Source of the DNA: an uncultured Planctomycetota bacterium
GTDB lineage: Bacteria > Planctomycetota > Planctomycetia > Isosphaerales > Isosphaeraceae
Assembly (NCBI GenBank): GCA_963737655.1
Contig: CAVTTN010000002.1
Span: 4,832,001-4,896,000, forward strand
Length of the DNA: 64,000 bases
Direction of reading: 5' to 3'
Shown here: one piece after another, positions 1-64,000 of the stretch
Layout: every line of letters begins with the position of its first letter
How positions within the stretch are numbered: the stretch's first letter is position 1
Made by a program: the position numbers and the translations under genes
The notes under the pieces: generated by a model
Databases searched by the model: none
Told to the model about the DNA's origin: nothing
The model's input: only the letters and a program-made list of their open reading frames with translations

Positions 1-2
1 CC

Positions 3-290
3 ATCGCCCTGTTCTACGCGAGCGGGACGGCGATCGGCGGGCCTCTGGCGTCGTGGCTGTTCGGCCGATTGATCGACGAGGCGAAGCCGCTGCACGACCA
101 GGCCGGGCGAGTCATCTGGGCGGCCCGGCCGGGGCTGATCCTCCAGGGCGACCTGATCGCGGCGGCGATCCTGGCGGTGGCGGTGGCCGTCGTCCTGATG
201 TTCGGGGTCAAGGCCGAACGCACGGCGCTCGAAGACGTGGCCGACCCGCTCTCGGCGGACCACGGCCCGGAGGGATCGGCCGGTCAGTGA
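3..290 (+). CDS. MFS transporter, C-terminal fragment (runs off window start)
   Basis: Frame open from nt 3: IALFYASGTAIGGPLASWLFGRLI...AAAILAVAVAVVLMFGVKAERTALEDVA, typical last TM helices of an MFS permease. Confidence 0.7.
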   Translation: MALFYASGTAIGGPLASWLFGRLIDEAKPLHDQAGRVIWAARPGLILQGDLIAAAILAVAVAVVLMFGVKAERTALEDVADPLSADHGPEGSAGQ

Positions 291-3200
291 GCCGGCTTCG
301 CGGCCGGAAGGAACGGCCAGGCGGAAACGATCGCGTCCCGGAGGAACGCCGAGAACCCCGGGCGGTCGCGGATCGCCTCGAAGTCCGGGTTGGTCGTCAG
401 GAGACGGACGCGATCGGCGTAACGGAAGAAGCCCAGGCCGCGGGCTTCTTCCAGGAAGGCGAGGGCTTCGCTCGCGAGCCGGTCGCGATCCGAGGGCGAG
501 CCGTGTCTCGCGGCCAGGGCCAGGGCGCAGGAGGCTTCGTAGAGCATCGGGGCACGGTTCGGGCCTCGGGCGGCGTTCATGGCGTCGATCGCCTCGCTCT
601 CGGCGGCCTCGGCCCGGCCCGATCTCGCGAGGGCGGCGGCCCGGTTCACCCGGACCCACGGGCCTTGCATCCCGTCATCGAAGGGAAGGGCGCGGTCCAG
701 GGCCTCGACGGCCTCCTCATGGCGGCCCAGCCGGGTCAGGGCGTCGGCGCGGACGCTCCAGGCGTTGCGGAGGAACTCCCGGCCTCGCGAGTGCGCCGGC
801 TGGAGCCCCAGGAGCGCCTCCAACGTCGTGACCGCCCGATCGAGCCAGGGCAGGGCTTCGGCCGGCCTGCCGTCTCGGGCCAGGAGCGACGCCATGTTCA
901 CCTGGCCGGCGCCCAGGATCTCGGCGAACGCGATCCGCCCCGGCGAGTCGTGGACGAGCGTCTCGGCGATCTCCACGAGCCGGGCGTTTTCGGCCTCCGC
1001 CTCGGCGATCTTCCCCTGCGTCTGGTCCAGCAAGCGGAGGTCGTTGTGGGCCACGGCCATCTGGTAGCGGTAATCGACGACGTCCGGGTGCTCGTCGGCC
1101 AGGGGCTTGAGCACCTTGAGCTTCGCCCGGACGTGGGCCTCGGCCTCGTCGAGCTTGCCCGTCTTCATCAGGAGGAGGGCGAGCGTGGCATGGGGCGACA
1201 GCGAGGGCAGGAGATAGCCGAGGTAGTCCGGGTAACGGGCCAGGACGGCGTCGTAGTCGGCGATCGCCCGCCGGAGCAGGACCTCGGCCTCGTCCAGCCG
1301 TTCCCGGCGGAACAGGTGGTGCCCCAGCAGCCCCTCGGCCGAGGCGAGATAGGCCAGGACGCCAAGATCGTCGGGCCGGGCCTGGGAGAGCGCCCTGAGC
1401 CGATCCACGGCAGCCTCCAGCGCCTGTCGGGCCTCGTCCCAGTGCCCGACCTGCTCGTGGGTGGCGGCGACCTGCTCCAGGGCGGCGGCCAGCCCCAGCT
1501 CATTGCCCACGTCTCCGGGTTGATGGCCCAGCGCCTCGCGCCTCAGCGCCACCGCCCGGGAGGCGTCTTCGAGGCCCTCGGCCAGCCGCCCCCGGCCCGC
1601 CTCGATCTTCGACAGGCACGCATACGCTTCGGAAAGGCACTCGCGATGCCTCGTCTCGGCGCGGCCGGAGTCTTCCAGAGGCTGGAGGATCGCCACGGCC
1701 CTCCGGTACGCCGCTTCCGACTCTTTGGCCAGCCCCAATCGGCCCCGGATCGTCCCGGTCGTCACGTTCGCCAGGCCCGCCTCGTACAGGGTGCCGGGGT
1801 CGTCGTCCTGGGGGATCACGTGGTCCTCGTAGAACTTCAGGGCGGTCTCCTGGATGTCGTTCTGGAGCCGGTCCATCTTGCCGCCGAGGTTCGGCAGCTC
1901 CGGGACGATCTTGCCGAACATCCGGCCGACCAGCTCTCGCGACGTCTTGAGGTTCGTCCGGGCCAGGGCGAGGTTTTCCTCGGCTCGTTTCCGATGGAGA
2001 TCGGCGGAGGCGCGGTTCTTCTCCGCGGCTTCCCAGTTGGCCTGGGCGATCGTCCTCTGATGGCGGGTCCGGGCGTTGGCCTCGCCCAGGAGGATCGTGC
2101 CGACGAGCAGGGCCACGACCGCCGCGCCGAGCCCGGCCACGCCCCCGGCCACCAGCGTCTTGTGCCTCTTCGCCCACCGGCCCGCCCGGCGCCTCCGGGG
2201 CTCGCGATAGGCCGAGACCGGCTCGTCGGCGAGCCATCGCTCGATCTCCTCGGCCAGGAGCCGGGGGCTGGCGTACCGACCCTCGGACTCCAGGGCCATG
2301 GCCTTCAGGCAGACGGCCTCCAGGGCCGGGTCGAGCTCGCGGACGAGGCTCCGGGGCCGGGGGAAGTCGCCGGCCTGGACGTGCTTCAGGACCTCCGCCA
2401 CGTCCCGGCTCGGGAACGGCGGGCGGCCGGTCAGCAAGGCGTAGAGCGTCGCCCCGAGGCTGTAGACGTCGCTGGCCGCGCCGAGCTTCTCGAGCTGACC
2501 GGCCGCCTGCTCCGGGCTCATGTACCCGGGCGTCCCCACGACCGAGCCCGGCAAGGTCTCGGCGCTGCCGCTGGCCGAGGACGGCCGGAGCGTCCTCTCC
2601 GAATCCGAATCGCCCTCGCCATTGCCGTCATCCGACCGCCCCACGGCCTTCGCCACGCCCCAATCGACCACCAGGGTCTCGCCATACTGGCCGACCATGA
2701 TGTTGTTGGGCTTCAAATCGCGATGCAAGACCCCTCGCGAGTGGGCATAGGCCACGGCGTTGCAGACGTCCAGGAACCGACGGAGGAGCTTCTGGAGGCC
2801 CAACGCCCGGGCCCCGGGATCGTCCCAGGACTCGCGATGGAACCGATCGATGGCGTCCTTCAGGCTGTCTCCCCGGATGAACCTCATCGCATAGAACGGC
2901 CGGCCGTCTTCATAGCGACCCAGCCCGTACACCGGGACGATCCCGGGATGCTCCAGGCCGCCGGTGACCTCCGCCTCGACAACGAACCGGGCCCGGCTGG
3001 CGGGGTCGTCGGCATGGCGATCCTGGATCTCCTTCAGGGCCACTTCGCGGTTGAGCTCGGCATCGTGAGCCACGTAGACCACGCCCAGGCCGCCCCGGGC
3101 ATGGTCGCGGAGCCGCCGATACCGAGGCCCCTGGCCGAGGGAACCGGCCTTCGGGGAGGCCGCCATCGAAAACGATCCGCGATCGCGGGTCGAGGGGACG

Positions 3201-3520
3201 AGCTCCAGGCTGGTCGTCAGCTCGCGGTCGCCGATCGAGCGAATCCCCTGGAGCATCCATTCGGCCGAGCTCAACGTCCCCAGGCTCCGGGACGCATCGC
3301 CGCCCTGCCGCTCCACATGGCGATCCACCATCGGCTCCAGCAACGCCCGGTCCGAGGCGCTCAAGGCCCCCCGGCGGACCAGGATCTCTCCAAGCGGCCG
3401 CTCCTTCTCCAGGACCCAGGCATGCATCGCCGAGATCAGGTCCTCGCGAGAGACGAAGTCCATCTGGACCGCGAGGACGCCGAAGAGAAGGTTGCGGTCC
3501 GAGGCGCGTGGGGGGGGCAT
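284..3520 (-). CDS. Ser/Thr protein kinase with central TM segment and C-terminal TPR-like helical repeats
   Basis: HARGGLG, VALK, HRDLKPNN, DWG, GTPGYMSPEQ motifs; TM (LVAGGVAGLGAAVVALLVGTILL); TPR-like C-terminus. Confidence 0.92.
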   Translation of the reverse strand: MPPPRASDRNLLFGVLAVQMDFVSREDLISAMHAWVLEKERPLGEILVRRGALSASDRALLEPMVDRHVERQGGDASRSLGTLSSAEWMLQGIRSIGDRELTTSLELVPSTRDRGSFSMAASPKAGSLGQGPRYRRLRDHARGGLGVVYVAHDAELNREVALKEIQDRHADDPASRARFVVEAEVTGGLEHPGIVPVYGLGRYEDGRPFYAMRFIRGDSLKDAIDRFHRESWDDPGARALGLQKLLRRFLDVCNAVAYAHSRGVLHRDLKPNNIMVGQYGETLVVDWGVAKAVGRSDDGNGEGDSDSERTLRPSSASGSAETLPGSVVGTPGYMSPEQAAGQLEKLGAASDVYSLGATLYALLTGRPPFPSRDVAEVLKHVQAGDFPRPRSLVRELDPALEAVCLKAMALESEGRYASPRLLAEEIERWLADEPVSAYREPRRRRAGRWAKRHKTLVAGGVAGLGAAVVALLVGTILLGEANARTRHQRTIAQANWEAAEKNRASADLHRKRAEENLALARTNLKTSRELVGRMFGKIVPELPNLGGKMDRLQNDIQETALKFYEDHVIPQDDDPGTLYEAGLANVTTGTIRGRLGLAKESEAAYRRAVAILQPLEDSGRAETRHRECLSEAYACLSKIEAGRGRLAEGLEDASRAVALRREALGHQPGDVGNELGLAAALEQVAATHEQVGHWDEARQALEAAVDRLRALSQARPDDLGVLAYLASAEGLLGHHLFRRERLDEAEVLLRRAIADYDAVLARYPDYLGYLLPSLSPHATLALLLMKTGKLDEAEAHVRAKLKVLKPLADEHPDVVDYRYQMAVAHNDLRLLDQTQGKIAEAEAENARLVEIAETLVHDSPGRIAFAEILGAGQVNMASLLARDGRPAEALPWLDRAVTTLEALLGLQPAHSRGREFLRNAWSVRADALTRLGRHEEAVEALDRALPFDDGMQGPWVRVNRAAALARSGRAEAAESEAIDAMNAARGPNRAPMLYEASCALALAARHGSPSDRDRLASEALAFLEEARGLGFFRYADRVRLLTTNPDFEAIRDRPGFSAFLRDAIVSAWPFLPAAKPAH

Positions 3521-3790
3521 GCGTGGGCGGTCCGTCGTCGAGGTCCGTCATCCCATCAGGAAACGAGATCATACCAGACCCTTCCGATCGACGACGATCC
3601 CCCTCGGAACGCAACCGGCAACGAATCCCCGGCGGACGGGCAAATCCTCCTTGCCAGGCCCGAGACGGATCGATAGCCTCGCAAAGGTCGCCGCGCGAAT
3701 GCGTGCCGAAGACCCGCCGGTCACCCCGCGGCTTCGGGCGGCGAATCGCCCTCCCCTCCCCGTCGCGCGGTACAACTCTCGGGGGCCGTC

Positions 3791-3982
3791 ATGAAGGTAG
3801 CCGGGGTCATGTTGGCGGTTTTGGGCGGCCTCTTGATCCTCAGCGGACTGAGGCTTGCCGTCACCAAGTACGACCCGAATTCGACCCACGACATGAACAA
3901 GCTCGTCGGGGGCCTCTGCATCTCCGCCTTGATCCTCGCCGCCGGGATCGCGATGATCGTCAAATCGAAACCCGACGCCTGA
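3791..3982 (+). CDS. Small two-TM membrane protein
   Basis: 63 aa, two hydrophobic helices, good GC3 codon bias. Confidence 0.65.
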   Translation: MKVAGVMLAVLGGLLILSGLRLAVTKYDPNSTHDMNKLVGGLCISALILAAGIAMIVKSKPDA

Positions 3983-4298
3983 TCCCGACCGCCTCGGGAC
4001 CTCCCCATGCCGCCGACTTCGGCCTCGGGCGGCGGACCCGCCGACCCGGGCGAGACCTGACGGCCAGGATCGTCCCGGTCGGGCGCCATGCGTCCGCCCT
4101 CGGAAGCATGACCCGGTCAAACCCGCGCCGAAGCCAGGCTGACGTGGACGCCGGGATGCCGCCCGACCGGGGCCTCCGACGGCGCGTGCCCCGACGGCCC
4201 GCCCTCCCCCGCCGGGCTTTTCTGGTATCCTCGTGGTCCTCGTCGGCGGACGAGCCGCCGAGCCTGGTCCTGAGGGGGTCGCGTCCTTGAGCGTTTCG

Positions 4299-4943
4299 AT
4301 GCAGTCCATCCGGAGATGGCTCGGCGAGAACAGCCTTTCGACCGTGTTCTTCGCCCTCTTCGTCGCCTCGATCGCCGGCCAGAGCGTCACCGGCCTGACC
4401 GGTTATAATGATGTATTACAAGCACATGGCCGACCGCCGATTCGTTACGGGGAATACCTCGTCACGGGGGATTTCCTCTCGGGGATCTTCTCGAACTGGC
4501 AGGCGGCCGTGTTGCAGCTTGGGTGCTTGATCGTGTTCAGCACGGTCCTCCGGCAAAAAGGGGCGAGCCACTCGCTGAGGCCGACCCATCCGCCCGACGA
4601 GGCGGCCCGCAAGAGTCGGGAAAACCGTCATGCCTCCTGGCTCTACCGCCATTCCCTCTCCCTGGCCTTCGCCGGGCTCTTCGCCGGGTCGTTCACCGCC
4701 CACGTGGTCTTCGGCACCTGGGCGTACAACGAGACCCGCGCCCTCGGCGGGCAATCCCCGGTCTCCATCGCCTCTTACGTGACGACCGGGACGTTCTGGA
4801 CCAGGACCCTCCAGACCTGGGAGGCGGAATTCGTCGCCATCTGGATGTTCGTCTTCCTGAGCATCCATTTGCGCGAGCAAGGGTCGGCGGAATCCAAGCC
4901 CATCGAGAGCCGCGACGACGAGACCGGCGTCACCAACGAATGA
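4299..4943 (+). CDS. DUF6766-like membrane protein
   Basis: ENSLS...F, NWQ...LQ, LRQKGA.S and a repeated second half (W..EF, LREQGSAESK); start placed at MQSIRRW. Confidence 0.7.
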   Translation: MQSIRRWLGENSLSTVFFALFVASIAGQSVTGLTGYNDVLQAHGRPPIRYGEYLVTGDFLSGIFSNWQAAVLQLGCLIVFSTVLRQKGASHSLRPTHPPDEAARKSRENRHASWLYRHSLSLAFAGLFAGSFTAHVVFGTWAYNETRALGGQSPVSIASYVTTGTFWTRTLQTWEAEFVAIWMFVFLSIHLREQGSAESKPIESRDDETGVTNE

Positions 4944-5044
4944 ACGAACGACAAAGAACGGCAAAGTCTTAAAGAATTCGGTTCCATGCCTCGGGTCATG
5001 CTTACGAAAACGTAAGTTCGTGTTCGGCGCATCGAATCGCATGA

Positions 5045-5114
5045 GTAGAGTCCGCTATTGCGGACCTCTTCGAGATGATGCCAAATCGAAGAGGTCCGCA
5101 ATAGCGGACCCGAC
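5045..5114. repeat. GTAG-type REP doublet (REPIN-like inverted pair)
   Basis: GTAGAGTCCGCTATTGCGGACCTCTTCGA...TCGAAGAGGTCCGCAATAGCGGACCCGAC; homologous to 60924-61007. Confidence 0.8.
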
Positions 5115-5839
5115 AAGACTGCCCTCGACCACGCGAATAAAATTCACATGTAATCACTTTTCAAATATTATATACTTTCTAAAGATCCTTACATGATTTT
5201 CATGCATTAAATTCCGTTTCTCTCTGATATTTCGGCGCCTTGAAATCCACATGCCGGAAAACGACATCCCGGCGAAACTGGACAACACTTTTTCCCGAAA
5301 AACGCGCCGAACGGCGGTTTTCTGGCTGTGAACGAGCGCGCAACGACCGGTGCGCGCCGATTTACCGTGATTCGAGAATTCTTTGAATCATCGGCCGCAA
5401 AACCCTGTCATCGCAGGCATTACGCCAGACGTCCCGCGCGACCCTCCGGCGGGTTTCGGGCCCGAATCGCCGGACCGCGGCGGCGCCCCATTGACCCCAG
5501 CAGTCACGCATCTTTTGATCGACGGCCGATTCGAAATGGGCTTTCGGCACCTGCAATTTACGCGGCCTGCGTGGATTGGAGAATCAGGACTTGAAACTCC
5601 AATCCGTGCAAAATGCGTCATTTGCGGCGGATCGTGGCCCGCTTCCGGATTCGGTGATCGTCTCGGCGGTCGGGCTCGATGGTTTCGAGCGACATGAGCC
5701 GCGACGGGGCCGGGAGTGCCGGCCCGGGCGGGTCGGGTCGTTTCCCGGGGCCCGGGCCGTGATGCGTCCTTCGCTTCTCCGAGGGTCGGGACCTGCCCGA
5801 CCCGTGAGGTGCTCGATCGAGACCCGCCGCCGCCGGGGT

Positions 5840-6451
5840 TCAGCCGACGAGTCGGCCGTCGGCCAGGTGGCGTTCGAGCTTGCGGAGGGCCTTGTACTTC
5901 TCGTCGCTGACCCGGGTGACCGGCATGGCCAGGGTCTCGGAGATCTCCGGGACGGTCCAGCCTCGGGTCCAGAGTTCGACGATCCGGTCTTGCCGGGGCG
6001 AGAGGACGGCCTTCCTCGCGTTCTCCAGGAGCTCGCCGAGTTCCTGCCGCTCGCGGTCGCGGGCGTCGACGTCGGGGCCCGGGGTGGACTGGGCGTCGAG
6101 GGGCTGGAACTTCTTGGTGCGCTGGACCCGCTTGCGGACGGTGTCGATGGCGCGGACCAGCTCGCGGCGCTCGGGGGTGTCGTCGGCCAGGACGAGGTTC
6201 AGGTCGAGCTGGCCGGCTCGGGCCTTGCCCAGGAGCCGGCAGCAGACCTCCTGCGTGCAGTCGTCCCACAACCCCGGGTCCAGGTGGGCGTTGCGCCAGC
6301 AGACGGTGCAGTATCTCTGGATGTCGCGGACGAGGTCCGTCTCGGTGGCCTGGGCCGTGAGGGCGGCCAGGCCCATGACCAGGGCGATCGCGGCGGGGCC
6401 GGCGCCCTGGCGGCGAGGTTTGGCGGATTGGGGTCTGGGGTCGTCGGGCAT
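5840..6451 (-). CDS. ECF-type sigma-70 family factor with N-terminal hydrophobic segment
   Basis: DDCTQEV (region 2-like), LSPRQDRIVELWTRGWTVPEISETLAMPVTRVSDEKYKALRKL (region 4 HTH); start placed at MPDDPRP. Confidence 0.75.
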   Translation of the reverse strand: MPDDPRPQSAKPRRQGAGPAAIALVMGLAALTAQATETDLVRDIQRYCTVCWRNAHLDPGLWDDCTQEVCCRLLGKARAGQLDLNLVLADDTPERRELVRAIDTVRKRVQRTKKFQPLDAQSTPGPDVDARDRERQELGELLENARKAVLSPRQDRIVELWTRGWTVPEISETLAMPVTRVSDEKYKALRKLERHLADGRLVG

Positions 6452-6548
6452 TCCGGGCCACTCCGATCCGGGGGCGTCGATTCGCCTCGCCCCCGATTCC
6501 AACGGACATCCACGGCGGGCGATCCCGCCGACGGCGATCATTTTCGCT

Positions 6549-7262
6549 TCAGGACGAGAATCGGCCCCGGGCCGGGCGGCCCGGTCGGCGGGGATAGGCG
6601 ATGGTCCAGCCCCGTTCCAGGGCCAGCCGGCGGAGCCTCCGGTGAGGGTGGACGACCACGGCCCGGCCGACCCTCGCGAGCAACGAGCGGTCGCTCCAGT
6701 TGTCGCCGTAGGCCGTCGCGTCGTCCATCGAGATCCCCCGGTCGGCGGCCCATCGCGAGGCCCAGTAAAGCTTTCCTTCGCCGTAGCACGGCGGGCCTTC
6801 CCCCGCCCCGACCAGGCGCCCGGCCTCGACCCTCACGGGCGTGGTGATCGTTGCCTCGCACCCGAGGTACTCGGCCAGGGGGGCGATCACGATCCCGGGC
6901 GAGGACGAGACCAGGACGACCGGCGTCCCGCCCCTCTTCAGGCCGCCGAAATGCTCGACGACCCCCTCGTACAACCGGGGCTTGACATGCTCGGTGAAGT
7001 TATCATACGCAATGCGTTCCAGTTCGACTATGGGGATGCTCGCGATGTTCCTCAGCCCGTAATCCACGAGCCTGCCGTAATCGAGCCGGCCGAACCGGTG
7101 CTGGAGGCCGTGATACATCGCCCGGATCACGAACGACCGCTTGATCATCCCCCGGCGGCGGAGGATCCGGGCGAACAGGTACGTGGTCGTCTCGGCCAGG
7201 AGCGTGCCATCGACGTCCACGAACGCGACCGACGGCGGGGTGTCGAACTTCGGCCAGGTCAT
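6549..7262 (-). CDS. HAD-IB family hydrolase (SerB-like)
   Basis: FVDVDGTL, VSSS, GEGK, YGDNWSD motifs; ATGA overlap with upstream mutase. Confidence 0.88.
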   Translation of the reverse strand: MTWPKFDTPPSVAFVDVDGTLLAETTTYLFARILRRRGMIKRSFVIRAMYHGLQHRFGRLDYGRLVDYGLRNIASIPIVELERIAYDNFTEHVKPRLYEGVVEHFGGLKRGGTPVVLVSSSPGIVIAPLAEYLGCEATITTPVRVEAGRLVGAGEGPPCYGEGKLYWASRWAADRGISMDDATAYGDNWSDRSLLARVGRAVVVHPHRRLRRLALERGWTIAYPRRPGRPARGRFSS

Positions 7263-8689
7263 GACTCGCCCCGGACCCATCTCCCGAGGAAATTGGCCAG
7301 TTCCTGGGCCTCTTCGCGGTCCCGGGCCTCGGCGATCACCCGGACGATCGGCTCGGTATTGCTCGATCGGACATGGGCCCAGCAATCCGGCCAGTCCAGC
7401 CGCAGCCCGTCGCGACGATCGGCCTTGGCGTCGGGATGGGCCTCGGCGATCCGGTCGAACAGCTCCGAGACCGACGGCCCCGAGGGGTCCAGCGGATACT
7501 TCTCCTTCACCATCGAGTAATTCGGCAATTCGTCCACGATCTTGGAAAGCGGCTGGCCGGTCTCGGTCATCAAATCCAGGACCAGGGCCATCCCCACGAA
7601 GCTGTCGCGGACCAGGCCGACCCTCGGGTCGATCACCCCGCCGTTCCCCTCGCCGCCCAAAATCGCGGAATGCTCCTCGATCCCCTGGACCACGTGGATC
7701 TCGCCGACGGGGGTTCGGTAGACCGGGCAACCGTACTCGGCGGCGACGTCGTCGATTACCCGGGAGGTCGAGAGGTTGCAGACGACCGGGCCTTTTTCCT
7801 GGGAAAGCCGCCGGCGGACGGCCAGAGCCAGGGTCAATTCCTCGCCGATGTAGCGGCCGGTCTCGTCGATGATGGCGAGGCGGTCGGCGTCGGGGTCCTG
7901 GGCGAAGCCGACGTCGGCGCGGAACCCGGGGACGAACCCGCAGAGGTCGCGGAGGTTCGATTCGGTCGGTTCGAGGGGGCGGTCATAGCGGCCGTCGGGC
8001 TCGGTGCCGATGCCGAAGACGCGGCAGCCCAGGGCTTCGAGCAGGGCCATTCCGGTCGGCCCGCCCCCTCCGTGGCATCCGTCCAGGACGACCCGAAATC
8101 CCCTGGCCCGGATCGCCTCGCCGTTGACGATCGGCTTCACGCGGCCGAGGTGAAGGGCGTCCGGTCGTGGTGTAGCGTCGGGCCGGACGATCCGGCCCAC
8201 AGCGTCCCAGGGGACCCACCGAAACGCCTTCTCCTGGAACCGTGCGAGCATCTCCCGGCCCTCGTCCGGAGTGAGGACCGACCCGGTGCCCCGGAAGAAC
8301 TTCAACCCGTTGTACTCGGCCGGGTTGTGGGACGCCGAGATCTGGATCCCGCCGAAAGTCGGAAACGAGCGGGGCCGGGGCTCGGGTGGGAGTTGGGATG
8401 AGGCCGACAGGGTGCGGTTCCACCCGGACATGGCCCGGACACGGAAGCCAACCGTCGGAGTGGCCGCGGCGCCGAGGCAGACAGCCTCACACCCGCTCGC
8501 CGAGACGGCGGAGAGGACGGCATCCATGAACAACGAGGCGGTGGGCCTCCCGTCGTGGGCGACGTAAATCGTCGAGCCGACCGGCAGGCCCGCCGCGTAG
8601 GCCGCCGCGAACTCGGCCACGACGATCGGGTCGAGCCCGTCGCCGACGATGCCCCGAAGCCCCGAGATGCTGGCGATCCGAGTCCCCAC
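7259..8689 (-). CDS. Phosphoglucosamine mutase / phosphomannomutase family
   Basis: SISGLRG, SASHNP phosphoserine loop, DPDADR, GGEGNGG, RSSNTEP; GTG start with GGAGG RBS. Confidence 0.92.
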   Translation of the reverse strand: MGTRIASISGLRGIVGDGLDPIVVAEFAAAYAAGLPVGSTIYVAHDGRPTASLFMDAVLSAVSASGCEAVCLGAAATPTVGFRVRAMSGWNRTLSASSQLPPEPRPRSFPTFGGIQISASHNPAEYNGLKFFRGTGSVLTPDEGREMLARFQEKAFRWVPWDAVGRIVRPDATPRPDALHLGRVKPIVNGEAIRARGFRVVLDGCHGGGGPTGMALLEALGCRVFGIGTEPDGRYDRPLEPTESNLRDLCGFVPGFRADVGFAQDPDADRLAIIDETGRYIGEELTLALAVRRRLSQEKGPVVCNLSTSRVIDDVAAEYGCPVYRTPVGEIHVVQGIEEHSAILGGEGNGGVIDPRVGLVRDSFVGMALVLDLMTETGQPLSKIVDELPNYSMVKEKYPLDPSGPSVSELFDRIAEAHPDAKADRRDGLRLDWPDCWAHVRSSNTEPIVRVIAEARDREEAQELANFLGRWVRGES

Positions 8690-8842
8690 GCCGACCCCTC
8701 CGCGCTGATCGTCCCGAACCCCAATCCCAAGTCCGCCCAGCCCCACAGGATAGGCGGAGCCCCCACCTCCGGGCAAGGGAACTCGGCCGGACGCATGTTG
8801 GGACCATTCATCGGGTGGAGCTCCCGAATCTGGGGTTTGTTC

Positions 8843-8952
8843 GGGTGCCCCCGGTTCTTGAACCGGGGCGGCGCAGCCGCAAGAGGCCGCTCGGGAAGTC
8901 CTGCGGTGCCTCGTGCGTCTGCGCCGCCCCGGTTCGAGAACCGGGGGCACCC
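8843..8952. repeat. Palindromic REP-like inverted doublet
   Basis: GGGTGCCCCCGGTTCTTGAACCGGGGCGGCGCAG ... CTGCGCCGCCCCGGTTCGAGAACCGGGGGCACCC. Confidence 0.8.
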
Positions 8953-8985
8953 CAGAAGTTCCAGAATCCAGAGCGATACCCCCAT

Positions 8986-9435
8986 TCATCTGCCCGGCAG
9001 GCAGGCCGCGTGCCCGAGGATCACGTTCCCTTCGACCATCGCCGAGGGCGTGGGCGACCAGCCTCGGGCGAGACGGCTCGCCAGCAATTCGTCGGCCGAG
9101 GGCCGATGGTCCCAGACGGCGACCGCCGTCACCACGCCGAATCAGGTGCAACTGTACGAAAGCCAGAGCCCGCCAGGATATGCGGCGAGGATGTCGTGGC
9201 TATATTCGTCCTGGGTCACAATTTCCGTCGGCCCGAGCGGAGGATTGTGGGCTGCCAGCCAATCGACGGCGTTCTTGATCGAGCCTTGCCAGGCCAGGGC
9301 CCGGGTCAGGAATGCGAAGCCCAGGTCGTCGAGATGGGCGCGGTTCTCGACCGGGACCGAGGGCTCGGTCCGCAGACGGGCGAGCGTCTCGGGGATCGAC
9401 GACGAGTCCGGCGATCGCGGTCCGTCTTCGTTCAT
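8986..9435 (-). CDS. Hypothetical protein, putative selenoprotein (149 aa with UGA 9144-9142 read as Sec; 97 aa if UGA is a stop)
   Basis: ...GLWLSYSCT-UGA-FGVVTAVAVWDHRPSADELLASRLARGWSPTPSAMVEGNVILGHAACLPGR; SECIS-like hairpin directly after the UGA. Confidence 0.7.
9106..9141 (-). promoter_or_regulatory. Putative bacterial SECIS hairpin
   Basis: UGA + 11 nt + GACGGC-GGUC-GCCGUC perfect 6-bp stem; lower stem GUGGU/ACCAU. Confidence 0.65.
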
Positions 9436-10211
9436 TTGTTGTGCTTCCGGGTCGTCCAGGGCAGGCCGAAGACGTGGCGCGAGGGATCATCCAGCGAGGT
9501 GGCCCGGTACGGCTCCTCCCGAGCGACGATCCCGCCCCGAATCGACGCCAGGATGCGGAGGTTTTCCCGACGCAACCTCTCGAACTCCCGGGGCGGAAGC
9601 CGTTCGGCGTCGGGGTGGAGGGTCGAGGCGGTCTGGCGATCGACGGTCTTGAAGAACGCGATGCATACATCGATCGATTCAAGCTGGAGGGCGCGCAGCC
9701 CCGTCCCCTTGTTCTTCTCCCACCATGCTTCCAGGGGCAGGTCGGATTTCGCCAGGGGGCCGATCTCGAACTGGTCGCGGGTCATCTCGTGCAGCTCGGG
9801 CTCGAACGGGAGGATGATCCGTTCGGCGATCATCCGACAGGCCCCGGAAACCGAGACGTTCCGATCGGTGCTCCCCTGATTTAGGGAGAAGGAATACCGA
9901 TCGTCGGATCGATGATGAAGAAGTAAGTCGAGGGCCGGCTCGCCTTCGGCCAGGAGTTGCTGGGCCGCGAGGTAGACCGGGACCTGGAGGGCCTTGTCGT
10001 AGGGTTTTCGGAACGTGATGGTCTCGTCCTCGCCCATCCCGGCGTCGCCCACGATGGAAGGCGGAGCGTTCCGAGAGGCCAGCATCTCGATCAGATAGGC
10101 GACGCGGGCCGGACCCTCCCGGTCGGCAGTCCGGGCCTCGCCCTCGCCGAGCGCCTCGCCGGACCCGCCGAGGCCGATCCCGAAAACGACCAGAACGAGG
10201 CCCGCGCTCAT
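9432..10211 (-). CDS. Hypothetical secreted protein
   Basis: 259 aa, N-terminal hydrophobic signal; ATGA coupling to the downstream gene. Confidence 0.7.
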   Translation of the reverse strand: MSAGLVLVVFGIGLGGSGEALGEGEARTADREGPARVAYLIEMLASRNAPPSIVGDAGMGEDETITFRKPYDKALQVPVYLAAQQLLAEGEPALDLLLHHRSDDRYSFSLNQGSTDRNVSVSGACRMIAERIILPFEPELHEMTRDQFEIGPLAKSDLPLEAWWEKNKGTGLRALQLESIDVCIAFFKTVDRQTASTLHPDAERLPPREFERLRRENLRILASIRGGIVAREEPYRATSLDDPSRHVFGLPWTTRKHNK

Positions 10212-10416
10212 CGAATGCCTCCCCTCAGGCTGGCGTCGGGACCGTCCGCGATGAGCGGATTCGGAGAGGACCGGAGCGAGCTTCGCCGGGCCGGAGATCG
10301 GAGCCTCCGGGCGAGCGGGCCGGGAAGGAAACCGGCACGGTCCTCGACGGGGATGGAGGTCGCCATGAGGGCAGTCTCCCTTCGCATCGATTCGAATCGG
10401 CCGCCCGGGGCGATTT

Positions 10417-10785
10417 CTACCCGATGGTGAACACGGGGACGAGTTCCGGCGGCGTGGACTCGACCAGGAGGAAGTAGCAGTAGGCCAGGTGAGCCGCCCA
10501 TCTCGCCTTGATCTCGGCCGGGAAGTCCAGGCTCCGCAGGTGCCTCTGGAGCAGGTCGATCTCCCTCCAGAGGTCCTCCATCATGTCCCAGCCGCCGAAG
10601 GTCACCGGGTCGCCCTCGCCGAGGAGGGTCAGTTGGGCGATCCCCACCTCGCGGAGCCGGGGCAGGCTCCAGAAACGCATGCTGGTTTCCTGGCAGCCGA
10701 GGAGGTCATAGGGGGACTCCACCTCGATTGGCGTGGAGATCCCGGTGGTCCTGTCCCAGTATTCGATGAGGATGCTTCGACTCAT
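10417..10785 (-). CDS. Hypothetical protein
   Basis: Globular-looking 122 aa ORF from MSRSILIEYW with coding bias. Confidence 0.65.
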   Translation of the reverse strand: MSRSILIEYWDRTTGISTPIEVESPYDLLGCQETSMRFWSLPRLREVGIAQLTLLGEGDPVTFGGWDMMEDLWREIDLLQRHLRSLDFPAEIKARWAAHLAYCYFLLVESTPPELVPVFTIG

Positions 10786-10867
10786 GGCGGGACCCGATGT
10801 GGCCTTCCATCGCCTCAGGTGCCGAGTGGATCGTTCGAAATCGTCGGGGGCCGACGCGGCCACACCC

Positions 10868-11329
10868 TCAGTCCGGGGAATGCCGCTGGTCGTAATCGAA
10901 GCTCAGGAGCTGGCCGATCGTTTCGATCCCGTGATCGGGATAGGACGATTCCGCGGCGACCTCGCGCCGGACCCTCGCCGGGAGCGGCAAGTCGCAATGG
11001 CGGAGGGAGTCGGGCAGCGGCCTCATCTCCTCGGCGAGGTGATCGGCCAGGAAGTCCAGCAAGTCGAAGGCGTGGAGGGCCTCCGCCTCGGGTCCGGAAC
11101 GAAGGCGTTCGAGGAGGAACGCGGCCTCGTCGGCGAACCGGTCGACGAAGTGACGGCCGAGGATCGTCTCGAAGGAGGGCAGATAGCGAGTGTAGCGGAT
11201 GGCCCGGGGAAAATCGTTCACCCGACCTCGCGGGGCCCAAAGGGGGAGGCACCGCGCCCACGCCTCCTCCACCGTCCCGACCAGGTAGGGCGCGCTGGTT
11301 GCCGCCTCCACTTCGTGCTCGGATTTCAC
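10868..11329 (-). CDS. Hypothetical protein
   Basis: GTG start preceded by GGAGGAG; helical globular sequence. Confidence 0.65.
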   Translation of the reverse strand: MKSEHEVEAATSAPYLVGTVEEAWARCLPLWAPRGRVNDFPRAIRYTRYLPSFETILGRHFVDRFADEAAFLLERLRSGPEAEALHAFDLLDFLADHLAEEMRPLPDSLRHCDLPLPARVRREVAAESSYPDHGIETIGQLLSFDYDQRHSPD

Positions 11330-11372
11330 CGCGCTCCTCCTCCGGCCACCCCCGGCCCCGCGTAACGGACGT

Positions 11373-13382
11373 TCAGGCTTCCGTCGCGCTCCCCAGCGGG
11401 TTGTCCAGCGACGCCACGACGCCATCTTCCTCGATCGGGACGGCCATCCCGGGCCTCTTGCCGATCATGTCCTCGATCTCCTTGACCGACAGCACCTCGC
11501 GCTCGATCAGGGCCTCGGTGAGCTTTTCGAGGGCCTCGCGGTGGTCCTGGAGGAGGTGGTATGCCCGCTCGTCGGCCTCGCGAAGAATCCGGGCCACTTC
11601 CTCGTCGATGAGCTGGGCGGTGTGGTCGGAGTGGTCGCGGGACTCGCCGATCTCCCGGCCGAGGAACGGGTGCTCCTCGTTGTCCCGGAAGAAGACCGGG
11701 CCGATCCGTTCGCTCATCCCGCACTGGGTGACCATCGCGCGGGCCAGCCGGGTGGCCCTCTTCAGGTCGTCCATCACGCCGGCCGAGAGGTCGTCGAACA
11801 CCAGGCGCTCGGCGGCGCGTCCGCCCAGGGCCACGGCGAGCATGGCGCGGATCTCGGTGGCGTAGTAGCTGACCTTGTCCTCGGGCGGGAGGTACTGGGT
11901 GACGCCCAGGGCCCGGCCCCGGGGGATGATCGTGACCTTGTGGACGGGGTCGGCCTCGGGGATCAGCCAGGCGACCAGGGCGTGGCCGACCTCGTGATAG
12001 GCCGTGGCGCGCTTCTCCTTCTCGGTGATGACCTCCTCGCGCTTCGCCCCCATCAAGATCTTGTCTCGGGCGACGTCGAAGTCGGTCATCTCGATGGCCG
12101 GCTTGTCCTCGCGGGTGGCGATCAGGGCGGCCTCGTTCACCAGGTTCGCCAGGTCGGCCCCGCTCATGCCGACCGTGCCCCGGGCGATCGAGTCCAGGTC
12201 CACGTCGGCCCCGAGCGGGGTCGTCCGCGTGTGGACCTTGAGGATCTCCAGCCGGCCCTTCTTCGTCGGGCGATCGACCGTCACGTGCCGGTCGAACCGG
12301 CCGGGCCGGAGCAGGGCCGGGTCGAGGACGTCGGGCCGATTCGTGGCGGCCAGGACGATCACGGTCTCGCTCGGGGTGAATCCGTCCATCTCGGTGAGGA
12401 TCTGGTTGAGCGTCTGCTCGCGCTCGTCGTGCCCCCCGCCGAGCCCGGCCCCTCGGATTCGCCCGACCGCGTCGATCTCGTCGATGAACAGGATGCAGGG
12501 GGAATTTTCCTTGGCCGTCTTGAACATGTCGCGGACCCGGCTGGCCCCGACGCCGACGAACATCTGGATGAATTCGCTGCCGGAGATCGAGAAGAACGGC
12601 ACGCCGGCCTCTCCGGCCACGGCGCGGGCGAGCAAGGTCTTGCCCGTCCCGGGAGGGCCGTTCAGCAGGACCCCCTTGGGGATGCGCCCGCCGAGCCTCT
12701 CGAACTTCTGGGGGTTCTTGAGGAACTCGACGATCTCCTGGAGCTCGCTCTTGGCGTTCTCCAGGCCGGCGACCTCGTCGAAGGTGGTCCTCTGCTTGGA
12801 CTTGTCGTGCCTCTTGGCCGGGCTCTTGACGAAGTTGCCGAGGATCCCGCCGTCGAACTGGTCGCGGGCCCGTCTCATGAAGAGGTAGATCATCCCCACG
12901 AACAGGAGGGTGGGCAGGAGGAAGGTCACCCAGAGCAGGCCGCTGGCGCCCTGGGGGGCCACGGCCTCGATCTTGACCGGCCTCCTCGTCGATTTCGGCA
13001 GCTTGTTGCTCTCCAGGACGTTGTTCACCTCGTCGACCTGATGATCCGAGGGGAACACGGTGGCGAAGAACTCGATCGGCTTGGACGGCGTGGCGCCGGG
13101 CCCGTTGTCCGGCGCCGCCTTGGCGCGAAGCCTCCCGCTGGCCTCGAGCCCCTGGTACTGGATGGACTCGATGTTGTCGGCGTCCACCTGATCGCGGAAC
13201 CAGCTATAGGTGACGACCGTCTCCCTCTTCGGCGAGTTCATGTAGATGATCAGCGCGACGACCGCGATCAGGAAGACCCACACGAACGGCGGGGCCGGGG
13301 CCGACCCCGTGCCGCTGGGCTTCCGGGCCGAGGGCGGGCGCGGGGGTTTCTCGGGCTGGGGCGGACGGCTCTCCATGGGCAT
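11373..13382 (-). CDS. ftsH: ATP-dependent zinc metalloprotease FtsH
   Basis: Two TMs, [17 protein letters not shown] ([13 protein letters not shown]), HEVGH. Confidence 0.97.
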
Positions 13383-13515
13383 CTCGTTCTCAGGCGGAGC
13401 GAAGCAAGACGATCGACGAGGCCCGCGACCGCTCGGGCGCGGGAGTCCTTCCCCGTATTGTATGCGAAACCGGCCGCCGGGGGGAGCACGCACCGCCCCC
13501 CCGATCGCTCCGGCC

Positions 13516-14544
13516 TCAGTGACCGACCATCTCCAGCCACTTTTCGCAGTCAATCGCCGCCGAGCAGCCCGAGCCGGCCGCCGTGATCGCCTGCCGATAG
13601 TGCGTGTCCACCACGTCCCCGCAGGCGAACACCCCCTCGATGTTCGTCGCCGTCCCGTAATTCGGCAGGTCCGAACTCTTCAACGGGCCGGACCCCGAAT
13701 CGTCCCACGCCAGCGCATTCCTCGTCAAAAGGTAGCCGCTGGGCGTCATCGCGAGCTGCCCCTCGAACACCTTCGTGTTCGGGACGTGGCCGATCGCCAG
13801 GAACAGGCCGTCGATCGGCAAGTCGCGGGTCGAGCCGTCCACGGTGGACTTCAGCGTCAGCCCCTTGACGACCTTGTGAGGCTCCAGGTCGCCGTGGACC
13901 GCGTCCACCACCGAATTCCAGGCGAATTCCAGCTTGGGGTTCTTCATCGCCCGTTCCTGCATGATCTTCGAGGCGCGGAGCGAGTCTCGGCGATGGATCA
14001 ACGTCACCTTGCTGGCATAGCGGGTGAGGAACGTGGCCTCCTCGACGGCCGAATCCCCCCCGCCGACCACCGCGATCGGCCGGTTCTTGTAGAAGGCCCC
14101 GTCGCAGGTGGCGCAGGTGCTCACCCCTTCGCCCCGGAACGGCCGCTCCGAGGGCACGTCGTCCAGCCACCGGGCCGAGGCGCCGGTGGCCACGATCACG
14201 GCGTCGGCCGTGTACTCGGCATGCTCGCCCGAGGGGTCGCCGGAGGGGTCGGTCGTGGTCGTCAGGCGGAACGGCCTCTTCGACAGGTCGGCGGCGATCA
14301 CGGTCTCGAACCGGGCGTCGGCCCCGAACCGGACGGCCTGCTTCTCCATCCGCTCCATGAGCTCGGGGCCGATGATCCCCTCGGGGAACCCGGGGAAGTT
14401 ATCGACCTCGGTCGTCCAGGTCAGTTGCCCGCCCGGCTCCCGGCCCTTGAAGACCAAAGGACGCAGGTTGGCCCGGGCGGCATAAAGGGCGGCGGTGTAC
14501 CCGGCGGAACCGGACCCGATGATGATCACGGAAAAATGCGGCAT
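13516..14544 (-). CDS. trxB: Thioredoxin-disulfide reductase
   Basis: GSGSAG, CATCDG, GGGDSAVEEA, RQAITAAGSG. Confidence 0.96.
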   Translation of the reverse strand: MPHFSVIIIGSGSAGYTAALYAARANLRPLVFKGREPGGQLTWTTEVDNFPGFPEGIIGPELMERMEKQAVRFGADARFETVIAADLSKRPFRLTTTTDPSGDPSGEHAEYTADAVIVATGASARWLDDVPSERPFRGEGVSTCATCDGAFYKNRPIAVVGGGDSAVEEATFLTRYASKVTLIHRRDSLRASKIMQERAMKNPKLEFAWNSVVDAVHGDLEPHKVVKGLTLKSTVDGSTRDLPIDGLFLAIGHVPNTKVFEGQLAMTPSGYLLTRNALAWDDSGSGPLKSSDLPNYGTATNIEGVFACGDVVDTHYRQAITAAGSGCSAAIDCEKWLEMVGH

Positions 14545-15019
14545 CGTTCCCTCAAGGCCAGGGGAGGAAGGCGGACGACCCATCCCGCCGGGCGGCACCC
14601 ATTATTCTACGGCCGAGGGGAAAATACCACGAGTCGCCAACCCAAGAACCTCGCCCCGGGTCCGTACCCGGCGAGTCACCAGCGGGACGGGCCCCGGAGT
14701 TCGATCCCATCTCTCCCTCGAACCCCGGTCGCCCCGCGGACTAACATGAAAAGATCCACAATTTTGATTTCGAAGGCGGGAACGGCGGCCCAAAGGTCCA
14801 GGCCAAGGCCACTCGCATTAGTTATCGGGGCGCGACGACCATTAATCATACACGTACGCATATTGGGGTTTTTCTCTTTGAATTCCCGGGCGGAATCCGG
14901 GATCACGTCGAAGAGCAGGGACGGGGCGGCGTCTCAATCGACGAATCGAGGAGGAGCTGGATCGAAAAGCCTTGCGGAGGGTGTTTCCCGCCGGCAAAAT
15001 AAAATCCGCCAGGGATTAC

Positions 15020-15049
15020 GCGTCATTTCCGACGTCTACTCCACGTTAG
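15020..15049 (+). other. Putative attI-like integron site; GTTAGGC core interrupted by IS110
   Basis: Removing the IS restores CCACGTTAGGCGGCGGAGG...ATG; no RYYYAAC partner ~100 bp upstream, so it is not a full attC. Confidence 0.55.
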
Positions 15050-15079
15050 TCGCCATGCCGCGAGTGGCACCCTGAGACG

Positions 15080-15108
15080 ATGAAAATGGGCCGCGACCGA
15101 GGTAGACT
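15080..15108 (+). promoter_or_regulatory. Putative sigma70 promoter for the IS110 ncRNA/transposase
   Basis: ATGAAA-17 nt-TAGACT. Confidence 0.45.
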
Positions 15109-15114
15109 CGGGGT

Positions 15115-15250
15115 GCCGCACGCACGTCGGGTCCCGGCCGTCGTCGCCTGGTGCCGCGAGCCCGCGTGTTAGTCTGGCCCGGACATCGCGCCGCATCCGA
15201 GACTGTCGCCCCCGCCCGGGGAGCACGCAGAACAGAGTGTTCTTCCACGC
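15115..15250 (+). ncRNA. Putative IS110 bridge RNA (target-binding and donor-binding loops); ends approximate
   Basis: Guide-like segments TCGTCGCCT (15141-15149) and GTTAG (15168-15172) match the target; GACTGT (15201-15206) and CAGAACAG (15228-15235) match the donor junction; each pair brackets a small hairpin. Confidence 0.75.
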
Positions 15251-15287
15251 GATGTCCCCCGGCGTGCGTCGGCGGGGGGGGTTCGCC

Positions 15288-16526
15288 ATGCAGGTGCTCC
15301 ATCGCTGTTGCGCGGGGTTGGACATCCACAAGGATACCGTCGTCGCCTGCGTCCGCCGCGTCGATGACACGGGCAAGGCCCGCTCGCAAGTACGGACCTT
15401 CGGGACCATGACCGGGGCCTTGATCGAGCTGGCTGATCGGCTGGCCGAGCAGGGCGTCGTCCACGTCGCGATGGAGTCGACCGGCGTGTACTGGAAGCCG
15501 GTCTGGCACCTGCTGGAGGGGCGGTTCGAGCCGATGCTGGTCAACGCCCAGCACATCAAGCAGGTGCCGGGCCGCAAGACCGACGTCAAGGATTGCCAGT
15601 GGATCGCCGAGTTGCTCCAGCACGGCCTGCTCAAGGCCAGCTTCGTGCCGCCGGAGCCGATCCGCGAGCTGCGCGACCTGACGAGGCAGCGGGCGCAGAT
15701 CGTCGCCGAGCGGGGCTCGGTCGCCAACCGCATCCAGGGGGTGCTGGAGGACGCCAACATCAAGCTCGGCTCGGTGGCCACCGACGTGCTGGGCGACTCG
15801 GGTCGCGCCATGTTGCGGGCGTTGATCGAGGGCCAGGACGACCCGGAGGCCCCGGCGGAATTGGCCAAGGGGCGGCTGCGGGCCAAGATCCCGGCGCTGC
15901 GGCTGGCGCTTCGCGGGAAGGTGACGGAGCACCACCGCTTCCTGCTGCGGCTCCTGCTGGACCACTACGAGGCGCCGGAGGCCCTGATCGGCCGACTGGG
16001 GGAGCGGATCGACCGGGTGCTGGCGCCGTACGCCGAGGCGGTGGAGCGGCTGGAGACGATCCCCGGGGTCGGCCGCCGGGTCGCCGAGATCGTCGTCGCG
16101 GAGCTGGGCGTGGAGATGGGGCAGTTCCCGACGGCTCGCCACCTGGCGAGCTGGGCCGGGATGTGCCCCGGGAACAACGAGAGCGCCGGCAAGCGCCGCA
16201 GCGGCAAGACGACCAAGGGGAGCCGCTGGCTACGGACGGCCCTGATCCAGGCGGCGCACGCGGCGGGCCGGAGCAAGGCGACGTATCTGGGGTCGCAGTA
16301 CCGTCGGCTGGCATCGCGGCGCGGGGCGAAGCGAGCGGCGGTGGCGGTGGGCCATACGCTGCCGGGGATCATCTACGAAGTCCTGGGCCGGGGGACGACC
16401 TACGAGGATCTAGGCCCCTGCTACCTGGAGCGGTTGGAGCCCGAGCGATTGACCCGGCAACCGGTCAGGCGCTTGGAACGGCTCGGCCACAAGGTTACAT
16501 TGGAACCCAACGAGGCGGCCGCGTAG
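15288..16526 (+). CDS. IS110 family transposase / bridge recombinase (DEDD RuvC-like plus Tnp20 domain)
   Basis: GLDIHK, MESTGVYW, KTDVKD, TIPGVG, ASWAGMCPGNNESAGK. Confidence 0.96.
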   Translation: MQVLHRCCAGLDIHKDTVVACVRRVDDTGKARSQVRTFGTMTGALIELADRLAEQGVVHVAMESTGVYWKPVWHLLEGRFEPMLVNAQHIKQVPGRKTDVKDCQWIAELLQHGLLKASFVPPEPIRELRDLTRQRAQIVAERGSVANRIQGVLEDANIKLGSVATDVLGDSGRAMLRALIEGQDDPEAPAELAKGRLRAKIPALRLALRGKVTEHHRFLLRLLLDHYEAPEALIGRLGERIDRVLAPYAEAVERLETIPGVGRRVAEIVVAELGVEMGQFPTARHLASWAGMCPGNNESAGKRRSGKTTKGSRWLRTALIQAAHAAGRSKATYLGSQYRRLASRRGAKRAAVAVGHTLPGIIYEVLGRGTTYEDLGPCYLERLEPERLTRQPVRRLERLGHKVTLEPNEAAA

Positions 16527-16562
16527 GGCGCATTTTCAGAACAGGCGGCGGAGGCGATCTCG

Positions 16563-17111
16563 ATGAAGTTATCCTTCGTCCTTGAATCTATTGCCGTCGT
16601 CTCCGTCGGCCTCGGCCTGGCGCGATGGCACATCCAAGATCCGGTTTACGCCGAAGGCTACGCGGATTCCGGGGGGGCCGAGTGGCTCAGGCAGGTAGGC
16701 GACGGTTTCTTCGCGGGGGTCGCCGTCGCCGGGTTCCTCGGGCTAATGGTCGAGGTCGCTGCACGGCGGTCTCCCCGACCCTGGGGCCTGGGCCGATGGG
16801 CCTGGTCGGTTGTCGGCCTCTTCGTCGTCTCGCGGCATGCCTTGGGCGTGGTATTCGACGCGATCGTGCATTGGTACATGGGGATGATGAAGGAGTTCGC
16901 CGCAGATCTCCTCCCGCGTCTTCGCGCCAATCTGTGCCATTGGCTGCTCGCTATCGCACCTTATCTCATCATTGCGGTTTGGACGACGCGTTGGGTGTCG
17001 GGACCGAAGGCCGGCCGCGCCGATGGACGGGAGTGGGCCGGCCGGATCTTTGGGATCCTCATCATCGTGACGATGGTTGTCATTGATTGCCTCGCTACAG
17101 CCGGGTTTTGA
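16563..17111 (+). CDS. Integron cassette 1: multi-TM membrane protein
   Basis: GGAGG RBS; about 5 hydrophobic helices; lower GC3; followed by attC. Confidence 0.8.
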   Translation: MKLSFVLESIAVVSVGLGLARWHIQDPVYAEGYADSGGAEWLRQVGDGFFAGVAVAGFLGLMVEVAARRSPRPWGLGRWAWSVVGLFVVSRHALGVVFDAIVHWYMGMMKEFAADLLPRLRANLCHWLLAIAPYLIIAVWTTRWVSGPKAGRADGREWAGRIFGILIIVTMVVIDCLATAGF

Positions 17112-17122
17112 TCATATGTGCC

Positions 17123-17222
17123 GCCTAACCTTGCGCTGCAGCGGACCCCGCACCGCCACGGTATCTTTGGTATCATCAACATCAACTCGGCGGTGCGTGT
17201 CCGCTGAGCTTGGTTGTTAGGC
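17123..17222 (+). other. Integron attC site 1 (100 bp)
   Basis: GCCTAAC...CTGCAGCGGAC...GTCCGCTGAG...GTTAGGC; imperfect palindrome with extrahelical bases. Confidence 0.9.
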
Positions 17223-17233
17223 CGAGGGGAAGC

Positions 17234-17746
17234 ATGCCCGAGCCAACCCGACCGAACGCCGTTTGCCGACTACTGGAAGCCGCTTACGGGCTGACCATCG
17301 AGCGGGTGTCGGCGCTGCCGGACGGGGACGCGGAGCGGATCGCCGCCTGGCGAGTCGCGGAGCGGGAGTTCGAGAACGCGGCCAAGGACTTCATTACGAT
17401 CGCGGCGACCACGGATTTGATCCCGGCCGGAGAGGAGCGCCTCCGAGTGGCGCTCATCGCCGCCGTCCAGACCCTGTGGGCGCGGCAGTGGACGACCGCC
17501 GCGACTGGAACGGACGCCGAGTTCGAGACGCTCCGCCGGGGGCAGAAACCCTGGGTGTTTCAACTGCTGGCCCTGCTCAGCGCGACGCGCCGAGCCGAGT
17601 CTGAGACGGACGTCGGGAGGTGGTTCATGCTGCACGGAGTCTCATACCCCAACCGCTACCGCGAGCCGCGTCACCAGGAATTGTTCGAGGTCCTCGTGCG
17701 GCTGGCGCGGGAGGAGCTATCAGCGGCGGCCGAGATCCGGGCCTAA
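17234..17746 (+). CDS. Integron cassette 2: hypothetical protein
   Basis: Starts 11 nt after attC1; its TAA stop lies inside the GCCTAAC of attC2, a classic cassette layout. Confidence 0.8.
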   Translation: MPEPTRPNAVCRLLEAAYGLTIERVSALPDGDAERIAAWRVAEREFENAAKDFITIAATTDLIPAGEERLRVALIAAVQTLWARQWTTAATGTDAEFETLRRGQKPWVFQLLALLSATRRAESETDVGRWFMLHGVSYPNRYREPRHQELFEVLVRLAREELSAAAEIRA

Positions 17747-17840
17747 CCTCGCGCTGCAGCGGACCCGGCCCGCCGCGACGCTTTCTGGTAACACGGATGC
17801 CACTCTCGGCGGGCCGGGCCGCTGAGCTTCGGCGTTAGGC
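17741..17840 (+). other. Integron attC site 2 (100 bp)
   Basis: GCCTAACCTCGCGCTGCAGCGGACCCGGCCCGCCG...CGGCGGGCCGGGCCGCTGAGCTTCGGCGTTAGGC. Confidence 0.9.
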
Positions 17841-17908
17841 GGCGATAGCGGGGGTTGGCCTTGCCGCGGGTTTCCGTTCTGGATGCAGCGAAAACGTGGA
17901 GAAGATCG

Positions 17909-18289
17909 ATGCCAATTCCAGAAAGCATAGGTGCCTTTGCCATCGTTCCTAGCAACGATCTGCCGGCCGCGATTCCGTTCTGGGAGCGTTTGGGTTTCGC
18001 TCGGACGGGTGGTGACAACGCGTACATAATCATGACCGGCTGGGGGTGCGAAGTGCATCTCACCCAAGCCGGCCCGGACGCCTGGCGGGTTCCGGAAGCA
18101 CACAATCCGTTCGGCGTATTCATCCGCACCCCGGACGTTGACGCCATTGCGGCACGCGTCGATGACCTGATCATCCGACCTGGCGGAGTCCTTCGTCACC
18201 GAGAGTGGGGACTTTATGAGGTCGGAATCTGTGGGCCGGACGGCATGCTCGTGCGTATCGGCTGGCCATCTAAACTGATAAAAGCGTAG
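17909..18289 (+). CDS. Integron cassette 3: VOC / glyoxalase-bleomycin resistance family protein
   Basis: AIPFWERLGF, TPDVDA, REWGLYEVGICGPDGMLVRIG. Confidence 0.85.
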   Translation: MPIPESIGAFAIVPSNDLPAAIPFWERLGFARTGGDNAYIIMTGWGCEVHLTQAGPDAWRVPEAHNPFGVFIRTPDVDAIAARVDDLIIRPGGVLRHREWGLYEVGICGPDGMLVRIGWPSKLIKA

Positions 18290-18691
18290 ACGCCATCGTC
18301 CTATCTCAGCCGCCTCTTCGTGAACTCTTCTCCATAGAACGGCCGTCGATGCGCAACATTCCCCCGACCCCTGGCCTTGTGGCCGGGCAGCGACGAGGTC
18401 CGGGTGGCAATCCGACGGATTCGGGATCGGCGATCGAGGCGCGGGCCAAGAGGGGAATCGGTTACGTTTGCAGTCTCTTCGACGGGGACATCCCCGCGAG
18501 TCGCCGCGCGGGGCGTCGCCGATGACCGGATCACGACCTCTCGGGCCAGGCTAACCTACGGGCATGGAGCACCGAGGTGGATACGGCCACCGACCCGCGC
18601 CACGAACCGGGCTACGCCGCGCCGGGTCGGTGGGCAAGTCGGCCCCGGCCCCCGTTCACGCCCCCTCGGGAGCGGACGAAGGCCGCAGGAT

Positions 18692-18791
18692 GGTTAACCT
18701 CGCGCTGCAGAGGACCCCGCACCGCCGCGGCGCCCACCGTGCTATTATCGCCGTCTCGGCGGTGCGAGTCCGCCGAGCTTGGTCGTTCGAG
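18692..18791 (+). other. Integron attC site 3 (100 bp, degenerate ends)
   Basis: GGTTAACCTCGCGCTGCAGAGGACCCCGCACCGCCG...CGGCGGTGCGAGTCCGCCGAGCTTGGTCGTTCGAG; homologous to attC1. Confidence 0.8.
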
Positions 18792-19026
18792 GATTTTTGC
18801 CGTCGGGCGATCCTACCGAATTGAGCCCCGGGGGCGTCGGGGGTACGATGGCCGTCGAGCGACGGGTTTTCCGAGGCGGACGGACCGCGAGGGGTCCGGG
18901 GCTTCGGTGCGACGCCGGGGGACGATCGCCGGGCGGCCCGATCGCCCCGGCCCCCGGCCCGGCGAGGCCCGTCCCGCCTTCGGCCCGCGCCTCTCGCCTC
19001 GACGTTCGACCTGGGGACCGGGTTTC

Positions 19027-20373
19027 ATGGCCACCTCCGACAAGCCAAGATCGGCCGAGGACACCCCGACCGACCTCCTGCCGGTGATCCGCAAGTCGGG
19101 CATCCTCAGCGAGAAACAATTCGAGGACCTCAAGGCCAAGGTCCTCGACGGCCGCTATCCCTTCGACCCCAGGGAACTCGCCGCCCGGCTGGTCAAGGAC
19201 CGCGTCCTGACCGACTACCAGGCCAAGAGGTTCCTGAGCAACAAGCCGCATGGCTTGACCGTCGGCAAGTACGTGATCCTCGACCGATTGGGCTCCGGCT
19301 CGATGGGGCGAGTCTACAAGGCCCAGCACCTGCTCATGGGTCGGGCCGTCGCGCTCAAGATCATCGCGCCGGAGATCGTGTCCAATCAGCGGGTCGTGGC
19401 GCGATTCCAGCGCGAGATGAAGCTGGTCGGCCGGCTCGATCATCCCAACGTGGTCCGCGCCTTCGACGCCGACCAGGCGGGCAGCATCCTGTACATCGTG
19501 ATGGAATACGTCGCCGGGGTGAGCCTGGGCCAAAGGTTCCGCGCCAAGGGCCCGCTGCCTCCCCTGGACGTGATCGACTACGCGGCGCAGTCGGCCCTGG
19601 GCCTGGCCCATGCTCACGGCCAGGGGATCGTCCATCGCGACGTGAAGCCGTCCAACCTGTTCCTCTCGCAGGACGGCCAGGTCAAGGTGCTGGACCTGGG
19701 CCTGGGCGTCCTGATGGAGGCCGACAGCTCCTCCTCGTTCGCCACGGCCGACGGCATCGCCGTGGGGACGATCGATTATATGAGCCCGGAGCAGGCCTGC
19801 GGCAAGGAGGTCGATGGCCGGAGCGACCTGTACTCGCTCGGCTGCTCGATGTTCCACCTGATCAGCGGTCGGCTGCCGTTCCCCGGGGATTCGCCCGTCG
19901 AGAGGCTGGGCAAGCGGATCAACGGCAAGCCCGCGCCGATCACCGACCTGGTGGGCGACCTGCCGGCGGGCCTGGCCGAGGTCATGGAGGCCCTGCTGGC
20001 CAACCGCCCCCACGAGCGGTTCCAGACCGCCCTGGAAGCCGCCGAGGCCCTCCACGACCTCCTGCCCCCCAAGGAGTCCTCGGGGATCAGCCGGAGGCCC
20101 GGCTACTCGGGCGTGGCGAACCTCTCCGGCGCCTCGGGCTCGGCGATCGCCCGGCCGGCCTCGGCCTCGTCCATGCCGTCCACCCAGGTCGCGCCGCCGC
20201 CCGCCCCTCCGCCCGAGCCGGAATACGTCGAGGTCCGGCCCGAATACCCCCTCTGGTTCGGCCCGATCGCGTCGATGGCCGAGAACTCCCCCGCCGCCCT
20301 CGTGCTGCTGGCCTCGCTCTCCATCCTGATCCTGTTCGCCAGCGGGTTCCTCACCGCCTTGCTCATCCGCTGA
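19027..20373 (+). CDS. Ser/Thr protein kinase with C-terminal TM
   Basis: LGSGSMG, VALK, HRDVKPSN, DLG, GTIDYMSPEQ. Confidence 0.93.
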   Translation: MATSDKPRSAEDTPTDLLPVIRKSGILSEKQFEDLKAKVLDGRYPFDPRELAARLVKDRVLTDYQAKRFLSNKPHGLTVGKYVILDRLGSGSMGRVYKAQHLLMGRAVALKIIAPEIVSNQRVVARFQREMKLVGRLDHPNVVRAFDADQAGSILYIVMEYVAGVSLGQRFRAKGPLPPLDVIDYAAQSALGLAHAHGQGIVHRDVKPSNLFLSQDGQVKVLDLGLGVLMEADSSSSFATADGIAVGTIDYMSPEQACGKEVDGRSDLYSLGCSMFHLISGRLPFPGDSPVERLGKRINGKPAPITDLVGDLPAGLAEVMEALLANRPHERFQTALEAAEALHDLLPPKESSGISRRPGYSGVANLSGASGSAIARPASASSMPSTQVAPPPAPPPEPEYVEVRPEYPLWFGPIASMAENSPAALVLLASLSILILFASGFLTALLIR

Positions 20374-20380
20374 ACCGGCT

Positions 20381-21046
20381 TCAGAGGCCGTCGAACGACC
20401 ACCGGCACGCGATCACCACGAACGCCGCCTGGTGGGCGAGGATCGAGGTCCAGACCGGGTCGCGGGTGCCCCGGGGGCGGGACAGCTCGTACAGGAGCTG
20501 GACGACCAGGGCCGCGAACAGGATGGGCAGGACCACCCCGACCACCACGAGCAAGAGCCTCGCCACCGGCGCCGTCCCTCCGAACGCCCTGGCCGCCGCG
20601 GGCCCCCCGATCGCCGCCGAGGCCGCCCGGATCAACGCGGCCAGCGCCGGGATCGCAAGCACGGGGTGGAAAAAGAGTTGCGCGGCCAGGGCGCCGTCGG
20701 TCGGGGTCGCCCGGCTGGTCGCCAGCAGGCCGACGGCCGAGAAGCTCAGGGCCAGCGCGAACCACGAGGCCAGGTCCCCCTGCCCCTCGCGGATCGCCAC
20801 GCCCTGCCCCACGATCTCGATGGCCGCGAACGTCGCCAGGATCGCCACCAGCAGCCCATTGCCTCGGCGAGCCGGCCTCGACTCCCGGCCCGCCCACAGC
20901 CACGCCGCCGCCGTGAGCCCGTGCCCGGCCACGACCAGGGCCGCCACGTGGGCCGCGTCCGGGAACGCCGAGATCGCGTCGATCCCCAGCGCCGAGAACG
21001 CCACGACCCAGACCAGGCCCGACACCCCGATTCCCGGACGTCTCAC
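20381..21046 (-). CDS. Hypothetical integral membrane protein
   Basis: About 7 hydrophobic helices; GTGA overlap with the cbiET stop. Confidence 0.7.
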   Translation of the reverse strand: MRRPGIGVSGLVWVVAFSALGIDAISAFPDAAHVAALVVAGHGLTAAAWLWAGRESRPARRGNGLLVAILATFAAIEIVGQGVAIREGQGDLASWFALALSFSAVGLLATSRATPTDGALAAQLFFHPVLAIPALAALIRAASAAIGGPAAARAFGGTAPVARLLLVVVGVVLPILFAALVVQLLYELSRPRGTRDPVWTSILAHQAAFVVIACRWSFDGL

Positions 21047-22317
21047 GCCGAATCCTCCGCCGACCTCCGCGCCCGAACGACCCAGACCGGCCGGATCGGC
21101 ACGAACGTGGTCAAGCCCGCCAGGGGACGGGCCGGGCTGATCCGGACTTCGGTCACGTCTTCCTTCCAGCCCAGACTGCGAAACCTCGCCAGACTCTCGG
21201 CCAGGTTCTCCAACCCCACGAAGTTCGCCACGACCAGGCCGCCGGGGACCAGCCGATCGGCGACCGCGTCCAGGATCGGCCCGAGCCGTCCGCCCGAGCC
21301 GCCGAGGAACACGGCCGCCGGCCGTTCCTCACCCAGCAAGGCGTCGGGAGCATCCCCGGCAACAATACGCAAATTCCACGCCTCGAACCGTTTGCGATTT
21401 TCGACCAAGAAGGGCAAGCGGTCCGGAGATCGCTCGATCGCCACGACGTCTCGCCCCGGGAAGGCCCGGGCGAGCTCCACCGAGACGCCGCCCAGCCCCG
21501 CGCCCACGTCCCAGATCGGCCCCCCGGGCAGGTCGCGGAACCGGGCCAGGGAGACGGCGCGGACGTCCGAATGGGTCAGAAGGACCGGGCCCTCCTCGGG
21601 AGCGGCGAATGCCTCGTCGGCGAACCCCGGGGGGCCGGCTTCCGGCCCTTTCGGGCGATCGATCCGTTCCAGGATCACGATGTTCAGGTCATCGAAGGCC
21701 CGGCCGATGAGGTCGCCGATCGGGAATTCGCGGACTCGCTCGCGATCCGTGCCCAGCGCCTCGGCGACCCAGGCGCGATGGCCGTCCAGACCGCGATCGA
21801 CGAAAAACGCGGCGATTTCGGAGGGGCTCCGGCCGTCCCGGGTGAAGATCCCGAGCTTGGGGCAGCCGAGATGAGGCCGCAACGTCTCGGCTAGGGGGCG
21901 GCCGTGGACGCTCGCCACCGTCGCATCATGCCAGCTTGAGCCAATTCCGGCGAACGCCCGTTGCATGCTCGAAACGGCCGGTTCCACGGAGATCTGGTCG
22001 CGACCCAGGGCCGAGCCCAGGAACGCGCCGATCCCGTAGAAGAGCGGATCGCCGGAGGCCAGGACCACGCATCGTTCGGTCGACGACCGATCGCGGAGCC
22101 GGGCGGCCAGGTCGTCCAGGTTGTCGGTAATCGCAAACAGTTCCGCCCGGTGCGGACCGATCAGGGCGAGATGACGCCGCCCACCGGCCAGGAAATCGGC
22201 CGAGTCCACCGCCTCTCGGGCCTCGGGCGGCATGCCCGGGAGGCCGTCGGCCCCGATCCCGATGACCTTGATGGGCAGGCGTGTCCTCGATCCGATCGGG
22301 TGCATGAAGGGCACCAT
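21043..22317 (-). CDS. cobL: Bifunctional precorrin-6Y C5,15-methyltransferase (CbiE-CbiT / CobL)
   Basis: VIGIGADG, LASGDPLFYGIG, SVHGR, WDVGAGLGGVSVE, VFLGGSGG. Confidence 0.9.
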   Translation of the reverse strand: MVPFMHPIGSRTRLPIKVIGIGADGLPGMPPEAREAVDSADFLAGGRRHLALIGPHRAELFAITDNLDDLAARLRDRSSTERCVVLASGDPLFYGIGAFLGSALGRDQISVEPAVSSMQRAFAGIGSSWHDATVASVHGRPLAETLRPHLGCPKLGIFTRDGRSPSEIAAFFVDRGLDGHRAWVAEALGTDRERVREFPIGDLIGRAFDDLNIVILERIDRPKGPEAGPPGFADEAFAAPEEGPVLLTHSDVRAVSLARFRDLPGGPIWDVGAGLGGVSVELARAFPGRDVVAIERSPDRLPFLVENRKRFEAWNLRIVAGDAPDALLGEERPAAVFLGGSGGRLGPILDAVADRLVPGGLVVANFVGLENLAESLARFRSLGWKEDVTEVRISPARPLAGLTTFVPIRPVWVVRARRSAEDSA

Positions 22318-22337
22318 CCTTCCTGTATTGATGGATC

Positions 22338-22490
22338 GTGTGACATTCATACGTATTCGTAAGCATGTCTTCGATCAGGATCGAGTCGAATATGTTTGAC
22401 TTATAATCATATAAATTTTATGTTAAACACCTATTGATTAGGTCGCTATCGAACCGAAGACATGCTTACGAGGACGTAAGCATGCCACCC
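22338..22490. repeat. Inverted pair of CATGCTTACG-N4-CGTAAGCATG palindromes around an AT-rich spacer
   Basis: CGTAAGCATGTCTTCG ... CGAAGACATGCTTACGAGGACGTAAGCATGCCACCC; same family at 4997-5016 and 61013-61097. Confidence 0.75.
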
Positions 22491-23634
22491 GGGGGAGAGG
22501 TCTCGCGCGCAGCGCGTTCCCTTCGAAATCGAACAGGATGACTTCGATTTCCGGCCCTCCGCCGGCGTGATCCCGGCAGTTCCGGGCCGCTCGCGAGGCG
22601 ACGAGGCGATAGAACGGCTCGAAGCCGGCCGAGTCGATCAGGTCTTCCACGTGACGGCCCGTGTTTGCTGCTTCGATCTGGCGGACCAGCGAATCGTCGG
22701 CGCCGGCCTCCCTCGCGAGCCCGGCGAGGAACGTCAGATCGACGCCTCCGCCCGCGACATGGGTTTGCATCCGTCCGGCGGCCAGCTTGGCGAGCTTGCC
22801 GATCATCCCGCAGATCGTGACCTTGGGCACGCCCCGCTCGACGGCCCGTTTCAGGGCCTCGCCGGTGAAGATGCCCATCTGCACGAAGGCCATTTCGGGG
22901 AGCTCGGGGTAGACCCCGGCCGCGAATCGTTCGGATCGGCCGCCGGTGGTCAGGACCAGGTGATCGAGGCTGTTCGCCGCCGCGACGTCGATCGACTGGA
23001 GGACCGACGCCCGCCAGCTCGCCGTGCTCATCGGCCGGACCACGCCGGTCGTGCCCAGGATCGAGAGGCCGCCGACGATCCCGATCCGCGAGTTCAGCGT
23101 CTTCCTGGCCAGCTCCTCGCCCCCGGGGATCGCGATCACGACCTCCACGCCGGGCTCGGGCCGATCGGTCCCATAAACCATCGCCACGCCTTCCAGGATC
23201 ATCGTCCGGGGGACCGGATTGATGGCCGGCGAGCCCGGGGGCAGCTCCAGTCCGGGCTGGGTGATCGTGCCGACGCCTTCGCCGCCCAGAATCCTCACGC
23301 CCGGCTCGCCCCCTCGGCGGACGGTCGCGAGGACCTCGGCCCCGTGGGTCACGTCGGGGTCGTCCCCGGCGTCCTTGACGACTCCGGCCAGGGCCGTGCC
23401 GTTTTCGTATCGCAATCGGTTGATCGGAATGGTCAGGTCGAACCCCAGGGGCGATCGCACGAGGACCGAGTCCGGCCTCTCGTCGCGGTCGAGCAGTCTG
23501 CAGGCGGCCTGGGCGGCGGCGGCGGCCGAGGCCCCGGTGGTGAACCCCTCGCGCATCCCCTTGGGGTCCCTGGGCGGGACGGTCAGGCCCCGGCAGATCT
23601 CGACCGGCGATCGGGCCGGGGCCTCCGCGTTCAT
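22438..23634 (-). CDS. cbiD: Cobalt-precorrin-5B C1-methyltransferase CbiD
   Basis: GFTTGASAAAA, KDAGDDPDVTHGA, AINPVPR, GGLSILGTTG; C-terminus runs into the repeat. Confidence 0.93.
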   Translation of the reverse strand: MNAEAPARSPVEICRGLTVPPRDPKGMREGFTTGASAAAAAQAACRLLDRDERPDSVLVRSPLGFDLTIPINRLRYENGTALAGVVKDAGDDPDVTHGAEVLATVRRGGEPGVRILGGEGVGTITQPGLELPPGSPAINPVPRTMILEGVAMVYGTDRPEPGVEVVIAIPGGEELARKTLNSRIGIVGGLSILGTTGVVRPMSTASWRASVLQSIDVAAANSLDHLVLTTGGRSERFAAGVYPELPEMAFVQMGIFTGEALKRAVERGVPKVTICGMIGKLAKLAAGRMQTHVAGGGVDLTFLAGLAREAGADDSLVRQIEAANTGRHVEDLIDSAGFEPFYRLVASRAARNCRDHAGGGPEIEVILFDFEGNALRARPLPRVACLRPRKHVFGSIAT

Positions 23635-24485
23635 GGGGCCTTCGAGGCCGCCCGGGCCTCGCGGATCGCCTCGAAAAGCGTCTTGCTGTCCCCGCCCCGG
23701 AAGTACGTCCGGGGCTGCGACTTCGAGCCGCCGAGGCTGAACGCGCCGGGAGGCTCGGAGGTCGAATACAGGGAGACCTCGACCAGCCCGCCGCCCTTCA
23801 GGGTCAGGACCAGGGCGCCGAGCGACTCCCAGTTCGCGGGCTTCGGATCGACGGTCGCCGGGGTCATCGCGGCGAGGACCCTGGGGATCGACTCGGCGGG
23901 GACCGCGAACGGCCCGGTCGGCTTGCCCGGGACGTTCGGCGAGACGCTCAGATGGGCGGTCATCGCCTCGATGTCGTCGGCCTCGGGCAAAGACGGCGGG
24001 TTGGCGTCGCGGATGACTTCCATGATCGCGCGGTCGGTGCCCCCGCGATAATACGTCCGGCCGTTGCCGGCGCCGTCGCTCACGGCGAAGCCGCCGGTGG
24101 GCTCGCCCGTCGCGTAGAGGTCGACGGTCCACTCCTTGCCGTCGCGGGTGGTCAGGTCGAGCTTGCCGAGTTCCTGCCACTTGGCGGGGTTGGGGTCGAA
24201 TTTGGCGGGCCCGAGGGCGTCCATGATCTTCGGGATGGCGGTGTCGGGGACGGCGAACGGGCCGACCTTCGGGCCGAGGGGGGCTTTTGCGCTGGGCCCG
24301 TCGAAGGTGTACGAGAGCTCGGCCGTCATCCGGGTGATCGACCCGGCCCGCGGCAGGGCGGTCTCCGGGACGCCGTTCCAGCCGCCCCAGCCGGGCCGGA
24401 GCATCACGGTGAACACCGCCGCCGCCAGCGCGATGAACGCGCCGAAGGCGAACTTGATCCCCATCCCCGGCTTGCCTTCGCTCAT
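23631..24485 (-). CDS. Membrane-anchored hypothetical protein with two tandem ~110-aa repeats
   Basis: N-terminal TM; repeats GPFAVP...DP.PA.W..LG.L.LT...V.LY.T.EP.G.F...RTY.RGG; ATGA overlaps on both sides. Confidence 0.8.
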   Translation of the reverse strand: MSEGKPGMGIKFAFGAFIALAAAVFTVMLRPGWGGWNGVPETALPRAGSITRMTAELSYTFDGPSAKAPLGPKVGPFAVPDTAIPKIMDALGPAKFDPNPAKWQELGKLDLTTRDGKEWTVDLYATGEPTGGFAVSDGAGNGRTYYRGGTDRAIMEVIRDANPPSLPEADDIEAMTAHLSVSPNVPGKPTGPFAVPAESIPRVLAAMTPATVDPKPANWESLGALVLTLKGGGLVEVSLYSTSEPPGAFSLGGSKSQPRTYFRGGDSKTLFEAIREARAASKAP

Positions 24486-26064
24486 GAGTCCCCCCCCCCG
24501 CGTCCGGCCATCTCCAGCAAGGCGTTGATCGCCGCCGCCGAGACGGCCGTCCCGCCCTTGCGGCCCACGCTCGTGAGGAACGGGACGGCCGATTGCCCGA
24601 CCAGGAGCCCCTTGGACTCCTCCACGCCGACGAACCCGACGGGAATCCCTACGACGCACGCCGGCCGCCAGCCCTCGTCGAGCACCAGGCGGAGGCACTC
24701 GACCAGGGCCGTCGGCGCATTGCCCACGGCCACGACCGCGCCCTCGCCGACCTTCCCCGCCGCAATCCTCATTCCGAGGGCCGACCGCGTGAGGCCGTCG
24801 GGAGGATTCGCGGCCTCCCCCAGCCCGCAGACGGCCTCCACCCCGAGAGGGCCGGCCAGATCGCGGCGGATTCCGCTCCGGAGCATCTCCACGTCGCAAA
24901 CCACCGGCCGACCCTGCCGGAAGGCATTCACGGCCGATTCGATGGCCCCTGGGCCGACTCGGAGGTTCCCCACGTAATCGAAATCCGCCGAGGCATGGAT
25001 CATCCGGCGGAGGACGGCGCGTTCGGAGGGGTCGGAGGGGTTCGGGCCGAGCTCGCGATCGATGATCCGCAGCGACTCGGCCATGATCCGATCCCCTTCG
25101 GACGGCGAAGGCGACGCCGGACGGAATCCGGTCCCCTCGCCCCCGCCCCGGGGGAGAGGGTTAGGGTGAGGGGGCGGACTGTCCCCAGGGGCCGAGGCGG
25201 AGTCCCGCATCGAGAGGCGCGCGGCCCCCTGACCCTGCCCTCTCCCCCGGGGCGGGGGAGAGGGGGAATGGGCTTGAGAAGACGGCTCGCCGCCCTCCTT
25301 CGCCCGGTAGATCCGGGGCGTGATCATCCGTCCGCGATCGACGAACGTCCGCGAACTGCCGACGACCACGGTGGAGAACATCGAGACCTCGGCGGTCGCC
25401 AGGGCGTCGAGGCGGACGATTTCCACTTTCTGCGCCGGCCGGTACGCGTTCTCGACCAGGCCGACCGGCGTCCCTGGTTCGCGGAGGCGTAGCAAGAGAT
25501 CCACCACCGCCGGGAGCTGCCAGGTCCGGGTCCGGCTCCTCGGGTTGTAGAACGCCAGGACGAAATCGGCCCGCGCCGCCGCCTCGACCCGTTCGAGGAT
25601 CGTCTCCCACGGGGTCAGCAGGTCGCTCAGGCTGATCGAGGCCCAGTCGTGGGCGAGAGGGCGCCGAGGAGGGCCGCCGCCGAGAGCGCCGCCGTGATCC
25701 CGGGGACGGTCAGGATCTCCGCCGACGATCGGCGGGCCGCGGCGATCTCGAACGCCACGCCGCCCATCGCGTAGACGCCCGCGTCTCCGCTGGAGACCAG
25801 CGCCACGGTCCGGCCCGATTCGGCCAGATCCAACGCCTCGCCGGCCCGCTCGACCTCCTGGCCGAGGTCGCGGCCCAGGACGAGCTTGCCGGCCAGGCGG
25901 TCGGCGATCAGGTCGAGATAGCCGCGATAGCCGACGACGGCGTCGGCGCGGTCGATCGCCGACGCCGCATCGGGCGTGATCGCCCCGGGGGAGCCGGGGC
26001 CGAGGCCCACGATCAGGAGGGCCCCTCGGCCGGTCGTCGGGTTCCGGTCGCGATCCGAGGGCAT
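24482..26064 (-). CDS. cobJ: Fused precorrin-3B C17-methyltransferase (CobJ/CbiH) and precorrin-8X methylmutase (CobH/CbiC); one frameshift near 25660
   Basis: VGLGPG, VSSGDAGVYAM, HDWASISLSDLLTPW, YNPRS, MITPR; then RRMIHASADF, VGNAPTAL, PVGFVG, GRKGGT. Confidence 0.88.
25132..25267. repeat. Palindromic element inserted in-frame in the cobJ-cobH linker
   Basis: TCCCCTCGCCCCCGCCCCGGGGAGAGGGTTAGGGTGAGGGG ... CCCCTGACCCTGCCCTCTCCCCCGGGGCGGGGGAGAGGGGGA. Confidence 0.8.
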
Positions 26065-26282
26065 GGCGGCTCCGGTCTGGGGATCGGGCCGTCGATCGGC
26101 CCCTCCGCGCATTCTCGCCGAAAGCCGCCCGCCGAGGAAGGGCGCGGCCAGGGGCCGTAAGAAGGCCGGGCGGTGCTCGCTTCTCACGCCTAGTCTGGCC
26201 TGATATGTTCGTCGGGCCGGGGCTGCGAGGCCCGAGATCGTCGGAACGCGCCGGGCCGATCCGCCCGGGAAGGGACGCCACG

Positions 26283-27671
26283 ATGCCGACCCGCTACCAG
26301 TGCTCCGACTGCAAGGGGACCTTCGACGTCGAGATCGGCGCCCCGGCGCCGAAGTGCCCCAAGGGGGACGGCGCGATGCCGGAGGTGGGCCGGACCCTGG
26401 TCCCCCCGACCGGCTGCCTCTATGGCGCCGAGGCCTTCAACCGCCAGAGGTTCCAGTACCTCCACTTCGTCCCCTCGACGGGCCGGGGCAAGTTCGACAT
26501 CGATTACCGGCCGATGACCGGGATCTTCACCGTCACGGTCAAGTTCGGCGTCGAGTACGTCGATCCGGGGACGTTCAGCTGGTTCGGCTCCAAGGAGAAG
26601 GCCGCCCTCCAGGAGTCCTTCGGCGAGAGCGTCCAGCGATACTGGGACAACAAGTGCCAGATCCAGTGTACCCAGGTCGGCTGGACGAATATCGTGGTGC
26701 GACCGAGGTTCCGCGTGGAGTTCGGCACCCTGGTCGGGGCCCATTTCCGCATGGTGATCAGCCGGGAAGACAGCCGGACCCGGGACTCCGGATCGCGCGA
26801 GTGCCGGGGGTTCGTCTCGCTGAATCAGGTCACCACCAACGACCCGACGGTCCAGGACCGGATCGAGCTCCGGGACTTCCAGATCCGCGACTTCAACCAC
26901 GGGGTCGGCGGACTCCAGACGGCCGGCAAGGACAGCCAGTTCCTGGAAAAAGCGATCGAGACCAGCGGGATGCCCAACCGGAAGGTCGATGCCCGGGTCA
27001 CGTCGGACCGGGGGCCTCTGGACGTCCGCCAGGTCGTCGGCGACCTGGGGTTCGCGGACAACGCCTCGGATTTCGGCGCGTCCCTGGCCCAGATCACCAA
27101 GTTCGCCGCCGACGTGAACCGGCAGCTCCCCGGCTCGCACCCGGTCCCGATCCAGATCAAGGGGTTCGCCAAGCCGACGGAGACCAGCCCGGCCACGCTC
27201 GCCGCGGCCCGGGCCCAGGCCGTCCGCACCTTCCTGACGACCACCCGCCGCATCCCCAACCCGATCGAGGTGCTGACCCCGGTCGGCTCGGGCAAGGCGG
27301 CGGTGGAGATCTCGGTGGACCAGGATTTCGAGTGGTCGTTCAAGAGGGGGGAGCGGCCCTTCGAGTACAACGTCGCCGCCCACGAGTTCGGCCACCTGAT
27401 CGGCCTGCCCGACGAGTACGAGAACCCCGAAGGAGGCCCCGGCGCCACCGCCGACGCCGCCGCCAAGGCCAAGGTCAAGACCAACTTCCTCGCCCTGACC
27501 GAACGCGCCCGGATCGCCCCGCCCACGTTCCCTTCGCACACGTCCAGCCTGATGTCCGACGGCATGACCTCCATGAACTGGCACTTCGTCACCGTCTGGG
27601 ACGCCCTGACCTTCCTCACGGCCGAATACATCGATCCGGAGTCCTGGGACGTCCGCGTCCCTCGGGTCTGA
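26283..27671 (+). CDS. Zinc-ribbon / OmpA-like / HExxH metallopeptidase multidomain protein
   Basis: YQCSDC..CPKG at the N-terminus; IQIKGFA..LAAARAQAVRTFL (OmpA-like); AAHEFGHLIGLPDEY and SLMS Met-turn. Confidence 0.75.
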   Translation: MPTRYQCSDCKGTFDVEIGAPAPKCPKGDGAMPEVGRTLVPPTGCLYGAEAFNRQRFQYLHFVPSTGRGKFDIDYRPMTGIFTVTVKFGVEYVDPGTFSWFGSKEKAALQESFGESVQRYWDNKCQIQCTQVGWTNIVVRPRFRVEFGTLVGAHFRMVISREDSRTRDSGSRECRGFVSLNQVTTNDPTVQDRIELRDFQIRDFNHGVGGLQTAGKDSQFLEKAIETSGMPNRKVDARVTSDRGPLDVRQVVGDLGFADNASDFGASLAQITKFAADVNRQLPGSHPVPIQIKGFAKPTETSPATLAAARAQAVRTFLTTTRRIPNPIEVLTPVGSGKAAVEISVDQDFEWSFKRGERPFEYNVAAHEFGHLIGLPDEYENPEGGPGATADAAAKAKVKTNFLALTERARIAPPTFPSHTSSLMSDGMTSMNWHFVTVWDALTFLTAEYIDPESWDVRVPRV

Positions 27672-28350
27672 CCAAAACCAGCGAGAAGTACGACAGCGAA
27701 ACGCCCAGGGCGTCCTCCAGGCGGAGGAAGACCCGCTCGTCGGGCCGGCCCAGCCTCTCGACCAGGGCGGCGCGGTCCAGGGCGTTTCGTTTCCGCAACT
27801 CCTCGACCAAAACGGGCAGGACGCCGGCCGCCTTCAGCCAGCACGAGCCTCCGCCTCGATCGAGGATCGCGCCGATCTCGTCGGGATGGTACGTCGCCGG
27901 GCAGACCGTCAGGATTTCCTCTTTTTGAGCCAACGGCCAGCCCAGGACGGCCGCCGCCGCGCTCATGGCCGGGACCCCGGGGACGATCTCGACGGCGATC
28001 TCCGGCCGAAGCCGCTCGATCAGGTACGAACCCGTCCCGAAGAGCATCGGATCGCCCTCGGTCAGGAACGCGACCGAGTTTCCCAGCGCGATTTCCGACC
28101 GGATCGCCTCGGCGACGCGATCATAGCCCACGGAGCCGTCATCCGGCCCTCGCCTCATGGCCAGGGCCATCCCCCGGACGGCCTGATCGGGCCGGAGCAG
28201 CCCGGCGACGACCTCGAAGGCGAACCCGGAATCATCCCGACGGCCGGGATGGAGGAGGGTCCGGGCCCGTTCCAGGACACGGACGGCCTTCAAGGTGAGC
28301 AACTCGGGGTCGCCGGGCCCGACGCCGACGATCGCGGCCGTCGGCGTCAC
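27616..28350 (-). CDS. cobI: Precorrin-2 C20-methyltransferase (CobI/CbiL)
   Basis: VGVGPGDPELLTLKA, LTEGDPMLFGT, VPGV, SYFSLVLV. Confidence 0.9.
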   Translation of the reverse strand: MTPTAAIVGVGPGDPELLTLKAVRVLERARTLLHPGRRDDSGFAFEVVAGLLRPDQAVRGMALAMRRGPDDGSVGYDRVAEAIRSEIALGNSVAFLTEGDPMLFGTGSYLIERLRPEIAVEIVPGVPAMSAAAAVLGWPLAQKEEILTVCPATYHPDEIGAILDRGGGSCWLKAAGVLPVLVEELRKRNALDRAALVERLGRPDERVFLRLEDALGVSLSYFSLVLVRPEGRGRPRTPDRCIRP

Positions 28351-31300
28351 TTCGCGGCCCCCTCGGCGGCCTTCTTCGCCGATTCCCAGGAGGAGGCGTC
28401 GAGGTAGCCGAGACCTCCGCGGTCGTCCAGCTCCAGGCCGGTCCGCGCGCGGACGCGGTCGACGAGGGTCCGGGGCCCTCCCTCGATCGGCCGGGGGATG
28501 GGCGTGATCCGGATCTCGTTGGTTTCGCCGGTCAGGACGGCCCGGCCGTCGGGTTGGAAATCCAGGATCGTCACGGCTTGTGGGGTGCTGATCGGCGGTC
28601 CCAGGGGCGTGCCGGAGAAGAGGTCCCAGAGGGTGGCGTTCCGGTTGCATGCCGAGAGGACCGTCCGCCGATCGGGCCGAGGATCGCTCGGGCCACGGGA
28701 CCGGAGTGGACCAGGGGGACGCCCACCGGGGAGCCGGTGTCCAGGTCCCAGACGCGGGCCGTCCCGTCGTCGCCGGAGGAGACCAGCCATCGGCCGTCGC
28801 GAGAGAAGCTCAGGCCGCGGACCGCGCTCTCGTGACGCCCGAGGGCCGGCCCTTTCGGCTTCGCCTCGGGCACGGACCACCTCGTCAGGGCGCCGTCATT
28901 GGTCCCGATGACCACTTCGGAACCTCCGGGCCGGAACTCATAGGCGGTCACCAGGCGCCGGAGGTCCATGCCCCCCAGGCTCCGGGCGTCCCGGACCTCG
29001 AACAGGCGGCCCTGGGTCTGGTGGATCGCCACGGCGAACCGGCCGTCGTCGGTGAACTTGATCCCGTGGACGGTCAGCTTCGACGCGGTCTTCGGGGCGA
29101 TCCATCGACCCGTCTCGAAGTCGAGGAACTGGAGGTGCTGGCCGTTCCAGGTCGCCCCCCAGCCCCGGGGGCCGAGCGCCGCGTTCTTCTGATACGGGGG
29201 CCCCACCACCGGCCGACCGACCGGCCGTCCCGAGGCGTCTCGCGTTTCCAGGCGCTCGATCGCCCGGCCGTTGCGGGTCTCGCGGACCCTCACCAGCGAG
29301 GTCGTGAGGTCGGGAGAGACGGCGCTCGTGGTCTCCGCCGGGACGGTCCCCGGGGGCGGCCCCTTCGGCGCTCCGGTCGCCGGGTCGAACGCCTGGAGGC
29401 GGTGGCCGATCTTCGAGACGACGAGGACCGACGCCCCGTCGGGAGCGAACCGGGCGTCGTCGGCTCCTCCTTTGAGCGCCTGGAGGACCACCGAGCTCGA
29501 AGCCGGCCCCTGAGCGTCCCAGACCCGGCCGACGTTCTGGCCATCGACGGTCATGAGCGTCCGCCCGTCGTGAGAGAACGCGGCCAGGATGACCACCGCG
29601 CCGTGGGGCAACGGCGAGCCGAGCGGCCTGCCCGTCGTCCCGTCGAAAAGGACCGGGGCCTTCCCCCCTCCGATCAGGATTCGCCGCCCTCCCGGGCCGA
29701 TCGCCCGGATCGTCGCGGCGATCCCTTCGCCCAAAGCGACCTTCCGGCGCGAGGGCCCGAGCCGGAGACGTCCCAGAACCGGACGACGTGATCGGCCCCT
29801 CCGGTCGCCAGCACGCGGCCCTCGGGATCGAACGCGGCGGAGGTGATCTCCGAGGGTTGCTTCAGGCTGTCGCCGATCCGGGAGCCGGTCGCCGGGTCGA
29901 GCACGTCGATGGTCCGGGCCCCGGTGGATTTCTCCCCTCGGAGGAGGGCGACCGCCTTGCCGTCGGGCCTCAGGGCGATCCCGTGGACGTCGTCGGCCCG
30001 CCCGAGTTCCCCTTCGGTCTCGCGACCCTCGACGAGGTCCACCACGGCGATCCGCCCCGACGAGAACGAGGGGGAGAAAATCGCCCGTCGGCCGTCGGGG
30101 ACGAGACGGACCGCCTGCTGAGGATCGACGGTCCTCGCCCCCGCGAGGAGCTTGCCCGTCGCCAGGTCCGCGGCGGCCACGCAGTGCTGGCCCATCGCGT
30201 TGTGCCATTCGAAGCTGGCCGTCTTGCCGTCGGCCGAGACCGACGCCTCTCGGAGGACGATGACCCCTCCGCCCAGGGCCGAGCCCGGCAACGGCCCTCC
30301 GATCGGCCGGCCGGTGGTCGCATCGATCAGTCGGTAGGAGGTATCGACCAGGTTGAGGGACGGGTTCGGCCCGGTCCTGGCCAGTTGCTTCATCGCCTCG
30401 ACGTTGGTCCGGATCTGCTGGACGACCGCGGCCCGGCCGTCGGTCGTGAGGAACTGCGCCGCCTCTCCAGGCGGCATCGGAACCGGCGGCCGGAGCGGAT
30501 CTCCCGAGGCCGTCCAGGAGCGGACTTCCGCCCCGTTGGTCGAGCGGAGCCCCTCGCCTTCCGGGGAGATCCAGAGCGAGTTACCCCCTCGCGAGGCCAG
30601 GGACATGACCCGTTCCAGGGGGACCGTGCGGCCCTCCCACGCCCCCAGGCTCGTCCGGAAGGCCCGGTCCAGGTCCCCCGCGCCGGAGGGCACCTCGCCC
30701 ACGCTCCGGGCCATCCACAACAGCCCGCGATCGACTTCCCCCGCCTCGCAGAGCGCAGGCCGCGGTCGTAGGTCGAGGTGGCCAGGAGCCGCTCGGCCCG
30801 ATGCTTCTCCGCCTCCGCCTGCTTCGTCCGGCCGTCGGCGATCGTCTTCTGCTGCTCGGCGATGCCTTTCTGGGTCCGGGCGTCGTTCAGGGCCTGGCGA
30901 AGCTCCTTCGCACGGTTCGAGAGCATCCGGGCCGAGACCGCCGAGACGATGGCCACCAGGAGCAACGAGGCCGCGATCGCACCGATCGCCGCGGCCAGCC
31001 TCGGGTTCCTCGCGCACCACCGCCACGACCGCTCCGCCCGGCCCACCGGCCGGGCCGCGATCGGCTCGCCCGAGAGGAACCGATGCAGGTCGTCGGCCAT
31101 CGCCCGGGCCGATTCGTACCTCCGCGACGGGTCTTTTTCGAGGCACTTCAGCACGATCGTCTCGAGGTCGCGAGGCAGCTTCGGGACCAGGCGGGAGGGC
31201 GGGACCGGCTCCTCCGTGGCCACGAGCATGACCGTGTCGAGCGGGGTCGCCGCCTTGAACGGCGGGCGGCCGGTCAGGAGGTCGTAAAGGATCGCGCCCA

Positions 31301-32072
31301 GGGCATATGTATCGGCGGCCGGGCCGATCTGCCCGGTCTTGCCGCCGGCCTGCTCGGGGGCCATGAAGGAGGGCGTCCCCATGATCGCGCCGGAGGCCGT
31401 CCGGCCGAGGTCGGCGTCGAGCCTCTTGGCCAGGCCGAAGTCGGTGATCTTCGGCTGGTCGTCTTTGGTCATCAGGACGTTGGCCGGCTTCAGGTCGCGG
31501 TGGACGATCCCCGCCTTGTGGGCCTCGTGGACGGCCCCGGCGATCGTCTCCACCAGGGCCGCCGCCTTGCGAGGGGGCCAGGGCGTGCCGTCCAGGCGGT
31601 CGGCGAGGCTCCCGCCTTCGACGAATTCCAGGGAAAAGAACGGCAATCCGTCCTTCTCGCCGATGTCGTGGACCTGGACGATCCCCGGGTGCTGCAACCG
31701 CGCGATCGCCTCGGCCTCGCCCCGGAAGCGGTCGAGGTCGTCGGCCCCGGCGTGGGCCCCGGAGAGGATCATCTTGAGGGCGACCGTCCGACCCAATCCC
31801 ACCTGCCGGGCCTTGTAGACCACGCCCATCCCGCCCCGGCCGAGCTCGCCGAGGATCTCATACCCGGAGACGACCGCCGACCCGGCACCCCGGGCGCCAT
31901 GAGGCGTCGGCGACGGATCGTCATCCTTCGCCGTATCGTCCACACCGCCCCGAGGCGGGAGGGTCGGCGCGTCCTCCATGTTCGGAGGAGGGATCGTGGC
32001 CGTCTCGTGGGTCGAGCCCGAGGGAGGCAAGGTCGCCGCGTCGAAGACGTCGCCATCGGACGGGCCGTCCAT
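28347..32072 (-). CDS. Ser/Thr kinase with TM and WD40 repeats, broken by about 3 frameshifts (near 30760, 29750, 28660)
   Basis: LGRGGMG, HRDLKPAN, DFG, GTPSFMAPEQ; WD40 units (ATGGADHVVRFWD, SSGDDGTARVWD) continue across successive frames. Confidence 0.85.
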
Positions 32073-32084
32073 CCCGGGGCCTCC

Positions 32085-33101
32085 TCAGCGGGTCCACTGG
32101 AGACGATTCAACAGCCGTTCGTCCCAGGGATGCGATTCTTGGGCGATCGGCGAGGATTCGACCGCAATGGCCGGAATCGCCGGGTTCCGCCGCGACCGTC
32201 GCCGATGATCGTGCCTCGGCCGATCGTCGGCGGGCTGGTCCAAGGCGCGCACTTCGAGGTGATGCCCCTCCTGAGGCGCGCCGAAATCGGCCTCTCGACC
32301 GCTCAATTTGACCCGATACTTGCAGAGGTCGCAATTCATGAACGGCAGGCCATGAAACGCCTCGTGGGCACGGTCTTCCAGGGCCTGGACCAGCAAATCA
32401 TGGACGCCGAGATGGGCCGTCGCGAGGATTTCGCGGGACGTATCGGCGGCCGAATGCCTCTCGGCCGCCTCCACGACCCGCTTCCTCAACACCCCGTCGA
32501 ACAGGAGATACGGCTGGACCACGATCCGGGCGAAGCCCATCCGGCGGAGCCATTCCAGGGCCTGATCCACCGTCGGGCTGGTCAGGCCCGAGAACGCCAC
32601 GGTCGCGAACGCCACCCCGGAGGCCTCCCACAAGAACCGGGAAAGCCGCGAGATCGTGGCGTTGGCGTCCGGGTCGGACGTCCCCCGGCCCACCACGAGC
32701 AGCGCCGTCGAATCCATCGGGATCTCGGGTTTCCCGGCGATCGCCTCGCGAAATCGGACGGCGCAAAGCTCCAGCAACCCCGGATGGACCTCCAGGGCCC
32801 GCGCCATCTGAAAGACCACGCCGGGATGCCGCCGCCGGGCGTCGGCCACCTCGCTCGGGACATCATTCTTCACGTGACCGGCCGCCGCCAGCATCGCCGG
32901 GACCACCGCCACCCGCGCCGCCCCTCGACCCACCACCGAATCGATCGCCCGGCCGATCGTCGGGCGGTTGAACTCCAGGAACCCCGCCTCCTGGACCCGA
33001 TCGGGCCGAAGCCGCTTCCACAGCCTCACCAGCTCCACGAACTCCGCAGATCCCGCCTCATCGCGGGTCCCATGAGCGGCAATCACCAGGGCGTCGGACA
33101 T
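32085..33101 (-). CDS. cbiX: Sirohydrochlorin cobaltochelatase CbiX (long form)
   Basis: AHGTRD, FLEF..P, AAGHVKND, GRGTSDPDAN, MNCDLCKYR motif, His-rich tail. Confidence 0.9.
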   Translation of the reverse strand: MSDALVIAAHGTRDEAGSAEFVELVRLWKRLRPDRVQEAGFLEFNRPTIGRAIDSVVGRGAARVAVVPAMLAAAGHVKNDVPSEVADARRRHPGVVFQMARALEVHPGLLELCAVRFREAIAGKPEIPMDSTALLVVGRGTSDPDANATISRLSRFLWEASGVAFATVAFSGLTSPTVDQALEWLRRMGFARIVVQPYLLFDGVLRKRVVEAAERHSAADTSREILATAHLGVHDLLVQALEDRAHEAFHGLPFMNCDLCKYRVKLSGREADFGAPQEGHHLEVRALDQPADDRPRHDHRRRSRRNPAIPAIAVESSPIAQESHPWDERLLNRLQWTR

Positions 33102-33231
33102 CGCGGCCTCATGCGCTCTCGGAAAGGGGACCGAATTCGGGCGGGGTCACGAACCTCATTTCGCGTTGACTCTACCCCGTCGCGGTCCCGATGATAAGGG
33201 GAGCGCCACCGTCGCCGACGAGGCCGCGAGC

Positions 33232-33459
33232 ATGGCCGACCTGCGAACCATCGAGCAAATCACGACCGAGTTCCCCTCGGAATGGGTCCTGATCGGCGAC
33301 CCGCAGGCCGACGAGGACGCCCGTCTCCACGGCGGCCGAGTCCTTTTCCACAGCACCAACCGCGCCGAAGTGGACAACAAGGCCGCCGAGTTGCGGTTGC
33401 CCTATTTCGCCGTCCGTTATCTCGGCTCGATGCCGGAGAATACGGCCCTGGTCCGATGA
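33232..33459 (+). CDS. Small protein, DUF5678-like
   Basis: FPSEWVLI...GRVLFHS.NR pattern; ATGA overlap with a truncated downstream ORF (MSVAFD). Confidence 0.65.
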   Translation: MADLRTIEQITTEFPSEWVLIGDPQADEDARLHGGRVLFHSTNRAEVDNKAAELRLPYFAVRYLGSMPENTALVR

Positions 33460-33520
33460 GCGTCGCGTTCGATGGCATTCGAGGGCCGGTCCAGACCGGT
33501 TCACGGTCCGATTGCGCCCC

Positions 33521-33581
33521 CGTAGGGCAGGCCTTGGCCTGCCGAGACCCGCGCAGACGGCAGGCCAAGGCCTGCCCTACG
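33521..33581. repeat. GTAG-type REP doublet
   Basis: CGTAGGGCAGGCCTTGGCCTGCCG...CGGCAGGCCAAGGCCTGCCCTACG, perfect inverted pair. Confidence 0.85.
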
Positions 33582-33673
33582 CGACCCATCGTGCGCAATC
33601 CGGCCGTGTACCGCGTTAGGTCGAGGCCGAGACTTCCGGTCCCTCGGGTCGGTCCAACCTCCTTTTTTTCCGG

Positions 33674-34635
33674 TCAAGCACCCTTCAGAATTGCCGCCCG
33701 GACCGCCCAGGCCAGGCCCACCGCCAACCCCGCCGCCACGATCATCACGCGAAGGGACCGCTTCACCGTTCTTGCATCAATGGTCGCGCCCGGGTCGCCC
33801 AGGAACGGCTTTCGACTCGGGACACCTCGATACGTGGCCTCGCCTCCGAGGCGAACGCCCAGGGCGCCGGCCATCGCGGCTTCTCCCCATCCGCTGTTGG
33901 GGCTGGGGTGGTTCCGGCCGTCCCTCCAGCCGATCCTCAGGGCCGATCGGCCGCGCTCGCCGCAAAGGGTCGCCGAGACGGCGATCAGGAGCCACGACGA
34001 CCGCGCGGGAATCAGCCCCGCGAGGTCGTCGATCCTCGCCGACGCCCAGCCGAAATCGCGATATTTGGTGCTTCGGTAGCCGATCATGCTATCGAGGGTG
34101 TTGATCGCCTTGAACGCGGCCATCCCGAACGGGCCGCCCACGGCGAACCAGAAAATCGGGGCGATCACGCCGTCGCCGAGGTTCTCGGCCACGGTCTCCA
34201 CGCTCGCCCGATGGATCTCGGGCCAATCGAGCGCCTCGGTGTCCCGGCCGACGATCATGGCGAGCTCGCGGCGGGCCGTCGCCAGGTCGGGCACTCGGAG
34301 GCGAGCCGCACCTCGTCGCGGAGGCTCCTCGTCGCCAGCCCAAAATGGACGATCAGGGCCCGACCCACCAGCGACGGGATCGGCCCGAACCGATCGCAAA
34401 TCGTGGCGAAACCCCAGGCCAGACCACCGGTTGCGACGATCACGCACACGGCCAAGATCGCTCCGGTGCAGCGTAGGCCGATCGGCCCCAGCCCCGGCCG
34501 TCTCAACCAGCGGTCGCCCGTCGAGACCATCCAGCCGATCCCCCGGACCGGATGGGGCCAGCCCCGGGGGTCGCCGATCAGGGCATCCAGCGCCGCCCCC
34601 AGGGGCAAGGCCCAGGCCGAGAGCGGCAGGGTCAC
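33674..34635 (-). CDS. cbiB: Adenosylcobinamide-phosphate synthase CbiB (CobD); frameshift near 34290
   Basis: GDPRGWPHPV, IVGRDT, ETVAENLGDG, NTLDSMIGY, HPSPNSGWGEAAMAGAL. Confidence 0.9.
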
Positions 34636-36152
34636 CGGGAGATTCCCAGGGCCGCCCGGATCGGGCCGAGGTCCAGGTTTTCCCTTAATAAAGCGCTGAG
34701 CCCGGCGTAGCGTTTCGACATGGCCTCGCGATGGGCCTCTCGGCGGTTCGGCTCGAGCGGACCAAGCCCTTTTCGCCGCCGCAAATGGTCGATCAGGGCC
34801 GAGGCGAACGGCTCGCCGTCGAAGAGGCCGTGGACGTAAGTGCCGATCACCCGGCCGGACGCGTCGATCGCCCCATCCTCGACCCGCGTCCCCTCGCGAT
34901 GCCGGACCAGGTCGGCGAACGGCCGGGCCCCGGGGCCCAGACGGGTCCGTCCCATGTGGATCTCGTAGCCGACGATCGGATGGCGGCCGTCTCGGACGCG
35001 GCCCGAGACCTGATATTTCGCCTTTTCGGGCGCGAATCGGGTCGTCACGTCGAGGAGGCCGAGCCCGGCCACGCTCGGATCGATCGACTCGACCTGCAAG
35101 GGGTCGTCGATGGTCGCGCCAAGCATCTGAAATCCGCCGCAGATCCCCAGGATCACCGGGCCTTCCGGGTCTTCGCGAAGTTCGCCGATCGCCGAGGCGA
35201 TCCCCAGGTGGCGAAGCCAGCGGAGGTCGCGGACGGTCGTCTTCGTCCCGGGCAGGATCACCAGGTCGGGCCTCCCGAGGTCGCGGGCCCGCTCCACATA
35301 CCGCACCCGGACGTCGGGCATCCGGGCGAGAGGGGCAAAATCGGTGAAATTGCTGATCCCGGGAAGCTGGGCCACCACAATCTCGACGTCCGCCGGCCCG
35401 GAAGCGTCGCTGGCCGTCTCCTCGATCCCGAGCGAATCCTCTTGATCCAGTTGGAGTTCCGGCCGATACGGCAAGACGCCGAGGACCGGCCGTCCGGTCC
35501 GCTCTCGGAGGAATTCCAGGCCCGAGTCGAGCAACGAAACATCCCCGCGGAACTTGTTGATGACGAACCCGACCATCCGGCGGCGGTCGGCCTCGGGCAG
35601 GAGTTCCCACGTCCCCACGATTTGCGCGAAGACCCCGCCACGCTCGATGTCGGCGACGAGCACCGTGGCGGCCTCGGCGTGCCTCGCCATCTTCAAATTG
35701 GTCAAATCCTGGTCCATCAGGTTGATCTCGACGGGGCTGCCGGCCCCTTCGAGGACGATCACGTCAAATTTCGCCGCCAGAGCGTCATAACAAGCCGTGA
35801 CTCGCGGCCACAACCGCTCTTTTTCGCCATAATATTCGCGAGCCGTCATCACGCCGATCGGGCTGCCCTCGACGACGACCTGAGAGGCCCCTCCGCAGGG
35901 CTTGAGGAGGATCGGGTTCATGAGGGTCAGCGGCTCGACCCCGGCGGCCTCGGCCTGGGCGACCTGGGCGCGGCCGATCTCGCCGCCGGTTCGCGTCACA
36001 AAGCTATTCAAGGCCATGTTTTGCGCCTTGAACGGCGCGACGCGCCAGCCATCTTCCGCCAGCAATCGACAGAACGCCGCGGCCACCGTGGACTTGCCCG
36101 CGTGGCTGGACGTCCCCAGGACCATCAAGGCCGGCGTCCGACGTTCCGTCAT
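34632..36152 (-). CDS. cobQ: Cobyric acid synthase CobQ/CbiP
   Basis: GTSSHAGKS, PFKAQNM, EGAGSPVEINL, ISNFTDF, GICGGFQMLG, GYEIHMG, GTYVHG. Confidence 0.96.
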   Translation of the reverse strand: MTERRTPALMVLGTSSHAGKSTVAAAFCRLLAEDGWRVAPFKAQNMALNSFVTRTGGEIGRAQVAQAEAAGVEPLTLMNPILLKPCGGASQVVVEGSPIGVMTAREYYGEKERLWPRVTACYDALAAKFDVIVLEGAGSPVEINLMDQDLTNLKMARHAEAATVLVADIERGGVFAQIVGTWELLPEADRRRMVGFVINKFRGDVSLLDSGLEFLRERTGRPVLGVLPYRPELQLDQEDSLGIEETASDASGPADVEIVVAQLPGISNFTDFAPLARMPDVRVRYVERARDLGRPDLVILPGTKTTVRDLRWLRHLGIASAIGELREDPEGPVILGICGGFQMLGATIDDPLQVESIDPSVAGLGLLDVTTRFAPEKAKYQVSGRVRDGRHPIVGYEIHMGRTRLGPGARPFADLVRHREGTRVEDGAIDASGRVIGTYVHGLFDGEPFASALIDHLRRRKGLGPLEPNRREAHREAMSKRYAGLSALLRENLDLGPIRAALGISR

Positions 36153-36271
36153 GGAATCAACGTCCGCCGGAGAGGAACGGAACACGCGAGGAGAGGATCG
36201 GTCCGCCGGGGACGCCGAGCTCGGCGTCCCCGGCGGACCGATTTTATTCTCCGTCGACTCGGCGGATCAGT

Positions 36272-37582
36272 TTACTTCCGGCCGTTGGCGATCGCCAGTC
36301 CGTTGCCGTTGGCGTGGGCGTGACCGTTGCCGTTGCCGTTGCCGTTGCCGTTGGCGTGGGGGGCGGAGACGGCTCGGGGTTCGGTCTTGGGCGGGGTGCC
36401 GGCGAGGATGTCGGCGAGGATGGTCAGGAGCTTGTCGTTCTCGGCCTTGGTGCGGACGGCGGCCCGGAGGTGGCCCTGGGTCACGATCCGGGTGCCGTCG
36501 GCCCCGGTGAGGACCCCGCCCGGCTCCAGTCCGCTGAAGTTGGAGCATTCGCGGACGAGGATGCCCCGGCGGGCGAGCTCCTCGTGGACCTGGACCGAGG
36601 TCCAGGGCGTGTCCACCAGGCTGAACAGGACCCAGTTGGGCCGGGGCGGGGCGCTCTCGGGCCTCTGGGCCGACGGCCAGACCGGGCGGACGCCGTCGAG
36701 GTCGAACAGGCGGTCGGTCAGCCAGGCGCTTTCGGCGGCGATCAGCTCGATCGTCCGTTCGAGGTAGTCCTCCTCGTCCAGGCAGGCGAGCAAGGCGGCC
36801 TCGGACGGGGAATCGACGCTCCAGGGGTTCTGGTACTGCTTCAACCGGGTCACGAGATCGGCGGAGGTCACGGCGTAACCCACGCGGATGCCGGGGATGG
36901 CAAAAATCTTCGTGACCGAGCGGAGCGCGAGCAGGTTGGTCCGGGAGGCGGCGGCGGTGGTGACGGTGCGGTCGGCCTCGTCGGGGAAGAACGGCAGGTA
37001 CGCCTCGTCCACGACGGTGAGCAGGCCCTGGGAGTCGTCGACGGCCTTCAAGAGGGCCTCGCGGGCCCAGGCCAGGCCGATCGGGCTGATCGGGTTGCCC
37101 GTCCAGTAGATGCCGTTGGCCGATCGGGGGAGGAAGTCGAGGTGCCAGCCCAGGGTCGGGCGCTTCCAGATCTGGGTCCGGTGCTCGTTGAGGACCGAGG
37201 CCCGGCGGTATTCGCCGTAGGTGGGCTCGACGAGGTGGGCCGTCGGCATCGTCGAGTCGCCGGCCTCCAGGGCGTGGAGCTTCAGGACCTCTCGGAGGGC
37301 CTGGGCGATCAGGGCGATGATCTCGCTGGTGCCGGCGCCGACGATCACGCGGTCCTCGGGGACGTTGTGACGGGCCGCGAGCTTCGCGGTCAGGCGAGGG
37401 CAGCCGGGTTCGGGATATTCGCCCGATCGGTCGATCGCCTTCCTCGCGGCGGCCAGGGCCGAGGGGGGCGGCCCCAGGGGGTTCAGGCTCACGGAGAAGT
37501 CCAGGAGGGGCCGGTCGCCCAGTCCCAGCCGCTTCCTGATCCCGTATTGGTTTCCTCCGTGCTGAATCGGACTGCTGGTCAC
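36272..37582 (-). CDS. PLP-dependent aminotransferase class I/II, threonine-phosphate decarboxylase-like
   Basis: HGGN, DFSVSLNPLG, VDEAY, RSVTKIFAIPGIRVGY, ILVREC; cobalamin gene context. Confidence 0.85.
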   Translation of the reverse strand: MTSSPIQHGGNQYGIRKRLGLGDRPLLDFSVSLNPLGPPPSALAAARKAIDRSGEYPEPGCPRLTAKLAARHNVPEDRVIVGAGTSEIIALIAQALREVLKLHALEAGDSTMPTAHLVEPTYGEYRRASVLNEHRTQIWKRPTLGWHLDFLPRSANGIYWTGNPISPIGLAWAREALLKAVDDSQGLLTVVDEAYLPFFPDEADRTVTTAAASRTNLLALRSVTKIFAIPGIRVGYAVTSADLVTRLKQYQNPWSVDSPSEAALLACLDEEDYLERTIELIAAESAWLTDRLFDLDGVRPVWPSAQRPESAPPRPNWVLFSLVDTPWTSVQVHEELARRGILVRECSNFSGLEPGGVLTGADGTRIVTQGHLRAAVRTKAENDKLLTILADILAGTPPKTEPRAVSAPHANGNGNGNGNGHAHANGNGLAIANGRK

Positions 37583-37943
37583 GTGCCGTCGCCCCCTCTC
37601 GGACGCTCCGTTCCGCTCCGCTCGGGTCGGATCGTGTGCGATTGATGATGGTCCGTGAAAACCCGAAGTGGAGAGTATGGAGATCGTGCGAGGGGTCTGT
37701 CAATCCTCCTGCGAGCCTGCATGGAATTATGAAGATGCGAGGCCCGGGATGCCCCGGCCATCTCCGATCCGTGACCCCGCCGTCCGAGCCGTCCGGGTCT
37801 CGCCAGCTTGCGCCCTCGGAGGGGCCGGGCGGCCCGAATCCGGGACCCGGGCCGGCGAGGCCACGGGTTCGGCTGGTCTCCGAGGGCCGATCCGCGTAAG
37901 CTCCCGGCTCGGCATGTCCGTAGAGGCAAGGAGGCCCTCGGCG

Positions 37944-38609
37944 ATGAAGATCCGTCATCCGGCGCTGATCCGGGGCGTGGGGGCCTCGGGGGCGTGGCTG
38001 GTCCGTCGGCTGGTCGGTTCCTGCCGCTTCCATTTCCGCTACGCCGACCCGACGGTCAACCCCGAAGTCGCCCGACGGACCGGGGTTCGCTACCTTTACG
38101 CGTTCTATCACGAGGTCATGCTCTTCCCGGCCTATTTCTGGGCCTGGCCGGAGATGCAGATCCTGATCAGCGACCATCGAGACGGCGAGCTCATCACGCA
38201 AGTGGTGCAAAGGCTTGGGTTTGGAGTGGTCCGAGGCTCGACGACGCGAGGCGGGGCGCGGGCCCTCCGCGAGATGACGAACCGGGTCGATCGCGGCCAC
38301 CTCTGCGTCACGCCCGATGGCCCGAGGGGGCCGAGGCGGCACGTTCATCAGGGCCTCGCCTACCTTTCCAGCCGGACCGGGCTGCCGATCGTGGGGGCGG
38401 GCATGGCGTTCCAGGATCCGTGGCGGGCCCGAAGCTGGGACCGCTTCGCCGTCCCCCGGCCGTTCTCGGCGGCGGCGTGTGTCGTCCCCGAGCCGGTGGT
38501 CGTCCCGCCCGACGCCGGCCGCGAGGAGATTGAGGCGGCCCGCGAGGAGGTCGAACGGAGGATGCAGAGGGCCACCGAGGAGGCCGAGGCCTGGGTCCGC
38601 GAGCTTTGA
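37944..38609 (+). CDS. DUF374 lysophospholipid acyltransferase family protein
   Basis: ISDHRDGELI, VRGSTTRGG, TPDGPRGP, SWDRFAVPRPFS; AGGAGG RBS. Confidence 0.88.
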   Translation: MKIRHPALIRGVGASGAWLVRRLVGSCRFHFRYADPTVNPEVARRTGVRYLYAFYHEVMLFPAYFWAWPEMQILISDHRDGELITQVVQRLGFGVVRGSTTRGGARALREMTNRVDRGHLCVTPDGPRGPRRHVHQGLAYLSSRTGLPIVGAGMAFQDPWRARSWDRFAVPRPFSAAACVVPEPVVVPPDAGREEIEAAREEVERRMQRATEEAEAWVREL

Positions 38610-39281
38610 TCACGAATACGGCAAATTGTGAACCAGGCTCTCCATCCGGGCCGAGAGCATCCGGCGGGGCTGGCCGGAGAGGGCCGCGAACATGTAGGGC
38701 GGCCAGAGGAAATGGACCGCCTGGACCATCTGGATCGCCTGCCCCCGAACGTTGGGATTCGGGTTCGGGATCACGTAAGTGAAGACCACAAAAGCCCCTC
38801 CGACCAGGGCGACCAGCCCCACGGCCAGGAAGGCCCAGCCGATCGCCAGCAGGAGCTTGCCGGTGGAGGCTTCGAGCGCATAGTCGATCCTCGTGCCGGC
38901 ACCCGACGGCGAGAACCGGACCCGGCCGCGGCGGAAGCCCACGCCGGGCGTCGGCCGATCGCCGGCGGCCTCGAAGACGACCTCGCGAGCGTCGGCCGAG
39001 ACGATCCGGACCGGCCAGGCCACGCCGAGCCCTTCGCGGGCGAGCTGGGCGGTGAGCTTCTCGGCGAGGTCGTCGGATCGACCGGCCACCTCGGCCCCCC
39101 CGACGATCGCGCCCTCGGCGGCCGGGGTCTCGATGTCGAACCGCTCGGCGGCCTCCTCGGCGCGGGCCCGGCGGGCCCGGGCGGTCCTCAGGAGCACGAC
39201 GAGCCCCCCGAACCAGGCGGCGGCCCCGACGGCGACGATCGCGGCGACGAGGATTTGGAGTGTCTCGGGCTCGAAGTTCAT
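38610..39281 (-). CDS. Hypothetical membrane protein
   Basis: Three hydrophobic segments; start MNFEPETL. Confidence 0.7.
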   Translation of the reverse strand: MNFEPETLQILVAAIVAVGAAAWFGGLVVLLRTARARRARAEEAAERFDIETPAAEGAIVGGAEVAGRSDDLAEKLTAQLAREGLGVAWPVRIVSADAREVVFEAAGDRPTPGVGFRRGRVRFSPSGAGTRIDYALEASTGKLLLAIGWAFLAVGLVALVGGAFVVFTYVIPNPNPNVRGQAIQMVQAVHFLWPPYMFAALSGQPRRMLSARMESLVHNLPYS

Positions 39282-39610
39282 CCGTACAAATCCTCGACCC
39301 TGCCGATCGCACGAGGTCGGCATTCGACACGAGACGGCGAGGGTGGTCAAGGGCCTCGGGTTTCCTTCCCTCGGCGGGATCGGGCCGTATAATAGAGAAG
39401 CAGGGTCTTCGCGGATGCCGTCTTCCGCCGGGGGCACCCCCCGCGTCCGCGATCGACGGGTTGAGGGCCATCCATCTCGGGTGGCCCATCCACAGGACGG
39501 TCCCGCCCCGCCGCCAGAACGCGGGGCCCGATCGCCCTCGGGCCGGTGGGTCCGCGGAGAGGCTCGGGGTGCGTCCCCATCGGCCGCCGCGACCCGGGAG
39601 GGCACCGATC

Positions 39611-40897
39611 ATGAAGGGCGGCGACGGGAGTCTTTTCGGCCGGTTTCGCTCGGCGGGCGCGGTGATGCGTCGAGGCCGGGCGGGACCGGCCGACGACGGC
39701 GGCGGCTCAAGCCTCGCAGCGCCCGATTCCGCCGGCTCGACCGGCCTGGACCTCAAGGCCGAGATCGGCCAAACCGCCATCTCCTTTCGGGGTTACGACG
39801 TTGCGAACCTCGGGCGGACCGCCGAGATCCTGAATCACCCGACCTACGGCCCGATCCTCGCCGACGAGCTGGCCGAAGCCTCGGTCGTCGCCTCCGACAC
39901 GCTCCACCGCCCGGTGGACCTGGCCGGCTACGTCCGCGAAGGGCGGCCGACCGCCCTGGCCGACTTCCCCCTGGACGTCGCGATGATCGTGGCCGTGGAA
40001 CTGGGACAGTTGAGGATCCTCGAGGAGGTGTTCGGCGTCCCGGTCCGCCGCGCGAAGCTGAGCTTCGGCTACAGCATCGGCGAGCTCTCGGCGATGGTCC
40101 TCGGCGGGTCGTTCCGGCTCGACGAGATCTTGCCCGTGCCCCTGGCCCTGGCCGAGGACTGCGCCAGCCTCGCCCCCGACACCTCGATGGGCATCCTCTT
40201 CACCCGGGCCCCGGTCCTGCCGGAGGAGGCCGTCGAGCGTCTCTGCGCGGCGGTGAGCGCCGAGGGGCACGGGCTGGTCGCGCCGTCGGCCTTCCTGTCG
40301 CCCAACACGGCCCTGCTGCTGGGTCAGGGCGACACGATCTCGCGAGTCGAGGCGCTGAAGGACCGCTTCCTGCCTCCGAAGGTCATGCTTCGCCGCAACC
40401 CGAACAAGTGGCCGCCGTTGCACACGCCGCTCGTCCGCGAGAAGAACATCCCGAACCGGACGGCCGTGGCCATGTACAAGATCGCCGGAAATCGGCCCGC
40501 GCCGATGCCCCCGGTGCTCTCCTGCGTGACCGGCAAGTACTGCCCCGATGGCGCCAACCTCCGGGAACTGCTGATCCAGTGGACCGAGAGGCCGCAACGG
40601 CTCTGGGACGCGATCGACGCGACCCTGGCGGCGGGGGTCTCGACGGTGATCCACGTCGGCCCGGCGCCGAACCTCGTCCCGGCCACGTTCGAACGGCTGA
40701 CCACGAACGTGAACAAGCACCTCGGGAACAAGTACGTGAGGGGGATGATCCGGGGGATGAACCGGATGAGCTGGCTCTCGACGATGCTGCCGCATCGGGC
40801 GGCGTTGTTGAGGGCGCCGTTCCTCCATCACGTGATCCTGGAAGACTGGCTCCTGGACGTGGCCGCCGTGCCGACGGTCTCCGCCCCGGCGGCGTGA
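39611..40897 (+). CDS. Acyltransferase-domain protein (FabD/ACP S-malonyltransferase-like)
   Basis: GYSIGELSA nucleophile elbow, PPLHTPL, HVGP; start approximate. Confidence 0.75.
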   Translation: MKGGDGSLFGRFRSAGAVMRRGRAGPADDGGGSSLAAPDSAGSTGLDLKAEIGQTAISFRGYDVANLGRTAEILNHPTYGPILADELAEASVVASDTLHRPVDLAGYVREGRPTALADFPLDVAMIVAVELGQLRILEEVFGVPVRRAKLSFGYSIGELSAMVLGGSFRLDEILPVPLALAEDCASLAPDTSMGILFTRAPVLPEEAVERLCAAVSAEGHGLVAPSAFLSPNTALLLGQGDTISRVEALKDRFLPPKVMLRRNPNKWPPLHTPLVREKNIPNRTAVAMYKIAGNRPAPMPPVLSCVTGKYCPDGANLRELLIQWTERPQRLWDAIDATLAAGVSTVIHVGPAPNLVPATFERLTTNVNKHLGNKYVRGMIRGMNRMSWLSTMLPHRAALLRAPFLHHVILEDWLLDVAAVPTVSAPAA

Positions 40898-40999
40898 TCG
40901 CGGATCGCATTTCGCCGGGTCGGATGGCCCGAAGGCCGTCCGGCTTTCGTAGAATGGGCAGCCGCCGACCGACCTCAACCCCGAAGGAGTGGCCAAGTC

Positions 41000-42937
41000 A
41001 TGCCTCAGGACCTGAAAGAGCCGGAGGCCCAGACGTTCGTCGAGGTCGCCCTGACGCTCGGGGGCAAGAGCGCCGAGGAGGCCCGGACGACCGGCAAGCT
41101 CGACCGCGCCGACGAGCAGGTCGAAGACCTGTTCGCGCCGAGATATCAGACCTCTCAGAGCCCCGCGCACCGGGCCGTCTGGGACCATCACCTGCCCGTC
41201 GACCTCTTCCTCCCCCAGCCGTCGGAAGTCCCCCCCGCGTGCAAGAAGGTGATGGACGACTCCCTGGCCGTGGTGAAGCGGAGGAAGGCCGAGAAGACGC
41301 TCCTGGACGATCGCGGCAAGGTCTCCGACGACACGCTCCACGAGCTCGCCGGGGTCGGCTACTGGGGCCTCCTCGTCGATCGCGAGTACGGAGGCCAGGG
41401 CGCCCCGTTCTCGGCGTTCGCGAAGTTCCTGGCGAAGATGGCGGCGATCGACGCGACCGTCGCGGGCCTGGCGTCGGTCCACGGCTGCATCGGCGCCGTG
41501 GACCCCCTGAGGACCTTCGGCACCGCCGAGCAGAAGGCCCGCATCCTCCCGCGATTGGCCAGCGGCGAGCGCCTCTCCGCCTTCGCGCTGACCGAGCCCA
41601 ACGCGGGATCGGACCTCACGGCCCTGCGGACGACGGCCCGGCTCGAAGGGGACGATTATCTCGTCACCGGCGAGAAGCTGTTCATCACCAACGCCGTGGC
41701 GGGCCGGACGGTTGGCCTCGTCTGCCTGATCGAGGGGAAGCCGGCCGTCCTGATCGCCGACCTGCCCGACCATGAGGACGAGCATTTCCAGGTGATTGGC
41801 TACGGCCTGTACGCCCTGAAGCACACGAACAACAACGGGCTGAGGTTCCGCGATTTCCGGGTCCCGAAGGAGAACCTGCTCGTCCCCAGCCGAGGCGACG
41901 GCCTGACGGTCGCCTATCACGGCCTGAACCTCGGCCGGGTCGCCCTGTGCGCGGCGGCCTCGGGCACCATGAGGACGATGATGGCGAACATCCTCCCCTG
42001 GGCCCACTTCCGCAAGACGTATGGCGCGGCCATCGAGACGCGGGAGCTGGTCCGGAGGCGGGTCGGCCGGCTCGCGGCGCTGATCGCCGGGTGCGATGCC
42101 CTGGTCGATTGGTGCTCGTGGCTCCTGGACCAGGGATACCGCGGCGAGATGGAATGCGTGGTCGCCAAGATCTTCGGCAGCGAGAGCCAGAAGGAGGCGG
42201 CCATCGAGCTGTTCATGAAGACCCACGGCGGCCGCGCCTTCCTCCACGGCCACCTGTTCGGCGACAACGTCCACGAATATCTCGCCCCGTGCATCTATGA
42301 GGGCGAAGGCGAGATGCTCGGGATGAGCTTCTTCAAGTCGCTGATCAAGGAGCACGGAAAGGCGTTCTTCGAGCCGATCGGCCGGGCGCTGGCGGCCTCG
42401 GGGATCAAGAAGCCAAACATGGCGAACCCGGCCCACGCCTGGGCGTTGCGGAGCGCCCTGGTCCCCTACGCGAAGTGGCGGGCCTCGGAGCTCTTCGCCG
42501 GCAAGAGGCACCCCGAGTGGCCCTCGGACATGCCGGAGAACCTCAAGGCGCACGCCGAGTTCGCCGCCGCCGCGCTGGACCGCAGCCGGATGGAGATCAG
42601 CGCCACGATGGTCAAGCACCAGCTCAAGCTGGCCGACCGCCAGTGCCGGATGAGCGAGCTCTCGGCCCGCCTCCAGGACATGACGATCATGCTCGCCGCG
42701 AGCCTCTGGGGATCGAAGCAGCCCTCGGAGATCACGCGAAAGAGCGTGGATCTCCTCTGCCGGGACCTCAAGCGCAAGCTCACCGGCAAGAGGCCCAGCG
42801 ACGCCGACATCCGGGCCGCCACCGACCTGGGCAAGGCCATCGAGGAAGGCGGCTGGCGGGAGATCTGCGACGGGATCGAGCCCGAGCCGATCCTCATGCC
42901 ATATTCCGACGGTTCGTCGTCCAACGGCAAGGCGTGA
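41000..42937 (+). CDS. Acyl-CoA dehydrogenase
   Basis: AFALTEPNAGSD, GEKLFITNA, LNLGR, THGGR, IYEGEGE. Confidence 0.93.
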   Translation: MPQDLKEPEAQTFVEVALTLGGKSAEEARTTGKLDRADEQVEDLFAPRYQTSQSPAHRAVWDHHLPVDLFLPQPSEVPPACKKVMDDSLAVVKRRKAEKTLLDDRGKVSDDTLHELAGVGYWGLLVDREYGGQGAPFSAFAKFLAKMAAIDATVAGLASVHGCIGAVDPLRTFGTAEQKARILPRLASGERLSAFALTEPNAGSDLTALRTTARLEGDDYLVTGEKLFITNAVAGRTVGLVCLIEGKPAVLIADLPDHEDEHFQVIGYGLYALKHTNNNGLRFRDFRVPKENLLVPSRGDGLTVAYHGLNLGRVALCAAASGTMRTMMANILPWAHFRKTYGAAIETRELVRRRVGRLAALIAGCDALVDWCSWLLDQGYRGEMECVVAKIFGSESQKEAAIELFMKTHGGRAFLHGHLFGDNVHEYLAPCIYEGEGEMLGMSFFKSLIKEHGKAFFEPIGRALAASGIKKPNMANPAHAWALRSALVPYAKWRASELFAGKRHPEWPSDMPENLKAHAEFAAAALDRSRMEISATMVKHQLKLADRQCRMSELSARLQDMTIMLAASLWGSKQPSEITRKSVDLLCRDLKRKLTGKRPSDADIRAATDLGKAIEEGGWREICDGIEPEPILMPYSDGSSSNGKA

Positions 42938-42969
42938 TCGGCGAGGCCGAAGGGATCGGAGGATCGCCG

Positions 42970-43761
42970 ATGGCGCTATCTCCCGAGGATCACCGGGCGG
43001 TCGAGCGGGTCGCGGACCTTCTCGACCCCTCGAAACGGCTCCTGTTCGTCACCGGGGCCGGGATCTCGGCCGATTCCGGCCTGCCGACCTATCGAGGCGT
43101 CGGCGGCCTCTACGCCGATCGCCCCACGCCGATGGGCTGGCGGATCGAGGAGGTACTCTCCGGCGACATGATGGCCATCCGGCCGGACCTCACCTGGAAA
43201 TACCTCGCCGAGATCGCCGACGCCAGCCGAGGGGCCACCTTCAACCGGGGACACTCGGTGATCGCCGAGATGGAGGCCCATTTCGCCGACGTCTGGACGC
43301 TCACGCAGAACGTGGACGGCTTCCACCGCGCCGCCGGATCAACCCAAGTGATCGACATCCACGGCGACATGAACCGGCTGATCTGCCCGAAGTGCCGATG
43401 GTCGGGCGACACCCGATCGTTCAAGATCGAGACGCTGCCGCCCCCGTGCCCGCGATGCGCGAAGCCGATCCGCCCCGACGTCGTCCTGTTCGGCGAGATG
43501 CTCGCGAAGGAGAAGTTGGCGGTCCTCCAGGAGCAGATGGCTCGCGGATTCGACGTCGTCTTCTCGATCGGGACCAGCAGCCTGTTCCCCTACATCATCG
43601 AGCCCGTCATGCTCGCCCACGAAGCGGGGGTGCCGACCGTCGAGATCAACCCCGGCGAGACCGAGATCGCCGACCTGATCGAGATCAAGATCGCCGCCGG
43701 AGCCGCCGAGGCCCTCGATGCCATCTGGAGCCGTTATCGGGACGGCCGGGGTTCGGACTGA
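42970..43761 (+). CDS. cobB: NAD-dependent protein deacylase (sirtuin)
   Basis: TGAGISADSG, TQNVDGFH, HG, CxxC..CxxC, RPDVVLFGE, GTS, EINP. Confidence 0.92.
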   Translation: MALSPEDHRAVERVADLLDPSKRLLFVTGAGISADSGLPTYRGVGGLYADRPTPMGWRIEEVLSGDMMAIRPDLTWKYLAEIADASRGATFNRGHSVIAEMEAHFADVWTLTQNVDGFHRAAGSTQVIDIHGDMNRLICPKCRWSGDTRSFKIETLPPPCPRCAKPIRPDVVLFGEMLAKEKLAVLQEQMARGFDVVFSIGTSSLFPYIIEPVMLAHEAGVPTVEINPGETEIADLIEIKIAAGAAEALDAIWSRYRDGRGSD

Positions 43762-43803
43762 CGATTGCCCCGTCACGACTCCCCGGCGAAAGGGAAGGCT
43801 CGG

Positions 43804-43827
43804 GTAGGTCCGACTTCAGTCGGGCCT
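43804..43827 (+). repeat. REP, same sequence as the RAYT-flanking REPs
   Basis: GTAGGTCCGACTTCAGTCGGGCCT. Confidence 0.85.
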
Positions 43828-43910
43828 TCTCGGTCGGTCGAACCGACCGGGGTATTCGACCGAGCAACCGACGAGCGTTTTCCAGCGAAAAAATGCAAAA
43901 TCGCAAGGAT

Positions 43911-44246
43911 TCAAATATTAAGTTGCATGGCCGTCCTGGCCGCGATCCCCGCGCGAAGGCGGGCCCGGAGAGGGGAATCCGGCTTCGAAGGAGCGGCCCG
44001 ACTCTCGGCCACTTCCGCCGCGATCTCGGCGTCGATCTCGGCCTGATGATCCCAGAAATAGAGCATCGCCGCGTGGGCCTCGGCGGGGGTCAGCCCGGGA
44101 TGTTGTCGGCACATCTGGTCGGGAAACCAGCCATGGGCGAGGTAATCCATCGCCACCTGGGCGACGCGGATTCTCGGCAGCCTTTCCAGCCGGGGCGATC
44201 CTCCCGGCGGCTCCTCGATGTGCGGATATTGGACTTCGACGGCCAT
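43911..44246 (-). CDS. DUF433 domain protein (antitoxin-like)
   Basis: PRIRVAQV, HPGLTPAEAHAAMLYFWDHQAEID. Confidence 0.8.
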   Translation of the reverse strand: MAVEVQYPHIEEPPGGSPRLERLPRIRVAQVAMDYLAHGWFPDQMCRQHPGLTPAEAHAAMLYFWDHQAEIDAEIAAEVAESRAAPSKPDSPLRARLRAGIAARTAMQLNI

Positions 44247-44352
44247 CCCGTCCTCCCTCGCGACCCGGTCCCATCGTAGGATGCGAGCGGGGCGTCCGCC
44301 AGACGTTTTTCTCGATGGACCCGGGCCGCGAACCTTTTCGATTGGGGGAACC

Positions 44353-46500
44353 ATGCCAGGCGCCTTCCGCCTCGAGGAGCGCGACGACAAGGTCGCCGTC
44401 CTCACCTTCGACCTTCCCGACAAGAAGGTCAACACGCTGGGTCGGGAGGTCCTCGACGAGCTCGGCGGGGTCGTCCGCGCGCTCTCGACGAGGACCGACC
44501 TTCGCGGCCTCCTGTTCGTCAGCGGCAAGCCCGGCCAGTTCATCGCCGGGGCCGACTTGAACGAGCTGGGCGCGATGGCGTTCGCCTCCAGGGAGCAGGT
44601 CGAGCAGGCCCTCGGCTTCGGCCATGTCCTGTTCGGCGCCGTCTCGAAGCTGCCGTTCCCCACCGTCGCCCTGATCGACGGCAATTGCATGGGCGGCGGC
44701 ACCGAGCTCGTCCTGTCGATGGACGAGCGGATCGTCTCGGATGCGTCTCACACCAAGATCGCGCTGCCCGAGGTCAAGGTCGGGCTGATCCCGGCCTGGG
44801 GCGGCACGCAGAGGCTCCCTAGGCTCGTCGGCGTGAACCCCGCGGTCGAGATGATCACCTCGGGCGAGGGGGTGGACGCCAAGAAGGCCGCCGCCATCGG
44901 CCTCGCGTTCGACGCCGTCCCCGCCGATCGCCTGATCGACGAGGGCCTGAGGCGGATCGAGGCCCTCCGCGAGGGGGACGAGTGGGCCAAGCTCCGCAAG
45001 ACGAGGTCGCAGCCCGCGGGCCTGAGCGCCGATCAGAGGCAATTCGCCTTCGGAGTGGCCGAAGGGGCGATCCGGGGCAAGACCAAGGGGCAATATCCCG
45101 CCCCGCTCGTGGCCCTTCACGCGATCCGGGACGGCTGCAACCTCACTCTGGAGGAAGGCATCGCCGTCGAGAAGAAGGCGGCCCTGGACGTGGTCGGCTC
45201 GCCGATCTCCGCCGCGCTGATCGGCGTGTTCTTCCTCCAGACGAAGGCCGGTCGCGACCCCGGCGTGACCGACCCCAGCGTCAAGCCCCGCGACGTGAAG
45301 CGAGTGGGCGTCCTCGGCGCCGGCCTGATGGGATCAGGGATCGCCACGGCCCACGCGCGCTCGAAAATCCCTGCGGAAATGGTGGACGTCGATGACGCGA
45401 GGATCGCCGACGGCCTGAAGAGGGCCGAAGACGTCGTGATGAGTCGGATCAAGATCGGCCGGGCGCAGCCTCAGGACATGGTGGACATGCTCGCCCACCT
45501 GAGCACGTCCACATCCCAGAAGATTTTCGCCGACGCCGACGTGGTGATCGAGGCCGTGACCGAGGACGAGGCGGTCAAGACCGCCATGTTCCGCGACCTG
45601 GCCTCCGTGATGAAGGACGGGGCGATCCTCGCGAGCAACACCTCCACGATCTCGATCACGAGGATGGCCGAATCGGCGCCCTCGGCCGATCGGTTCATCG
45701 GCATGCATTTCTTCTCGCCGGTGGACCGGATGGAGCTGGTCGAGGTCGTCCGGGGCGAGAAGACCAGCGACGAGACCGTGGCCACGATCGTGGCGCTCGC
45801 CCGGAAGATCCGCAAGACGCCGATCGTGGTGAAGGATTGCCCCGGGTTCCTCGTCAATCGCGTGCTGTTCCCGTACATGAACGAGGCGCTCGTGATGCTG
45901 GCCGAGGGCGTGCCGATGGACGCCATCGACGCCGCCGCCGAGGCCTTCGGGATGCCGATGGGGCCGATCGCCCTGGAGGACATGGTCGGCCTCGACGTGG
46001 CCGCCTACGCCGGCCGGGTGCTCGCGAACGCGTATCCCGATCGCGCCGTGCCGACGCCGATCCTGCTCGATCTGGTGAAGTCCGGCCGCCTGGGGAAGAA
46101 GACCGGCGCCGGCTTCCGCAAGTTCTCGGGCAAGGGCAAGCCGACGAATGACCCGGCGTTCGACGCCCTCCTCGCCAAGCATCGCTCGGGCGAATCCCAG
46201 CTCTCGGCCGACGCGATCCAGGACCGCCTGTTCCTCCCCATGCTCCTGGAGGCGTCGCGAGTCCTGGAAGAAGGGATCGTCCGCGAGCCGGGGGACGTGG
46301 ACCTCGGCCTGATCCTCGGCACCGGCTTCCCGCCGTTCAAGGGCGGGCTGCTGAGATGGGCCGACACGGTCGGGGCGAAGGCAATCGTGGAAAAAACCGA
46401 GGCGCTCCGGCACCTCGGCAAGCGGTTCGAGCCGACCGAAACGCTCGTCCGGATGGCCCGGACGGGCGAGACGTTCTATCCTCGGCCGAAGCTGGGTTGA
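44353..46500 (+). CDS. fadB: Multifunctional enoyl-CoA hydratase / 3-hydroxyacyl-CoA dehydrogenase (FadB/FadJ)
   Basis: FIAGADL, GGGTEL, LPEVKVGL, GAGLMGSGIA, ASNTSTI, GMHFFSP, PGFLVNR. Confidence 0.94.
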   Translation: MPGAFRLEERDDKVAVLTFDLPDKKVNTLGREVLDELGGVVRALSTRTDLRGLLFVSGKPGQFIAGADLNELGAMAFASREQVEQALGFGHVLFGAVSKLPFPTVALIDGNCMGGGTELVLSMDERIVSDASHTKIALPEVKVGLIPAWGGTQRLPRLVGVNPAVEMITSGEGVDAKKAAAIGLAFDAVPADRLIDEGLRRIEALREGDEWAKLRKTRSQPAGLSADQRQFAFGVAEGAIRGKTKGQYPAPLVALHAIRDGCNLTLEEGIAVEKKAALDVVGSPISAALIGVFFLQTKAGRDPGVTDPSVKPRDVKRVGVLGAGLMGSGIATAHARSKIPAEMVDVDDARIADGLKRAEDVVMSRIKIGRAQPQDMVDMLAHLSTSTSQKIFADADVVIEAVTEDEAVKTAMFRDLASVMKDGAILASNTSTISITRMAESAPSADRFIGMHFFSPVDRMELVEVVRGEKTSDETVATIVALARKIRKTPIVVKDCPGFLVNRVLFPYMNEALVMLAEGVPMDAIDAAAEAFGMPMGPIALEDMVGLDVAAYAGRVLANAYPDRAVPTPILLDLVKSGRLGKKTGAGFRKFSGKGKPTNDPAFDALLAKHRSGESQLSADAIQDRLFLPMLLEASRVLEEGIVREPGDVDLGLILGTGFPPFKGGLLRWADTVGAKAIVEKTEALRHLGKRFEPTETLVRMARTGETFYPRPKLG

Positions 46501-46533
46501 GTCGGCCCCACCAAGTTATCGGGGGGAGAAGAA

Positions 46534-47206
46534 CGAGTAGGTCCGACTTCAGTCGGGCCTACACATCTCTTATCATCAATCCATGAAATTCCATATCGGG
46601 CAAATCATTTCAAGTTATATTAAATTTCCGAACGAATTGGAGGTCCCCCGATGGCGGAAGGCGAGTATTCCCGGAGATTCGTAACCGAGCGCCCCCGATT
46701 CGGTCGTCATCATTTGCCTCACCATCAGATGGGCGGTAGTACGTACTTCGTCACGTTTCGCTCGGCCCGGGGCGTCTTGCCCGATCAGGCCCTGGCGGCC
46801 TTGAGAGATCACCTGAGCGAGGGGCATGGAGGCCTGTTCGACCTGGCGTTCGGCGTAATCATGCCCGATCACGTGCATCTCCTCTTGAGACCTCGGCCTC
46901 ATTCGCCCGGCCTCTGGCATGACTTGGGCGCGATCATGAAGTCGATCAAGGGGGGAAGCGCGAGGAAGATCAATCGAATCCTCGGGACCGAGAGGGCCGT
47001 CTGGCAGAAGGAATCCTTCGATCGGATCGTCCCCGACGATGCCGAGTTCGAGCAGAAATGGGATTACATGGTGAATAATCCGCGAAAAGCGGGGCTGGTC
47101 GAGGATTCGGAGGATGACCGCTTCTTCATCAGGCCGGTCGATGAGGGCAACTCGTCGAGGGAATCGGGGACGGTTTTGTAGGCCCGACTGAAGTCGGACC
47201 TACTCG
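46534..47206 (+). mobile_element. REPtron: RAYT gene flanked by 30-bp perfect inverted REPs (46534-46563, 47177-47206)
   Basis: CGAGTAGGTCCGACTTCAGTCGGGCCTACA / TGTAGGCCCGACTGAAGTCGGACCTACTCG. Confidence 0.85.
46651..47181 (+). CDS. REP-associated tyrosine transposase (RAYT, HUH Y1 family)
   Basis: LPH, YFVTF, MPDHVHLL (HUH), WQKESFDR, YMVNNPRKAGL. Confidence 0.9.
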   Translation: MAEGEYSRRFVTERPRFGRHHLPHHQMGGSTYFVTFRSARGVLPDQALAALRDHLSEGHGGLFDLAFGVIMPDHVHLLLRPRPHSPGLWHDLGAIMKSIKGGSARKINRILGTERAVWQKESFDRIVPDDAEFEQKWDYMVNNPRKAGLVEDSEDDRFFIRPVDEGNSSRESGTVL

Positions 47207-47245
47207 GCAAGCCACACAACAGAACATGTTCGAGGGAGACTTGCG

Positions 47246-48412
47246 ATGAGACGCGCCGTGATCGTCGAGGCCGTCCGCACGCCGATCGGGCGGGCCTCGG
47301 CCGACAAGGGATACTTTCGCGACGTCCGCGCCGACGAGCTCTCGGCCGGGCTCGATGAACGCGCTGATCGGGCGCACCGGGATCGACCCGAAGCTGATCG
47401 AGGACGTCCGCTGGGGCTGCGTCCAGCAGCAGGGGGAGCAGGGGTTCGACGTGGCCAGGATCGCCGCGCTGATCGCCGGGCTGCCGGTCGAGGTCGGCGG
47501 CGTGACGATCAACCGCAACTGCGCCAGCAGCCTCCAGGCGATCAACGACTCGGCCATGAGCATCGCCGCCGAGTGCGAAGACGTCCAGATCGCCGGGGGC
47601 GTCGAACACATGGACCACATCCCCATGTCCAAGGATTACAACCCGAGCCGCTCTTGTTCCGGAAGAACAGCGAGGCGATCAACCACATGGGCCTCACCGC
47701 CGAGTACCTGGCGATGAAGTACCGCATCCCCCGGCAGAAGCAGGACGAATTCGCGCTGAGGAGCCACCTCCTTGCGGCGAAGGCCACCGACGCCGGCCTG
47801 TTCCTCAACGAGATCGTGCCGACCTACGGCCGCGACGACGCCGGCCACAAGACGAAGCTGACCACCGACCAGTGCATCCGCCGCGATTCGTCGATCGAGG
47901 CCCTCGCCGCGCTGCCCCCGGCGTTCAACCCGGCCGGAGGCTCGGTCACGGCGGGCAACAGCTCGCCGATCAACGTCGGGGCCGCCGCCCTGCTCGTCAT
48001 GTCCGAGGACAAGGCCAGGGAGCTCGGCCTCGAACCGCTGGCCCGGGTGAGGTCGATGGCGGTGGCGGGCGTCGATCCCTCCGAGATGGGCATCGGCCCC
48101 GTCCCGGCCACCCACAAGGCCCTCAAGCGGGCCGGCCTCTCGCTCGACGACATCGGCTGCATCGAGCTCAACGAGGCGTTCGCGGTCCAGGTCCTCGCGG
48201 TGATGAAGCTGCTCGGCCTCAAGGAGAAGGACGAGCCCAGGATCAACGCCAGAGGGGGCTCGATCGCCATCGGCCACCCCCTGGGAGCCAGCGGAGCCCG
48301 GATCACCACCACGCTCCTCCACCGGATGCGCGACGAAGGCCAATCGCTCGGCCTGGCCACCATGTGCGTCGGCCAGGGGCAGGGCGTGGCGACGATCTTC
48401 GAGCGGGTGTGA
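47246..48412 (+). CDS. fadA: Acetyl-CoA C-acyltransferase (thiolase); compensating frameshifts near 47350 and 47650
   Basis: VRTPIG; INRNCASS in the alternate frame (47355-47717 ORF); TAGNSS, NEAFA, GHPLGASG, MCVGQGQG. Confidence 0.9.
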   Translation: MRRAVIVEAVRTPIGRASADKGYFRDVRADELSAGLDERADRAHRDRPEADRGRPLGLRPAAGGAGVRRGQDRRADRRAAGRGRRRDDQPQLRQQPPGDQRLGHEHRRRVRRRPDRRGRRTHGPHPHVQGLQPEPLLFRKNSEAINHMGLTAEYLAMKYRIPRQKQDEFALRSHLLAAKATDAGLFLNEIVPTYGRDDAGHKTKLTTDQCIRRDSSIEALAALPPAFNPAGGSVTAGNSSPINVGAAALLVMSEDKARELGLEPLARVRSMAVAGVDPSEMGIGPVPATHKALKRAGLSLDDIGCIELNEAFAVQVLAVMKLLGLKEKDEPRINARGGSIAIGHPLGASGARITTTLLHRMRDEGQSLGLATMCVGQGQGVATIFERV

Positions 48413-48873
48413 CCCTCAAGACCAGGGACGCCCGCCAAGCCAGGTCGCGGGACGGAGCGGAGACCTCGAGGATCCGTTCCGCCCCCAGCCCTCTCCGCCT
48501 TCTCGGAACGCGCACTGCATACTACAAAACAGAAAAATTTTATAAAAATGAGCTTTTCTTAATATTCAAATGTTCTCTGGTGAGGAGATCACGGCCGCCC
48601 GCCGGCGCTCCGGCTTCGGGGAGGACGGCCCCATTGGTGGCCGAGCCGATCGCCGCGACCGGACTCCGCAGGCGGTCCCGGACTCCGATCGGGGCCTTGA
48701 AACCCTGGTCTCGGGGCTTCGCGATCGTCCGGATGGGGTGAAGAAGCGGCTTGTGTCGGGTTCGCGAGCGGGATAAGCTCTGAGATCGAGGGAGAAGGTC
48801 CGATCCCGATCGGGCTGCCATCCGGAGCGGAGGCACCCTCGGCGGTCGAGTCTCCCCGGGGGTTTCCTCTCGC

Positions 48874-49278
48874 GTGTCCACGTCCCGCAGCTCGGTCCGC
48901 TGGAACTCCCGGCTCGTCGGAGCGGCCTTCGCCCTCCTGACGCTGGCGAGCCTCGCGCCCGACGCGGCTCGAGCCGGTTGCGTGCATCCGGCGACCGAGG
49001 GGGCGGACCACCTGGACCTGCTCCGAGCCGCCGGTTCGCTGGGCGATGCGCCCGCGATGCCGAGACCGGACCCCGGGGGATGCACCGGGCCGTATTGCTC
49101 GAGCCGATCCGATCCGCCGCTCGGGCCTTCCGCCGCCTCGTCCCCGCGGGTGAGCCAGTGGGCGGTCCTGGACCCGCCGCCTCCTCGGATCGCCCGGGCT
49201 TCCTTCCCCCGCCGCCGAGATGGCGGCCGGGCGAAGCCGATCCTCGCGGCCGAAGCGATCTTTCATCCTCCGCGATGA
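48874..49278 (+). CDS. Small secreted Cys/His/Pro-rich protein ending IFHPPR
   Basis: Signal peptide (ARA-GC), CTGPYC, C-terminal HPPR; upstream of the DUF1559 operon. Confidence 0.65.
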
Positions 49279-49691
49279 GCCTCGCCCGCGGTCTGGTCGC
49301 CGGATCGTCGCGATGACGGTGCGCACCCCCGGGGTGTCGCGCCATCGACCTCGAACCGCCGTTGATCCCTCGGCGAAGCCGCGCCCTGCGCCGGACTGGG
49401 AGGGCCCTCTCCCGATCCGGCCGGCGCCGCCCTTCCTCCGGCGCGATCGGCGACGGCCACGCAGGAAACGCGCCTCGATCCGGCCGCCGTCGCCGTGGGC
49501 GGGCCCGCGCCTTCCGGTTCCACTCCGACGTCGAGAGCCTGAGGTCTCGGGCCGGGCGCCTGCGCCCCGATCGCCCCGACCTCCCGGCCTGCCGGCCACG
49601 CCCCGACGGGTCGGCCGGGTCGCCGCTCCGTCCTCCGGGCGGCTGCGCGACGAGTCTCACTCATCCCTCCTTCTTCAAATGAGAGAATTCC

Positions 49692-50651
49692 ATGATACTT
49701 CGTGAATCGCGGCGCGGTTTCACCTTGATCGAGCTCCTCGTGGTGATCGCGATCATCGGCGTCCTGATCGCCCTGCTGCTGCCGGCCGTCCAGGCGGCTC
49801 GTGAGGCCGCCCGCCGGGCCCAGTGCACCAACAACTTGAAGCAGATCGGCCTGGCGGCGCACAACTATCACGACCGGGTCGGCGCCCTTCCCGGGGCCGA
49901 ACTGGCCCAGGGCGTGACGAGCTTCTCGGCCCTGTCGCACCTGCTCCCCGGCCTGGAGCTGGGGAATCAGTACAACGCCCTGAACTTCTCGCTGCCGAAC
50001 TCGGACCCCTCGAACGCGACCGTGGCGTTCGTGGCGGTCTCGTCGTTCATCTGCCCGTCGGACGTGAACAACTCGGCGCTGGCCTCGATCGGGGCGCAGA
50101 CCAACTACATGGCCGACATGGGGAGCTGGATCGTCTGGATGTCGGCGACCGGGCCGAACGTCGGCCTGATGCCGCCCAACGGCGTGTTCTACGGCAACAG
50201 CGCCACCCGGTTCGCCGACGTGATCGATGGGCTGTCCAACACGGGGTTCTTCAGCGAGCGGATCCTTGCCGACGGCAACAATGCGGTCGTCAGCCCGATC
50301 GCCGACGTGTTCTTCAGCCCGGCGGCGCCGACGACGATCGACGACGCCGTGACGTTGTGCCGGGCGTTGGACGTCAACAACCTCTCCAACCAGTTCCCGC
50401 TGTTCATGGGGGCGCCCTGGGTCAACGGCCAGCACGTGTTCCTCCACGTGACGGGCCCGAACACGCGGTCGTGCGGCTTCTTCGCCGCGCTCCGCGCCGT
50501 GATGCCCGCCAGCAGCCGCCACCCCGGGGGGGTGAACGTGCTGATGGGCGACGGCTCGGTGCGGTTCATCAAGGATGGGATCAGCGTCCCGACGTGGCGG
50601 GCCCTGGGCACCGTCGCCGGGGGCGAGATCGTCAACCAGGGCGAACTTTGA
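49692..50651 (+). CDS. DUF1559 prepilin-type (PulG-like) protein
   Basis: [61 protein letters not shown]. Confidence 0.95.
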
Positions 50652-50669
50652 GAACGGAGCCTGCCGCCC

Positions 50670-51068
50670 ATGACTCGCGCCCTCCGCACGGCGGTCGCCG
50701 CGACCCTGGCCCTGGCCGCGCTCGTCGCGGCCGGGTGCTCGGAGCGGATCGCCGCCACCCCGCTGGACTCCACCCGGGCGATGGACTCCCTGAAGGCCGC
50801 GCTCGAGGCGTGGAAGAAGGGGGAGCCCGCCGACGCCCTGAAGAGCGGGTCCCCGCCGATCGTCGCCCAGGACCTCGACTGGCAGGGCGGGGCGACCCTC
50901 GTCGATTACGCGATCGACGGCCCGGGGGACAGGGTGGATTCCAACCTGAAGGTCCCGGTGAAGCTGACGCTCAAGGCCAGGTCCAGGTCCGGCAAGGACG
51001 TGACCAAGGCCGTGAAGTACCTCGTGACCACCAGCCCATCCATCACGGTCTTCCGGGCCTTCCCCTGA
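50670..51068 (+). CDS. Putative lipoprotein
   Basis: Lipobox VAAG-C; typical partner position after DUF1559. Confidence 0.8.
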
Positions 51069-51110
51069 AGGCCGGGGCCCGTCGATCTCCACGAAAAGGA
51101 AGGTTCGTTC

Positions 51111-52499
51111 ATGAATCCGTCCCGATCCCTCGCCGCCCTGGCCGTGGCCTGCGGGCTGGCCTCTCCGTCGGTCGCCTCGGCCGAGGGCACCCTGCTCGCG
51201 CCGCTCTCGAATGAGGACGCCTGGAAGGCGCTCCCCCCGGCGGAGGCCGGCGCCGGCCTCCCTTTGCCGTCCTGGGCCCGGATGCTCGCCCGGTCCCTGC
51301 CCCGGACCACGGCGGCCCTGCTCCAACTGGACCTGGCGCAGCGATCGAAGAACCCGCTCGACCCGAAGCTCCGCGCGGCGATGCGCCACGTCGCCGCCCG
51401 CGCCAACGGCTCCTCCTATGGCGAGGCCTGCGCCGAGGCCGACGCCCGCCGCGCCGGCCTCGCGGCTTCGGCGATCGCGGCCCTCGCCCGGGGCGACCTC
51501 TCGGGCTTCTCGGCCGAGGACCGGGCCGCCCTGGAGTTCGCCCGCAAGATGACCGTCGAGTCGTCGAAGGTCACCGACGCCGAGTTCGCGGCCCTGGTCC
51601 GGGGGTTCGGCGAGAAGAAGGCCGCCGCGATGGTCTTGACGATGGCCTACGCGAACTTCCAGGACCGCCTCCTGATCGTCCTGGGCGCCCCCGTCGAGGA
51701 GGGCGGGCCGCCGCCCCCGGTCGAGGTGGCATTCCGGCCCGAGGTGCTCGCGTCGCGGAAGGCGCCCGCCTCCCCGCCGACGATCTCCGACCTGCCCCGG
51801 CCCTCGGGCAAGGACGTCGTCGAGGACGACGACGGCTGGGAGGCCGTCTCCTACGCCCGGCTCCAGGAGAAGCTGGAGGAGCAGAGGAGCAAGCCGACCC
51901 GGCTCCGCGTCCCCGCGATCGACGAGGTCAAGTCCGGCCTGCCCCCGGGCGCCTCGATGCAGGGCGAGCGGGTCGTCTGGAGCCTCGTCGCCTTCGGCTA
52001 TTGCCCGGAGCTGGCCGTCCCGTGGGAGGCCGTGATGTGGATCAACGGCGAGGAGAACGGCCGGCGATTCGACCGCGCGTTCGGCCTCGGCCTGTTCTGG
52101 ATCGTCACCCGGACGATCGACTGCCCGTACTGCATGGGGCACGTCGAGATGAACTGGGAGGTCATCGGCATGAAGCCCGAGCAGATCGCCGAGAGGAGCC
52201 GGGCCCTGGCCGGCAAGGATTGGTCGAGCTTCCCGCCGGAGGAGCAGAGGGCGTTCGCCCTGGCCCGCAAGCTCACGGCGACCCCGGCGAAGGTCACCCG
52301 CGACGAGATCGACGGCGCGATCAAGGACTTCGGCCGCGACCCGGCGGTCAGCCTCCTGACCTACGTCTGCCGGTGCAACTACATGGTGCGCGTCTCCAAC
52401 GGCTTCCAGCTCTCGCTGGAGCGGGACAACGTCTTCTTCGACTACTACAAGGTGAAGCCGCCGACTCCGGCCGGGCCGGGCGGCGAATCGCGGCGATGA
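51111..52499 (+). CDS. Exported AhpD/carboxymuconolactone decarboxylase-like protein (CxxC)
   Basis: Signal peptide; two CMD-like halves ([19 protein letters not shown]). Confidence 0.8.
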
Positions 52500-52567
52500 G
52501 ATCCGACGCCGGGGCGGGCCGTCGAATCGCCGGGGCCCGCCCCGGCCCTGACCAACCGGAGCGATCC

Positions 52568-53785
52568 ATGAAGGCGTTCTCGCGACGACTGGGCTGGGCG
52601 ATCGCGCTGGCGGCGCTCTCGGGGGCGGCGCCGGCCTTCGCCGGCGAAGGACCGACCGCGGACTCGCTCTCCGTGGGCACGGCCAGGGCGCTCGACGCCC
52701 TCTGGCCCGGCCACCCCGAGGCGATCGACATGCTGGCCGACATCCTCATCAAGGGCGAGGAGATGGGGGGGGCCGACGGCTGGTTCCGCAAGGCCCCCTC
52801 GCGGACCCGATTCGACTGGGGCGCGACCCGCGCGGCGCTGGATCGGGACGGCGACGGCTCGGTCACCCGGGCCGAGTTCGGGGGCCCCGACGCCGACTTC
52901 GCCCGGCTCGACCGCGACCGGGACGGCCGGCTCTCGGCGGCCGACTTCGACTTCTCGGCGCGCCCCTCCGGGCCGCCGGCCGGCTCGATCCTCCTGGTCC
53001 GGGCCGACCGCGACGGCGACGGCCGTCTGACCCGCGACGAGCTCGACCGGTTCTTCCGGGACAACGACCGCGAGGGCCTGGGCTTCCTCTCGCTGGCCGA
53101 CCTCCAGGAGGCCCTCTCGACCGCCCCGGGGCCGGGCGCCTCCTCGTCGATCCCGACGCGGTCGGTCCTGCTCAAGAGCTTCTTCCGGGGCGAGCTCGGC
53201 GCCTGGCCGCCCGGCCCCCCGCTGGACGCCCCGGCCCCCGACTTCACCCTCAAGGCGGCCGAGGGGGGCGAGGCCGTCTCGCTGTCGAAGCTCGTGGGCC
53301 CGAAGCCGATCGTCCTGGTCTTCGGCAACTTCACGTGCGGGCCGTTCCGGGGGCAGGCCGGCAACCTCCAGAAGCTCCACGCCCGCTACAAGGACCGGGC
53401 GGAGTTCCTGATGGTCTACGTCCGCGAGCCCCACCCCACCGACGGCTGGAGGATGGAGAATAACGACCGCGTGGGGGTGGCGGTCCGCCAGCCCCGCGAC
53501 GCGTCCGAGCGGCTCGAGGTCGCCCGGTCGTGCGGCCGGACCCTCAAGCTCGGCTTCCCGATGCTCGTGGACACGATGGACGACGCGGTCAACAATGCCT
53601 ACAGCGGCATCCCCAGCCGGCTCTACCTGATCGACCGGGGCGGCAAGATCGCCTTCAAAAATGGCCGGGGGCCGTTCGGATTCCGGCTCGCCGAGCTGGA
53701 GCAATCGCTCCTGCTGCTCCTCCGCCAGGAGGCGACCGCCGCCGGACCTCCGGCCGACGGCGATCGACCGCCCGGCGGGCGATGA
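52568..53785 (+). CDS. Exported EF-hand plus iodothyronine deiodinase-like redoxin protein
   Basis: [29 protein letters not shown]-hand loops; [37 protein letters not shown]. Confidence 0.85.
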
Positions 53786-53836
53786 GGATCGGATCGCCGT
53801 CCCCTTCCCGACCCCAACCCCTCGCGGACCCCCCTC

Positions 53837-56378
53837 ATGATGCATCCCCGATGGTCCCTCGCCGGCCTCCGCCTCGGGCTCGCCCTCCTGCTGGTCGCGC
53901 CCTGGACCTGGGCCGGGCCAGGATCTGAGGACCTCGCCGATCCGGAAGGCCGAGACGCCCGCCCAGGCGGCCCGCAGGGCGCTGGACGAGTCCTGGCCCG
54001 ACCACCCCGAATGGCTCGACCAGTACACCGACATCCTCAACGACGCCGGCAGCGGCCCCAACGACGGCTGGTTCCGCCGGGCCCGGTCGCAGACCCGGTT
54101 CGGCTGGGGCGCCGTCGCCGGCCGGCTCGACGGCGACCACGATGGCGCGATCTCCCGCAAGGAATTCCCGGGCACCGACCGCGACTTCGCCCGGCTCGAT
54201 CGCGACCGCGACGGGGCCTTGACCCGCGCCGACTTCGACTTCCCGGCCAACAGCGCCCTGAACGCATCGCCGGGGTCGCTCCTGATGTACGTCCTGGACG
54301 ACGACGGCAACGGCAAGGTCACCCGCGAGGAGATGGAGGCGTTCTTCAAGAAGGCCGACGGCGGCGACCTCGGCTTCCTCTCGCTGAACGACCTCCAGGA
54401 GAACTTCACCACCCGCCCGAAGACATCGGGCCTGCCCGACCCGGGCCCCCCGTCGAAGGAGACCCTCATCCGGGGGCTGTTCCGCCGGGAGATCGGCTCC
54501 CTCGAACCCGGCCCGTCGCTCGACCAGAAGGCGCCGGACTTCACCCTCAAGACCGTCGACGGCAAGGGGGAAATCACCCTGTCGAAGCTGGTGGGGCCGA
54601 AGCCGGTGGTCCTGGTCTTCGGCAACTTCACGTGCGGGCCGTTCCGCAGCCAGGCCGGGAACGTGGAGAAGCTCTACCAGCTCTACAAGGACCGGGCGGA
54701 GTTCGTGATGGTCTACGTCCGCGAGGCCCACCCCACCGACGGCTGGAGGATGGACAGCAACGACGCGGTGGGGATCACCACCGCCCAGCCGAGGACGTAC
54801 GAGGAGCGGGTGGCGCTGGCCCGGACCTGCGGCAAGAGGCTCTCGCTCGGGTTCCCGATGCTCGTCGATGGGATCGACGACCCGGTGGGCAACGCCTACA
54901 GCGGGATGCCCAGCCGGCTCTACCTGATCGACCGCGACGGCAAGGTGGCCTACAAGAGCGGCCGGGGCCCCTACGGCTTCCTGCCGGCCGAGCTGGAGCA
55001 TTCGCTGGCCCTCCTGCTCCAGCCGTCGGCCGAGCCCTCGGGCCATGCCGAGGCTCCCGGGCCGACCCCCCCCGTCCAGCTCGCCCGTCCGGTCGAAGGG
55101 CCCGGCCCGGTGAAGCTCCTGAGCAGCGAGGAGGCCTGGAGGCGCCTGCCCCGGGTCGTCGAGGGCGGCCATCCTCCGCTGCCCAACTGGGCCCGGGCCA
55201 CGGCCCACGCCCTGCCCCAGACCACCGCGGCGATGCTGGAGCTGGACCGGCTCCATCGGACCGAGAGCCCGCTCGGCCCGGCCCTCCGCGGCAAGATGCG
55301 CTGGGTCGCGGCCGACACCAACCGCTGCGCCTACGGCCGGGCCACGGCCGAGGCCGACCTCCTCCGCGCCGGGATCGACCGGGCCGAGATCGACGCCCTG
55401 AAGGCGGGCCCCCGGCTCTGGCCGGAGGCCGAGCGAACGGCCCTGGAGTTCGCCTCGAGGATGAGCCGCGACGCCTCCGAGGTCACCGATGGCCAGGTCG
55501 CCGCCCTGATCCGCGCCCACGGCGAGGAGAAGGTCGTGGCGATGGTCCTCCTCCTGGCCGCCGCCAACTTCCAGGACCGCCTGGTCATGGGCCTGGGGAC
55601 CCCTCTGGAAACGGACGGGCCGATGGCGCCGGTCGCGGTCCGATTCGCCAAGGACGGCCCCCCGCCGCTCGTCCCGAACCGAGGCAAGCCCGAAGACTGG
55701 CGGGGCCCGCCCGTCCCCGACCGCGTGGACGATCCCGAATGGGCCGTCCTGGACTTCGACGACCTCCGCAAGGGCCTGGACTCGCAGAAGAACAACGCCG
55801 GGCGGATCCGCGTGCCCTCGCCCGAGGAGGCCGTCGCCCACCTCCCGGCCGACTATCCGAAGCCGAAGTCGCCGATCCGGATCAAGTGGAGCCTGGTCGT
55901 CTTCGGCTACCAGCCGAGGCTGGCGGCGGCGTGGTCGTCCGTCATGAGGGCCTTCGACTCCGATGCCCACCTCGACGACGTCTTCGGCGAGAGCCTCTTC
56001 TGGGTCGTCACGAAGTCCATCCACTGCTTCTACTGAATGGGCCACTCCGAGATGGTGCTCGCGGTCGCGGGCCTGGACGCGGAAGCCCTGGACAAACGGA
56101 CCCGGACCCTCGCCTCGGGCGACTGGTCCACCCTGCCGCCTCGCGATCGCGCCGCCTTCTTCTTCGCGAAGACGCTGGCGCAGGCGCCCTGGGAGATCCG
56201 CGACGCCGATCGGCAACTCCTGATCGAACACTTCGGCCCGGAGAGGGCCGTCGACGTGATCTGGCAGTCGAGCTGGTGCAACTACATGACCCGGGTCGCC
56301 GACGCGTTCCAGCTCCCCCTGGAGCGAGAGAACGTGTTCGCCCCCCCACCGGCGCCCAACCCAGGGGCCAAGCCCTGA
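53837..56378 (+). CDS. Putative selenoprotein: signal peptide, EF-hands, deiodinase-like domain and AhpD-like domain with CxxU (UGA 56034-56036); frameshift near 53915
   Basis: IHCFY-UGA-MGHSEM aligns with [12 protein letters not shown] of paralog 51111-52499; homology continues in-frame (WCNYMTRVADAFQLPLERENVF). Confidence 0.85.
56037..56073 (+). promoter_or_regulatory. Putative bacterial SECIS hairpin
   Basis: ACUCCGAG-AUGGUG-CUCGCGGU hairpin with outer GGCC/GGCC; GGU at +18 from the UGA. Confidence 0.6.
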
Positions 56379-56555
56379 CTCGCCCCGGCGGTCCCGGAAA
56401 CGGGGTCAGGAACAGGAATCACGATTCCGAGACGTTCCCGACCCCTTCCCTCGCCGCCCCGAATTCGTCTGTCCGTTCCGGTCCGTTTCGTCTAGGATTC
56501 GCGGCGCGTCCGGCGGCCGATTTTCGGAGACCTGGTCTCGGAGAGCCTTCCTCCG

Positions 56556-57704
56556 ATGAGGCGATCCGTTGCGGGGAAGCTCCCCTGGGGTTTGCTGGGC
56601 TCCGCCGTCCTGATCGTCCTGATCGAGCGAGGGTTCGAGCGACATCGGCTCTTGCTGTCCGACGCCGGCTCGGTGAACTGGCGATCCTCGGCGTATGCGA
56701 CGGGCCATCAGGCGGTCCGCGCCGAGGTCCTCGCGTTCGGCGACAGCTTGACGAAATTCGGGGTCCAGCCTCGGGTGATCGAGGCGGAGACCGGCCTGTC
56801 GGCCTACAACCTCGCCGGGGTCGGGGCGCCTCCGGCGTTCTCGTATTTCCTGCTCGGCCGGGCGATCCGGGCCGGCGCCCGGCCGAAGCTGATAGTCCTG
56901 AACGTCGCGCCCCATCACACCTATTCCTCGCCCTCCTCGCACATCCGGCCGTTCAGCGAGTTCCTCGCGATCTCCGAGGCCCTGGATTACTCGTGGAACG
57001 CCCGCGATCCCTCGCTGTTCCTCGGCCTGATGGTCCCTCGATTCCTCCCGTCCGCGCGGTCCCGCCTGGAGATCCGCAACACCCTCAGGGAGGCGCTCGC
57101 GGGCGACGGACCGCCTCGCCTGCCGGTCCCCGAGGCGATGCTCCGCAACTGGAACGCCAACCTCGGCGCGTTCGCGATGCCGCCGACGCCCCATTCGCCC
57201 GGGGATGCCCGCGCCGCCATGCTCGGGCTCCTGCCCAGCCCCCTCGTCGCCTGGACGGGCGACCGGACCTTCCAGGGCGACTACCTCGATCGGTTCCTCG
57301 ACCTGGCCGAGTCCCACGGCATCCCGGTCTTCCTGGTCGTCCCGCCGATGCACCCCGACTACGAGGCAAGAGAGATCGCGCTGGGCAACCCGCCGGTCCT
57401 GGACGCGTTCCTCCGGATGACCCGGGATCGCCACCCCCGGATCACGATCCTCGACGGCCGTCGCAAGGGTTACGACGCCTCGCTCTTCTGCGAGGACATC
57501 GTCCACCTGAACGTGCGAGGCGCCTCGGCCTTCACCCGCGACGTCTCCGGCGCCATCTCGCGTTGGAGAGCCGGCGGCGTGAAGCCCGGCACCACCGTCG
57601 CCTTGCCTGCGTATCGGGACGGCCGCCCGCAACCCGGGATCGAGAGTTTCCCCGAATCGCTCGCGGCGATTTCCGGCAGGGTTAGGAAAACGCCTCGTCG
57701 ATGA
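56556..57704 (+). CDS. Membrane-anchored SGNH/DUF1574-like hypothetical protein
   Basis: N-terminal TM, FGDS, AYNLA, DIVHLN.RGA. Confidence 0.7.
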   Translation: MRRSVAGKLPWGLLGSAVLIVLIERGFERHRLLLSDAGSVNWRSSAYATGHQAVRAEVLAFGDSLTKFGVQPRVIEAETGLSAYNLAGVGAPPAFSYFLLGRAIRAGARPKLIVLNVAPHHTYSSPSSHIRPFSEFLAISEALDYSWNARDPSLFLGLMVPRFLPSARSRLEIRNTLREALAGDGPPRLPVPEAMLRNWNANLGAFAMPPTPHSPGDARAAMLGLLPSPLVAWTGDRTFQGDYLDRFLDLAESHGIPVFLVVPPMHPDYEAREIALGNPPVLDAFLRMTRDRHPRITILDGRRKGYDASLFCEDIVHLNVRGASAFTRDVSGAISRWRAGGVKPGTTVALPAYRDGRPQPGIESFPESLAAISGRVRKTPRR

Positions 57705-57921
57705 GCGGAGACGCCAGCATCGCTTCCTCGCTCACGCCCCGAGGGGAAATCGCCGGATCGCCCGGGGAGGGCCATCCCACCGGGCGATCCGGCCTCGTCG
57801 CGGAGGGCCGCTGGAGGCCAGGACCCAGGCTCGGCAACGAGGCCACCCGCGACGACCTCGCCAGACCCTTGTCGATGATCACGACGTCCCCTGGTCGGGA
57901 CGCCGGCATGCAACGGCCTCG

Positions 57922-58644
57922 TCAGGCCCCGAGGGGGGACTCGCGTCGCCGCCGGGCGAGCTTGACGAGTCCGAACACGCCGGTGCCCAGCAGGACCAGG
58001 CCGGAGGGCTCGGGCACCGCGTTGGCCGACGAGGAGACCGAGCCGAACGCCGTCCCCACCCCGAAATGGACCAGGGTCAAGTGGGAACCCGCCTGGATGG
58101 GGGTCGAGATCGGCGCGTTCATATCGGCGCGGTCCGCGGCGTATTGCCGGATGAACTCGAATTCCTGGCCGATGGCCGTGTTATCGTCCGCGCCGTTGAG
58201 GAGGACGGCTAGCGCTTCGCTCTCGGTGACCTGATGGCCCTGATACATCAGGTCGGAGAAGACCTGTTCGAAGGTCATTCCCACCTGGTCGGCCCCGCCG
58301 TTGACGAAGCCCGCGACGACCGATTGGGTCATCCCGCCCTGGCCGTCCGGGGCCGAATAAACGCCCATGAGGTTGAACGTGGTGTAGATGGTCGGGTCGT
58401 TGTTGAACGGGTCGGTGATCCCCAAATCGAAGCTGGACGGCGTCGACAACGAGAAATCGAAGCCACCGGTCGTCGTGTAGCCATCGGGATTCTTCCAGGT
58501 GATCGGGTCGATATGCAGGGACGCGCCGGGGTCCGCCGCATCGATGGTGAAGCCGAAGTCGAGGTAGGCGTCGGCCCGGGTCGCCGACGCCGCGGAGAGG
58601 GCCATCCCGAGCGTGAGGATGCCGATTCGCAACGCCTTGCTCAT
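57922..58644 (-). CDS. PEP-CTERM sorting domain protein
   Basis: Signal peptide; VPEPSGLVLLGTGVFGLVKLARRRR. Confidence 0.92.
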   Translation of the reverse strand: MSKALRIGILTLGMALSAASATRADAYLDFGFTIDAADPGASLHIDPITWKNPDGYTTTGGFDFSLSTPSSFDLGITDPFNNDPTIYTTFNLMGVYSAPDGQGGMTQSVVAGFVNGGADQVGMTFEQVFSDLMYQGHQVTESEALAVLLNGADDNTAIGQEFEFIRQYAADRADMNAPISTPIQAGSHLTLVHFGVGTAFGSVSSSANAVPEPSGLVLLGTGVFGLVKLARRRRESPLGA

Positions 58645-58831
58645 CAAGGGAGCTCCGGTGAGGGGCCGCCACGTCTCGGAACGGCCGCCGAAGCGGGGCC
58701 GCCGATCGTGAGGGCGGAGAGGAATTGAAGCACTTGATCGCAGCGCTCGCATCCCCCAGAATTGGGGGGTCGCCCGCTCCTCGCGACGGCCGCGGCCGGG
58801 CCTGGGCGCCGCCGTCCGAACCGGAAGCTCG

Positions 58832-59632
58832 ATGATGGGCCGTTCCCAACTGTTGCGCCTCCGCGACATCCGCTCGGCATTCCGGCTGGTGGGCGAGGCT
58901 CGCGACATGGGGGCGGACCCCTCGGCGTGGCGGTCCCACGTGATCGGGGAAATGGCCCGCCTGGTCGGCGGGTCCGTGGCGATGACCCTGGACCTCCACG
59001 AGTTCCTCCCCGGCCGTGTCCCCCGATGGGTCGCGCCGGCGGACCTCGGCTGGGAGAGCGACCTCGAACGGCGCCGCTTCCTGGATTACCTGGGATCCGA
59101 CCTCCCGAAGGAAGATCCCTCGGCCGTCGCCTGGCTCGCCCTCCTGACGCGGAGGAGCATCGCCACGGCCACCCGTCGCGAGATGATCGCCGATCGCGAC
59201 TGGTATGGCTCGCCCATCGTCTCCGAAGGCCGGAGGTCGTCTCGGATCGACGACCCGCTCATCTCCTGCGCCCTGATCGGCGGGCCGGGCCGGGTCCACG
59301 GCTTCCAGGTCTACCGGCCCTGGGGGGCCCGCGGCTTCGAGCGTCGCGAGCGGAACCTCGTCCGCTTGATCCACCTCGAGCTGCTCCGCCACCTCGACCG
59401 GGGGCCGATGGACGACGGCCTGGCCCCCCACCTCCGACGGGTCCTGCGGCCCCTGCTCGGCGGCCTGACCACGAAGGAGATCGCGCGAACGTTGAGCCTG
59501 AGCGCCCACACCGTGGACGGCTACATCAAGGCCATCTACGCCCATTATCAAGTCGGGAGCCGGGCCCGCCTCATCGCCCTGGCCCCCGATCGTCCACCGC
59601 CGGGCCGGCTGAGCCTCCCCCAGGGTTTCTAG
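58832..59632 (+). CDS. LuxR-type HTH transcriptional regulator with GAF-like N-terminal region
   Basis: GLTTKEIARTLSLSAHTVDGYIKAIYAHYQVGSRARL. Confidence 0.85.
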   Translation: MMGRSQLLRLRDIRSAFRLVGEARDMGADPSAWRSHVIGEMARLVGGSVAMTLDLHEFLPGRVPRWVAPADLGWESDLERRRFLDYLGSDLPKEDPSAVAWLALLTRRSIATATRREMIADRDWYGSPIVSEGRRSSRIDDPLISCALIGGPGRVHGFQVYRPWGARGFERRERNLVRLIHLELLRHLDRGPMDDGLAPHLRRVLRPLLGGLTTKEIARTLSLSAHTVDGYIKAIYAHYQVGSRARLIALAPDRPPPGRLSLPQGF

Positions 59633-59677
59633 GGCGAGGCGAGTCAAGTACCCACCGACGGAACCGCGACATCCCCC

Positions 59678-59706
59678 TTGACGATCAATAACCCGCCGGC
59701 TATGAT
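59678..59706 (+). promoter_or_regulatory. Sigma70 promoter with overlapping operator palindrome; probably leaderless transcript
   Basis: TTGACG-17-TATGAT, ATG 6 nt later; ATAACC-N4-GGCTAT at 59688-59703. Confidence 0.7.
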
Positions 59707-59712
59707 TCGGCC

Positions 59713-60036
59713 ATGAACGCCGCGCCGGACGAGATCTTCAAGGCCCTGGGTGACCCGACGCGACGCGCCCTCTTCGAGCGCCTCGTCAGCGACGGGGAGC
59801 AGACGGTCCGCGCGCTGACCGACCATGCCGGGGTCTCCCAACCGGCGGTCTCCAAGCACCTGGGCGTCCTGAAGACCGTCGGGCTGGTCCGCGACCGCCC
59901 GGAGGGCCGTCAGGTCCACTACAGCGCGGACCCGCAGGGCCTGGCCCCCCTGGTCCACTGGATGAAGCTTTACGGAGCCTTCTGGACGGAACGCGTCGAT
60001 CGCCTCGAACAACTCCTGGAGAGGATGGACGAATGA
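59713..60036 (+). CDS. ArsR/SmtB family transcriptional regulator
   Basis: FKALGDPTRR, SQPAVSKHLGVL, GRQVHY. Confidence 0.92.
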   Translation: MNAAPDEIFKALGDPTRRALFERLVSDGEQTVRALTDHAGVSQPAVSKHLGVLKTVGLVRDRPEGRQVHYSADPQGLAPLVHWMKLYGAFWTERVDRLEQLLERMDE

Positions 60037-60479
60037 ATCCCATCGACAAGACCGACCCGTCGCAAACCGAGGCCCTGGCCTTCGAGTTCGACCTGCATCA
60101 TCCGCCGGAGAAGGTCTGGCGGGCGCTCACCGATCCCGCGCTGCTGACCGAGTGGCTCCTGCCCGTCGTCGGGCTCGAGCTCGAACCGGGGGCGGCGTTC
60201 ACGCTCAAGACCCAGCCGTATCCCGGTTGGGACGGCACGGTGAACTGCCGATTCCTCGAGATCGACGCGGAGAGGAAGCTCAGCTACTCCTGGGTCGTCG
60301 GCGACATGGGGCTGGATACCGTGGTGACGTTCACGCTCGCGCCCACGGCGTCGGGCACGCGGTTGTCCCTCGTGCAGTCGGGCTTCAAGCCGGAGCAGAA
60401 GCAGAACTTCGGCGGCGCCCGCTACGGCTGGAAGCTGATGGGCGGCAAGCTCATCGACCTGCTCGCGAAGACCCCGTGA
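60033..60479 (+). CDS. SRPBCC (Aha1/START-like) domain protein
   Basis: PEKVWRALTDP, LSYSW, GTRLSLVQSGF, YGW. Confidence 0.9.
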   Translation: MNPIDKTDPSQTEALAFEFDLHHPPEKVWRALTDPALLTEWLLPVVGLELEPGAAFTLKTQPYPGWDGTVNCRFLEIDAERKLSYSWVVGDMGLDTVVTFTLAPTASGTRLSLVQSGFKPEQKQNFGGARYGWKLMGGKLIDLLAKTP

Positions 60480-60558
60480 TCCGGTCGAGGCGCGGGGCCG
60501 CAGGCGGTCCCGCGCGAGTCCGCGAGCCGCTTCGGCCCACATTTCCAAGGAGGTTTCC

Positions 60559-60801
60559 TTGATCGGGAACGAATGGATGCGGCAGGCCCACCGCTGGGTG
60601 TCGTTGGCCTTCACGGCGGGCGTCATCGTCAACATCATCGCCCTGAGGCAGAAGGCGCCGGCCGCCTGGGTCGGCCTCCTGGCGCTGATCCCCCTCCTCG
60701 TGCTCCTCGTCACCGGCCTGTACCTGTTCGTGCAACCGTATACCGCCAGGAGGCGAAGCGGGCGACGTCCCCAGGCGTCACAGGCCATCGAACCCCGATG
60801 A
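60559..60801 (+). CDS. Small two-TM membrane protein
   Basis: RQAHRWVS, LLVTGLYLFVQPY; AAGGAGG RBS before TTG. Confidence 0.8.
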   Translation: MIGNEWMRQAHRWVSLAFTAGVIVNIIALRQKAPAAWVGLLALIPLLVLLVTGLYLFVQPYTARRRSGRRPQASQAIEPR

Positions 60802-60877
60802 GACGAACGCGCAGGATGGAGCAGGAAGAGGGGTCAGCAGTGCTCCATAGAAAACCCCGGCATGACTCGGGATTCGA

Positions 60878-61097
60878 GTAGGCCCGACCGAATTCGGGTT
60901 CATTTTGAGCGCGTTATAACGGCGGTCTTCGTAGGGTCCGCTCTTGCGGACCTCTTCGAGTCAAAGGGAGATTGAAAAGGCCCGCAAGAGCGGACCCTAC
61001 GAAGACCGGGCCGGGTGGCATGCTTACGTCTTCGTAAGCATGGATTCGGTCGAGTTCGAACCGCAGACATGCTTACGATGACGTAAGCATGTCACTC
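60878..61097. repeat. Cluster of three REP-like families (degenerate RAYT-type REP, GTCCGC doublet, CATGCTTACG doublet)
   Basis: 60878-60901; 60924-61007; 61013-61097. Confidence 0.8.
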
Positions 61098-62124
61098 GAG
61101 TCTTGACCCTTAAGGGATCACTCGACGGCCCCCGGGGCCTGCGACCCTGGGGGGTCCGGGACTTCCGGGAAATCCACGGAAGAAAATCGGGTTGGGCGGT
61201 GTCTGCGGGCGGCTTGCGAGCGGCAATGCGCCGATGTTTTGAGATTTGCGAATTTACATTCCATTAACTTGAACTATTGCACAAGTTTCATTTTCTATAG
61301 AAAATCGCAATCGCTGTTTTGTCAGAAGTTGACTACACTTTTCCCCGAAAAACGCGCCAAAGGGCTTTTTTCGTAGGGTTTTCGGGCGCGCAGTCACTGT
61401 TGCCGAGCCATGTTTTCTGATTTGAGAATCCGTTCGGTTTTGACCCGCAACGATCGACTTATAAGAGACTTGTGTCGATCGAATTTTTGAGCTTCACCGC
61501 CGACTTTTGCCGGAAATGGTGGATCGCTCGGGGGTGCGCGTGAGGGGTCGTTCGGAAGGGGCGGTGGGCGTGGTGGCGGGATTGGGTGATCGGGGGTGGG
61601 GGCGGCCCTCGATGATGGGATCACGGGGGCGGCGGCGTTGGGGCTCGGGTCCGATTTGCGAGGGGGAGGGTGGCCGTGATCGATGGGGATGGATCGGGTC
61701 GGGATGTCGGCTCGGGGGCCGGGGCGACATCCTCTTGGGGCCGGGCCAGTCCCGGAACCATTCGCGATATTTTATAATCTCGATGTGATTCGGGCCATTC
61801 GGATCAAGGACGTCGAGAGAGAACTTTTCCATGATTGCTTGAAGGATCTCACGACCTTCGACTTATTTGGCCCGGATTGCCGGATTGCCGCGGTCTTCCG
61901 AAATCGTCCCTTTCTTGTGAGGCGTGAGGGTCCTGGCTTTCCCAAGGCGAGCCGCGGGCGTCCTTTGCGACGATTTCTCGATCCGGGAGGGGTCTCGGGG
62001 TCCGTCTGGTGTTGGCAGTGGCTGGACGGCGACGGTCCGATCGGTTGGAATGAGGCCGCGATCGACCCGGGTTCGTGGCGAACGAGCGGGGCGGGGTCTT
62101 GCCGATCCGCCGGGAGAGGGTGAC

Positions 62125-63821
62125 GTGGCCTCCGAGAACCTTCCCGCCCTCTTCCGGGCGACCTGCGATCGCCTCGGCCCTCGGGCGGCGGTTCGGTTCC
62201 GGCGCGATGGCCTGTATCGTGACCTTTCCTGGGACGATTACCGCCGACGGGTGGATGAGGCGGCGGCGGGCCTGGTGGCCCTGGGGGTGAAGCCCGGGGA
62301 TCGGGTGGCGATCCTTTCGGAGAACCGGGTCGAGTGGCTGGAGGCCGATCTGGCGGTGCTCTCGGCCGGGGCGGTGGGCGTCCCCTTGCATGCCCCGCTG
62401 TCCGCCGGGCAGGTCGCCTATCAGGTGGCCCATAGCGGGGCCGTCGGGGCGATCGTGAGCGGGCCGGGTCAGGCGGCGAAGGTCCTGGAGGCGAGGGATC
62501 AGGCCCCGGAGCTCCGCTGGATCGTCGCGTTCGACGCGATCGGGGCGGGCGATCCGGGGATTCGCGCCCTTTCGTGGCTCGGATTGGGCGGCGAAGGCCG
62601 GCGGGCGGGGCCGGCGGCGAGGTTGGACGTGGATCGGAGGATCTCGGCGCTCTCTCGCGGCGACCTGGCCTCGATCCTCTATACGAGCGGCACCACCGGC
62701 CCTCCCAAGGGCGTGATGCTGTCTCATGGGAACTTCCTCTCGAACGCCGAGACCACGGCGGTCATCTCCGGGTCGGTGCCGACCGACGTGGTGTTGAGCT
62801 GGCTGCCCTATAGCCATGTTTATGCCCGCACGTGCGACCTCTACGTGTTCCTGGTGGATGGTGCCACGCTGGCCCTGGCCGAGTCGGTCGATGCCCTGAT
62901 GGTCCATCTGGCCGAGGTCCAGCCGTCGTGCATGTCGTCGGTGCCGAGGTTCTATGAGAAGGTCTGGGGCAACCTCCAGGGGGTCCCCGAGGCGGCCCGG
63001 CCGAGGGCGCTTTGGGGGATTTTCGGGCCGAATGTCCGCCATTTCTCCTCGGGGGCGCCCCGTTGCCGAGGCCGGTGGCCGAGGGGTTCCACGCCTGCGG
63101 GATGACCTTGATGGAAGGCTACGGGATGACCGAGTCGTCGCCCGTGATCAGCTTCAACACGCCGGGGGCCGTGAAGGTGGGCTCGGTCGGCCGGCCGATC
63201 CCGGGCGTGGAGGTCCGGATCGCCGAGGATGGCGAGATCCTCACCCGGGGGCCTCACGTGATGATGGGTTACTGGCGAGATCCCGACGCCACGGCGAGGA
63301 CGATCGTCGACGGCTGGCTGCACACCGGGGACGTGGGCCATCTGGATCCCGACGGCTACCTGTTCATCACCGATCGCAAGAAGGACATCCTCATCACCTC
63401 GGGCGGCAAGAACGTCGCCCCGAGCGAGCTGGAACGGCTGATCGTGGCCGATCCGACGTTCGATCAGGCGGTGGTCTTCGGGGACGGCCGGCCGTTCGTC
63501 GGGGCGCTGGTCGTGCCGACGGCCGAGGCGATGGAGGCCGAAGCGGCCCGCCTCGGCGCCCCCCTCGATCGTGACGGCGAATTCCTCGCCCCGGGGCCGA
63601 TCGTCGATGCCTTCTTCGCCCGGGTCTCGACGGCGATGCAGGCCGTGAGCGGGCCGGAGCGGGTGAAGGCGATCCTCGTCCTCGGGCGGCCCCTGAGCGT
63701 CGATCGCGAGGAGGTCACGGCCACGCTCAAGGTCCGCCGGCGGCACGTCCTGGCCGAATTCGCCGACCGGATCGAGGCGCTTTACCAGAGCAAGGCCGCC
63801 TCTGCGGCCCTGGACGTCTAG
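62125..63821 (+). CDS. Long-chain fatty acid-CoA ligase (AMP-binding); frameshift near 63055
   Basis: YTSGTTGPPKG, LPYSH, SGGAPL reconstituted across the shift, EGYGMTE, WLHTGD, DRKKD. Confidence 0.9.
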
Positions 63822-63933
63822 CCTCCGCGTTTCGGTCTCCCTCGTCCGCGCCATCCTTGACGATGGCCCCGCCGTCCCTACAAGATAGGCAGCCAAATCG
63901 GCGGACGTTGCGGCGTTTCGGGAACTCTCTTCC

Positions 63934-64000
63934 ATGCGCGTTTTCCTGACGGGCGGGACCGGGCTGATCGGTCGGCGGATCACCTCGGAATTGATCGGGA
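63934..64000 (+). CDS. NAD-dependent epimerase/oxidoreductase, N-terminal fragment
   Basis: MRVFLTGGTGLIGRRI Rossmann motif; truncated by window end. Confidence 0.7.
   Translation, partial: MRVFLTGGTGLIGRRITSELIG

Follow-up and report, generated by a model that had tools for sequence, protein, structure and literature searches.

A candidate selenoprotein family with a conserved in-frame UGA codon and a SECIS hairpin in soil and sludge bacteria

Introduction

Selenoproteins with a Trx fold (Prx, Grx, SelW) or of the AhpD/CMD type carry selenocysteine (Sec) in a CxxU, UxxC or TxxU motif, and rhodanese form 3, UshA-like, Sec.1 and FTR selenoproteins carry it in a CxU motif. NCBIfam additionally holds a set of orphan selenoproteins (UXX-star, KCU-star, UGSC, Tso, Sao, DG/DW/DF, GOS_B/C). 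In its accessible part, a published table of prokaryotic selenoproteins comprises 119 families, and most of the uncharacterised selenoproteins are described there as probably redox in function (PMC13188914). According to the available text of two further sources, BSepDB collects known families only (PMC13326102) and other planctomycete selenoproteins have been reported (PMC4807772).

We analysed a locus in the window (the whole stretch of DNA under analysis, 64,000 nucleotides long) in which a reading frame is interrupted by a TGA codon. The original prediction had read it as a 149-aa selenoprotein, possibly of an uncharacterised Sec family, and both parts gained support: the TGA is conserved, the hairpin that follows it covaries, Cys homologues exist and the selA and selC content of host genomes is favourable, whilst no HMM matched any of 78 family members and RefSeq holds only truncated hypothetical proteins, e.g. 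WP_149115225.1 (75 aa) and WP_096326161.1 (68 aa). For the 78 members, the Pfam and NCBIfam 20.0 HMMs gave a best E of 0.0088, with unrelated models, and for 7 Cys homologues the NCBIfam HMMs gave no match. The models behind the 119-family table, as far as its accessible part goes, did not match either; this comparison covered the table except for five entries or groups with CDD/PANTHER ids only (Trx-like, CopZ, BtuF, Fe-S oxidoreductase). The family also matches none of the nine deep-Sep families given in the available text of PMC12013277. Like the NCBIfam orphan selenoproteins, it is small, split or truncated in annotation, and orphan; unlike them, it has no HMM match and lies in neither an operon nor a selenoprotein neighbourhood. 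A literature search, including peptide motifs and the two RefSeq accessions, found no description of the family, and the most recent surveys may bear on its novelty. The recoding mechanism is standard; what is new is the family, the dominance of Sec within it and a fold that is unassigned.

Results

A minus-strand reading frame interrupted by a TGA codon

The candidate selenoprotein ORF lies on the minus strand, a point absent from the original prediction. The features of the locus are the following, in window coordinates.

8986..9435, minus strand: candidate selenoprotein CDS, 149 aa (ATG at 9435, terminal TGA at 8988-8986)
9142..9144, minus strand: in-frame TGA, codon 98, predicted selenocysteine; TGA conserved in homologous loci
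9115..9130, minus strand: SECIS upper stem-loop GACGGC-GGUC-GCCGUC (loop 9124-9121), with covariation and frozen synonymous sites
9106..9135, minus strand: predicted lower stem GUGGU (9135-9131) / ACCAU (9110-9106), variable among homologues
9193..9210, minus strand: acidic motif D76-E77-Y-S-H80-D81, on a predicted hairpin neighbouring that of Sec; residues counted in UGA forms
9148..9150, minus strand: Cys96, the C of CxU; Cys at this site in 10/160 UGA forms
9001..9003, minus strand: distal Cys145 in G[HY]AAC, conserved and uncoupled from Sec
9432..10211, minus strand: 259-aa ORF located upstream, without a known family, whose stop overlaps the selenoprotein start codon

As had been noted, a 97-aa ORF starting at ATG 9435 is halted by a TGA (9144-9142) after SYSCT, and the frame stays open for 51 codons past the UGA (FGVVTAVAVWDH...GHAACLPGR) before a terminal TGA is reached. 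The downstream codons were said to be well biased, and GC3 is 0.79 before the UGA and 0.88 after it. When ATG, GTG and TTG codons located 5' of the UGA are considered, the only start candidate other than ATG 9435 is a GTG at codon 73. Co-transcription with the upstream 259-aa ORF is suggested because the stop of this ORF overlaps the start codon of the candidate gene (ATGA). The conserved domain is ~125 aa long, covering about residues 27-146, and the first ~23 residues are an extension in this copy.

The TGA codon is conserved in homologous loci

A GTDB genome scan confirmed by tblastn found 189 relatives, the best 80 of which were taken, and of 61 related genomes searched, 14 carried the gene, this one included. 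The aligned codon was TGA in all 94 of these genomic loci, which correspond to 92 distinct alignment windows as two loci are duplicated. Because one GTDB seed pattern lay in the hairpin, the test was repeated with Cys-homologue queries; a metagenome search using a Cys-homologue seed, and patterns without the hairpin-encoded TAVAV, gave 238 loci and, among the best 80, the codon was TGA in 77 and TGC in the other 3. The distribution of the gene is patchy: 8 of 351 Planctomycetota genomes are carriers (6 TGA matches, one match frameshifted at the codon and three divergent Cys copies), and 8 of 201 genomes in the phylum of Nannocystis gave matches with a single-protein query, all 8 with TGA. Conservation on both sides of the UGA, for which a tBLASTn-type check had been proposed, was thus found in the genomic, metagenomic and Nannocystis-phylum sets (94/94, 77/80 and 8/8 loci). 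TAA or TAG never replaced TGA across the genomic and metagenomic loci examined, no conserved start codon was present 3' of the UGA among the TGA rows compared, and the tail after the UGA measures 47-70 codons in 171 of 176 TGA rows; homologues ending with TAA/TAG and followed by unconserved codons, initially named as grounds for rejection, were not what these loci contained. One copy carries a frameshift exactly at the UGA position (L117/L122, G274:C127:135684-136021) and is either a pseudogene or an assembly error.

At the protein level, 883 matches at 50% clustering were obtained when 1.84 billion representatives were searched with a profile. The best 150 of these included 67 N-halves stopping exactly before the codon and 59 C-halves (126/150 are halves) and, when combined with earlier matches, 4 other partial sequences and 29 sequences spanning the UGA codon. 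The residue found at the Sec column of the 29 uninterrupted homologues is C in 13, W in 5, S in 4, R in 2, and L, G, P or V in one each, with one gap. Cys-containing homologues therefore exist, as expected from the original prediction, and Cys is the commonest substitute of Sec (13/29), whilst 16/29 have neither Cys nor Sec. In DNA, TGC or TGT occupies the UGA position in 6 loci. The family appears to be Sec-dominant, with Cys homologues in the minority, and its recognition would correct hundreds of split annotations.

Recoding would not be required if the TGA were a true stop (resulting from a nonsense mutation or separating two small genes), if it were read as Trp, or if the real gene were one of the long plus-strand frames that are also open over the locus (8815-9879 and 8555-9652). 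Databases do annotate the halves, and Trp occupies the position in five uninterrupted homologues. These readings are opposed by the constancy of a TGA that is never swapped for another stop or followed by a conserved start, by the use of TGA as terminal stop as well in 72 of 176 family genes, by the variation outside the hairpin, which gathers at third positions of the minus-strand frame, and by a structural model in which a hairpin of the protein spans the codon. They are already largely refuted and we consider them extremely improbable.

A hairpin under selection follows the UGA codon

The GACGGC-GGUC-GCCGUC hairpin announced 11 nt past the UGA is present, spanning +12 to +27 (9130-9115), and the lower stem proposed with it is predicted here as GUGGU/ACCAU. 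On its own, the hairpin is within what chance could produce (z = -1.22 for the 60-nt region). A perfect 6-bp stem with a tetraloop starting with GG is found at the exact spacing for 8 of the 150,302 TGA triplets of this genome. The hairpin is counted as real because it is conserved across homologues, and not from single-sequence statistics.

Third positions +15, +18, +21 and +24 have an entropy of 0.09-0.30 bits, compared to 0.96-1.84 bits at the other third positions where synonymous change is possible (the Trp codon being fixed in this comparison). The five inner pairs and the loop G were kept in 92/92 distinct alignment windows, whereas 2000 synonymous-codon resamplings kept them in 41 windows on average and in 57 at most; as the sequences are related, this result is not a P value. 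Of 161 distinct alignment windows, 156 preserved these pairs and the loop base. A silent compensatory change of G15-C24 to A-U was present in 6 of them and an amino-acid-changing one of C14-G25 to U-A in 5, and the loop was GGUC in 105 and AGUU in 54. Among 55 rows that differ from one another in the hairpin, both sides vary in 5 of 7 pairs and the outer pair is formed in just 29 rows; the covariation score of 0.293 was reached by none of 500 shuffles and slid partners scored 0.05-0.12. The divergent Myxococcota copies form the five pairs in 7/7 cases with other letters, one of them encoding VVAVAA instead, and weakened stems are exceptions (loci L114, L120 and L192). Judging from these sequence patterns, the hairpin is under selection at the RNA level. 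The AVA encoded by the hairpin is found in 45/50 C-halves compared to 9/29 uninterrupted homologues, and the hairpin constraint is apparently released once the UGA is lost. This is a clear case of an RNA element that freezes five codons of a protein.

The minimal element comprises 17 nt, with 6 bp and a 4-nt GGUC loop (-9.6 to -10.8 kcal/mol). We take this loop to be the same as that of E. coli fdhF. The hairpin of the candidate gene satisfies the bSECIS consensus constraints and fits the consensus model for bacterial genes with a coding-region SECIS of the E. coli fdhF type, as given in the accessible text of PMC13188914; the 11-nt spacing between the UGA and the hairpin agrees with that published in the available part of PMC11431864. 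In the proposed mechanism, the conserved hairpin would be recognised by SelB, which would place selenocysteine at the in-frame UGA; in our estimate it is very likely that Sec is inserted at this codon in the family.

Selenocysteine machinery of the carriers

A genome devoid of selA, selB or selC had been named as grounds for rejecting the original prediction. In this genome, selA and selB are intact and in tandem, and selD has a TGA at the catalytic position. For selC, the outcome was different: Rfam, ARAGORN, pattern matching and nhmmer did not detect it in this 87.7%-complete assembly, a profile built from the tRNA-Sec of five relatives had no match over the whole assembly, and relaxed ARAGORN returned noise only. 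The last profile result would suit a situation in which the selenoprotein family is real and this organism has lost tRNA-Sec, its copy yielding the 97-aa fragment only. An assembly gap is more likely than loss, because the assembly is 87.7% complete and also has no default-score ARAGORN match for tRNA-Lys(UUU), for which there are low-score candidates only. Loss is further opposed by the intact selA and selB, by four other UGA genes that keep their hairpins and by the presence of selC in 3/3 same-genus genomes, and we regard it as very unlikely. A tRNA-Met-like gene of this genome was missed by default ARAGORN and seen by pattern.

In other carriers, selA was detected in 50/50 and 26/27 genomes (76/77; this count omits two of the 80 loci that duplicated relatives) and tRNA-Sec in 35/36 and 4/4 (39/40 tested), which bears out the expectation that UGA forms reside in genomes with Sec machinery. 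Planctomycetota carriers had selA in 8/8 cases, a further set of host genomes in 7/7, and related carriers in 13/14, compared to 28/47 gene-negative relatives. This co-occurrence discriminates only moderately because selA is common across the phylum anyway (244 of 351 Planctomycetota genomes).

Three further genes of this genome are likely selenoprotein genes, judging from their in-frame TGA.

C2:3455248-3455838, plus strand: Prx/redoxin-like Sec gene, DW-U-PFC
C2:628828-629415, minus strand: AhpD-like Sec gene, CPY-U
C2:3221473-3221757, minus strand: SelW-like Sec gene, CAL-U, directly upstream of selD

Predicted loops of the SelD, Prx-like, AhpD-like and SelW-like genes are GGUC or AGUU(U), which provides an internal control for the loop type. 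The genome-wide scan for Sec genes gives a lower bound, as its coding-score filter missed SelD and the candidate gene.

Predicted structure of the read-through protein

AlphaFold2 modelling of 78 read-through sequences over residues 24-149 (126-aa model) gave one confident domain (pLDDT 96.6, pTM 0.89) with a hairpin spanning the Sec codon, a favourable outcome for the structure prediction that had been proposed as a check. The chain begins with a strand and two helices, continues with a meander of four strands and another helix, and closes with a short hairpin followed by a last helix. Sec is at position 75 of the model, in a predicted turn between strands 4 and 5 (DSSP); the domain is predicted to be of the alpha+beta type with Sec at the tip of the beta4-beta5 hairpin, beside Thr/Ser. 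The strongest couplings, weak with a Meff of 128, join the C-terminal helix to helix 3 (model D92-H119 and L99-L123). From the strand order and these weak couplings, we infer a packing of the C-terminal helix against helix 3 and a common sheet edge for the D-E-x-x-H-D and Sec turns. The model of a truncated RefSeq product on its own is poor (pTM 0.23, pLDDT 0.42, obtained by a different method from that of the read-through model), and the ESM Atlas had no usable match for a Cys homologue or for the truncated RefSeq product. No hydrophobic leader was seen in the N-termini of the family, so the selenoprotein is probably cytoplasmic.

The protein had no match in Pfam, NCBIfam, PHROGs, PADLOC or PDB sequences, and Foldseek found nothing at E <= 0.001 against the PDB and viral models. 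In a wide structural search, the best match was OsmE (4dm5_A; Z 6.0, rmsd 3.0 A, 80 residues, 10% identity), the next ones having Z of 5.4 and 4.8; as its Z is below 8, the match to OsmE may reflect only a common arrangement. The model shares with OsmE/BamE/BLIP-like alpha+beta domains the succession of helices and an antiparallel meander. In contrast, these are mostly exported lipoproteins without a catalytic chalcogen, and the match barely covers the model beyond about residue 104. The lack of a structural match does not show that the fold is new. Likewise, the claim that no Trx or AhpD fold is recognisable agrees with the lack of a sequence match and with the absence of these folds from the top structural hits, which does not exclude them. 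Thiol/selenol chemistry is probably common to the candidate and to Trx-fold and AhpD/CMD selenoproteins; the candidate family differs from them in having none of their motifs and in the modelled position of Sec, at the tip of a beta-hairpin in a meander sheet.

Conserved residues and possible roles of Sec

Among 160 distinct UGA forms, D76 and E77 are each present in 160/160, D81 in 154/160 and H80 in 153/160. The residue at -2 of Sec is Thr in 100, Ser in 22, Ala in 17 and Cys in 10. The C-T-U of the CxU motif described initially is therefore present in this copy and is not a feature of the family; by these counts, CxU is a local planctomycete variant, and the Cys at -2 of known CxU-motif selenoproteins is not conserved here. 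No recognised redox motif is conserved in the family.

We propose that a single exposed selenolate would act as a redox or electrophile-scavenging nucleophile and would be recycled by an external thiol rather than by the protein's own Cys. The chances that the protein is such a one-Sec thiol-redox or peroxide/electrophile-reducing protein appear to us to be even. Counted in favour of a redox role are the position of Sec in a model turn, the rank of Cys as commonest substitute and the tendency of H80 to track the chalcogen (16/20 Cys forms compared to 6/17 non-chalcogen forms; Fisher p = 0.008, sequences not independent). Counted against it are the lack of a redox motif, the 16/29 homologues without Cys or Sec and the lack of a redox theme among neighbours. 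An obligatory Asp-His-Sec relay or triad was downgraded, H80 being replaced in 5/7 divergent Myxococcota UGA forms.

Sec might instead cycle through an intramolecular selenenylsulfide with Cys96 or Cys145, the protein being a two-residue oxidoreductase. Cys96 is present in this copy and Cys145 in 147/158 UGA forms. However, the Cys96 site is Cys in 10/160 only, Cys145 is equally frequent in Cys forms and in other forms (10/14 each) and is missing from 3/7 divergent Myxococcota UGA forms, and the C-terminal helix, given its coupling to helix 3, would be on the other face of the sheet. We hold this cycle to be very doubtful. Both the CxU motif and a resolving role of Cys145 were downgraded on the residue counts in the UGA forms. 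Neither H80 nor C145 is obligatory, since they are replaced or absent in divergent UGA forms.

The near-invariant D76, E77 and D81, predicted on the hairpin adjoining that of Sec, would also suit a protein in which Sec is inserted and, with an Asp/Glu/His cluster, serves to bind or detoxify soft metals or metalloids (Hg, Cu, Ag, As); the accessible part of the published catalogue holds the metal-related selenoproteins SaoL, MbdU and CopZ-like (PMC13188914). The acidic residues are, however, equally kept in forms without Sec or Cys (16, 17 and 17 of 17), so that a structural role fits. Moreover, no metal-resistance neighbour recurs in the flanks and no MerB or CopZ match appeared in sequence or fold searches. 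We consider a metal-related role unlikely.

Gene neighbourhood

All-against-all clustering of flanking ORFs revealed no neighbour recurring across phyla. Pfam results for 114 of 152 selected flanking ORFs indicated unrelated housekeeping genes and lineage-specific neighbours, with one msrA and one AhpC/TSA gene as the redox genes. The msrA gene lies 29 nt downstream in one Myxococcota locus (L041:4471-5136) and, in one Blastocatellia locus, the AhpC/TSA gene (L045:3348-3980) lies upstream in divergent orientation. Among the flanks scanned, sel genes never adjoined the family gene, which speaks against a protein that carries Se or S. Sec could also be a covalent catalytic nucleophile without redox chemistry, as in a cis-trans isomerase or a transferase: in three planctomycete loci (L073, L098 and L100), the gene is directly upstream of homogentisate 1,2-dioxygenase, preceded by an FAA hydrolase gene in L073 and L098 and by a glyoxalase/HppD-like gene in L100. 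This context is presumably the expected place of maleylacetoacetate isomerase. The three loci belong to one tree clade, though, and the context was found in no other lineage; a non-redox nucleophile or carrier is, in our view, distinctly unlikely. From its surroundings, the selenoprotein gene seems to behave as a stand-alone unit. The 259-aa ORF was not found as a recurring neighbour, and the three upstream ORFs (259, 148 and 185 aa; 9432-11425, minus strand) belong to no Pfam or NCBIfam family. The N-terminus of the 259-aa ORF is hydrophobic.

Distribution and evolution of the family

The family is small and widespread, from soil and sludge bacteria, with members in Planctomycetota, Myxococcota, Gemmatimonadota, Acidobacteriota, Chloroflexota and Melainabacteria. 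It is directly testable because carriers include cultured strains (Nannocystis exedens DSM 71, Limnoglobus roseus PX52 and Polyangium). Four loci titled Alcaligenaceae or Heliobacteriaceae (L010, L017, L028 and L074) group with planctomycete and Blastocatellia clades, and their titles may be misassigned. A search of viral contigs gave one marginal match (E 7e-4), unconfirmed by the family profile.

Some Cys homologues look like recent Sec-to-Cys switches. One (L134) combines TGC with an intact hairpin and shares 83-88% identity with UGA forms; two others (L123 and L124) have TGC and have lost the loop G (AAUU and AAUC), and their closest non-Cys relatives have TGA. From the genetic code, the W, S, R, G and L substitutes would mostly be one base away from TGA. 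In a quick unrooted tree of 119 rows, UGA clades are interspersed with Cys and other forms, which favours repeated loss of Sec; Cys requires 11 changes, only 2 of them forced by starred branches, and as 56 of 116 forks are open, the tree cannot fix the root. A distant Cys clade, 27-35% identical to UGA forms, could be ancestral. This Cys-only clade (L118, L119 and L121, in G192 and G336) shows T-C-x-G where UGA forms have Sec, and a C-x-x-GGH motif at the C-terminus, with two copies in G192; the genomic Cys copies sit in selA-positive genomes (G192 and G336). In the accessible text of PMC13188914, Sec-to-Cys change is described as rare in bacteria, and the family provides natural examples of apparent change of this kind accompanied by SECIS decay.

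That Sec is ancestral and dominant in the family, repeatedly lost, and carried on a fold unused by known selenoproteins or thiol enzymes is a tentative proposal, to which we give somewhat less than an even chance. If this is true, largely aerobic soil bacteria would harbour a Sec-dependent chemistry that is new, and screens based on Cys/Sec pairs would miss a class of Sec-first families. The family would extend a 119-family catalogue that, in its accessible part, is dominated by thioredoxin folds and anaerobes (PMC13188914).

Two further features were observed elsewhere in the window. A 110-bp palindrome with 54-nt arms that are 87% complementary lies at 8843-8952, between the candidate gene and a phosphomannomutase gene. 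It belongs to a dispersed REP/MITE-like repeat that has 86 matches when both strands are counted and ~20 near-full-length places. The ORF at 15237-16526 (plus strand) looks, from its motifs, like an IS110-family transposase.

Follow-up and report, generated by a model that had tools for sequence, protein, structure and literature searches.

An IS110-family insertion sequence with a predicted left-end bridge RNA at an integron attI-like site in a planctomycete genome

Introduction

Targeting of integron attC sites as such is already known for IS1111 elements, in the group made up of ISPa21, ISPst6, ISKpn4 and ISPa25. This IS1111-attC group is reportedly the subject of studies by Tetu and Holmes in 2008 and by Post and Hall in 2009. 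A passage of PMC3001079 places such elements near the 5' end of attC, in antisense orientation, and in the available part of PMC11616780 IS1111 elements are suspected of freezing clinical arrays. For IS621, of the IS110 group, the rules of the bridge RNA were taken from the accessible portions of PMC11208160 and PMC11208158, where cores other than CT are also described as functioning, with lower efficiency. Transposases measure 315–330 aa in the IS621 branch and 330–350 aa in IS1111 elements according to the accessible text of PMC11187229, which was likewise our source for the guide order of IS1111 and IS110 elements. For the biology and engineering of bridge recombinases, it matters that the systems treated in the literature consulted (IS621, ISCro4, ISPpu10, ISEc21 and several IS1111 elements) follow two wirings.

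Here we describe an IS110-family element from an uncultured planctomycete (Isosphaeraceae), found in a stretch of 64,000 nucleotides that we refer to throughout as the window. Its mechanism is known already, and what is unusual is the orientation of the wiring in its lineage.

Results

The plus strand of the window carries, at 15050–16544, an intact IS110-family insertion sequence of 1495 bp, the right-hand AG counted in (Table 1). Read directly from the letters, AG brackets the element at 15048–49 and 16543–44, and the landmarks that a sequence-only reading of this DNA had named inside the left end, UCGUCGCCU at 15141–49, GUUAG at 15168–72, GACUGU at 15201–06 and CAGAACAG at 15228–35, all lie where it put them. 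The ends were set by other copies in the genome, which read GTTAG/TCGCC...CAGAACAG/GCGG (strokes mark the boundaries), and they leave 238 nt of non-coding sequence on the left vs 18 nt on the right. The second copy is a 3' fragment (L002; G000:C2:286889-287601) that agrees at 98.6% over 714 nt and has the right flank GCGGCGGAGG in common with the window copy. Three mini-elements (m1 to m3) of ~110 bp each retain just the first ~45 and last ~17 bases. GTTAG directly abuts m1 and m2, as it does the window copy, and m3 has GATTGG as its left flank and no recognised array around it. Only one intact copy is present in the genome, against about 70 unoccupied matching sites, which points to low or past activity.

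Both ends carry conserved features. Changes in the hairpin of the left terminal module are compensatory in relatives, and the mini-elements keep the module. The subterminal inverted repeat GATGAAAATGGGCC is identical to the reverse complement of 16527–40 at 12/14 positions and to that of 16527–38 at 10/12; its TGAAAAT and ATTTTCA are kept in relatives, and it is placed asymmetrically, its distance from the terminus being 29 nt on the left and 6 nt on the right. The motif TTTTC N5 AG stands after the transposase gene of the window element, and 66 of 78 relatives have it there too.

Table 1. Features of the element and its surroundings, in window positions
Feature	Position	Strand	Details
attI-like sequence, left part of target site	14920..15047	+	homologous to G000:C2 ~6778091-6778284 beside intI and to further copies
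Left half of target, CGTTAG	15044..15049	+	ends in the common AG core (15048-49)
Left terminal module	15050..15092	+	4 bases, CATG, hairpin 15056-59/15066-69, word GCACCCTGAGAC (15067-78), inverted repeat GATGAAAATGGGCC (15079-92)
Predicted bridge RNA, ~140 nt	15125..15264	+	outer helix 15125-31/15258-64; target loop closed by 15136-39/15176-79; donor loop closed by 15181-90/15248-57; inner hairpin 15208-13/15219-24
Putative 5' target guide UCGUCGCCU	15141..15149	+	predicted to pair with top strand AG+GCGGCGG right of the insertion point
Putative 3' target guide GUGUUAG and handshake bases UC	15166..15174	+	letters equal left flank plus core, then first two element bases
5' strand of donor loop, GCAUCCGAGAC then U	15193..15204	+	ends in CU (15203-04); copies the subterminal left-end word, not the element's first bases
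Putative 3' donor guide CAGAACAG	15228..15235	+	equals last 8 bases of element (16537-44), core included
Transposase/recombinase gene (P0001)	15288..16526	+	412 aa
Right end	16527..16544	+	inverted-repeat partner GGCGCATTTTCA (16527-38) and terminal word CAGAACAG (16537-44)
Right half of target, GCGGCGGAG	16545..16553	+	doubles as start of cassette 1, with ribosome-binding site
Gene cassette 1	16545..17222	+	ORF 16563-17111, no family; attC 17123-17222 (GCCTAAC ... GTTAGGC); bottom-strand fold z -4.76
Gene cassette 2	17223..17840	+	attC 17741-17840; fold z -4.47
Third attC-like site	18693..18792	+	degenerate outer cores GGTTAAC ... GTTCGAG; weak fold z -1.59

The protein P0001 matches the Pfam families PF01548 (E 9.5e-30, residues 26-173 of the longer ORF) and PF02371 (E 1.1e-22), and it scores 287 bits, against a cut-off of 140, with NF033542, the model named 'IS110 family RNA-guided transposase', over profile positions 1-342 of 343. 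The N-terminal DEDD (RuvC-like) domain and the C-terminal Tnp domain are both present, and the element belongs to the IS110 family. Its closest named transposase found is that of the ISArsp3 family (48.7% identity over residues 1-407), a name taken from the annotation of plasmid NC_008538.1. We fetched 78 loci, from genomes labelled Planctomycetota, Actinomycetota, Chloroflexota, Acidobacteriota, Bacillota and others. Transposases of this subfamily are ~400–415 aa long.

The surroundings of the element are those of an integron array. By its homology to the region adjoining intI, the left flank may be a working attI site; ten attI-like copies exist in the genome, 7/10 of them at the head of an array, and the window copy is without intI. 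The genome's only integron integrase (G000:C2:6777135-6778073; TIGR02249, 474.6 bits, cut-off 265) lies 1.93 Mb away from the window, and there is none in the window's neighbourhood. On the right, cassette starts resembling GCGGCGGAG occur elsewhere in the genome, and the attC sites of cassettes 1 and 2 have the inverse cores RYYYAAC ... GTTRRRY and single-strand folds with R-box and L-box stems. Across the genome, 76 attC-like motifs fall into 13 clusters. Since sites without an insertion, found in other parts of the genome, read ...CATGTTAG/GCGG, excision would restore the core GTTAGGC, as had been proposed from the window alone. The crossover point of the integrase is G/TT, 3 bases from the insertion point of the window element.

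The structure of the predicted RNA and the positions of its guides come from a MAFFT alignment (A3) of 37 relatives. The two-loop structure has 78.6% of the cells of A3 paired vs 68.5% after shuffling, a value that 0/500 shuffles reached, and 38–46% when the structure was slid along the alignment. Compensatory changes on both sides were found in 24/28 pairs, and the paired fraction is 98.6% for the target-loop stem and 88.6% for the donor-loop stem. In the well-aligned helices there are 36 G:U to 5 A:C combinations, and this excess indicates an RNA read from the plus strand. The sequence-only reading had proposed a bridge RNA in the left end, and the unequal non-coding ends, the covarying helices, the G:U bias for the plus strand and the covariation of the guides given below uphold it. 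Some of its details have to be given up. The outer GUCC/GGAC closing helix is not conserved, its GGAC belonging to the donor-loop stem; the CGCG-AGCC-CGCG hairpin is specific to the window and not conserved; and GACUGU does not hold up as a donor guide, UGUYGC being an invariant motif and pairing being possible for CU plus 0–2 bases only.

Searches for the RNA gave no evidence of it. Rfam 15, run over 14500-17500 at E<=10, returned three chance-level hits and none in the left end, and the single-sequence RNA fold of 15050-15290, in GC-rich DNA, was no better than shuffles (z -0.15). A search for sequencing runs gave one soil metatranscriptome, with 9% of the words; compared with 14900-16700, it covered only parts of the transposase gene and nothing of the left end, contigs of this kind being unable to show absence. 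With a likeness of 90–99%, these fragments come from relatives and not from the window element. A scan of 14850-15350 for sigma-70 promoters and terminators found none, and at the circle junction, read by eye, there was no -35/-10 pair at a distance of 16–18 nt. We infer that the bridge RNA is made and is bound by the transposase, and that the element is still mobile.

The guides change together with the DNA that they would recognise. In 60/66 loci an exact copy of the element's last 7 bases stands at a constant position of its own left end, vs 63/4156 mismatched pairings; this is the unbiased count, the one inside A3 being circular since its loci were picked by a 7-mer match. There are 31 different 7-mers, and in the window the identity of 15228–35 with the right end is 8/8, as first read. 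On the left, the 10-mer that comes after GAGCCCG is found directly before the element's first base, with at most 2 mismatches, in 29/34 loci vs 38/1062, the left-flank word being absent at this threshold in 5/34. Both handshake bases match (2/2) in 17/22 relatives vs 46/462, and the UC of the window equals the first two bases of the element, TC. For the 5' target guide the signal is modest: in the window UCGUCGCCU forms 9/9 pairs with the right flank, 2 of them G:U, and at least 7/9 positions pair in 11/36 loci vs 104/1258 mismatched pairings. Nine multi-copy sets have flanks that are alike over the guide-specified word alone and divergent beyond it. It is this covariation among relatives, and not the window alone, that puts the matches beyond chance. 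A third segment, complementary to the repeated word of the donor strand, was sought inside each element and none was found at a constant place. Most relatives have guides that aim at words other than the integron core.

Could the guide-like matches be features of the DNA itself, either transposase-binding copies of the ends inside the element or chance likenesses in GC-rich sequence, with no guide RNA involved? The empty results of the Rfam and metatranscriptome searches and of the minimum-energy fold would fit, as would the donor-loop strand that repeats a left-end word on the same strand, as a DNA repeat would. Such features would not have the 3' target guide covary with DNA outside the element, as the left-flank counts and the nine multi-copy sets show it to do, nor keep the helices between the guides paired through two-sided changes. 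The bias of G:U over A:C is explained only by an RNA of the plus strand, and the protein matches a family model named for RNA-guided transposition. We consider the DNA-level explanation very unlikely, and retain the guide RNA.

As to where the element lands, the word GTTAGGCGG occurs 73 times in the genome, and 67/73 occurrences lie in or near cassette arrays, which account for 1.2% of the genome. The window copy occupies the attI-like 3' core and points the same way as the array; one mini-element lies at another attI-like copy and one inside attC, and attI-like or attC sequence surrounds the truncated copy as it does the window copy, m1 and m2. A second, unrelated IS110-type element of this genome, here called IS-B, has six copies sited in attC and carries CAGGUUAG at the same position of its RNA, aiming at the same word as the window element. 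A relative in a Brocadiaceae genome (L015), with the guide GGGUUAG, likewise restores GTTAGGC. One may argue that the link to integrons is incidental, a frequent GC-rich word being the target and the window copy a fossil without bearing on integron function, given that only one copy is intact, m3 lies outside arrays, and the majority of relatives have guides for different words. Over the genome as a whole, though, the word is not a frequent one, and its concentration in arrays, the setting of those four copies, and the guides of both IS-B and the Brocadiaceae relative make this quite unlikely. The claim that an integron crossover site is the target is supported by the attI homology, the two folded attC sites, the mini-elements and the distribution of GTTAGGCGG.

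Discussion

From the observed ends and target sites, and from the covariation observed within the RNA structure and between guides and DNA, we think it highly probable that this is an intact IS110-family insertion sequence, with a long transposase and a long left end, that moves by RNA-guided recombination into integron cores. The left end would encode a bridge RNA of ~140 nt that has separate loops for target and donor. On the 5' side of the target loop, UCGUCGCCU would pair with the top strand right of the crossover (AG GCGGCGG); on its 3' side, GUGUUAG would pair with the bottom strand on the left (YRYGTT AG), and the handshake bases UC that come after GUGUUAG would match the two bases with which the element begins. 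The donor loop would carry, on its 3' side, CAGAACAG as the match to the right end plus core. Jointly, the target guides would spell GTGTTAG/GCGRCGR, the conserved attI/attC core word of this genome, which would be why the element and its guide-less mini-derivatives land there, the window copy having landed in an attI-like site that heads a three-cassette array. Because the element separates the attI-like site from the cassettes, it should affect both cassette capture and expression. That two unrelated RNA-guided elements converge on one 9-base word suggests that guides are easily retargeted in nature.

Among described systems, the IS1111-attC elements share with the window element that they are RNA-guided DEDD elements homing into integron sites (PMC11187229, PMC3001079 and PMC11616780, as far as their available parts go). 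Could the element then be a member of that group, with a seekRNA downstream of the transposase gene? Its top-strand-pairing segment would lie 5' of the bottom-strand-pairing one, which is the order given for IS1111 seekRNAs in the accessible text of PMC11187229. Subterminal inverted repeats, a feature of 7–17 bp in IS1111 elements, are present in the window element (TGAAAATG.GCC), and by BLASTP P0001 is nearer to an IS1111-type transposase (L095, E 8e-22) than to that of ISEc21 (E 0.016). The non-coding region and all guides are upstream of the gene, however, with just 18 nt at the right end; the transposase has 412 aa vs the 330–350 aa reported in the available part of PMC11187229; and the window copy is at the attI-like 3' core in array sense, and not at the 5' end of attC in antisense, the position described in the consulted portion of PMC3001079. 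Membership in the IS1111-attC group is extremely improbable on these grounds. IS-B resembles that group in part, with its antisense position at the 5' end of attC, yet its RNA is upstream.

The likeness to IS621 and ISPpu10, for which our comparison rests on published descriptions (PMC11208160, PMC11208158 and bioRxiv 10.64898/2026.03.19.712850, in their accessible portions) and not on the IS621 sequence, extends further. Shared are a recombinase with DEDD and Tnp domains, a long left end upstream of the gene with the guide RNA and a short right end, two internal RNA loops for target and donor, 5' sides that end in CU and 3' sides that end in AG followed by two handshake bases, and a two-base core of which one base is invariant. 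The differences lie in the reading. In the window element, the RNA and transposase genes lie on one strand, and target and donor would be read on the other. The 3' side of the target loop would specify the left-end flank and that of the donor loop the right end, and in the window subfamily it is the 3' guides that covary strongly. For the 5' donor strand the match is with a subterminal word of the left end instead of the terminus, the transposase is 412 aa long vs 315–330 aa, and no junction promoter was recognised by eye at the window element.

Might the wiring still be that of an ordinary IS621 in transposase sense, its core merely AG instead of CT? Non-CT cores do function in IS621, at lower efficiency. 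The identities that the IS621 rule predicts in transposase sense, left flank plus core on the 5' side and the reverse complement of the core plus right flank on the 3' side, are just 3.1/9 and 1.6/7 over 29 loci, the level of chance, and in the donor loop it is the 3' side, and not the 5' one, that carries the right-end word. In transposase sense the core is AG in the window and AG, AA or AC in relatives, with A invariant (NT on the other strand), and this invariant A mirrors the invariant T of CT on the other strand alone. An unaltered IS621 wiring is hardly credible against these figures. Reading the other strand fits the target guides, the handshake bases and the right-end donor guide, while the 5' donor strand fits neither way. 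The sequence-only reading had placed the CT core on the strand that is antisense to the transposase, and that orientation stands; what does not is its standing as a trait of a single element, the reversed wiring being a property of the whole subfamily and not of the window element alone. A check of the wiring in ISEc21 (L094, coordinates from PMC11187229) met several short matches that compete and an empty-site reconstruction one base off. The texts consulted hold no description of such wiring, nor of an upstream-RNA IS110 element at attI or attC, a point on which figures (PMC11208160 Fig. 6d and Extended Data Fig. 10c) and supplements may bear.

Somewhat short of even odds, in our judgement, and put forward tentatively, is the broader proposal of a widespread IS110-type subfamily with a third bridge-RNA wiring between the IS621 and IS1111 types. 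Its RNA would lie upstream and read the opposite strand. The long guides would be those on the 3' sides, and the 5' donor strand, which repeats a subterminal left-end word next to a conserved hairpin in the DNA, would make an additional contact with the donor. Two unrelated lineages in one genome would have been programmed independently to GTTAGGCGG, hitting attI-like sites as well as either end of attC. If a large natural subfamily combines an upstream RNA with other-strand reading of DNA and a different hold on the left end, it would widen the design rules for bridge recombinases and would inform the question of the relationship between the IS110 and IS1111 groups. Judged from its sequence, the wiring of the window element appears to be the IS1111 guide order combined with the IS110-type position of the RNA.

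The element, its copies and its ends

The transposase of the window element, P0001, scores 287 bits (cut-off 140) against the NCBIfam profile NF033542, 'IS110 family RNA-guided transposase', and the match spans positions 1-342 of the 343 in the profile. The window holds the only full copy in G000, the whole genome of this bacterium. Elsewhere G000 carries a truncated copy and three mini-elements of ~110 bp. Of the window element these mini-elements retain just ~45 bases from the start and ~17 from the end, and their left parts are 95%, 93% and 87.5% identical to it. Lacking RNA and gene, the mini-elements would need a full copy in trans. These copies give the ends as ...GTTAG|TCGCCATG ... CAGAACAG|GCGG, with AG common to the left flank and the right end, and thus return the same end positions and shared AG that a sequence-only reading had proposed. 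The non-coding ends measure 238 nt (left) and 18 nt (right), and a subterminal inverted repeat, GATGAAAATGGGCC, lies at 15079-92 with its partner at 16527-38.

At L002:1400-1500, in a fetched locus, the truncated copy adjoins four tandem units of a 17-18-base, CCCCTTTTCGGCCCCAC-like repeat. A further fragment (G000:C2:1680931-1681317; 44% identity to P0001 residues 1-135) lies within a nine-site array, C2:1673484-1681647.

Positions of the features, in window coordinates unless marked G000 (7.63 Mb; the window is C2:4832001-4896000)
Feature	Position	Strand	Remarks
Window element	15050-16544	+	1495 bp
Predicted bridge RNA	15125-15264	+	target and donor loops
Transposase ORF (P0001)	15288-16526	+	412 aa; PF01548 and PF02371 matches
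Truncated copy (3' fragment)	G000:C2:286889-287601		98.6% identity, 714 nt; right flank GCGGCGGAGG as in window
Mini-elements	G000:C2:1121472, 4298507, 689550	-	in fetched loci L003, L004; unrelated 35-base middle
IS-B copies	G000:C2:288470-289660, 1675822-1677012, 1973370-1974560, 4671742-4672932, 6779105-6780295, 6784870-6786060		partly in fetched loci L002, L085
attI-like end-sequence copies (n=10)	G000:C2 near 283784, 851073, 1121517, 1672875, 1969631, 4846971 (window 14971-15049), 5876250, 5881628, 5884870, 6778244
attC 1	GCCTAAC 17123 ... GTTAGGC 17216-22		right of element; bottom-strand fold z -4.76, R-box/L-box hairpins as expected
attC 2	GCCTAAC 17741 ... GTTAGGC 17834-40		bottom-strand fold z -4.47, R-box/L-box hairpins as expected
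attC 3, degenerate	18693		right of element
Cassette ORFs	16563-17111, 17210-17746, 17855-18289		three-cassette array

A conserved structure in the left end

A search limited to one genome per species yielded 608 candidate stretches, of which 589 were relatives; the best 80 were kept, representing 78 loci. After the gene, 66 of these 78 loci, and the window, have TTTTC N5 NN (mostly AG); this motif defined the right end, and the 12 loci without it were dropped. Of the 66 loci (from the best 80 of 589) with 200 nt or more of upstream sequence, 60 carry an exact second copy of the element's last 7 bases in the left end, at 50-160 nt upstream of the start codon, compared with 63 of 4156 mismatched pairings; there are 31 distinct 7-mers. 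It is the relatives, rather than the window by itself, that show the right-end match claimed for 15228-35 to exceed chance.

Alignment A3 holds 37 of the 44 distinct left ends anchored by this 7-mer (L011, L015, L034, L045, L053, L056 and L071 were omitted) and shows a single architecture of outer helix, target loop and donor loop, each loop reading 5' strand-UG(G/U)YGC-hairpin-GAGC(C/A)CG-3' strand. Standard pairs fill 78.6% of cells in the named structure, compared with 68.5% after shuffling (0/500 reach 78.6%) and 38-46% when partners are slid by 1-3 columns. Pairing is 98.6% in the target-loop and 88.6% in the donor-loop stems, and 24 of 28 pairs have changed on both sides. Well-aligned helices contain 36 G:U against 5 A:C, which indicates that the strand read as RNA is that of the transposase. 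No Rfam family matches this left-end RNA, and a single-sequence fold of the window left end was uninformative.

Guides and the DNA they match

On the 3' donor strand, the right-end word comes directly after GAGCACG (CAGAACAG at 15228-35 in the window). Because A3 loci were chosen by their right-end match, agreement at this strand is circular within A3, and the count over the 66 loci (60/66 against 63/4156 mismatched pairings) is the test.

Covariation of guides with targets had been proposed as a check, and both target strands show it, the 5' one modestly. The 3' target strand, which directly follows GAGCCCG, is made up of six bases, then AG, then the two handshake bases. With at most 2 mismatches its 10-mer occurs just before the element's first base at 29 of 34 loci (38 of 1062 mismatched pairings), and with at most 1 at 16/34 (2/1062); L023, L051 and L066, with short upstream sequence, were dropped. 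The handshake bases equal the element's first two bases at 17 of the 22 loci whose junction was located independently of them, against 46/462; the window has UC at this place, and its element begins TC. In nine multi-copy sets, each from one genome, flanks are alike only in the guide-specified word (3-14 bases) and diverge beyond it. For the 5' target strand, the window forms 9/9 pairs with the right flank including two G:U. Across the family, 11 of 36 loci (mean 5.9) form at least 7/9 pairs, compared with 104 of 1258 (mean 4.8), and the pairing is often a run of 4-8 pairs adjoining the core. From the two strands together, the target guides of the window read GTGTTAG|GCGRCGR.

In relatives L009, L011, L012, L013, L008, L025, L029, L030 and L063, the targeted words resemble the right end of such elements (TTTTC N5 AG). 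Some relatives lie head to tail with another copy; for example, L009 directly follows its own right end, and an L011-type right end is succeeded by an L009-type left end.

The proposed donor-left guide did not hold. The 5' donor strand, at 15193-15203 in the window, shows no correspondence with the element's first bases. Instead, it repeats, on the same strand, a word that follows the conserved hairpin near the terminus and precedes the inverted repeat. The window has GCAUCCGAGAC in the donor strand and its counterpart GCACCCTGAGAC at 15067-78, and the common words in L007, L029 and L039 are ACCCGAAAC, ACCTGGAAC and CACCACCGA. An exact word of at least 6 bases is common to the 5' donor strand and the subterminal left end at 15/34 loci, against 71/988 mismatched pairings. 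A third segment complementary to this word was sought within the elements and not found at a constant place, and the left-end piece retained by the mini-elements is exactly the one with the repeated word. The simplest reading is that the RNA here may contact the bottom strand ~20 bases inside the left end.

Integron sites as targets

The 130 bases left of the window element are homologous to a repeat present ten times in G000, one copy of which directly adjoins the sole integron integrase gene (C2:6777135-6778073, minus strand; TIGR02249, 474.6 bits, cut-off 265). An attC cluster is headed by an attI-like copy in seven of the ten cases, with only one intI gene in G000, and three uninterrupted copies end ...TCTACTTCATGTTAG|GCGG. 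The gene upstream of the window element encodes a pyridine-nucleotide disulphide oxidoreductase rather than an integrase (13516-14598, minus strand). Judged by the attI-like homology to the left and the attC sites to the right, the window element has split an attI-like site between its GTTAG and GC, at the head of an array of three cassettes. This point lies 3 bases from the G|TT integrase crossover. The first two cassette ORFs match no Pfam family and none of the three matches an NCBIfam family. A perfect palindrome of ~50 bases (GGATTATACGTG...CACGTATAATCC type) is present in three attI-like copies (G000:C2 ~5884790-5884845, ~6778150-6778215 and ~1121530-1121590) and absent from those in the window and at C2:5876250.

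Mini-element m1 is found at the equivalent position in a further attI-like copy, m2 lies at the GTTAG of an attC, and the truncated copy is within an eight-site array; m3 is outside any recognised array, with flank GATTGG. The 22-base attC 5'-arm motif occurs 76 times in G000, in 13 clusters. The word GTTAGGCGG occurs 73 times, 67 of these within 1.5 kb of the ten multi-site attC clusters, which account for 1.2% of G000.

A second IS110-type element, IS-B, was found by tblastn with P0001 in six copies of ~1800 bp with a left end of 288 nt (34% amino acid identity). Every copy is within an array, antisense to it, at the attC 5' end, the position also reported for IS1111-attC elements in PMC3001079. 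In its own sense the flanks are GAGGTTA|A ... GGGGAG|GCGGC, with core AA at the left and AG at the right junction. By eye, its left end reads GGCC-GUCAUCUCCC-UGGUGC ... GCCCG-CAGGUUAG-CA-UGGCC, with CAGGUUAG at the 3' target-guide position, and contains CGGGGAG, matching its own right end. From this guide and these flanks, two unrelated elements in G000 aim at the same word. L015, a relative from a Brocadiaceae genome (64% amino acid identity), has the target guide GGGUUAG, and its flanks restore GTTAGGC too (L015:1207-1230 and the right end).

Comparison with known systems

RNA-guided recombination by IS110/IS1111 elements was published in 2024, and attC targeting is already known for the IS1111-attC group. 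Within the running text of the literature covered, we found no upstream-RNA IS110 element at attI/attC and no description of the present wiring. We regard the window element as a variant of the IS110 type whose RNA, circle and mobility are predicted.

As described in PMC11208160 and PMC11208158, the RNA of IS621 comes from the left end, its left donor is the element's right end, and the T of its CT core is nearly invariant. Applied in the transposase sense to 29 loci, the IS621 rule gave 3.1/9 identities between the 5' target strand and left flank plus core, and 1.6/7 between the 3' strand and the reverse complement of core plus right flank; with the right-end word on the 3' side as well, we rejected this wiring. 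When the DNA is read on the other strand the likeness to IS621 appears: 5' sides end in CU, 3' sides in AG plus the handshake bases, and the invariant core base is an A pairing with T (cores AG, AA, AC). Since the IS621 scheme fits only on that strand, the CT core opposite to the transposase sense was correctly called, and it is true of the whole subfamily.

The subterminal inverted repeat is a likeness to the IS1111 type, and P0001 is closer to L095 (an IS1111-type transposase of 338 aa with a short left end, long right end and 11-bp inverted repeat) than to ISEc21, with BLASTP E values of 8e-22 and 0.016. According to Siddiquee et al. (PMC11187229), IS1111 seekRNAs have the top-strand-pairing segment 5' of the bottom-strand-pairing one, and the IS110-type ISEc21 has the reverse. 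Set against IS621 and ISEc21 as far as these published descriptions go, the window subfamily combines the guide order of IS1111 with the RNA position of IS110.

Follow-up and report, generated by a model that had tools for sequence, protein, structure and literature searches.

A planctomycete operon encoding a very likely selenoprotein in which a deiodinase-like domain is joined to a double AhpD-like domain of predicted sestrin-like architecture

AhpD-like or CMD-like selenoproteins with a CxxU motif in the AhpD helix-turn-helix (TIGR01926/COG2128, PF02627; NF041238), a downstream SECIS element with a G in its small loop, and Cys orthologs have been described from bacteria (PMC1088965, PMC2398784, PMC13188914). 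The bacterial deiodinase-like selenoproteins (NF038285; PF00837), which occur in both Cys and Sec forms, have lacked a function since they were first reported, only a redox role having been proposed (PMC1088965). As for the mammalian deiodinases, the re-reduction of the oxidised enzymes is still open, and the physiological reductant of Dio2 is not known (PMC11592359, PMC9141512). Human Sestrin2 carries one active and one degenerate AhpD-like repeat in a single chain, and its AhpD-like site reduces cumene hydroperoxide, not H2O2; in the accessible part of the structure paper, the comparison was made only with dimers of single-repeat bacterial proteins (PMC4674687). In the present locus, domains of the two selenoprotein types are joined, and the AhpD part (C-half) is predicted to be two-repeat and sestrin-like. 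The C-half shares the CxxU motif, the SECIS element and the Cys orthologs with the known CxxU selenoproteins but differs from them in its length (about 420 aa), its two repeats (one degenerate), its hydrophobic N-terminus, its CFYUMGH sequence and its frequent fusion to a deiodinase-like domain. Its type does not appear in a table of 119 selenoprotein families (PMC13188914, Table 1).

The features of the operon are listed in Table 1 with their coordinates in the window (the whole 64,000-nucleotide stretch of DNA that was analysed). The DUF1559 gene is a common planctomycete cassette gene and was found again in many related operons. The Cys paralog shows 43% identity to the fused AhpD domain, and EF-hand Pfams scored above cut-off in the stand-alone deiodinase-like protein, for whose EF-hands lanmodulin (16.7 vs 135 bits) and XopAW (29.2 vs 120 bits) were rejected as far under their cut-offs. 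The fusion contains three canonical DxDxDG/DxDxNG loops and NFTCGPF, in agreement with the earlier note on this DNA, and a hydrophobic N-terminus begins at the ATG at 53837, in another frame than the main open reading frame. Since the signal-peptide frame has a GC3 of 0.92 over its first 25 codons and the main frame one of 1.0 over codons 30-50, and since main-frame similarity to intact homologs begins near 53916, the frameshift was assigned to about 53915-53950. The gene is thus broken as assembled, by an assembly error or a recent mutation. The earlier note had mentioned neither the leader ORF nor the two-repeat, sestrin-like build of the AhpD part, nor that the deiodinase domain also has a Sec form; all three are treated below.

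Table 1. Coordinates of the operon features in the window
Feature	Position	Strand	Remarks
Leader ORF, 134 aa	48874..49278	+	Signal-like N-terminus, CxGxxC, 55 residues, FHPPR-stop; candidate ribosome-stalling sensor (CruR/CutF-like)
DUF1559/prepilin-type N-terminal protein, H-X9-DG C-terminus	49692..50651	+	PF07596 1.6e-48, PF07963, TIGR04294
Small predicted lipoprotein (LAALVAAGC), cassette partner of DUF1559	50670..51068	+	No family match; found again in related operons
Cys paralog of double-AhpD domain, hydrophobic N-terminus, C-P-Y-C-M-G-H, TGC 52131-33	51111..52499	+	CMD 0.003
Stand-alone EF-hand and deiodinase-like protein, hydrophobic N-terminus, FGNFTCGPF	52568..53785	+	NF038285 450.7 bits (cut-off 250); PF00837 6e-28
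Predicted signal peptide of fusion	53837..53915	+	Frame differs from remainder by one indel
EF-hand region and deiodinase-like thioredoxin-fold domain, Cys form, FGNFTCGPF ... YVREAHPTDGW	53955..55022	+	NF038285 400.8 bits (cut-off 250)
Double AhpD-like domain, predicted Sestrin2-like architecture	55113..56378	+	Degenerate N-repeat C/S-x-Y-G/A/S, active C-repeat C-F-Y-U-M-G-H
In-frame TGA, very likely selenocysteine	56034..56036	+	UGA/Cys column, hairpin, selA co-occurrence
Bacterial SECIS upper hairpin GCUCGC-GGUC-GCGGGC	56057..56072	+	Exact in 40/42 Sec copies, 0/24 Cys copies

The in-frame TGA occupies the second-Cys column of the AhpD-type C-F-Y-x-M-G-H. Its surroundings (IHCFY-TGA-MGHSEM) align, as had been proposed, with IDCPY-TGC-MGHVEM of the paralog two genes upstream, and a further 113 codons continue in frame to the stop at 56376-78, with similarity to the Cys homologs persisting over them. 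When homologs were aligned at this column, a check for which the earlier note had asked, TGA was found in 42 distinct copies, TGC in 24, and TAA or TAG in none. The true terminal stops of 41 Sec genes are mixed (TGA, 24; TAG, 10; TAA, 7), so the uniformity of the column is beyond chance. The column was read directly in the DNA of the fetched loci, and about 18 more distant genomes rest on the "1 TGA" flag of the genome search; one "TGA" match (G081) proved to be a Cys gene whose stop comes later, and it was entered among the Cys copies. The ATG at 56037 directly follows the TGA, and two database pieces (P0113 and P0121) begin at MGH, as would be expected of two translationally coupled genes, the first of which ends at CFY-stop. 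Such an arrangement is extremely improbable: the split would fall within the CxxC helix, the Cys homologs are unbroken (24 copies in DNA and 41 of the best 150 representatives), the stop in the column is never TAA or TAG, no purine-rich stretch lies ahead of 56037, and silent-site constraint is confined to the TGA copies. At the level of the family, the comparison indicates that the TGA of CFY-x-MGH almost certainly encodes Sec.

A hairpin just 3' of the UGA with a G in a small apical loop is a described feature of bacterial SECIS elements (PMC1088965). In the fusion gene, the conserved loop is GGUC at 56063-66, which starts 26 nt after the UGA and is closed by GCUCGC/GCGGGC; SelB would bind this hairpin. 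Two of the 42 Sec copies depart from the exact form, one with a compensatory outer pair and the other with a mismatch. Eight Cys copies encode M-L-L-x-V-A-G-L yet lack the hairpin, and the upstream Cys paralog has GGTC at the same offset, but the stem is absent. At each of the positions +8 to +11, which encode Leu-Ala-Val-Ala with 4- to 6-fold degeneracy, 42/42 Sec copies use one and the same codon, while 3-5 codons are in use for other invariant residues (Thr-8, Gly+2, Leu+25 and Ala+26). The folding energy is unremarkable (z -1.28), and the evidential weight of the hairpin lies in its conservation, not in its energy. The earlier note was thus right that a hairpin follows the UGA but placed its GGU loop 9 nt too early: the GGU at 56054-56 (GAA in the paralog, at +18 to +20) is not conserved, CTG and not GTG being the commonest codon there in the Sec copies.

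As for selABCD, which the earlier note had wished to see checked, selA, selB and selD were found in this genome (G000), selA and selB intact and selD with its own in-frame TGA, with no extra stops in any of them. On the other hand, searches of this assembly with Rfam, ARAGORN, a pattern, blastn and nhmmer, and a comparison of synteny, brought up no tRNA-Sec (selC), so that one refuting condition of the earlier note, a genome without Sec machinery, applies in part; an Rfam match "over cut-off" proved to be tRNA-Leu(TAA). The gene is present in 9 of the 10 relatives tested, including all three congeners. A Sec-type formate dehydrogenase was not found in this genome, its four molybdopterin matches having no internal stop. 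Among the genomes compared (5 of 106, with unlisted places, were left out), a selA match was found in 54 of the 57 that carry TGA forms, and 29 of the 32 without selA carry only non-TGA (Cys) forms; one exception (G320, 95% complete) has TGA forms without a selA match, and in a further genome (G086) the selA match contains stops. These two genomes, the missing selC, the position syntenic with the selC of one congener (which holds a different hairpin element here), the frameshift near the gene start and the internal deletion in the second operon copy of this genome (locus L063) could all be read as signs that the gene is a relic in this organism, with tRNA-Sec lost, the UGA terminating, the 5' frameshift real and only the Cys paralogs working. 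We consider this decidedly unlikely, as selA, selB and selD are full-length, selD and the neighbouring SelW-like gene retain their TGA, and the SECIS is exact. In addition, completeness of the assembly is 87.7%, its ends do not overlap and its GC-skew arms differ in length (about 4.1 vs 3.5 Mb), the selC position varies even among congeners, and two unrelated genes of the window are frameshifted as well. Missing essential tRNAs were rejected as a sign of an assembly gap, the controls having failed (the initiator-tRNA motif was also absent in 4/4 good relatives, and the Lys(UUU) pattern was seen in only 4/11). Sec is probably still decoded in this organism.

The AlphaFold model of the C-half (pLDDT 94.4, pTM 0.93) overlays human Sestrin2 end to end and colinearly (Z 26.3, rmsd 3.1 A, 291 aa), and in this predicted model two AhpD-like subdomains lie in one pseudo-symmetric chain, as is characteristic of sestrins. 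The two proteins have 16% identity, and a profile of 54 family sequences gave no match to Sestrin2 at E<=1. One repeat is active and the other degenerate in both, but the active site is the CxxU of the C-terminal repeat in the C-half and the single Cys125 of the N-terminal repeat in Sestrin2. Single-repeat AhpD-like structures overlay the C-half with Z 13.5-14.7. The C-half may be an independent duplication, because an AhpD-like dimer (2PRR) overlays it in the same way. C305, Y307, C/U308 and H311 are invariant in 54/54 members, so that the AhpD-fold signature of Cys-x-Tyr-Cys/Sec plus His is complete, with the His at +3, not +4; in the N-repeat, 13/54 have Ser for the Cys and 53/54 have Ala where the His would stand. 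All 54 members match TIGR01926 at E<=0.001 (best, 5e-16), and all solved structures related to the C-half by sequence at E<0.01 have the AhpD fold. A PDB search with the pre-UGA part of the C-repeat as a single sequence gave nothing meaningful. The C-half falls under all NCBIfam cut-offs, including TIGR01926 (43.3 bits vs 81.8) and NF041238 (AhpD_rel_CFYUT; 29.7 bits vs 175, the motif being CFYUM, not CFYUT), and fits no curated family.

That the two halves form one protein, as the earlier note had claimed, is supported by 12 further loci, across Planctomycetia, whose DNA was checked and shows this in-frame fusion as well. The verified fusions comprise Cys/Sec (G000, G009, G143, G096, G083 and G086), Sec/Sec (G183, G194, G393, G284 and G155) and Cys/Cys (G051 and G359) forms, and a fusion in the reverse order exists (P0130). 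A quick, unrooted tree built for the AhpD domain has the fused forms interspersed among the separate ones. The AhpD partner was found in 107/401 Planctomycetia genomes and the deiodinase-like domain, under different thresholds, in 159/401. Because the deiodinase-like domain thus occurs in more genomes and no deiodinase gene lies in the flanks fetched for some Sec-AhpD genes (e.g., L116, L117, L120, L121 and L130), the pairing is not obligatory. The model of the whole fusion (pTM 0.57) has a disordered linker at residues 358-374, and so no fixed contact between the domains is predicted. Export, also put forward in that note, is predicted with good confidence: seven database fusions carry an in-frame hydrophobic N-terminus, and a hydrophobic N-terminal stretch was seen in 28/36 truncated stand-alone homologs vs 0/5 cytoplasmic controls from the window.

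The self-contained redox relay suggested by the earlier note is still an inference. We give about an even chance to a reading in which the exported Sec fusion of ~845 residues is a tethered thiol/selenol relay that reduces bulky oxidants (organic hydroperoxides) outside the cytoplasm. That both domains act in one pathway is likely; that reduction of peroxides or other oxidants is the main job is put forward more tentatively. C305 and U308 would cycle between the thiol/selenol and the selenenyl-sulfide, the single active-site Cys of the deiodinase-like domain (Sec in other genomes) would exchange with this pair by the logic of AhpC/AhpD, and a membrane protein of the DsbD/CcdA type, encoded elsewhere, would supply the electrons. 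This genome has a DsbD_TM gene, and the 114 neighbouring ORFs scanned include no DsbD, thioredoxin reductase or peroxiredoxin. The mycobacterial AhpC/AhpD couple is cytoplasmic and lipoamide-fed. Like the fusion, it combines a peroxiredoxin-like thioredoxin fold with an AhpD dithiol (the couple is named in PMC4674687), but it is not fused and has neither Sec nor EF-hands.

The N-half belongs to NF038285 (the match covers residues from 54219 onward), in which the fusion to a double-AhpD domain sets the present protein apart. Its best solved relatives by sequence are mouse Dio3 (1e-20) and Dio2 (3e-19), and Dio3 and Dio2 also lead by fold, the predicted model reaching Z 17.5 to Dio2 (VIA); it also matched the 1-Cys peroxiredoxin AhpE and Bcp (Z about 15). 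Residues of the Dio proton relay are kept (T226, C/U227, Y254, H259 and W264 in 36/36; E257 in 35/36), and the position of Dio Ser127 holds Asn in 21 and Ser in 15. However, the second relay His (Dio2 His182; Dio His182/219) is replaced by Pro in 35/36, the proximal Cys is absent, and the signal-like N-terminus and EF-hands stand in place of the N-terminal membrane anchor of Dio1-3. The domain has a Sec form of its own, FG[SN]xT-TGA-[GP]P[FY], and the hairpin that goes with it is another one (96% paired, 3/7 pairs compensatory, and a covariation score reached by 0/500 shuffles); sequence comparison thus shows Sec and Cys interchanging at both active sites. Both domains are kin of enzymes that dehalogenate by thiol or selenol, the iodothyronine deiodinases on one side and the AhpD-fold debrominase Bmp8 on the other, so the fusion might be an exported, cofactor-free reductive dehalogenase in which one domain takes the halogen and the other recycles it, or each handles a different halo-aromatic. 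Bmp8, a single-repeat protein encoded within a biosynthetic cluster (PDB 6OHI/6OHJ), debrominates via oxidation of cysteines to the disulfide (PMC5577590). It is the only PDB profile match (6OHI) that aligns best over the active C-repeat, and the His of its C-M-Y-C-K-S-H stands at +3, as in C-F-Y-U-M-G-H, whereas that of PA0269 and D. radiodurans AhpD stands at +4; this C-x-Y-C-x-x-H spacing presumably defines Bmp8-type debrominases. We nevertheless regard the dehalogenase as unlikely, given the departures from the Dio site noted above. In the fold comparison, Bmp8 (Z 14.0-14.2) is level with five further AhpD-like proteins (Z 13.9-14.7), and the sequence search puts PA0269 ahead of it (3e-9 vs 1.5e-7). 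The residue aligned with the C-terminal Asn of Bmp8, which we take to be catalytic, is Thr in 52/54, and no halogenase or haloaromatic-catabolism genes were found among the 114 neighbours.

The leader ORF bears on the relay and on a further reading alike. Its CxGxxC lies 55 residues from FHPP in 16/20 leaders and 56 in 4/20, under a search pattern that allowed spacings of 36-76. Only three leaders occur in this genome, all of them heading operons of the fusion's family (vs 35 DUF1559 N-termini). A copper-responsive uORF, CruR (DUF2946), has been described (PMC9426467), and the leader resembles such copper-sensing, ribosome-stalling uORFs: each comes first in its operon, has an export signal and keeps a constant spacing between its dithiol and a C-terminal Pro-Pro motif. 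The leader is a candidate arrest-peptide sensor, and through ribosome stalling it would adjust the operon to a signal that reacts with thiols (metal or oxidant). CruR, however, has CXXC and RAPP 45 residues apart and is followed by copper transporters, whereas redox enzymes follow the leader, and the leader has no Pfam or NCBIfam match (in Pfam, PF11162/DUF2946 included, none at E<=1). A role in periplasmic homeostasis of copper or another thiophilic metal, the leader sensing the metal during translation while the CxxU and Cys sites bind it, reduce it, hand it on or keep metal-binding thiols reduced, would suit the CruR design, the restriction of the leader to these operons and the extra Cys flanking the active site (C312 in 37/54, C389 in 43/54). 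It is rather unlikely in view of the differences just listed and of the neighbourhood, in which TonB receptor, Sco, PCuAC and copper ATPase are absent among the 114 neighbours, the only matches being two CusB/HlyD-like proteins and one RND pump.

Alongside the relay outside the cytoplasm, we hold it possible, though doubtful, that an exported one-chain reductive dehalogenase or redox machine runs through the whole class, in which a deiodinase is recycled by a tethered sestrin-fold selenoenzyme, either or both sites carry selenium, and a new dithiol sensor switches the operon by stalling ribosomes. If this were true, it would give bacterial deiodinases their first function, suggest that the reductant of deiodinases is a protein of the AhpD/sestrin type and allow the sestrin architecture to be modelled in bacteria. 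Recurring in both orders, the fusion points to a candidate partner for the deiodinase-like domain, a partner predicted to have the whole two-repeat sestrin architecture; the soluble natural Cys/Cys, Cys/Sec and Sec/Sec versions allow direct comparison, and the leader would be a new kind of arrest-peptide sensor. No description of the fusion or its family was found in the literature searched, where coverage of subscription papers was thin. Standard annotation does split the gene, as had been anticipated: of the best 150 representatives in the database, 69 stop precisely with C-x-Y, at the UGA, and none carries U, so that the family is largely hidden. In the ESM Atlas it is represented by CMD-labelled clusters only, mostly from Planctomycetota, with one from Acidobacteriota.

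The TGA at 56034-36 of the window lies within IHCFY-x-MGHSEM, and TGC occupies the same place in the upstream paralog. An earlier note on this DNA had proposed aligning homologs for UGA or Cys in this column, and homologs do carry one or the other there; its claim that standard annotation would split the gene was borne out. After deduplication of the copies on the 90 nt surrounding the codon, the column contained TGA in 42 copies (39 loci, window included), TGC in 24, and TAA or TAG in none among the fetched loci; the genuine terminal stops of 41 of these Sec genes were TGA (24), TAG (10) and TAA (7). When 1.84 billion database representatives were searched with a profile, 69 of the best 150 ended exactly at C-x-Y, 41 held C-x-Y-C-x-x-H, none showed both together, and U was at the site in none of the 150; thus, the Sec form is cut by gene callers. 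Two database proteins (P0113 and P0121) begin at MGH and finish at CFY; each probably comes from the middle of a tandem double-AhpD gene carrying two Sec codons.

Sequence comparison is the basis for assigning Sec, the fusion and the SECIS. Codons +8 to +11 were CTC GCG GTC GCG, one codon each, in 42/42 Sec copies, while three to five codons were used for the other invariant residues near the UGA. They fold as GCUCGC-GGUC-GCGGGC, exactly in 40/42 Sec copies (the other two differ by a compensatory change of the outer pair and by a mismatch, respectively) and in 0/24 Cys copies, eight of which encode a nearly identical peptide; the folding energy is weak taken alone (z -1.28). A hairpin does follow the UGA, as previously proposed, but the GGU at 56054-56 lies outside the part that is conserved. 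The loop of the E. coli fdhF SECIS is also GGUC. A G within a small apical loop is a common feature of bacterial SECIS elements (PMC1088965). A separate hairpin accompanies the Sec form of the deiodinase domain, with 96% of cells paired and both sides changed in 3/7 pairs; its covariation score was reached by 0/500 shuffles and was far lower in slid controls, although kinship inflates such scores. A hairpin of the same type (CCGUCA-GUU-UGACGG) was seen at a small SelW/Rdx-like gene.

The deiodinase-like/AhpD fusion was confirmed by same-frame genes verified in DNA in 12 genomes besides that of the window (G000), with the residues at the deiodinase-like/AhpD sites being Cys/Sec (G000, G009, G143, G096, G083, G086), Sec/Sec (G183, G194, G393, G284, G155) or Cys/Cys (G051, G359). 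Matching open-frame lengths and positions imply 14 further Cys/Cys loci and one further Sec/Sec locus. Seven database fusions (714-739 aa) have hydrophobic N-termini and a C-terminal end at CFY, and one database protein (P0130) has the reverse order. That the gene is really two separate genes is extremely improbable; elsewhere, the two domains do occur as neighbouring separate genes (either order) or apart, and fused/separate and Sec/Cys forms were intermingled in a quick, unrooted tree. The Sec-type domain also occurs joined to different, unrelated domains at its N-terminal side (P0160, P0166 and P0180). Selenoproteins of the AhpD-like CxxU type and of the deiodinase-like type are already known. 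The fusion is absent from the complete table of the 2026 inventory of 119 selenoprotein families, the available text of which mentions neither planctomycetes nor EF-hands (PMC13188914); it is not named in the part on selenoprotein fusions of the GOS survey (PMC2398784), and neither AhpD nor deiodinase appears in a published table of planctomycete selenoproteins (PMC4807772). The deiodinase-AhpD selenoprotein is real and widespread, its architecture is unlisted in the 2026 inventory, and it offers directly testable ties to deiodinase and sestrin biology.

The G000 assembly (7.63 Mb, 68.7% GC, three contigs) is 87.7% complete, and its main contig has no terminal overlap and unequal GC-skew arms. 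Of selABCD, which the earlier note had proposed to check, selA, adjoining selB, and selD were found; tRNA-Sec (selC) was not found in this assembly by Rfam, ARAGORN, patterns, blastn, or nhmmer built on relatives' selC, and was present in 9/10 relatives examined. The tRNA inventory was dropped as a gauge of a possible assembly gap, its controls having failed. The active repeat was matched in 107/401 Planctomycetia genomes. Among the 106 besides G000 (5 dropped, their match places being unlisted), selA was matched in 54/57 TGA carriers and in 15 of 44 non-TGA genomes (no match in 29), where related genomes do not count as independent cases and, for about 18 genomes, the TGA is that flagged by the search. 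The carriers with no selA match were G006 (76% complete), G297 (83%) and G320 (95%), and the G086 match contains stops; the TGA forms of G320 and G086 may be relics left when Sec decoding was lost. That the window gene is itself a relic, in the G000 strain only, is improbable and overlaps other readings. Its predicted signal peptide is out of frame by one indel near 53915-53950, and two more window genes are frameshifted, the split thiolase and AMP-dependent ligase suggesting indel errors in assembly. In the second operon copy (L063), the joined AhpD and deiodinase pieces indicate an internal deletion. Export of the fusion is predicted.

Coordinates of the features discussed (L-numbers, fetched loci; C2, contig)
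Feature	Location	Strand	Remarks
Fusion gene	window 53837-56378	+	
SECIS of the AhpD site	window 56057-56072		
Cys paralog	window 51111-52499		
Leader ORF family	window 48874-49278; L051, L053, L054, L059, L063, L064, L114, L116, L118, L122-L124, L126, L128	+ (window)	
selD	G000:C2, L018 (3221374 / 3221679 for selD and SelW/Rdx-like pair)	-	in-frame TGA, CAG-U-AGK
Small SelW/Rdx-like gene	directly upstream of selD, L018, G000:C2	-	C-A-L-U
Thiolase	window 47246-48412		split over two frames
AMP-dependent ligase	window 61924-63821		split over two frames
L063, second operon copy in G000	G000:C2:5978000-5990000		DUF1559 frameshifted; AhpD N-terminal piece continues into deiodinase C-terminal piece
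L064, third leader-DUF1559-lipoprotein operon in G000	G000:C2:5848000-5858000		carries more distant double-AhpD subfamily

The N-half belongs to NF038285 (400.8 bits; cut-off, 250) and, among solved structures, matches mouse Dio3 and Dio2 best. The relay of Dio2 includes Thr, Cys/Sec, Tyr, Glu, His, Trp and a second His (PMC11592359); the first His and Thr, Cys/Sec, Tyr and Trp are kept in 36/36 sequences and Glu in 35/36, whereas the second His is replaced by Pro in 35/36 and the proximal Cys is absent. The folds of the fusion domains are predicted from models. The C-half passed no curated cut-off; its AlphaFold model (pLDDT 94.4, pTM 0.93) gave a colinear overlay with human Sestrin2 (Z 26.3, rmsd 3.1 A, 291 residues), the top match among 48,161 chains in an unbiased search with the fusion model (pTM 0.57 as a whole, linker disordered). 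Single-repeat AhpD-like proteins including Bmp8 tied at Z 13.5-14.7. Sestrin2 is a duplicated AhpD-like protein, one half active and the other degenerate, and reduces alkyl hydroperoxides (PMC4674687); in the C-half, unlike Sestrin2, the second half is the active one. Since identity to Sestrin2 is 16% with no sequence match at E<=1, independent duplication is possible.

Inference underlies our view of the domains as partners, of their substrate and electron source, and of what the leader does. By analogy with AhpC/AhpD, we favour, at an even chance, a tethered relay, in which the deiodinase-like and AhpD sites on one chain would pass thiol/selenol electrons outside the cytoplasm and reduce bulky oxidants. 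Reductive dehalogenation is unlikely. The C-x-Y-U-x-x-H spacing is that of Bmp8, which debrominates a pyrrole via cysteine oxidation (PMC5577590), and differs from PA0269 and D. radiodurans AhpD. Of the 126 further ORFs predicted around the operons of 26 loci, 114 were scanned with Pfam, and no halogenase, DsbD or thioredoxin reductase was detected among them. A DsbD_TM gene lies elsewhere in G000. FG-GAP repeat genes, mostly with UnbV_ASPIC, were neighbours in 8/26 loci (L051, L052, L058, L113, L114, L124, L126, L129) and NMT1-type ABC transporter genes in 3/26.

The fusion, whose named relatives are from the Isosphaeraceae planctomycetes Singulisphaera and Aquisphaera, is last in an apparent operon after the leader ORF, a DUF1559 protein, a lipoprotein, the Cys double-AhpD and an EF-hand/deiodinase-like protein. 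Three such leaders, each heading an operon of the double-AhpD family, are found in G000, versus 35 DUF1559 N-termini. As in CruR, a copper-sensing stalling uORF with CXXC and RAPP at a spacing of 45 (PMC9426467), a dithiol lies at a fixed distance from a Pro-Pro motif; unlike CruR, the motifs are CxGxxC and, near the stop, [FY]HPP, spaced by 55 residues in 16/20 and 56 in 4/20, and DUF2946 was not matched. The leader family, which is specific to these operons, may be a new sensor acting by ribosome arrest; a role of the operon in metal homeostasis is doubtful, slightly more so than dehalogenation. In four loci (L064, L053, L061 and L115), a distant double-AhpD subfamily has NNCxYCMGHQ in the first repeat, the sestrin-like orientation.
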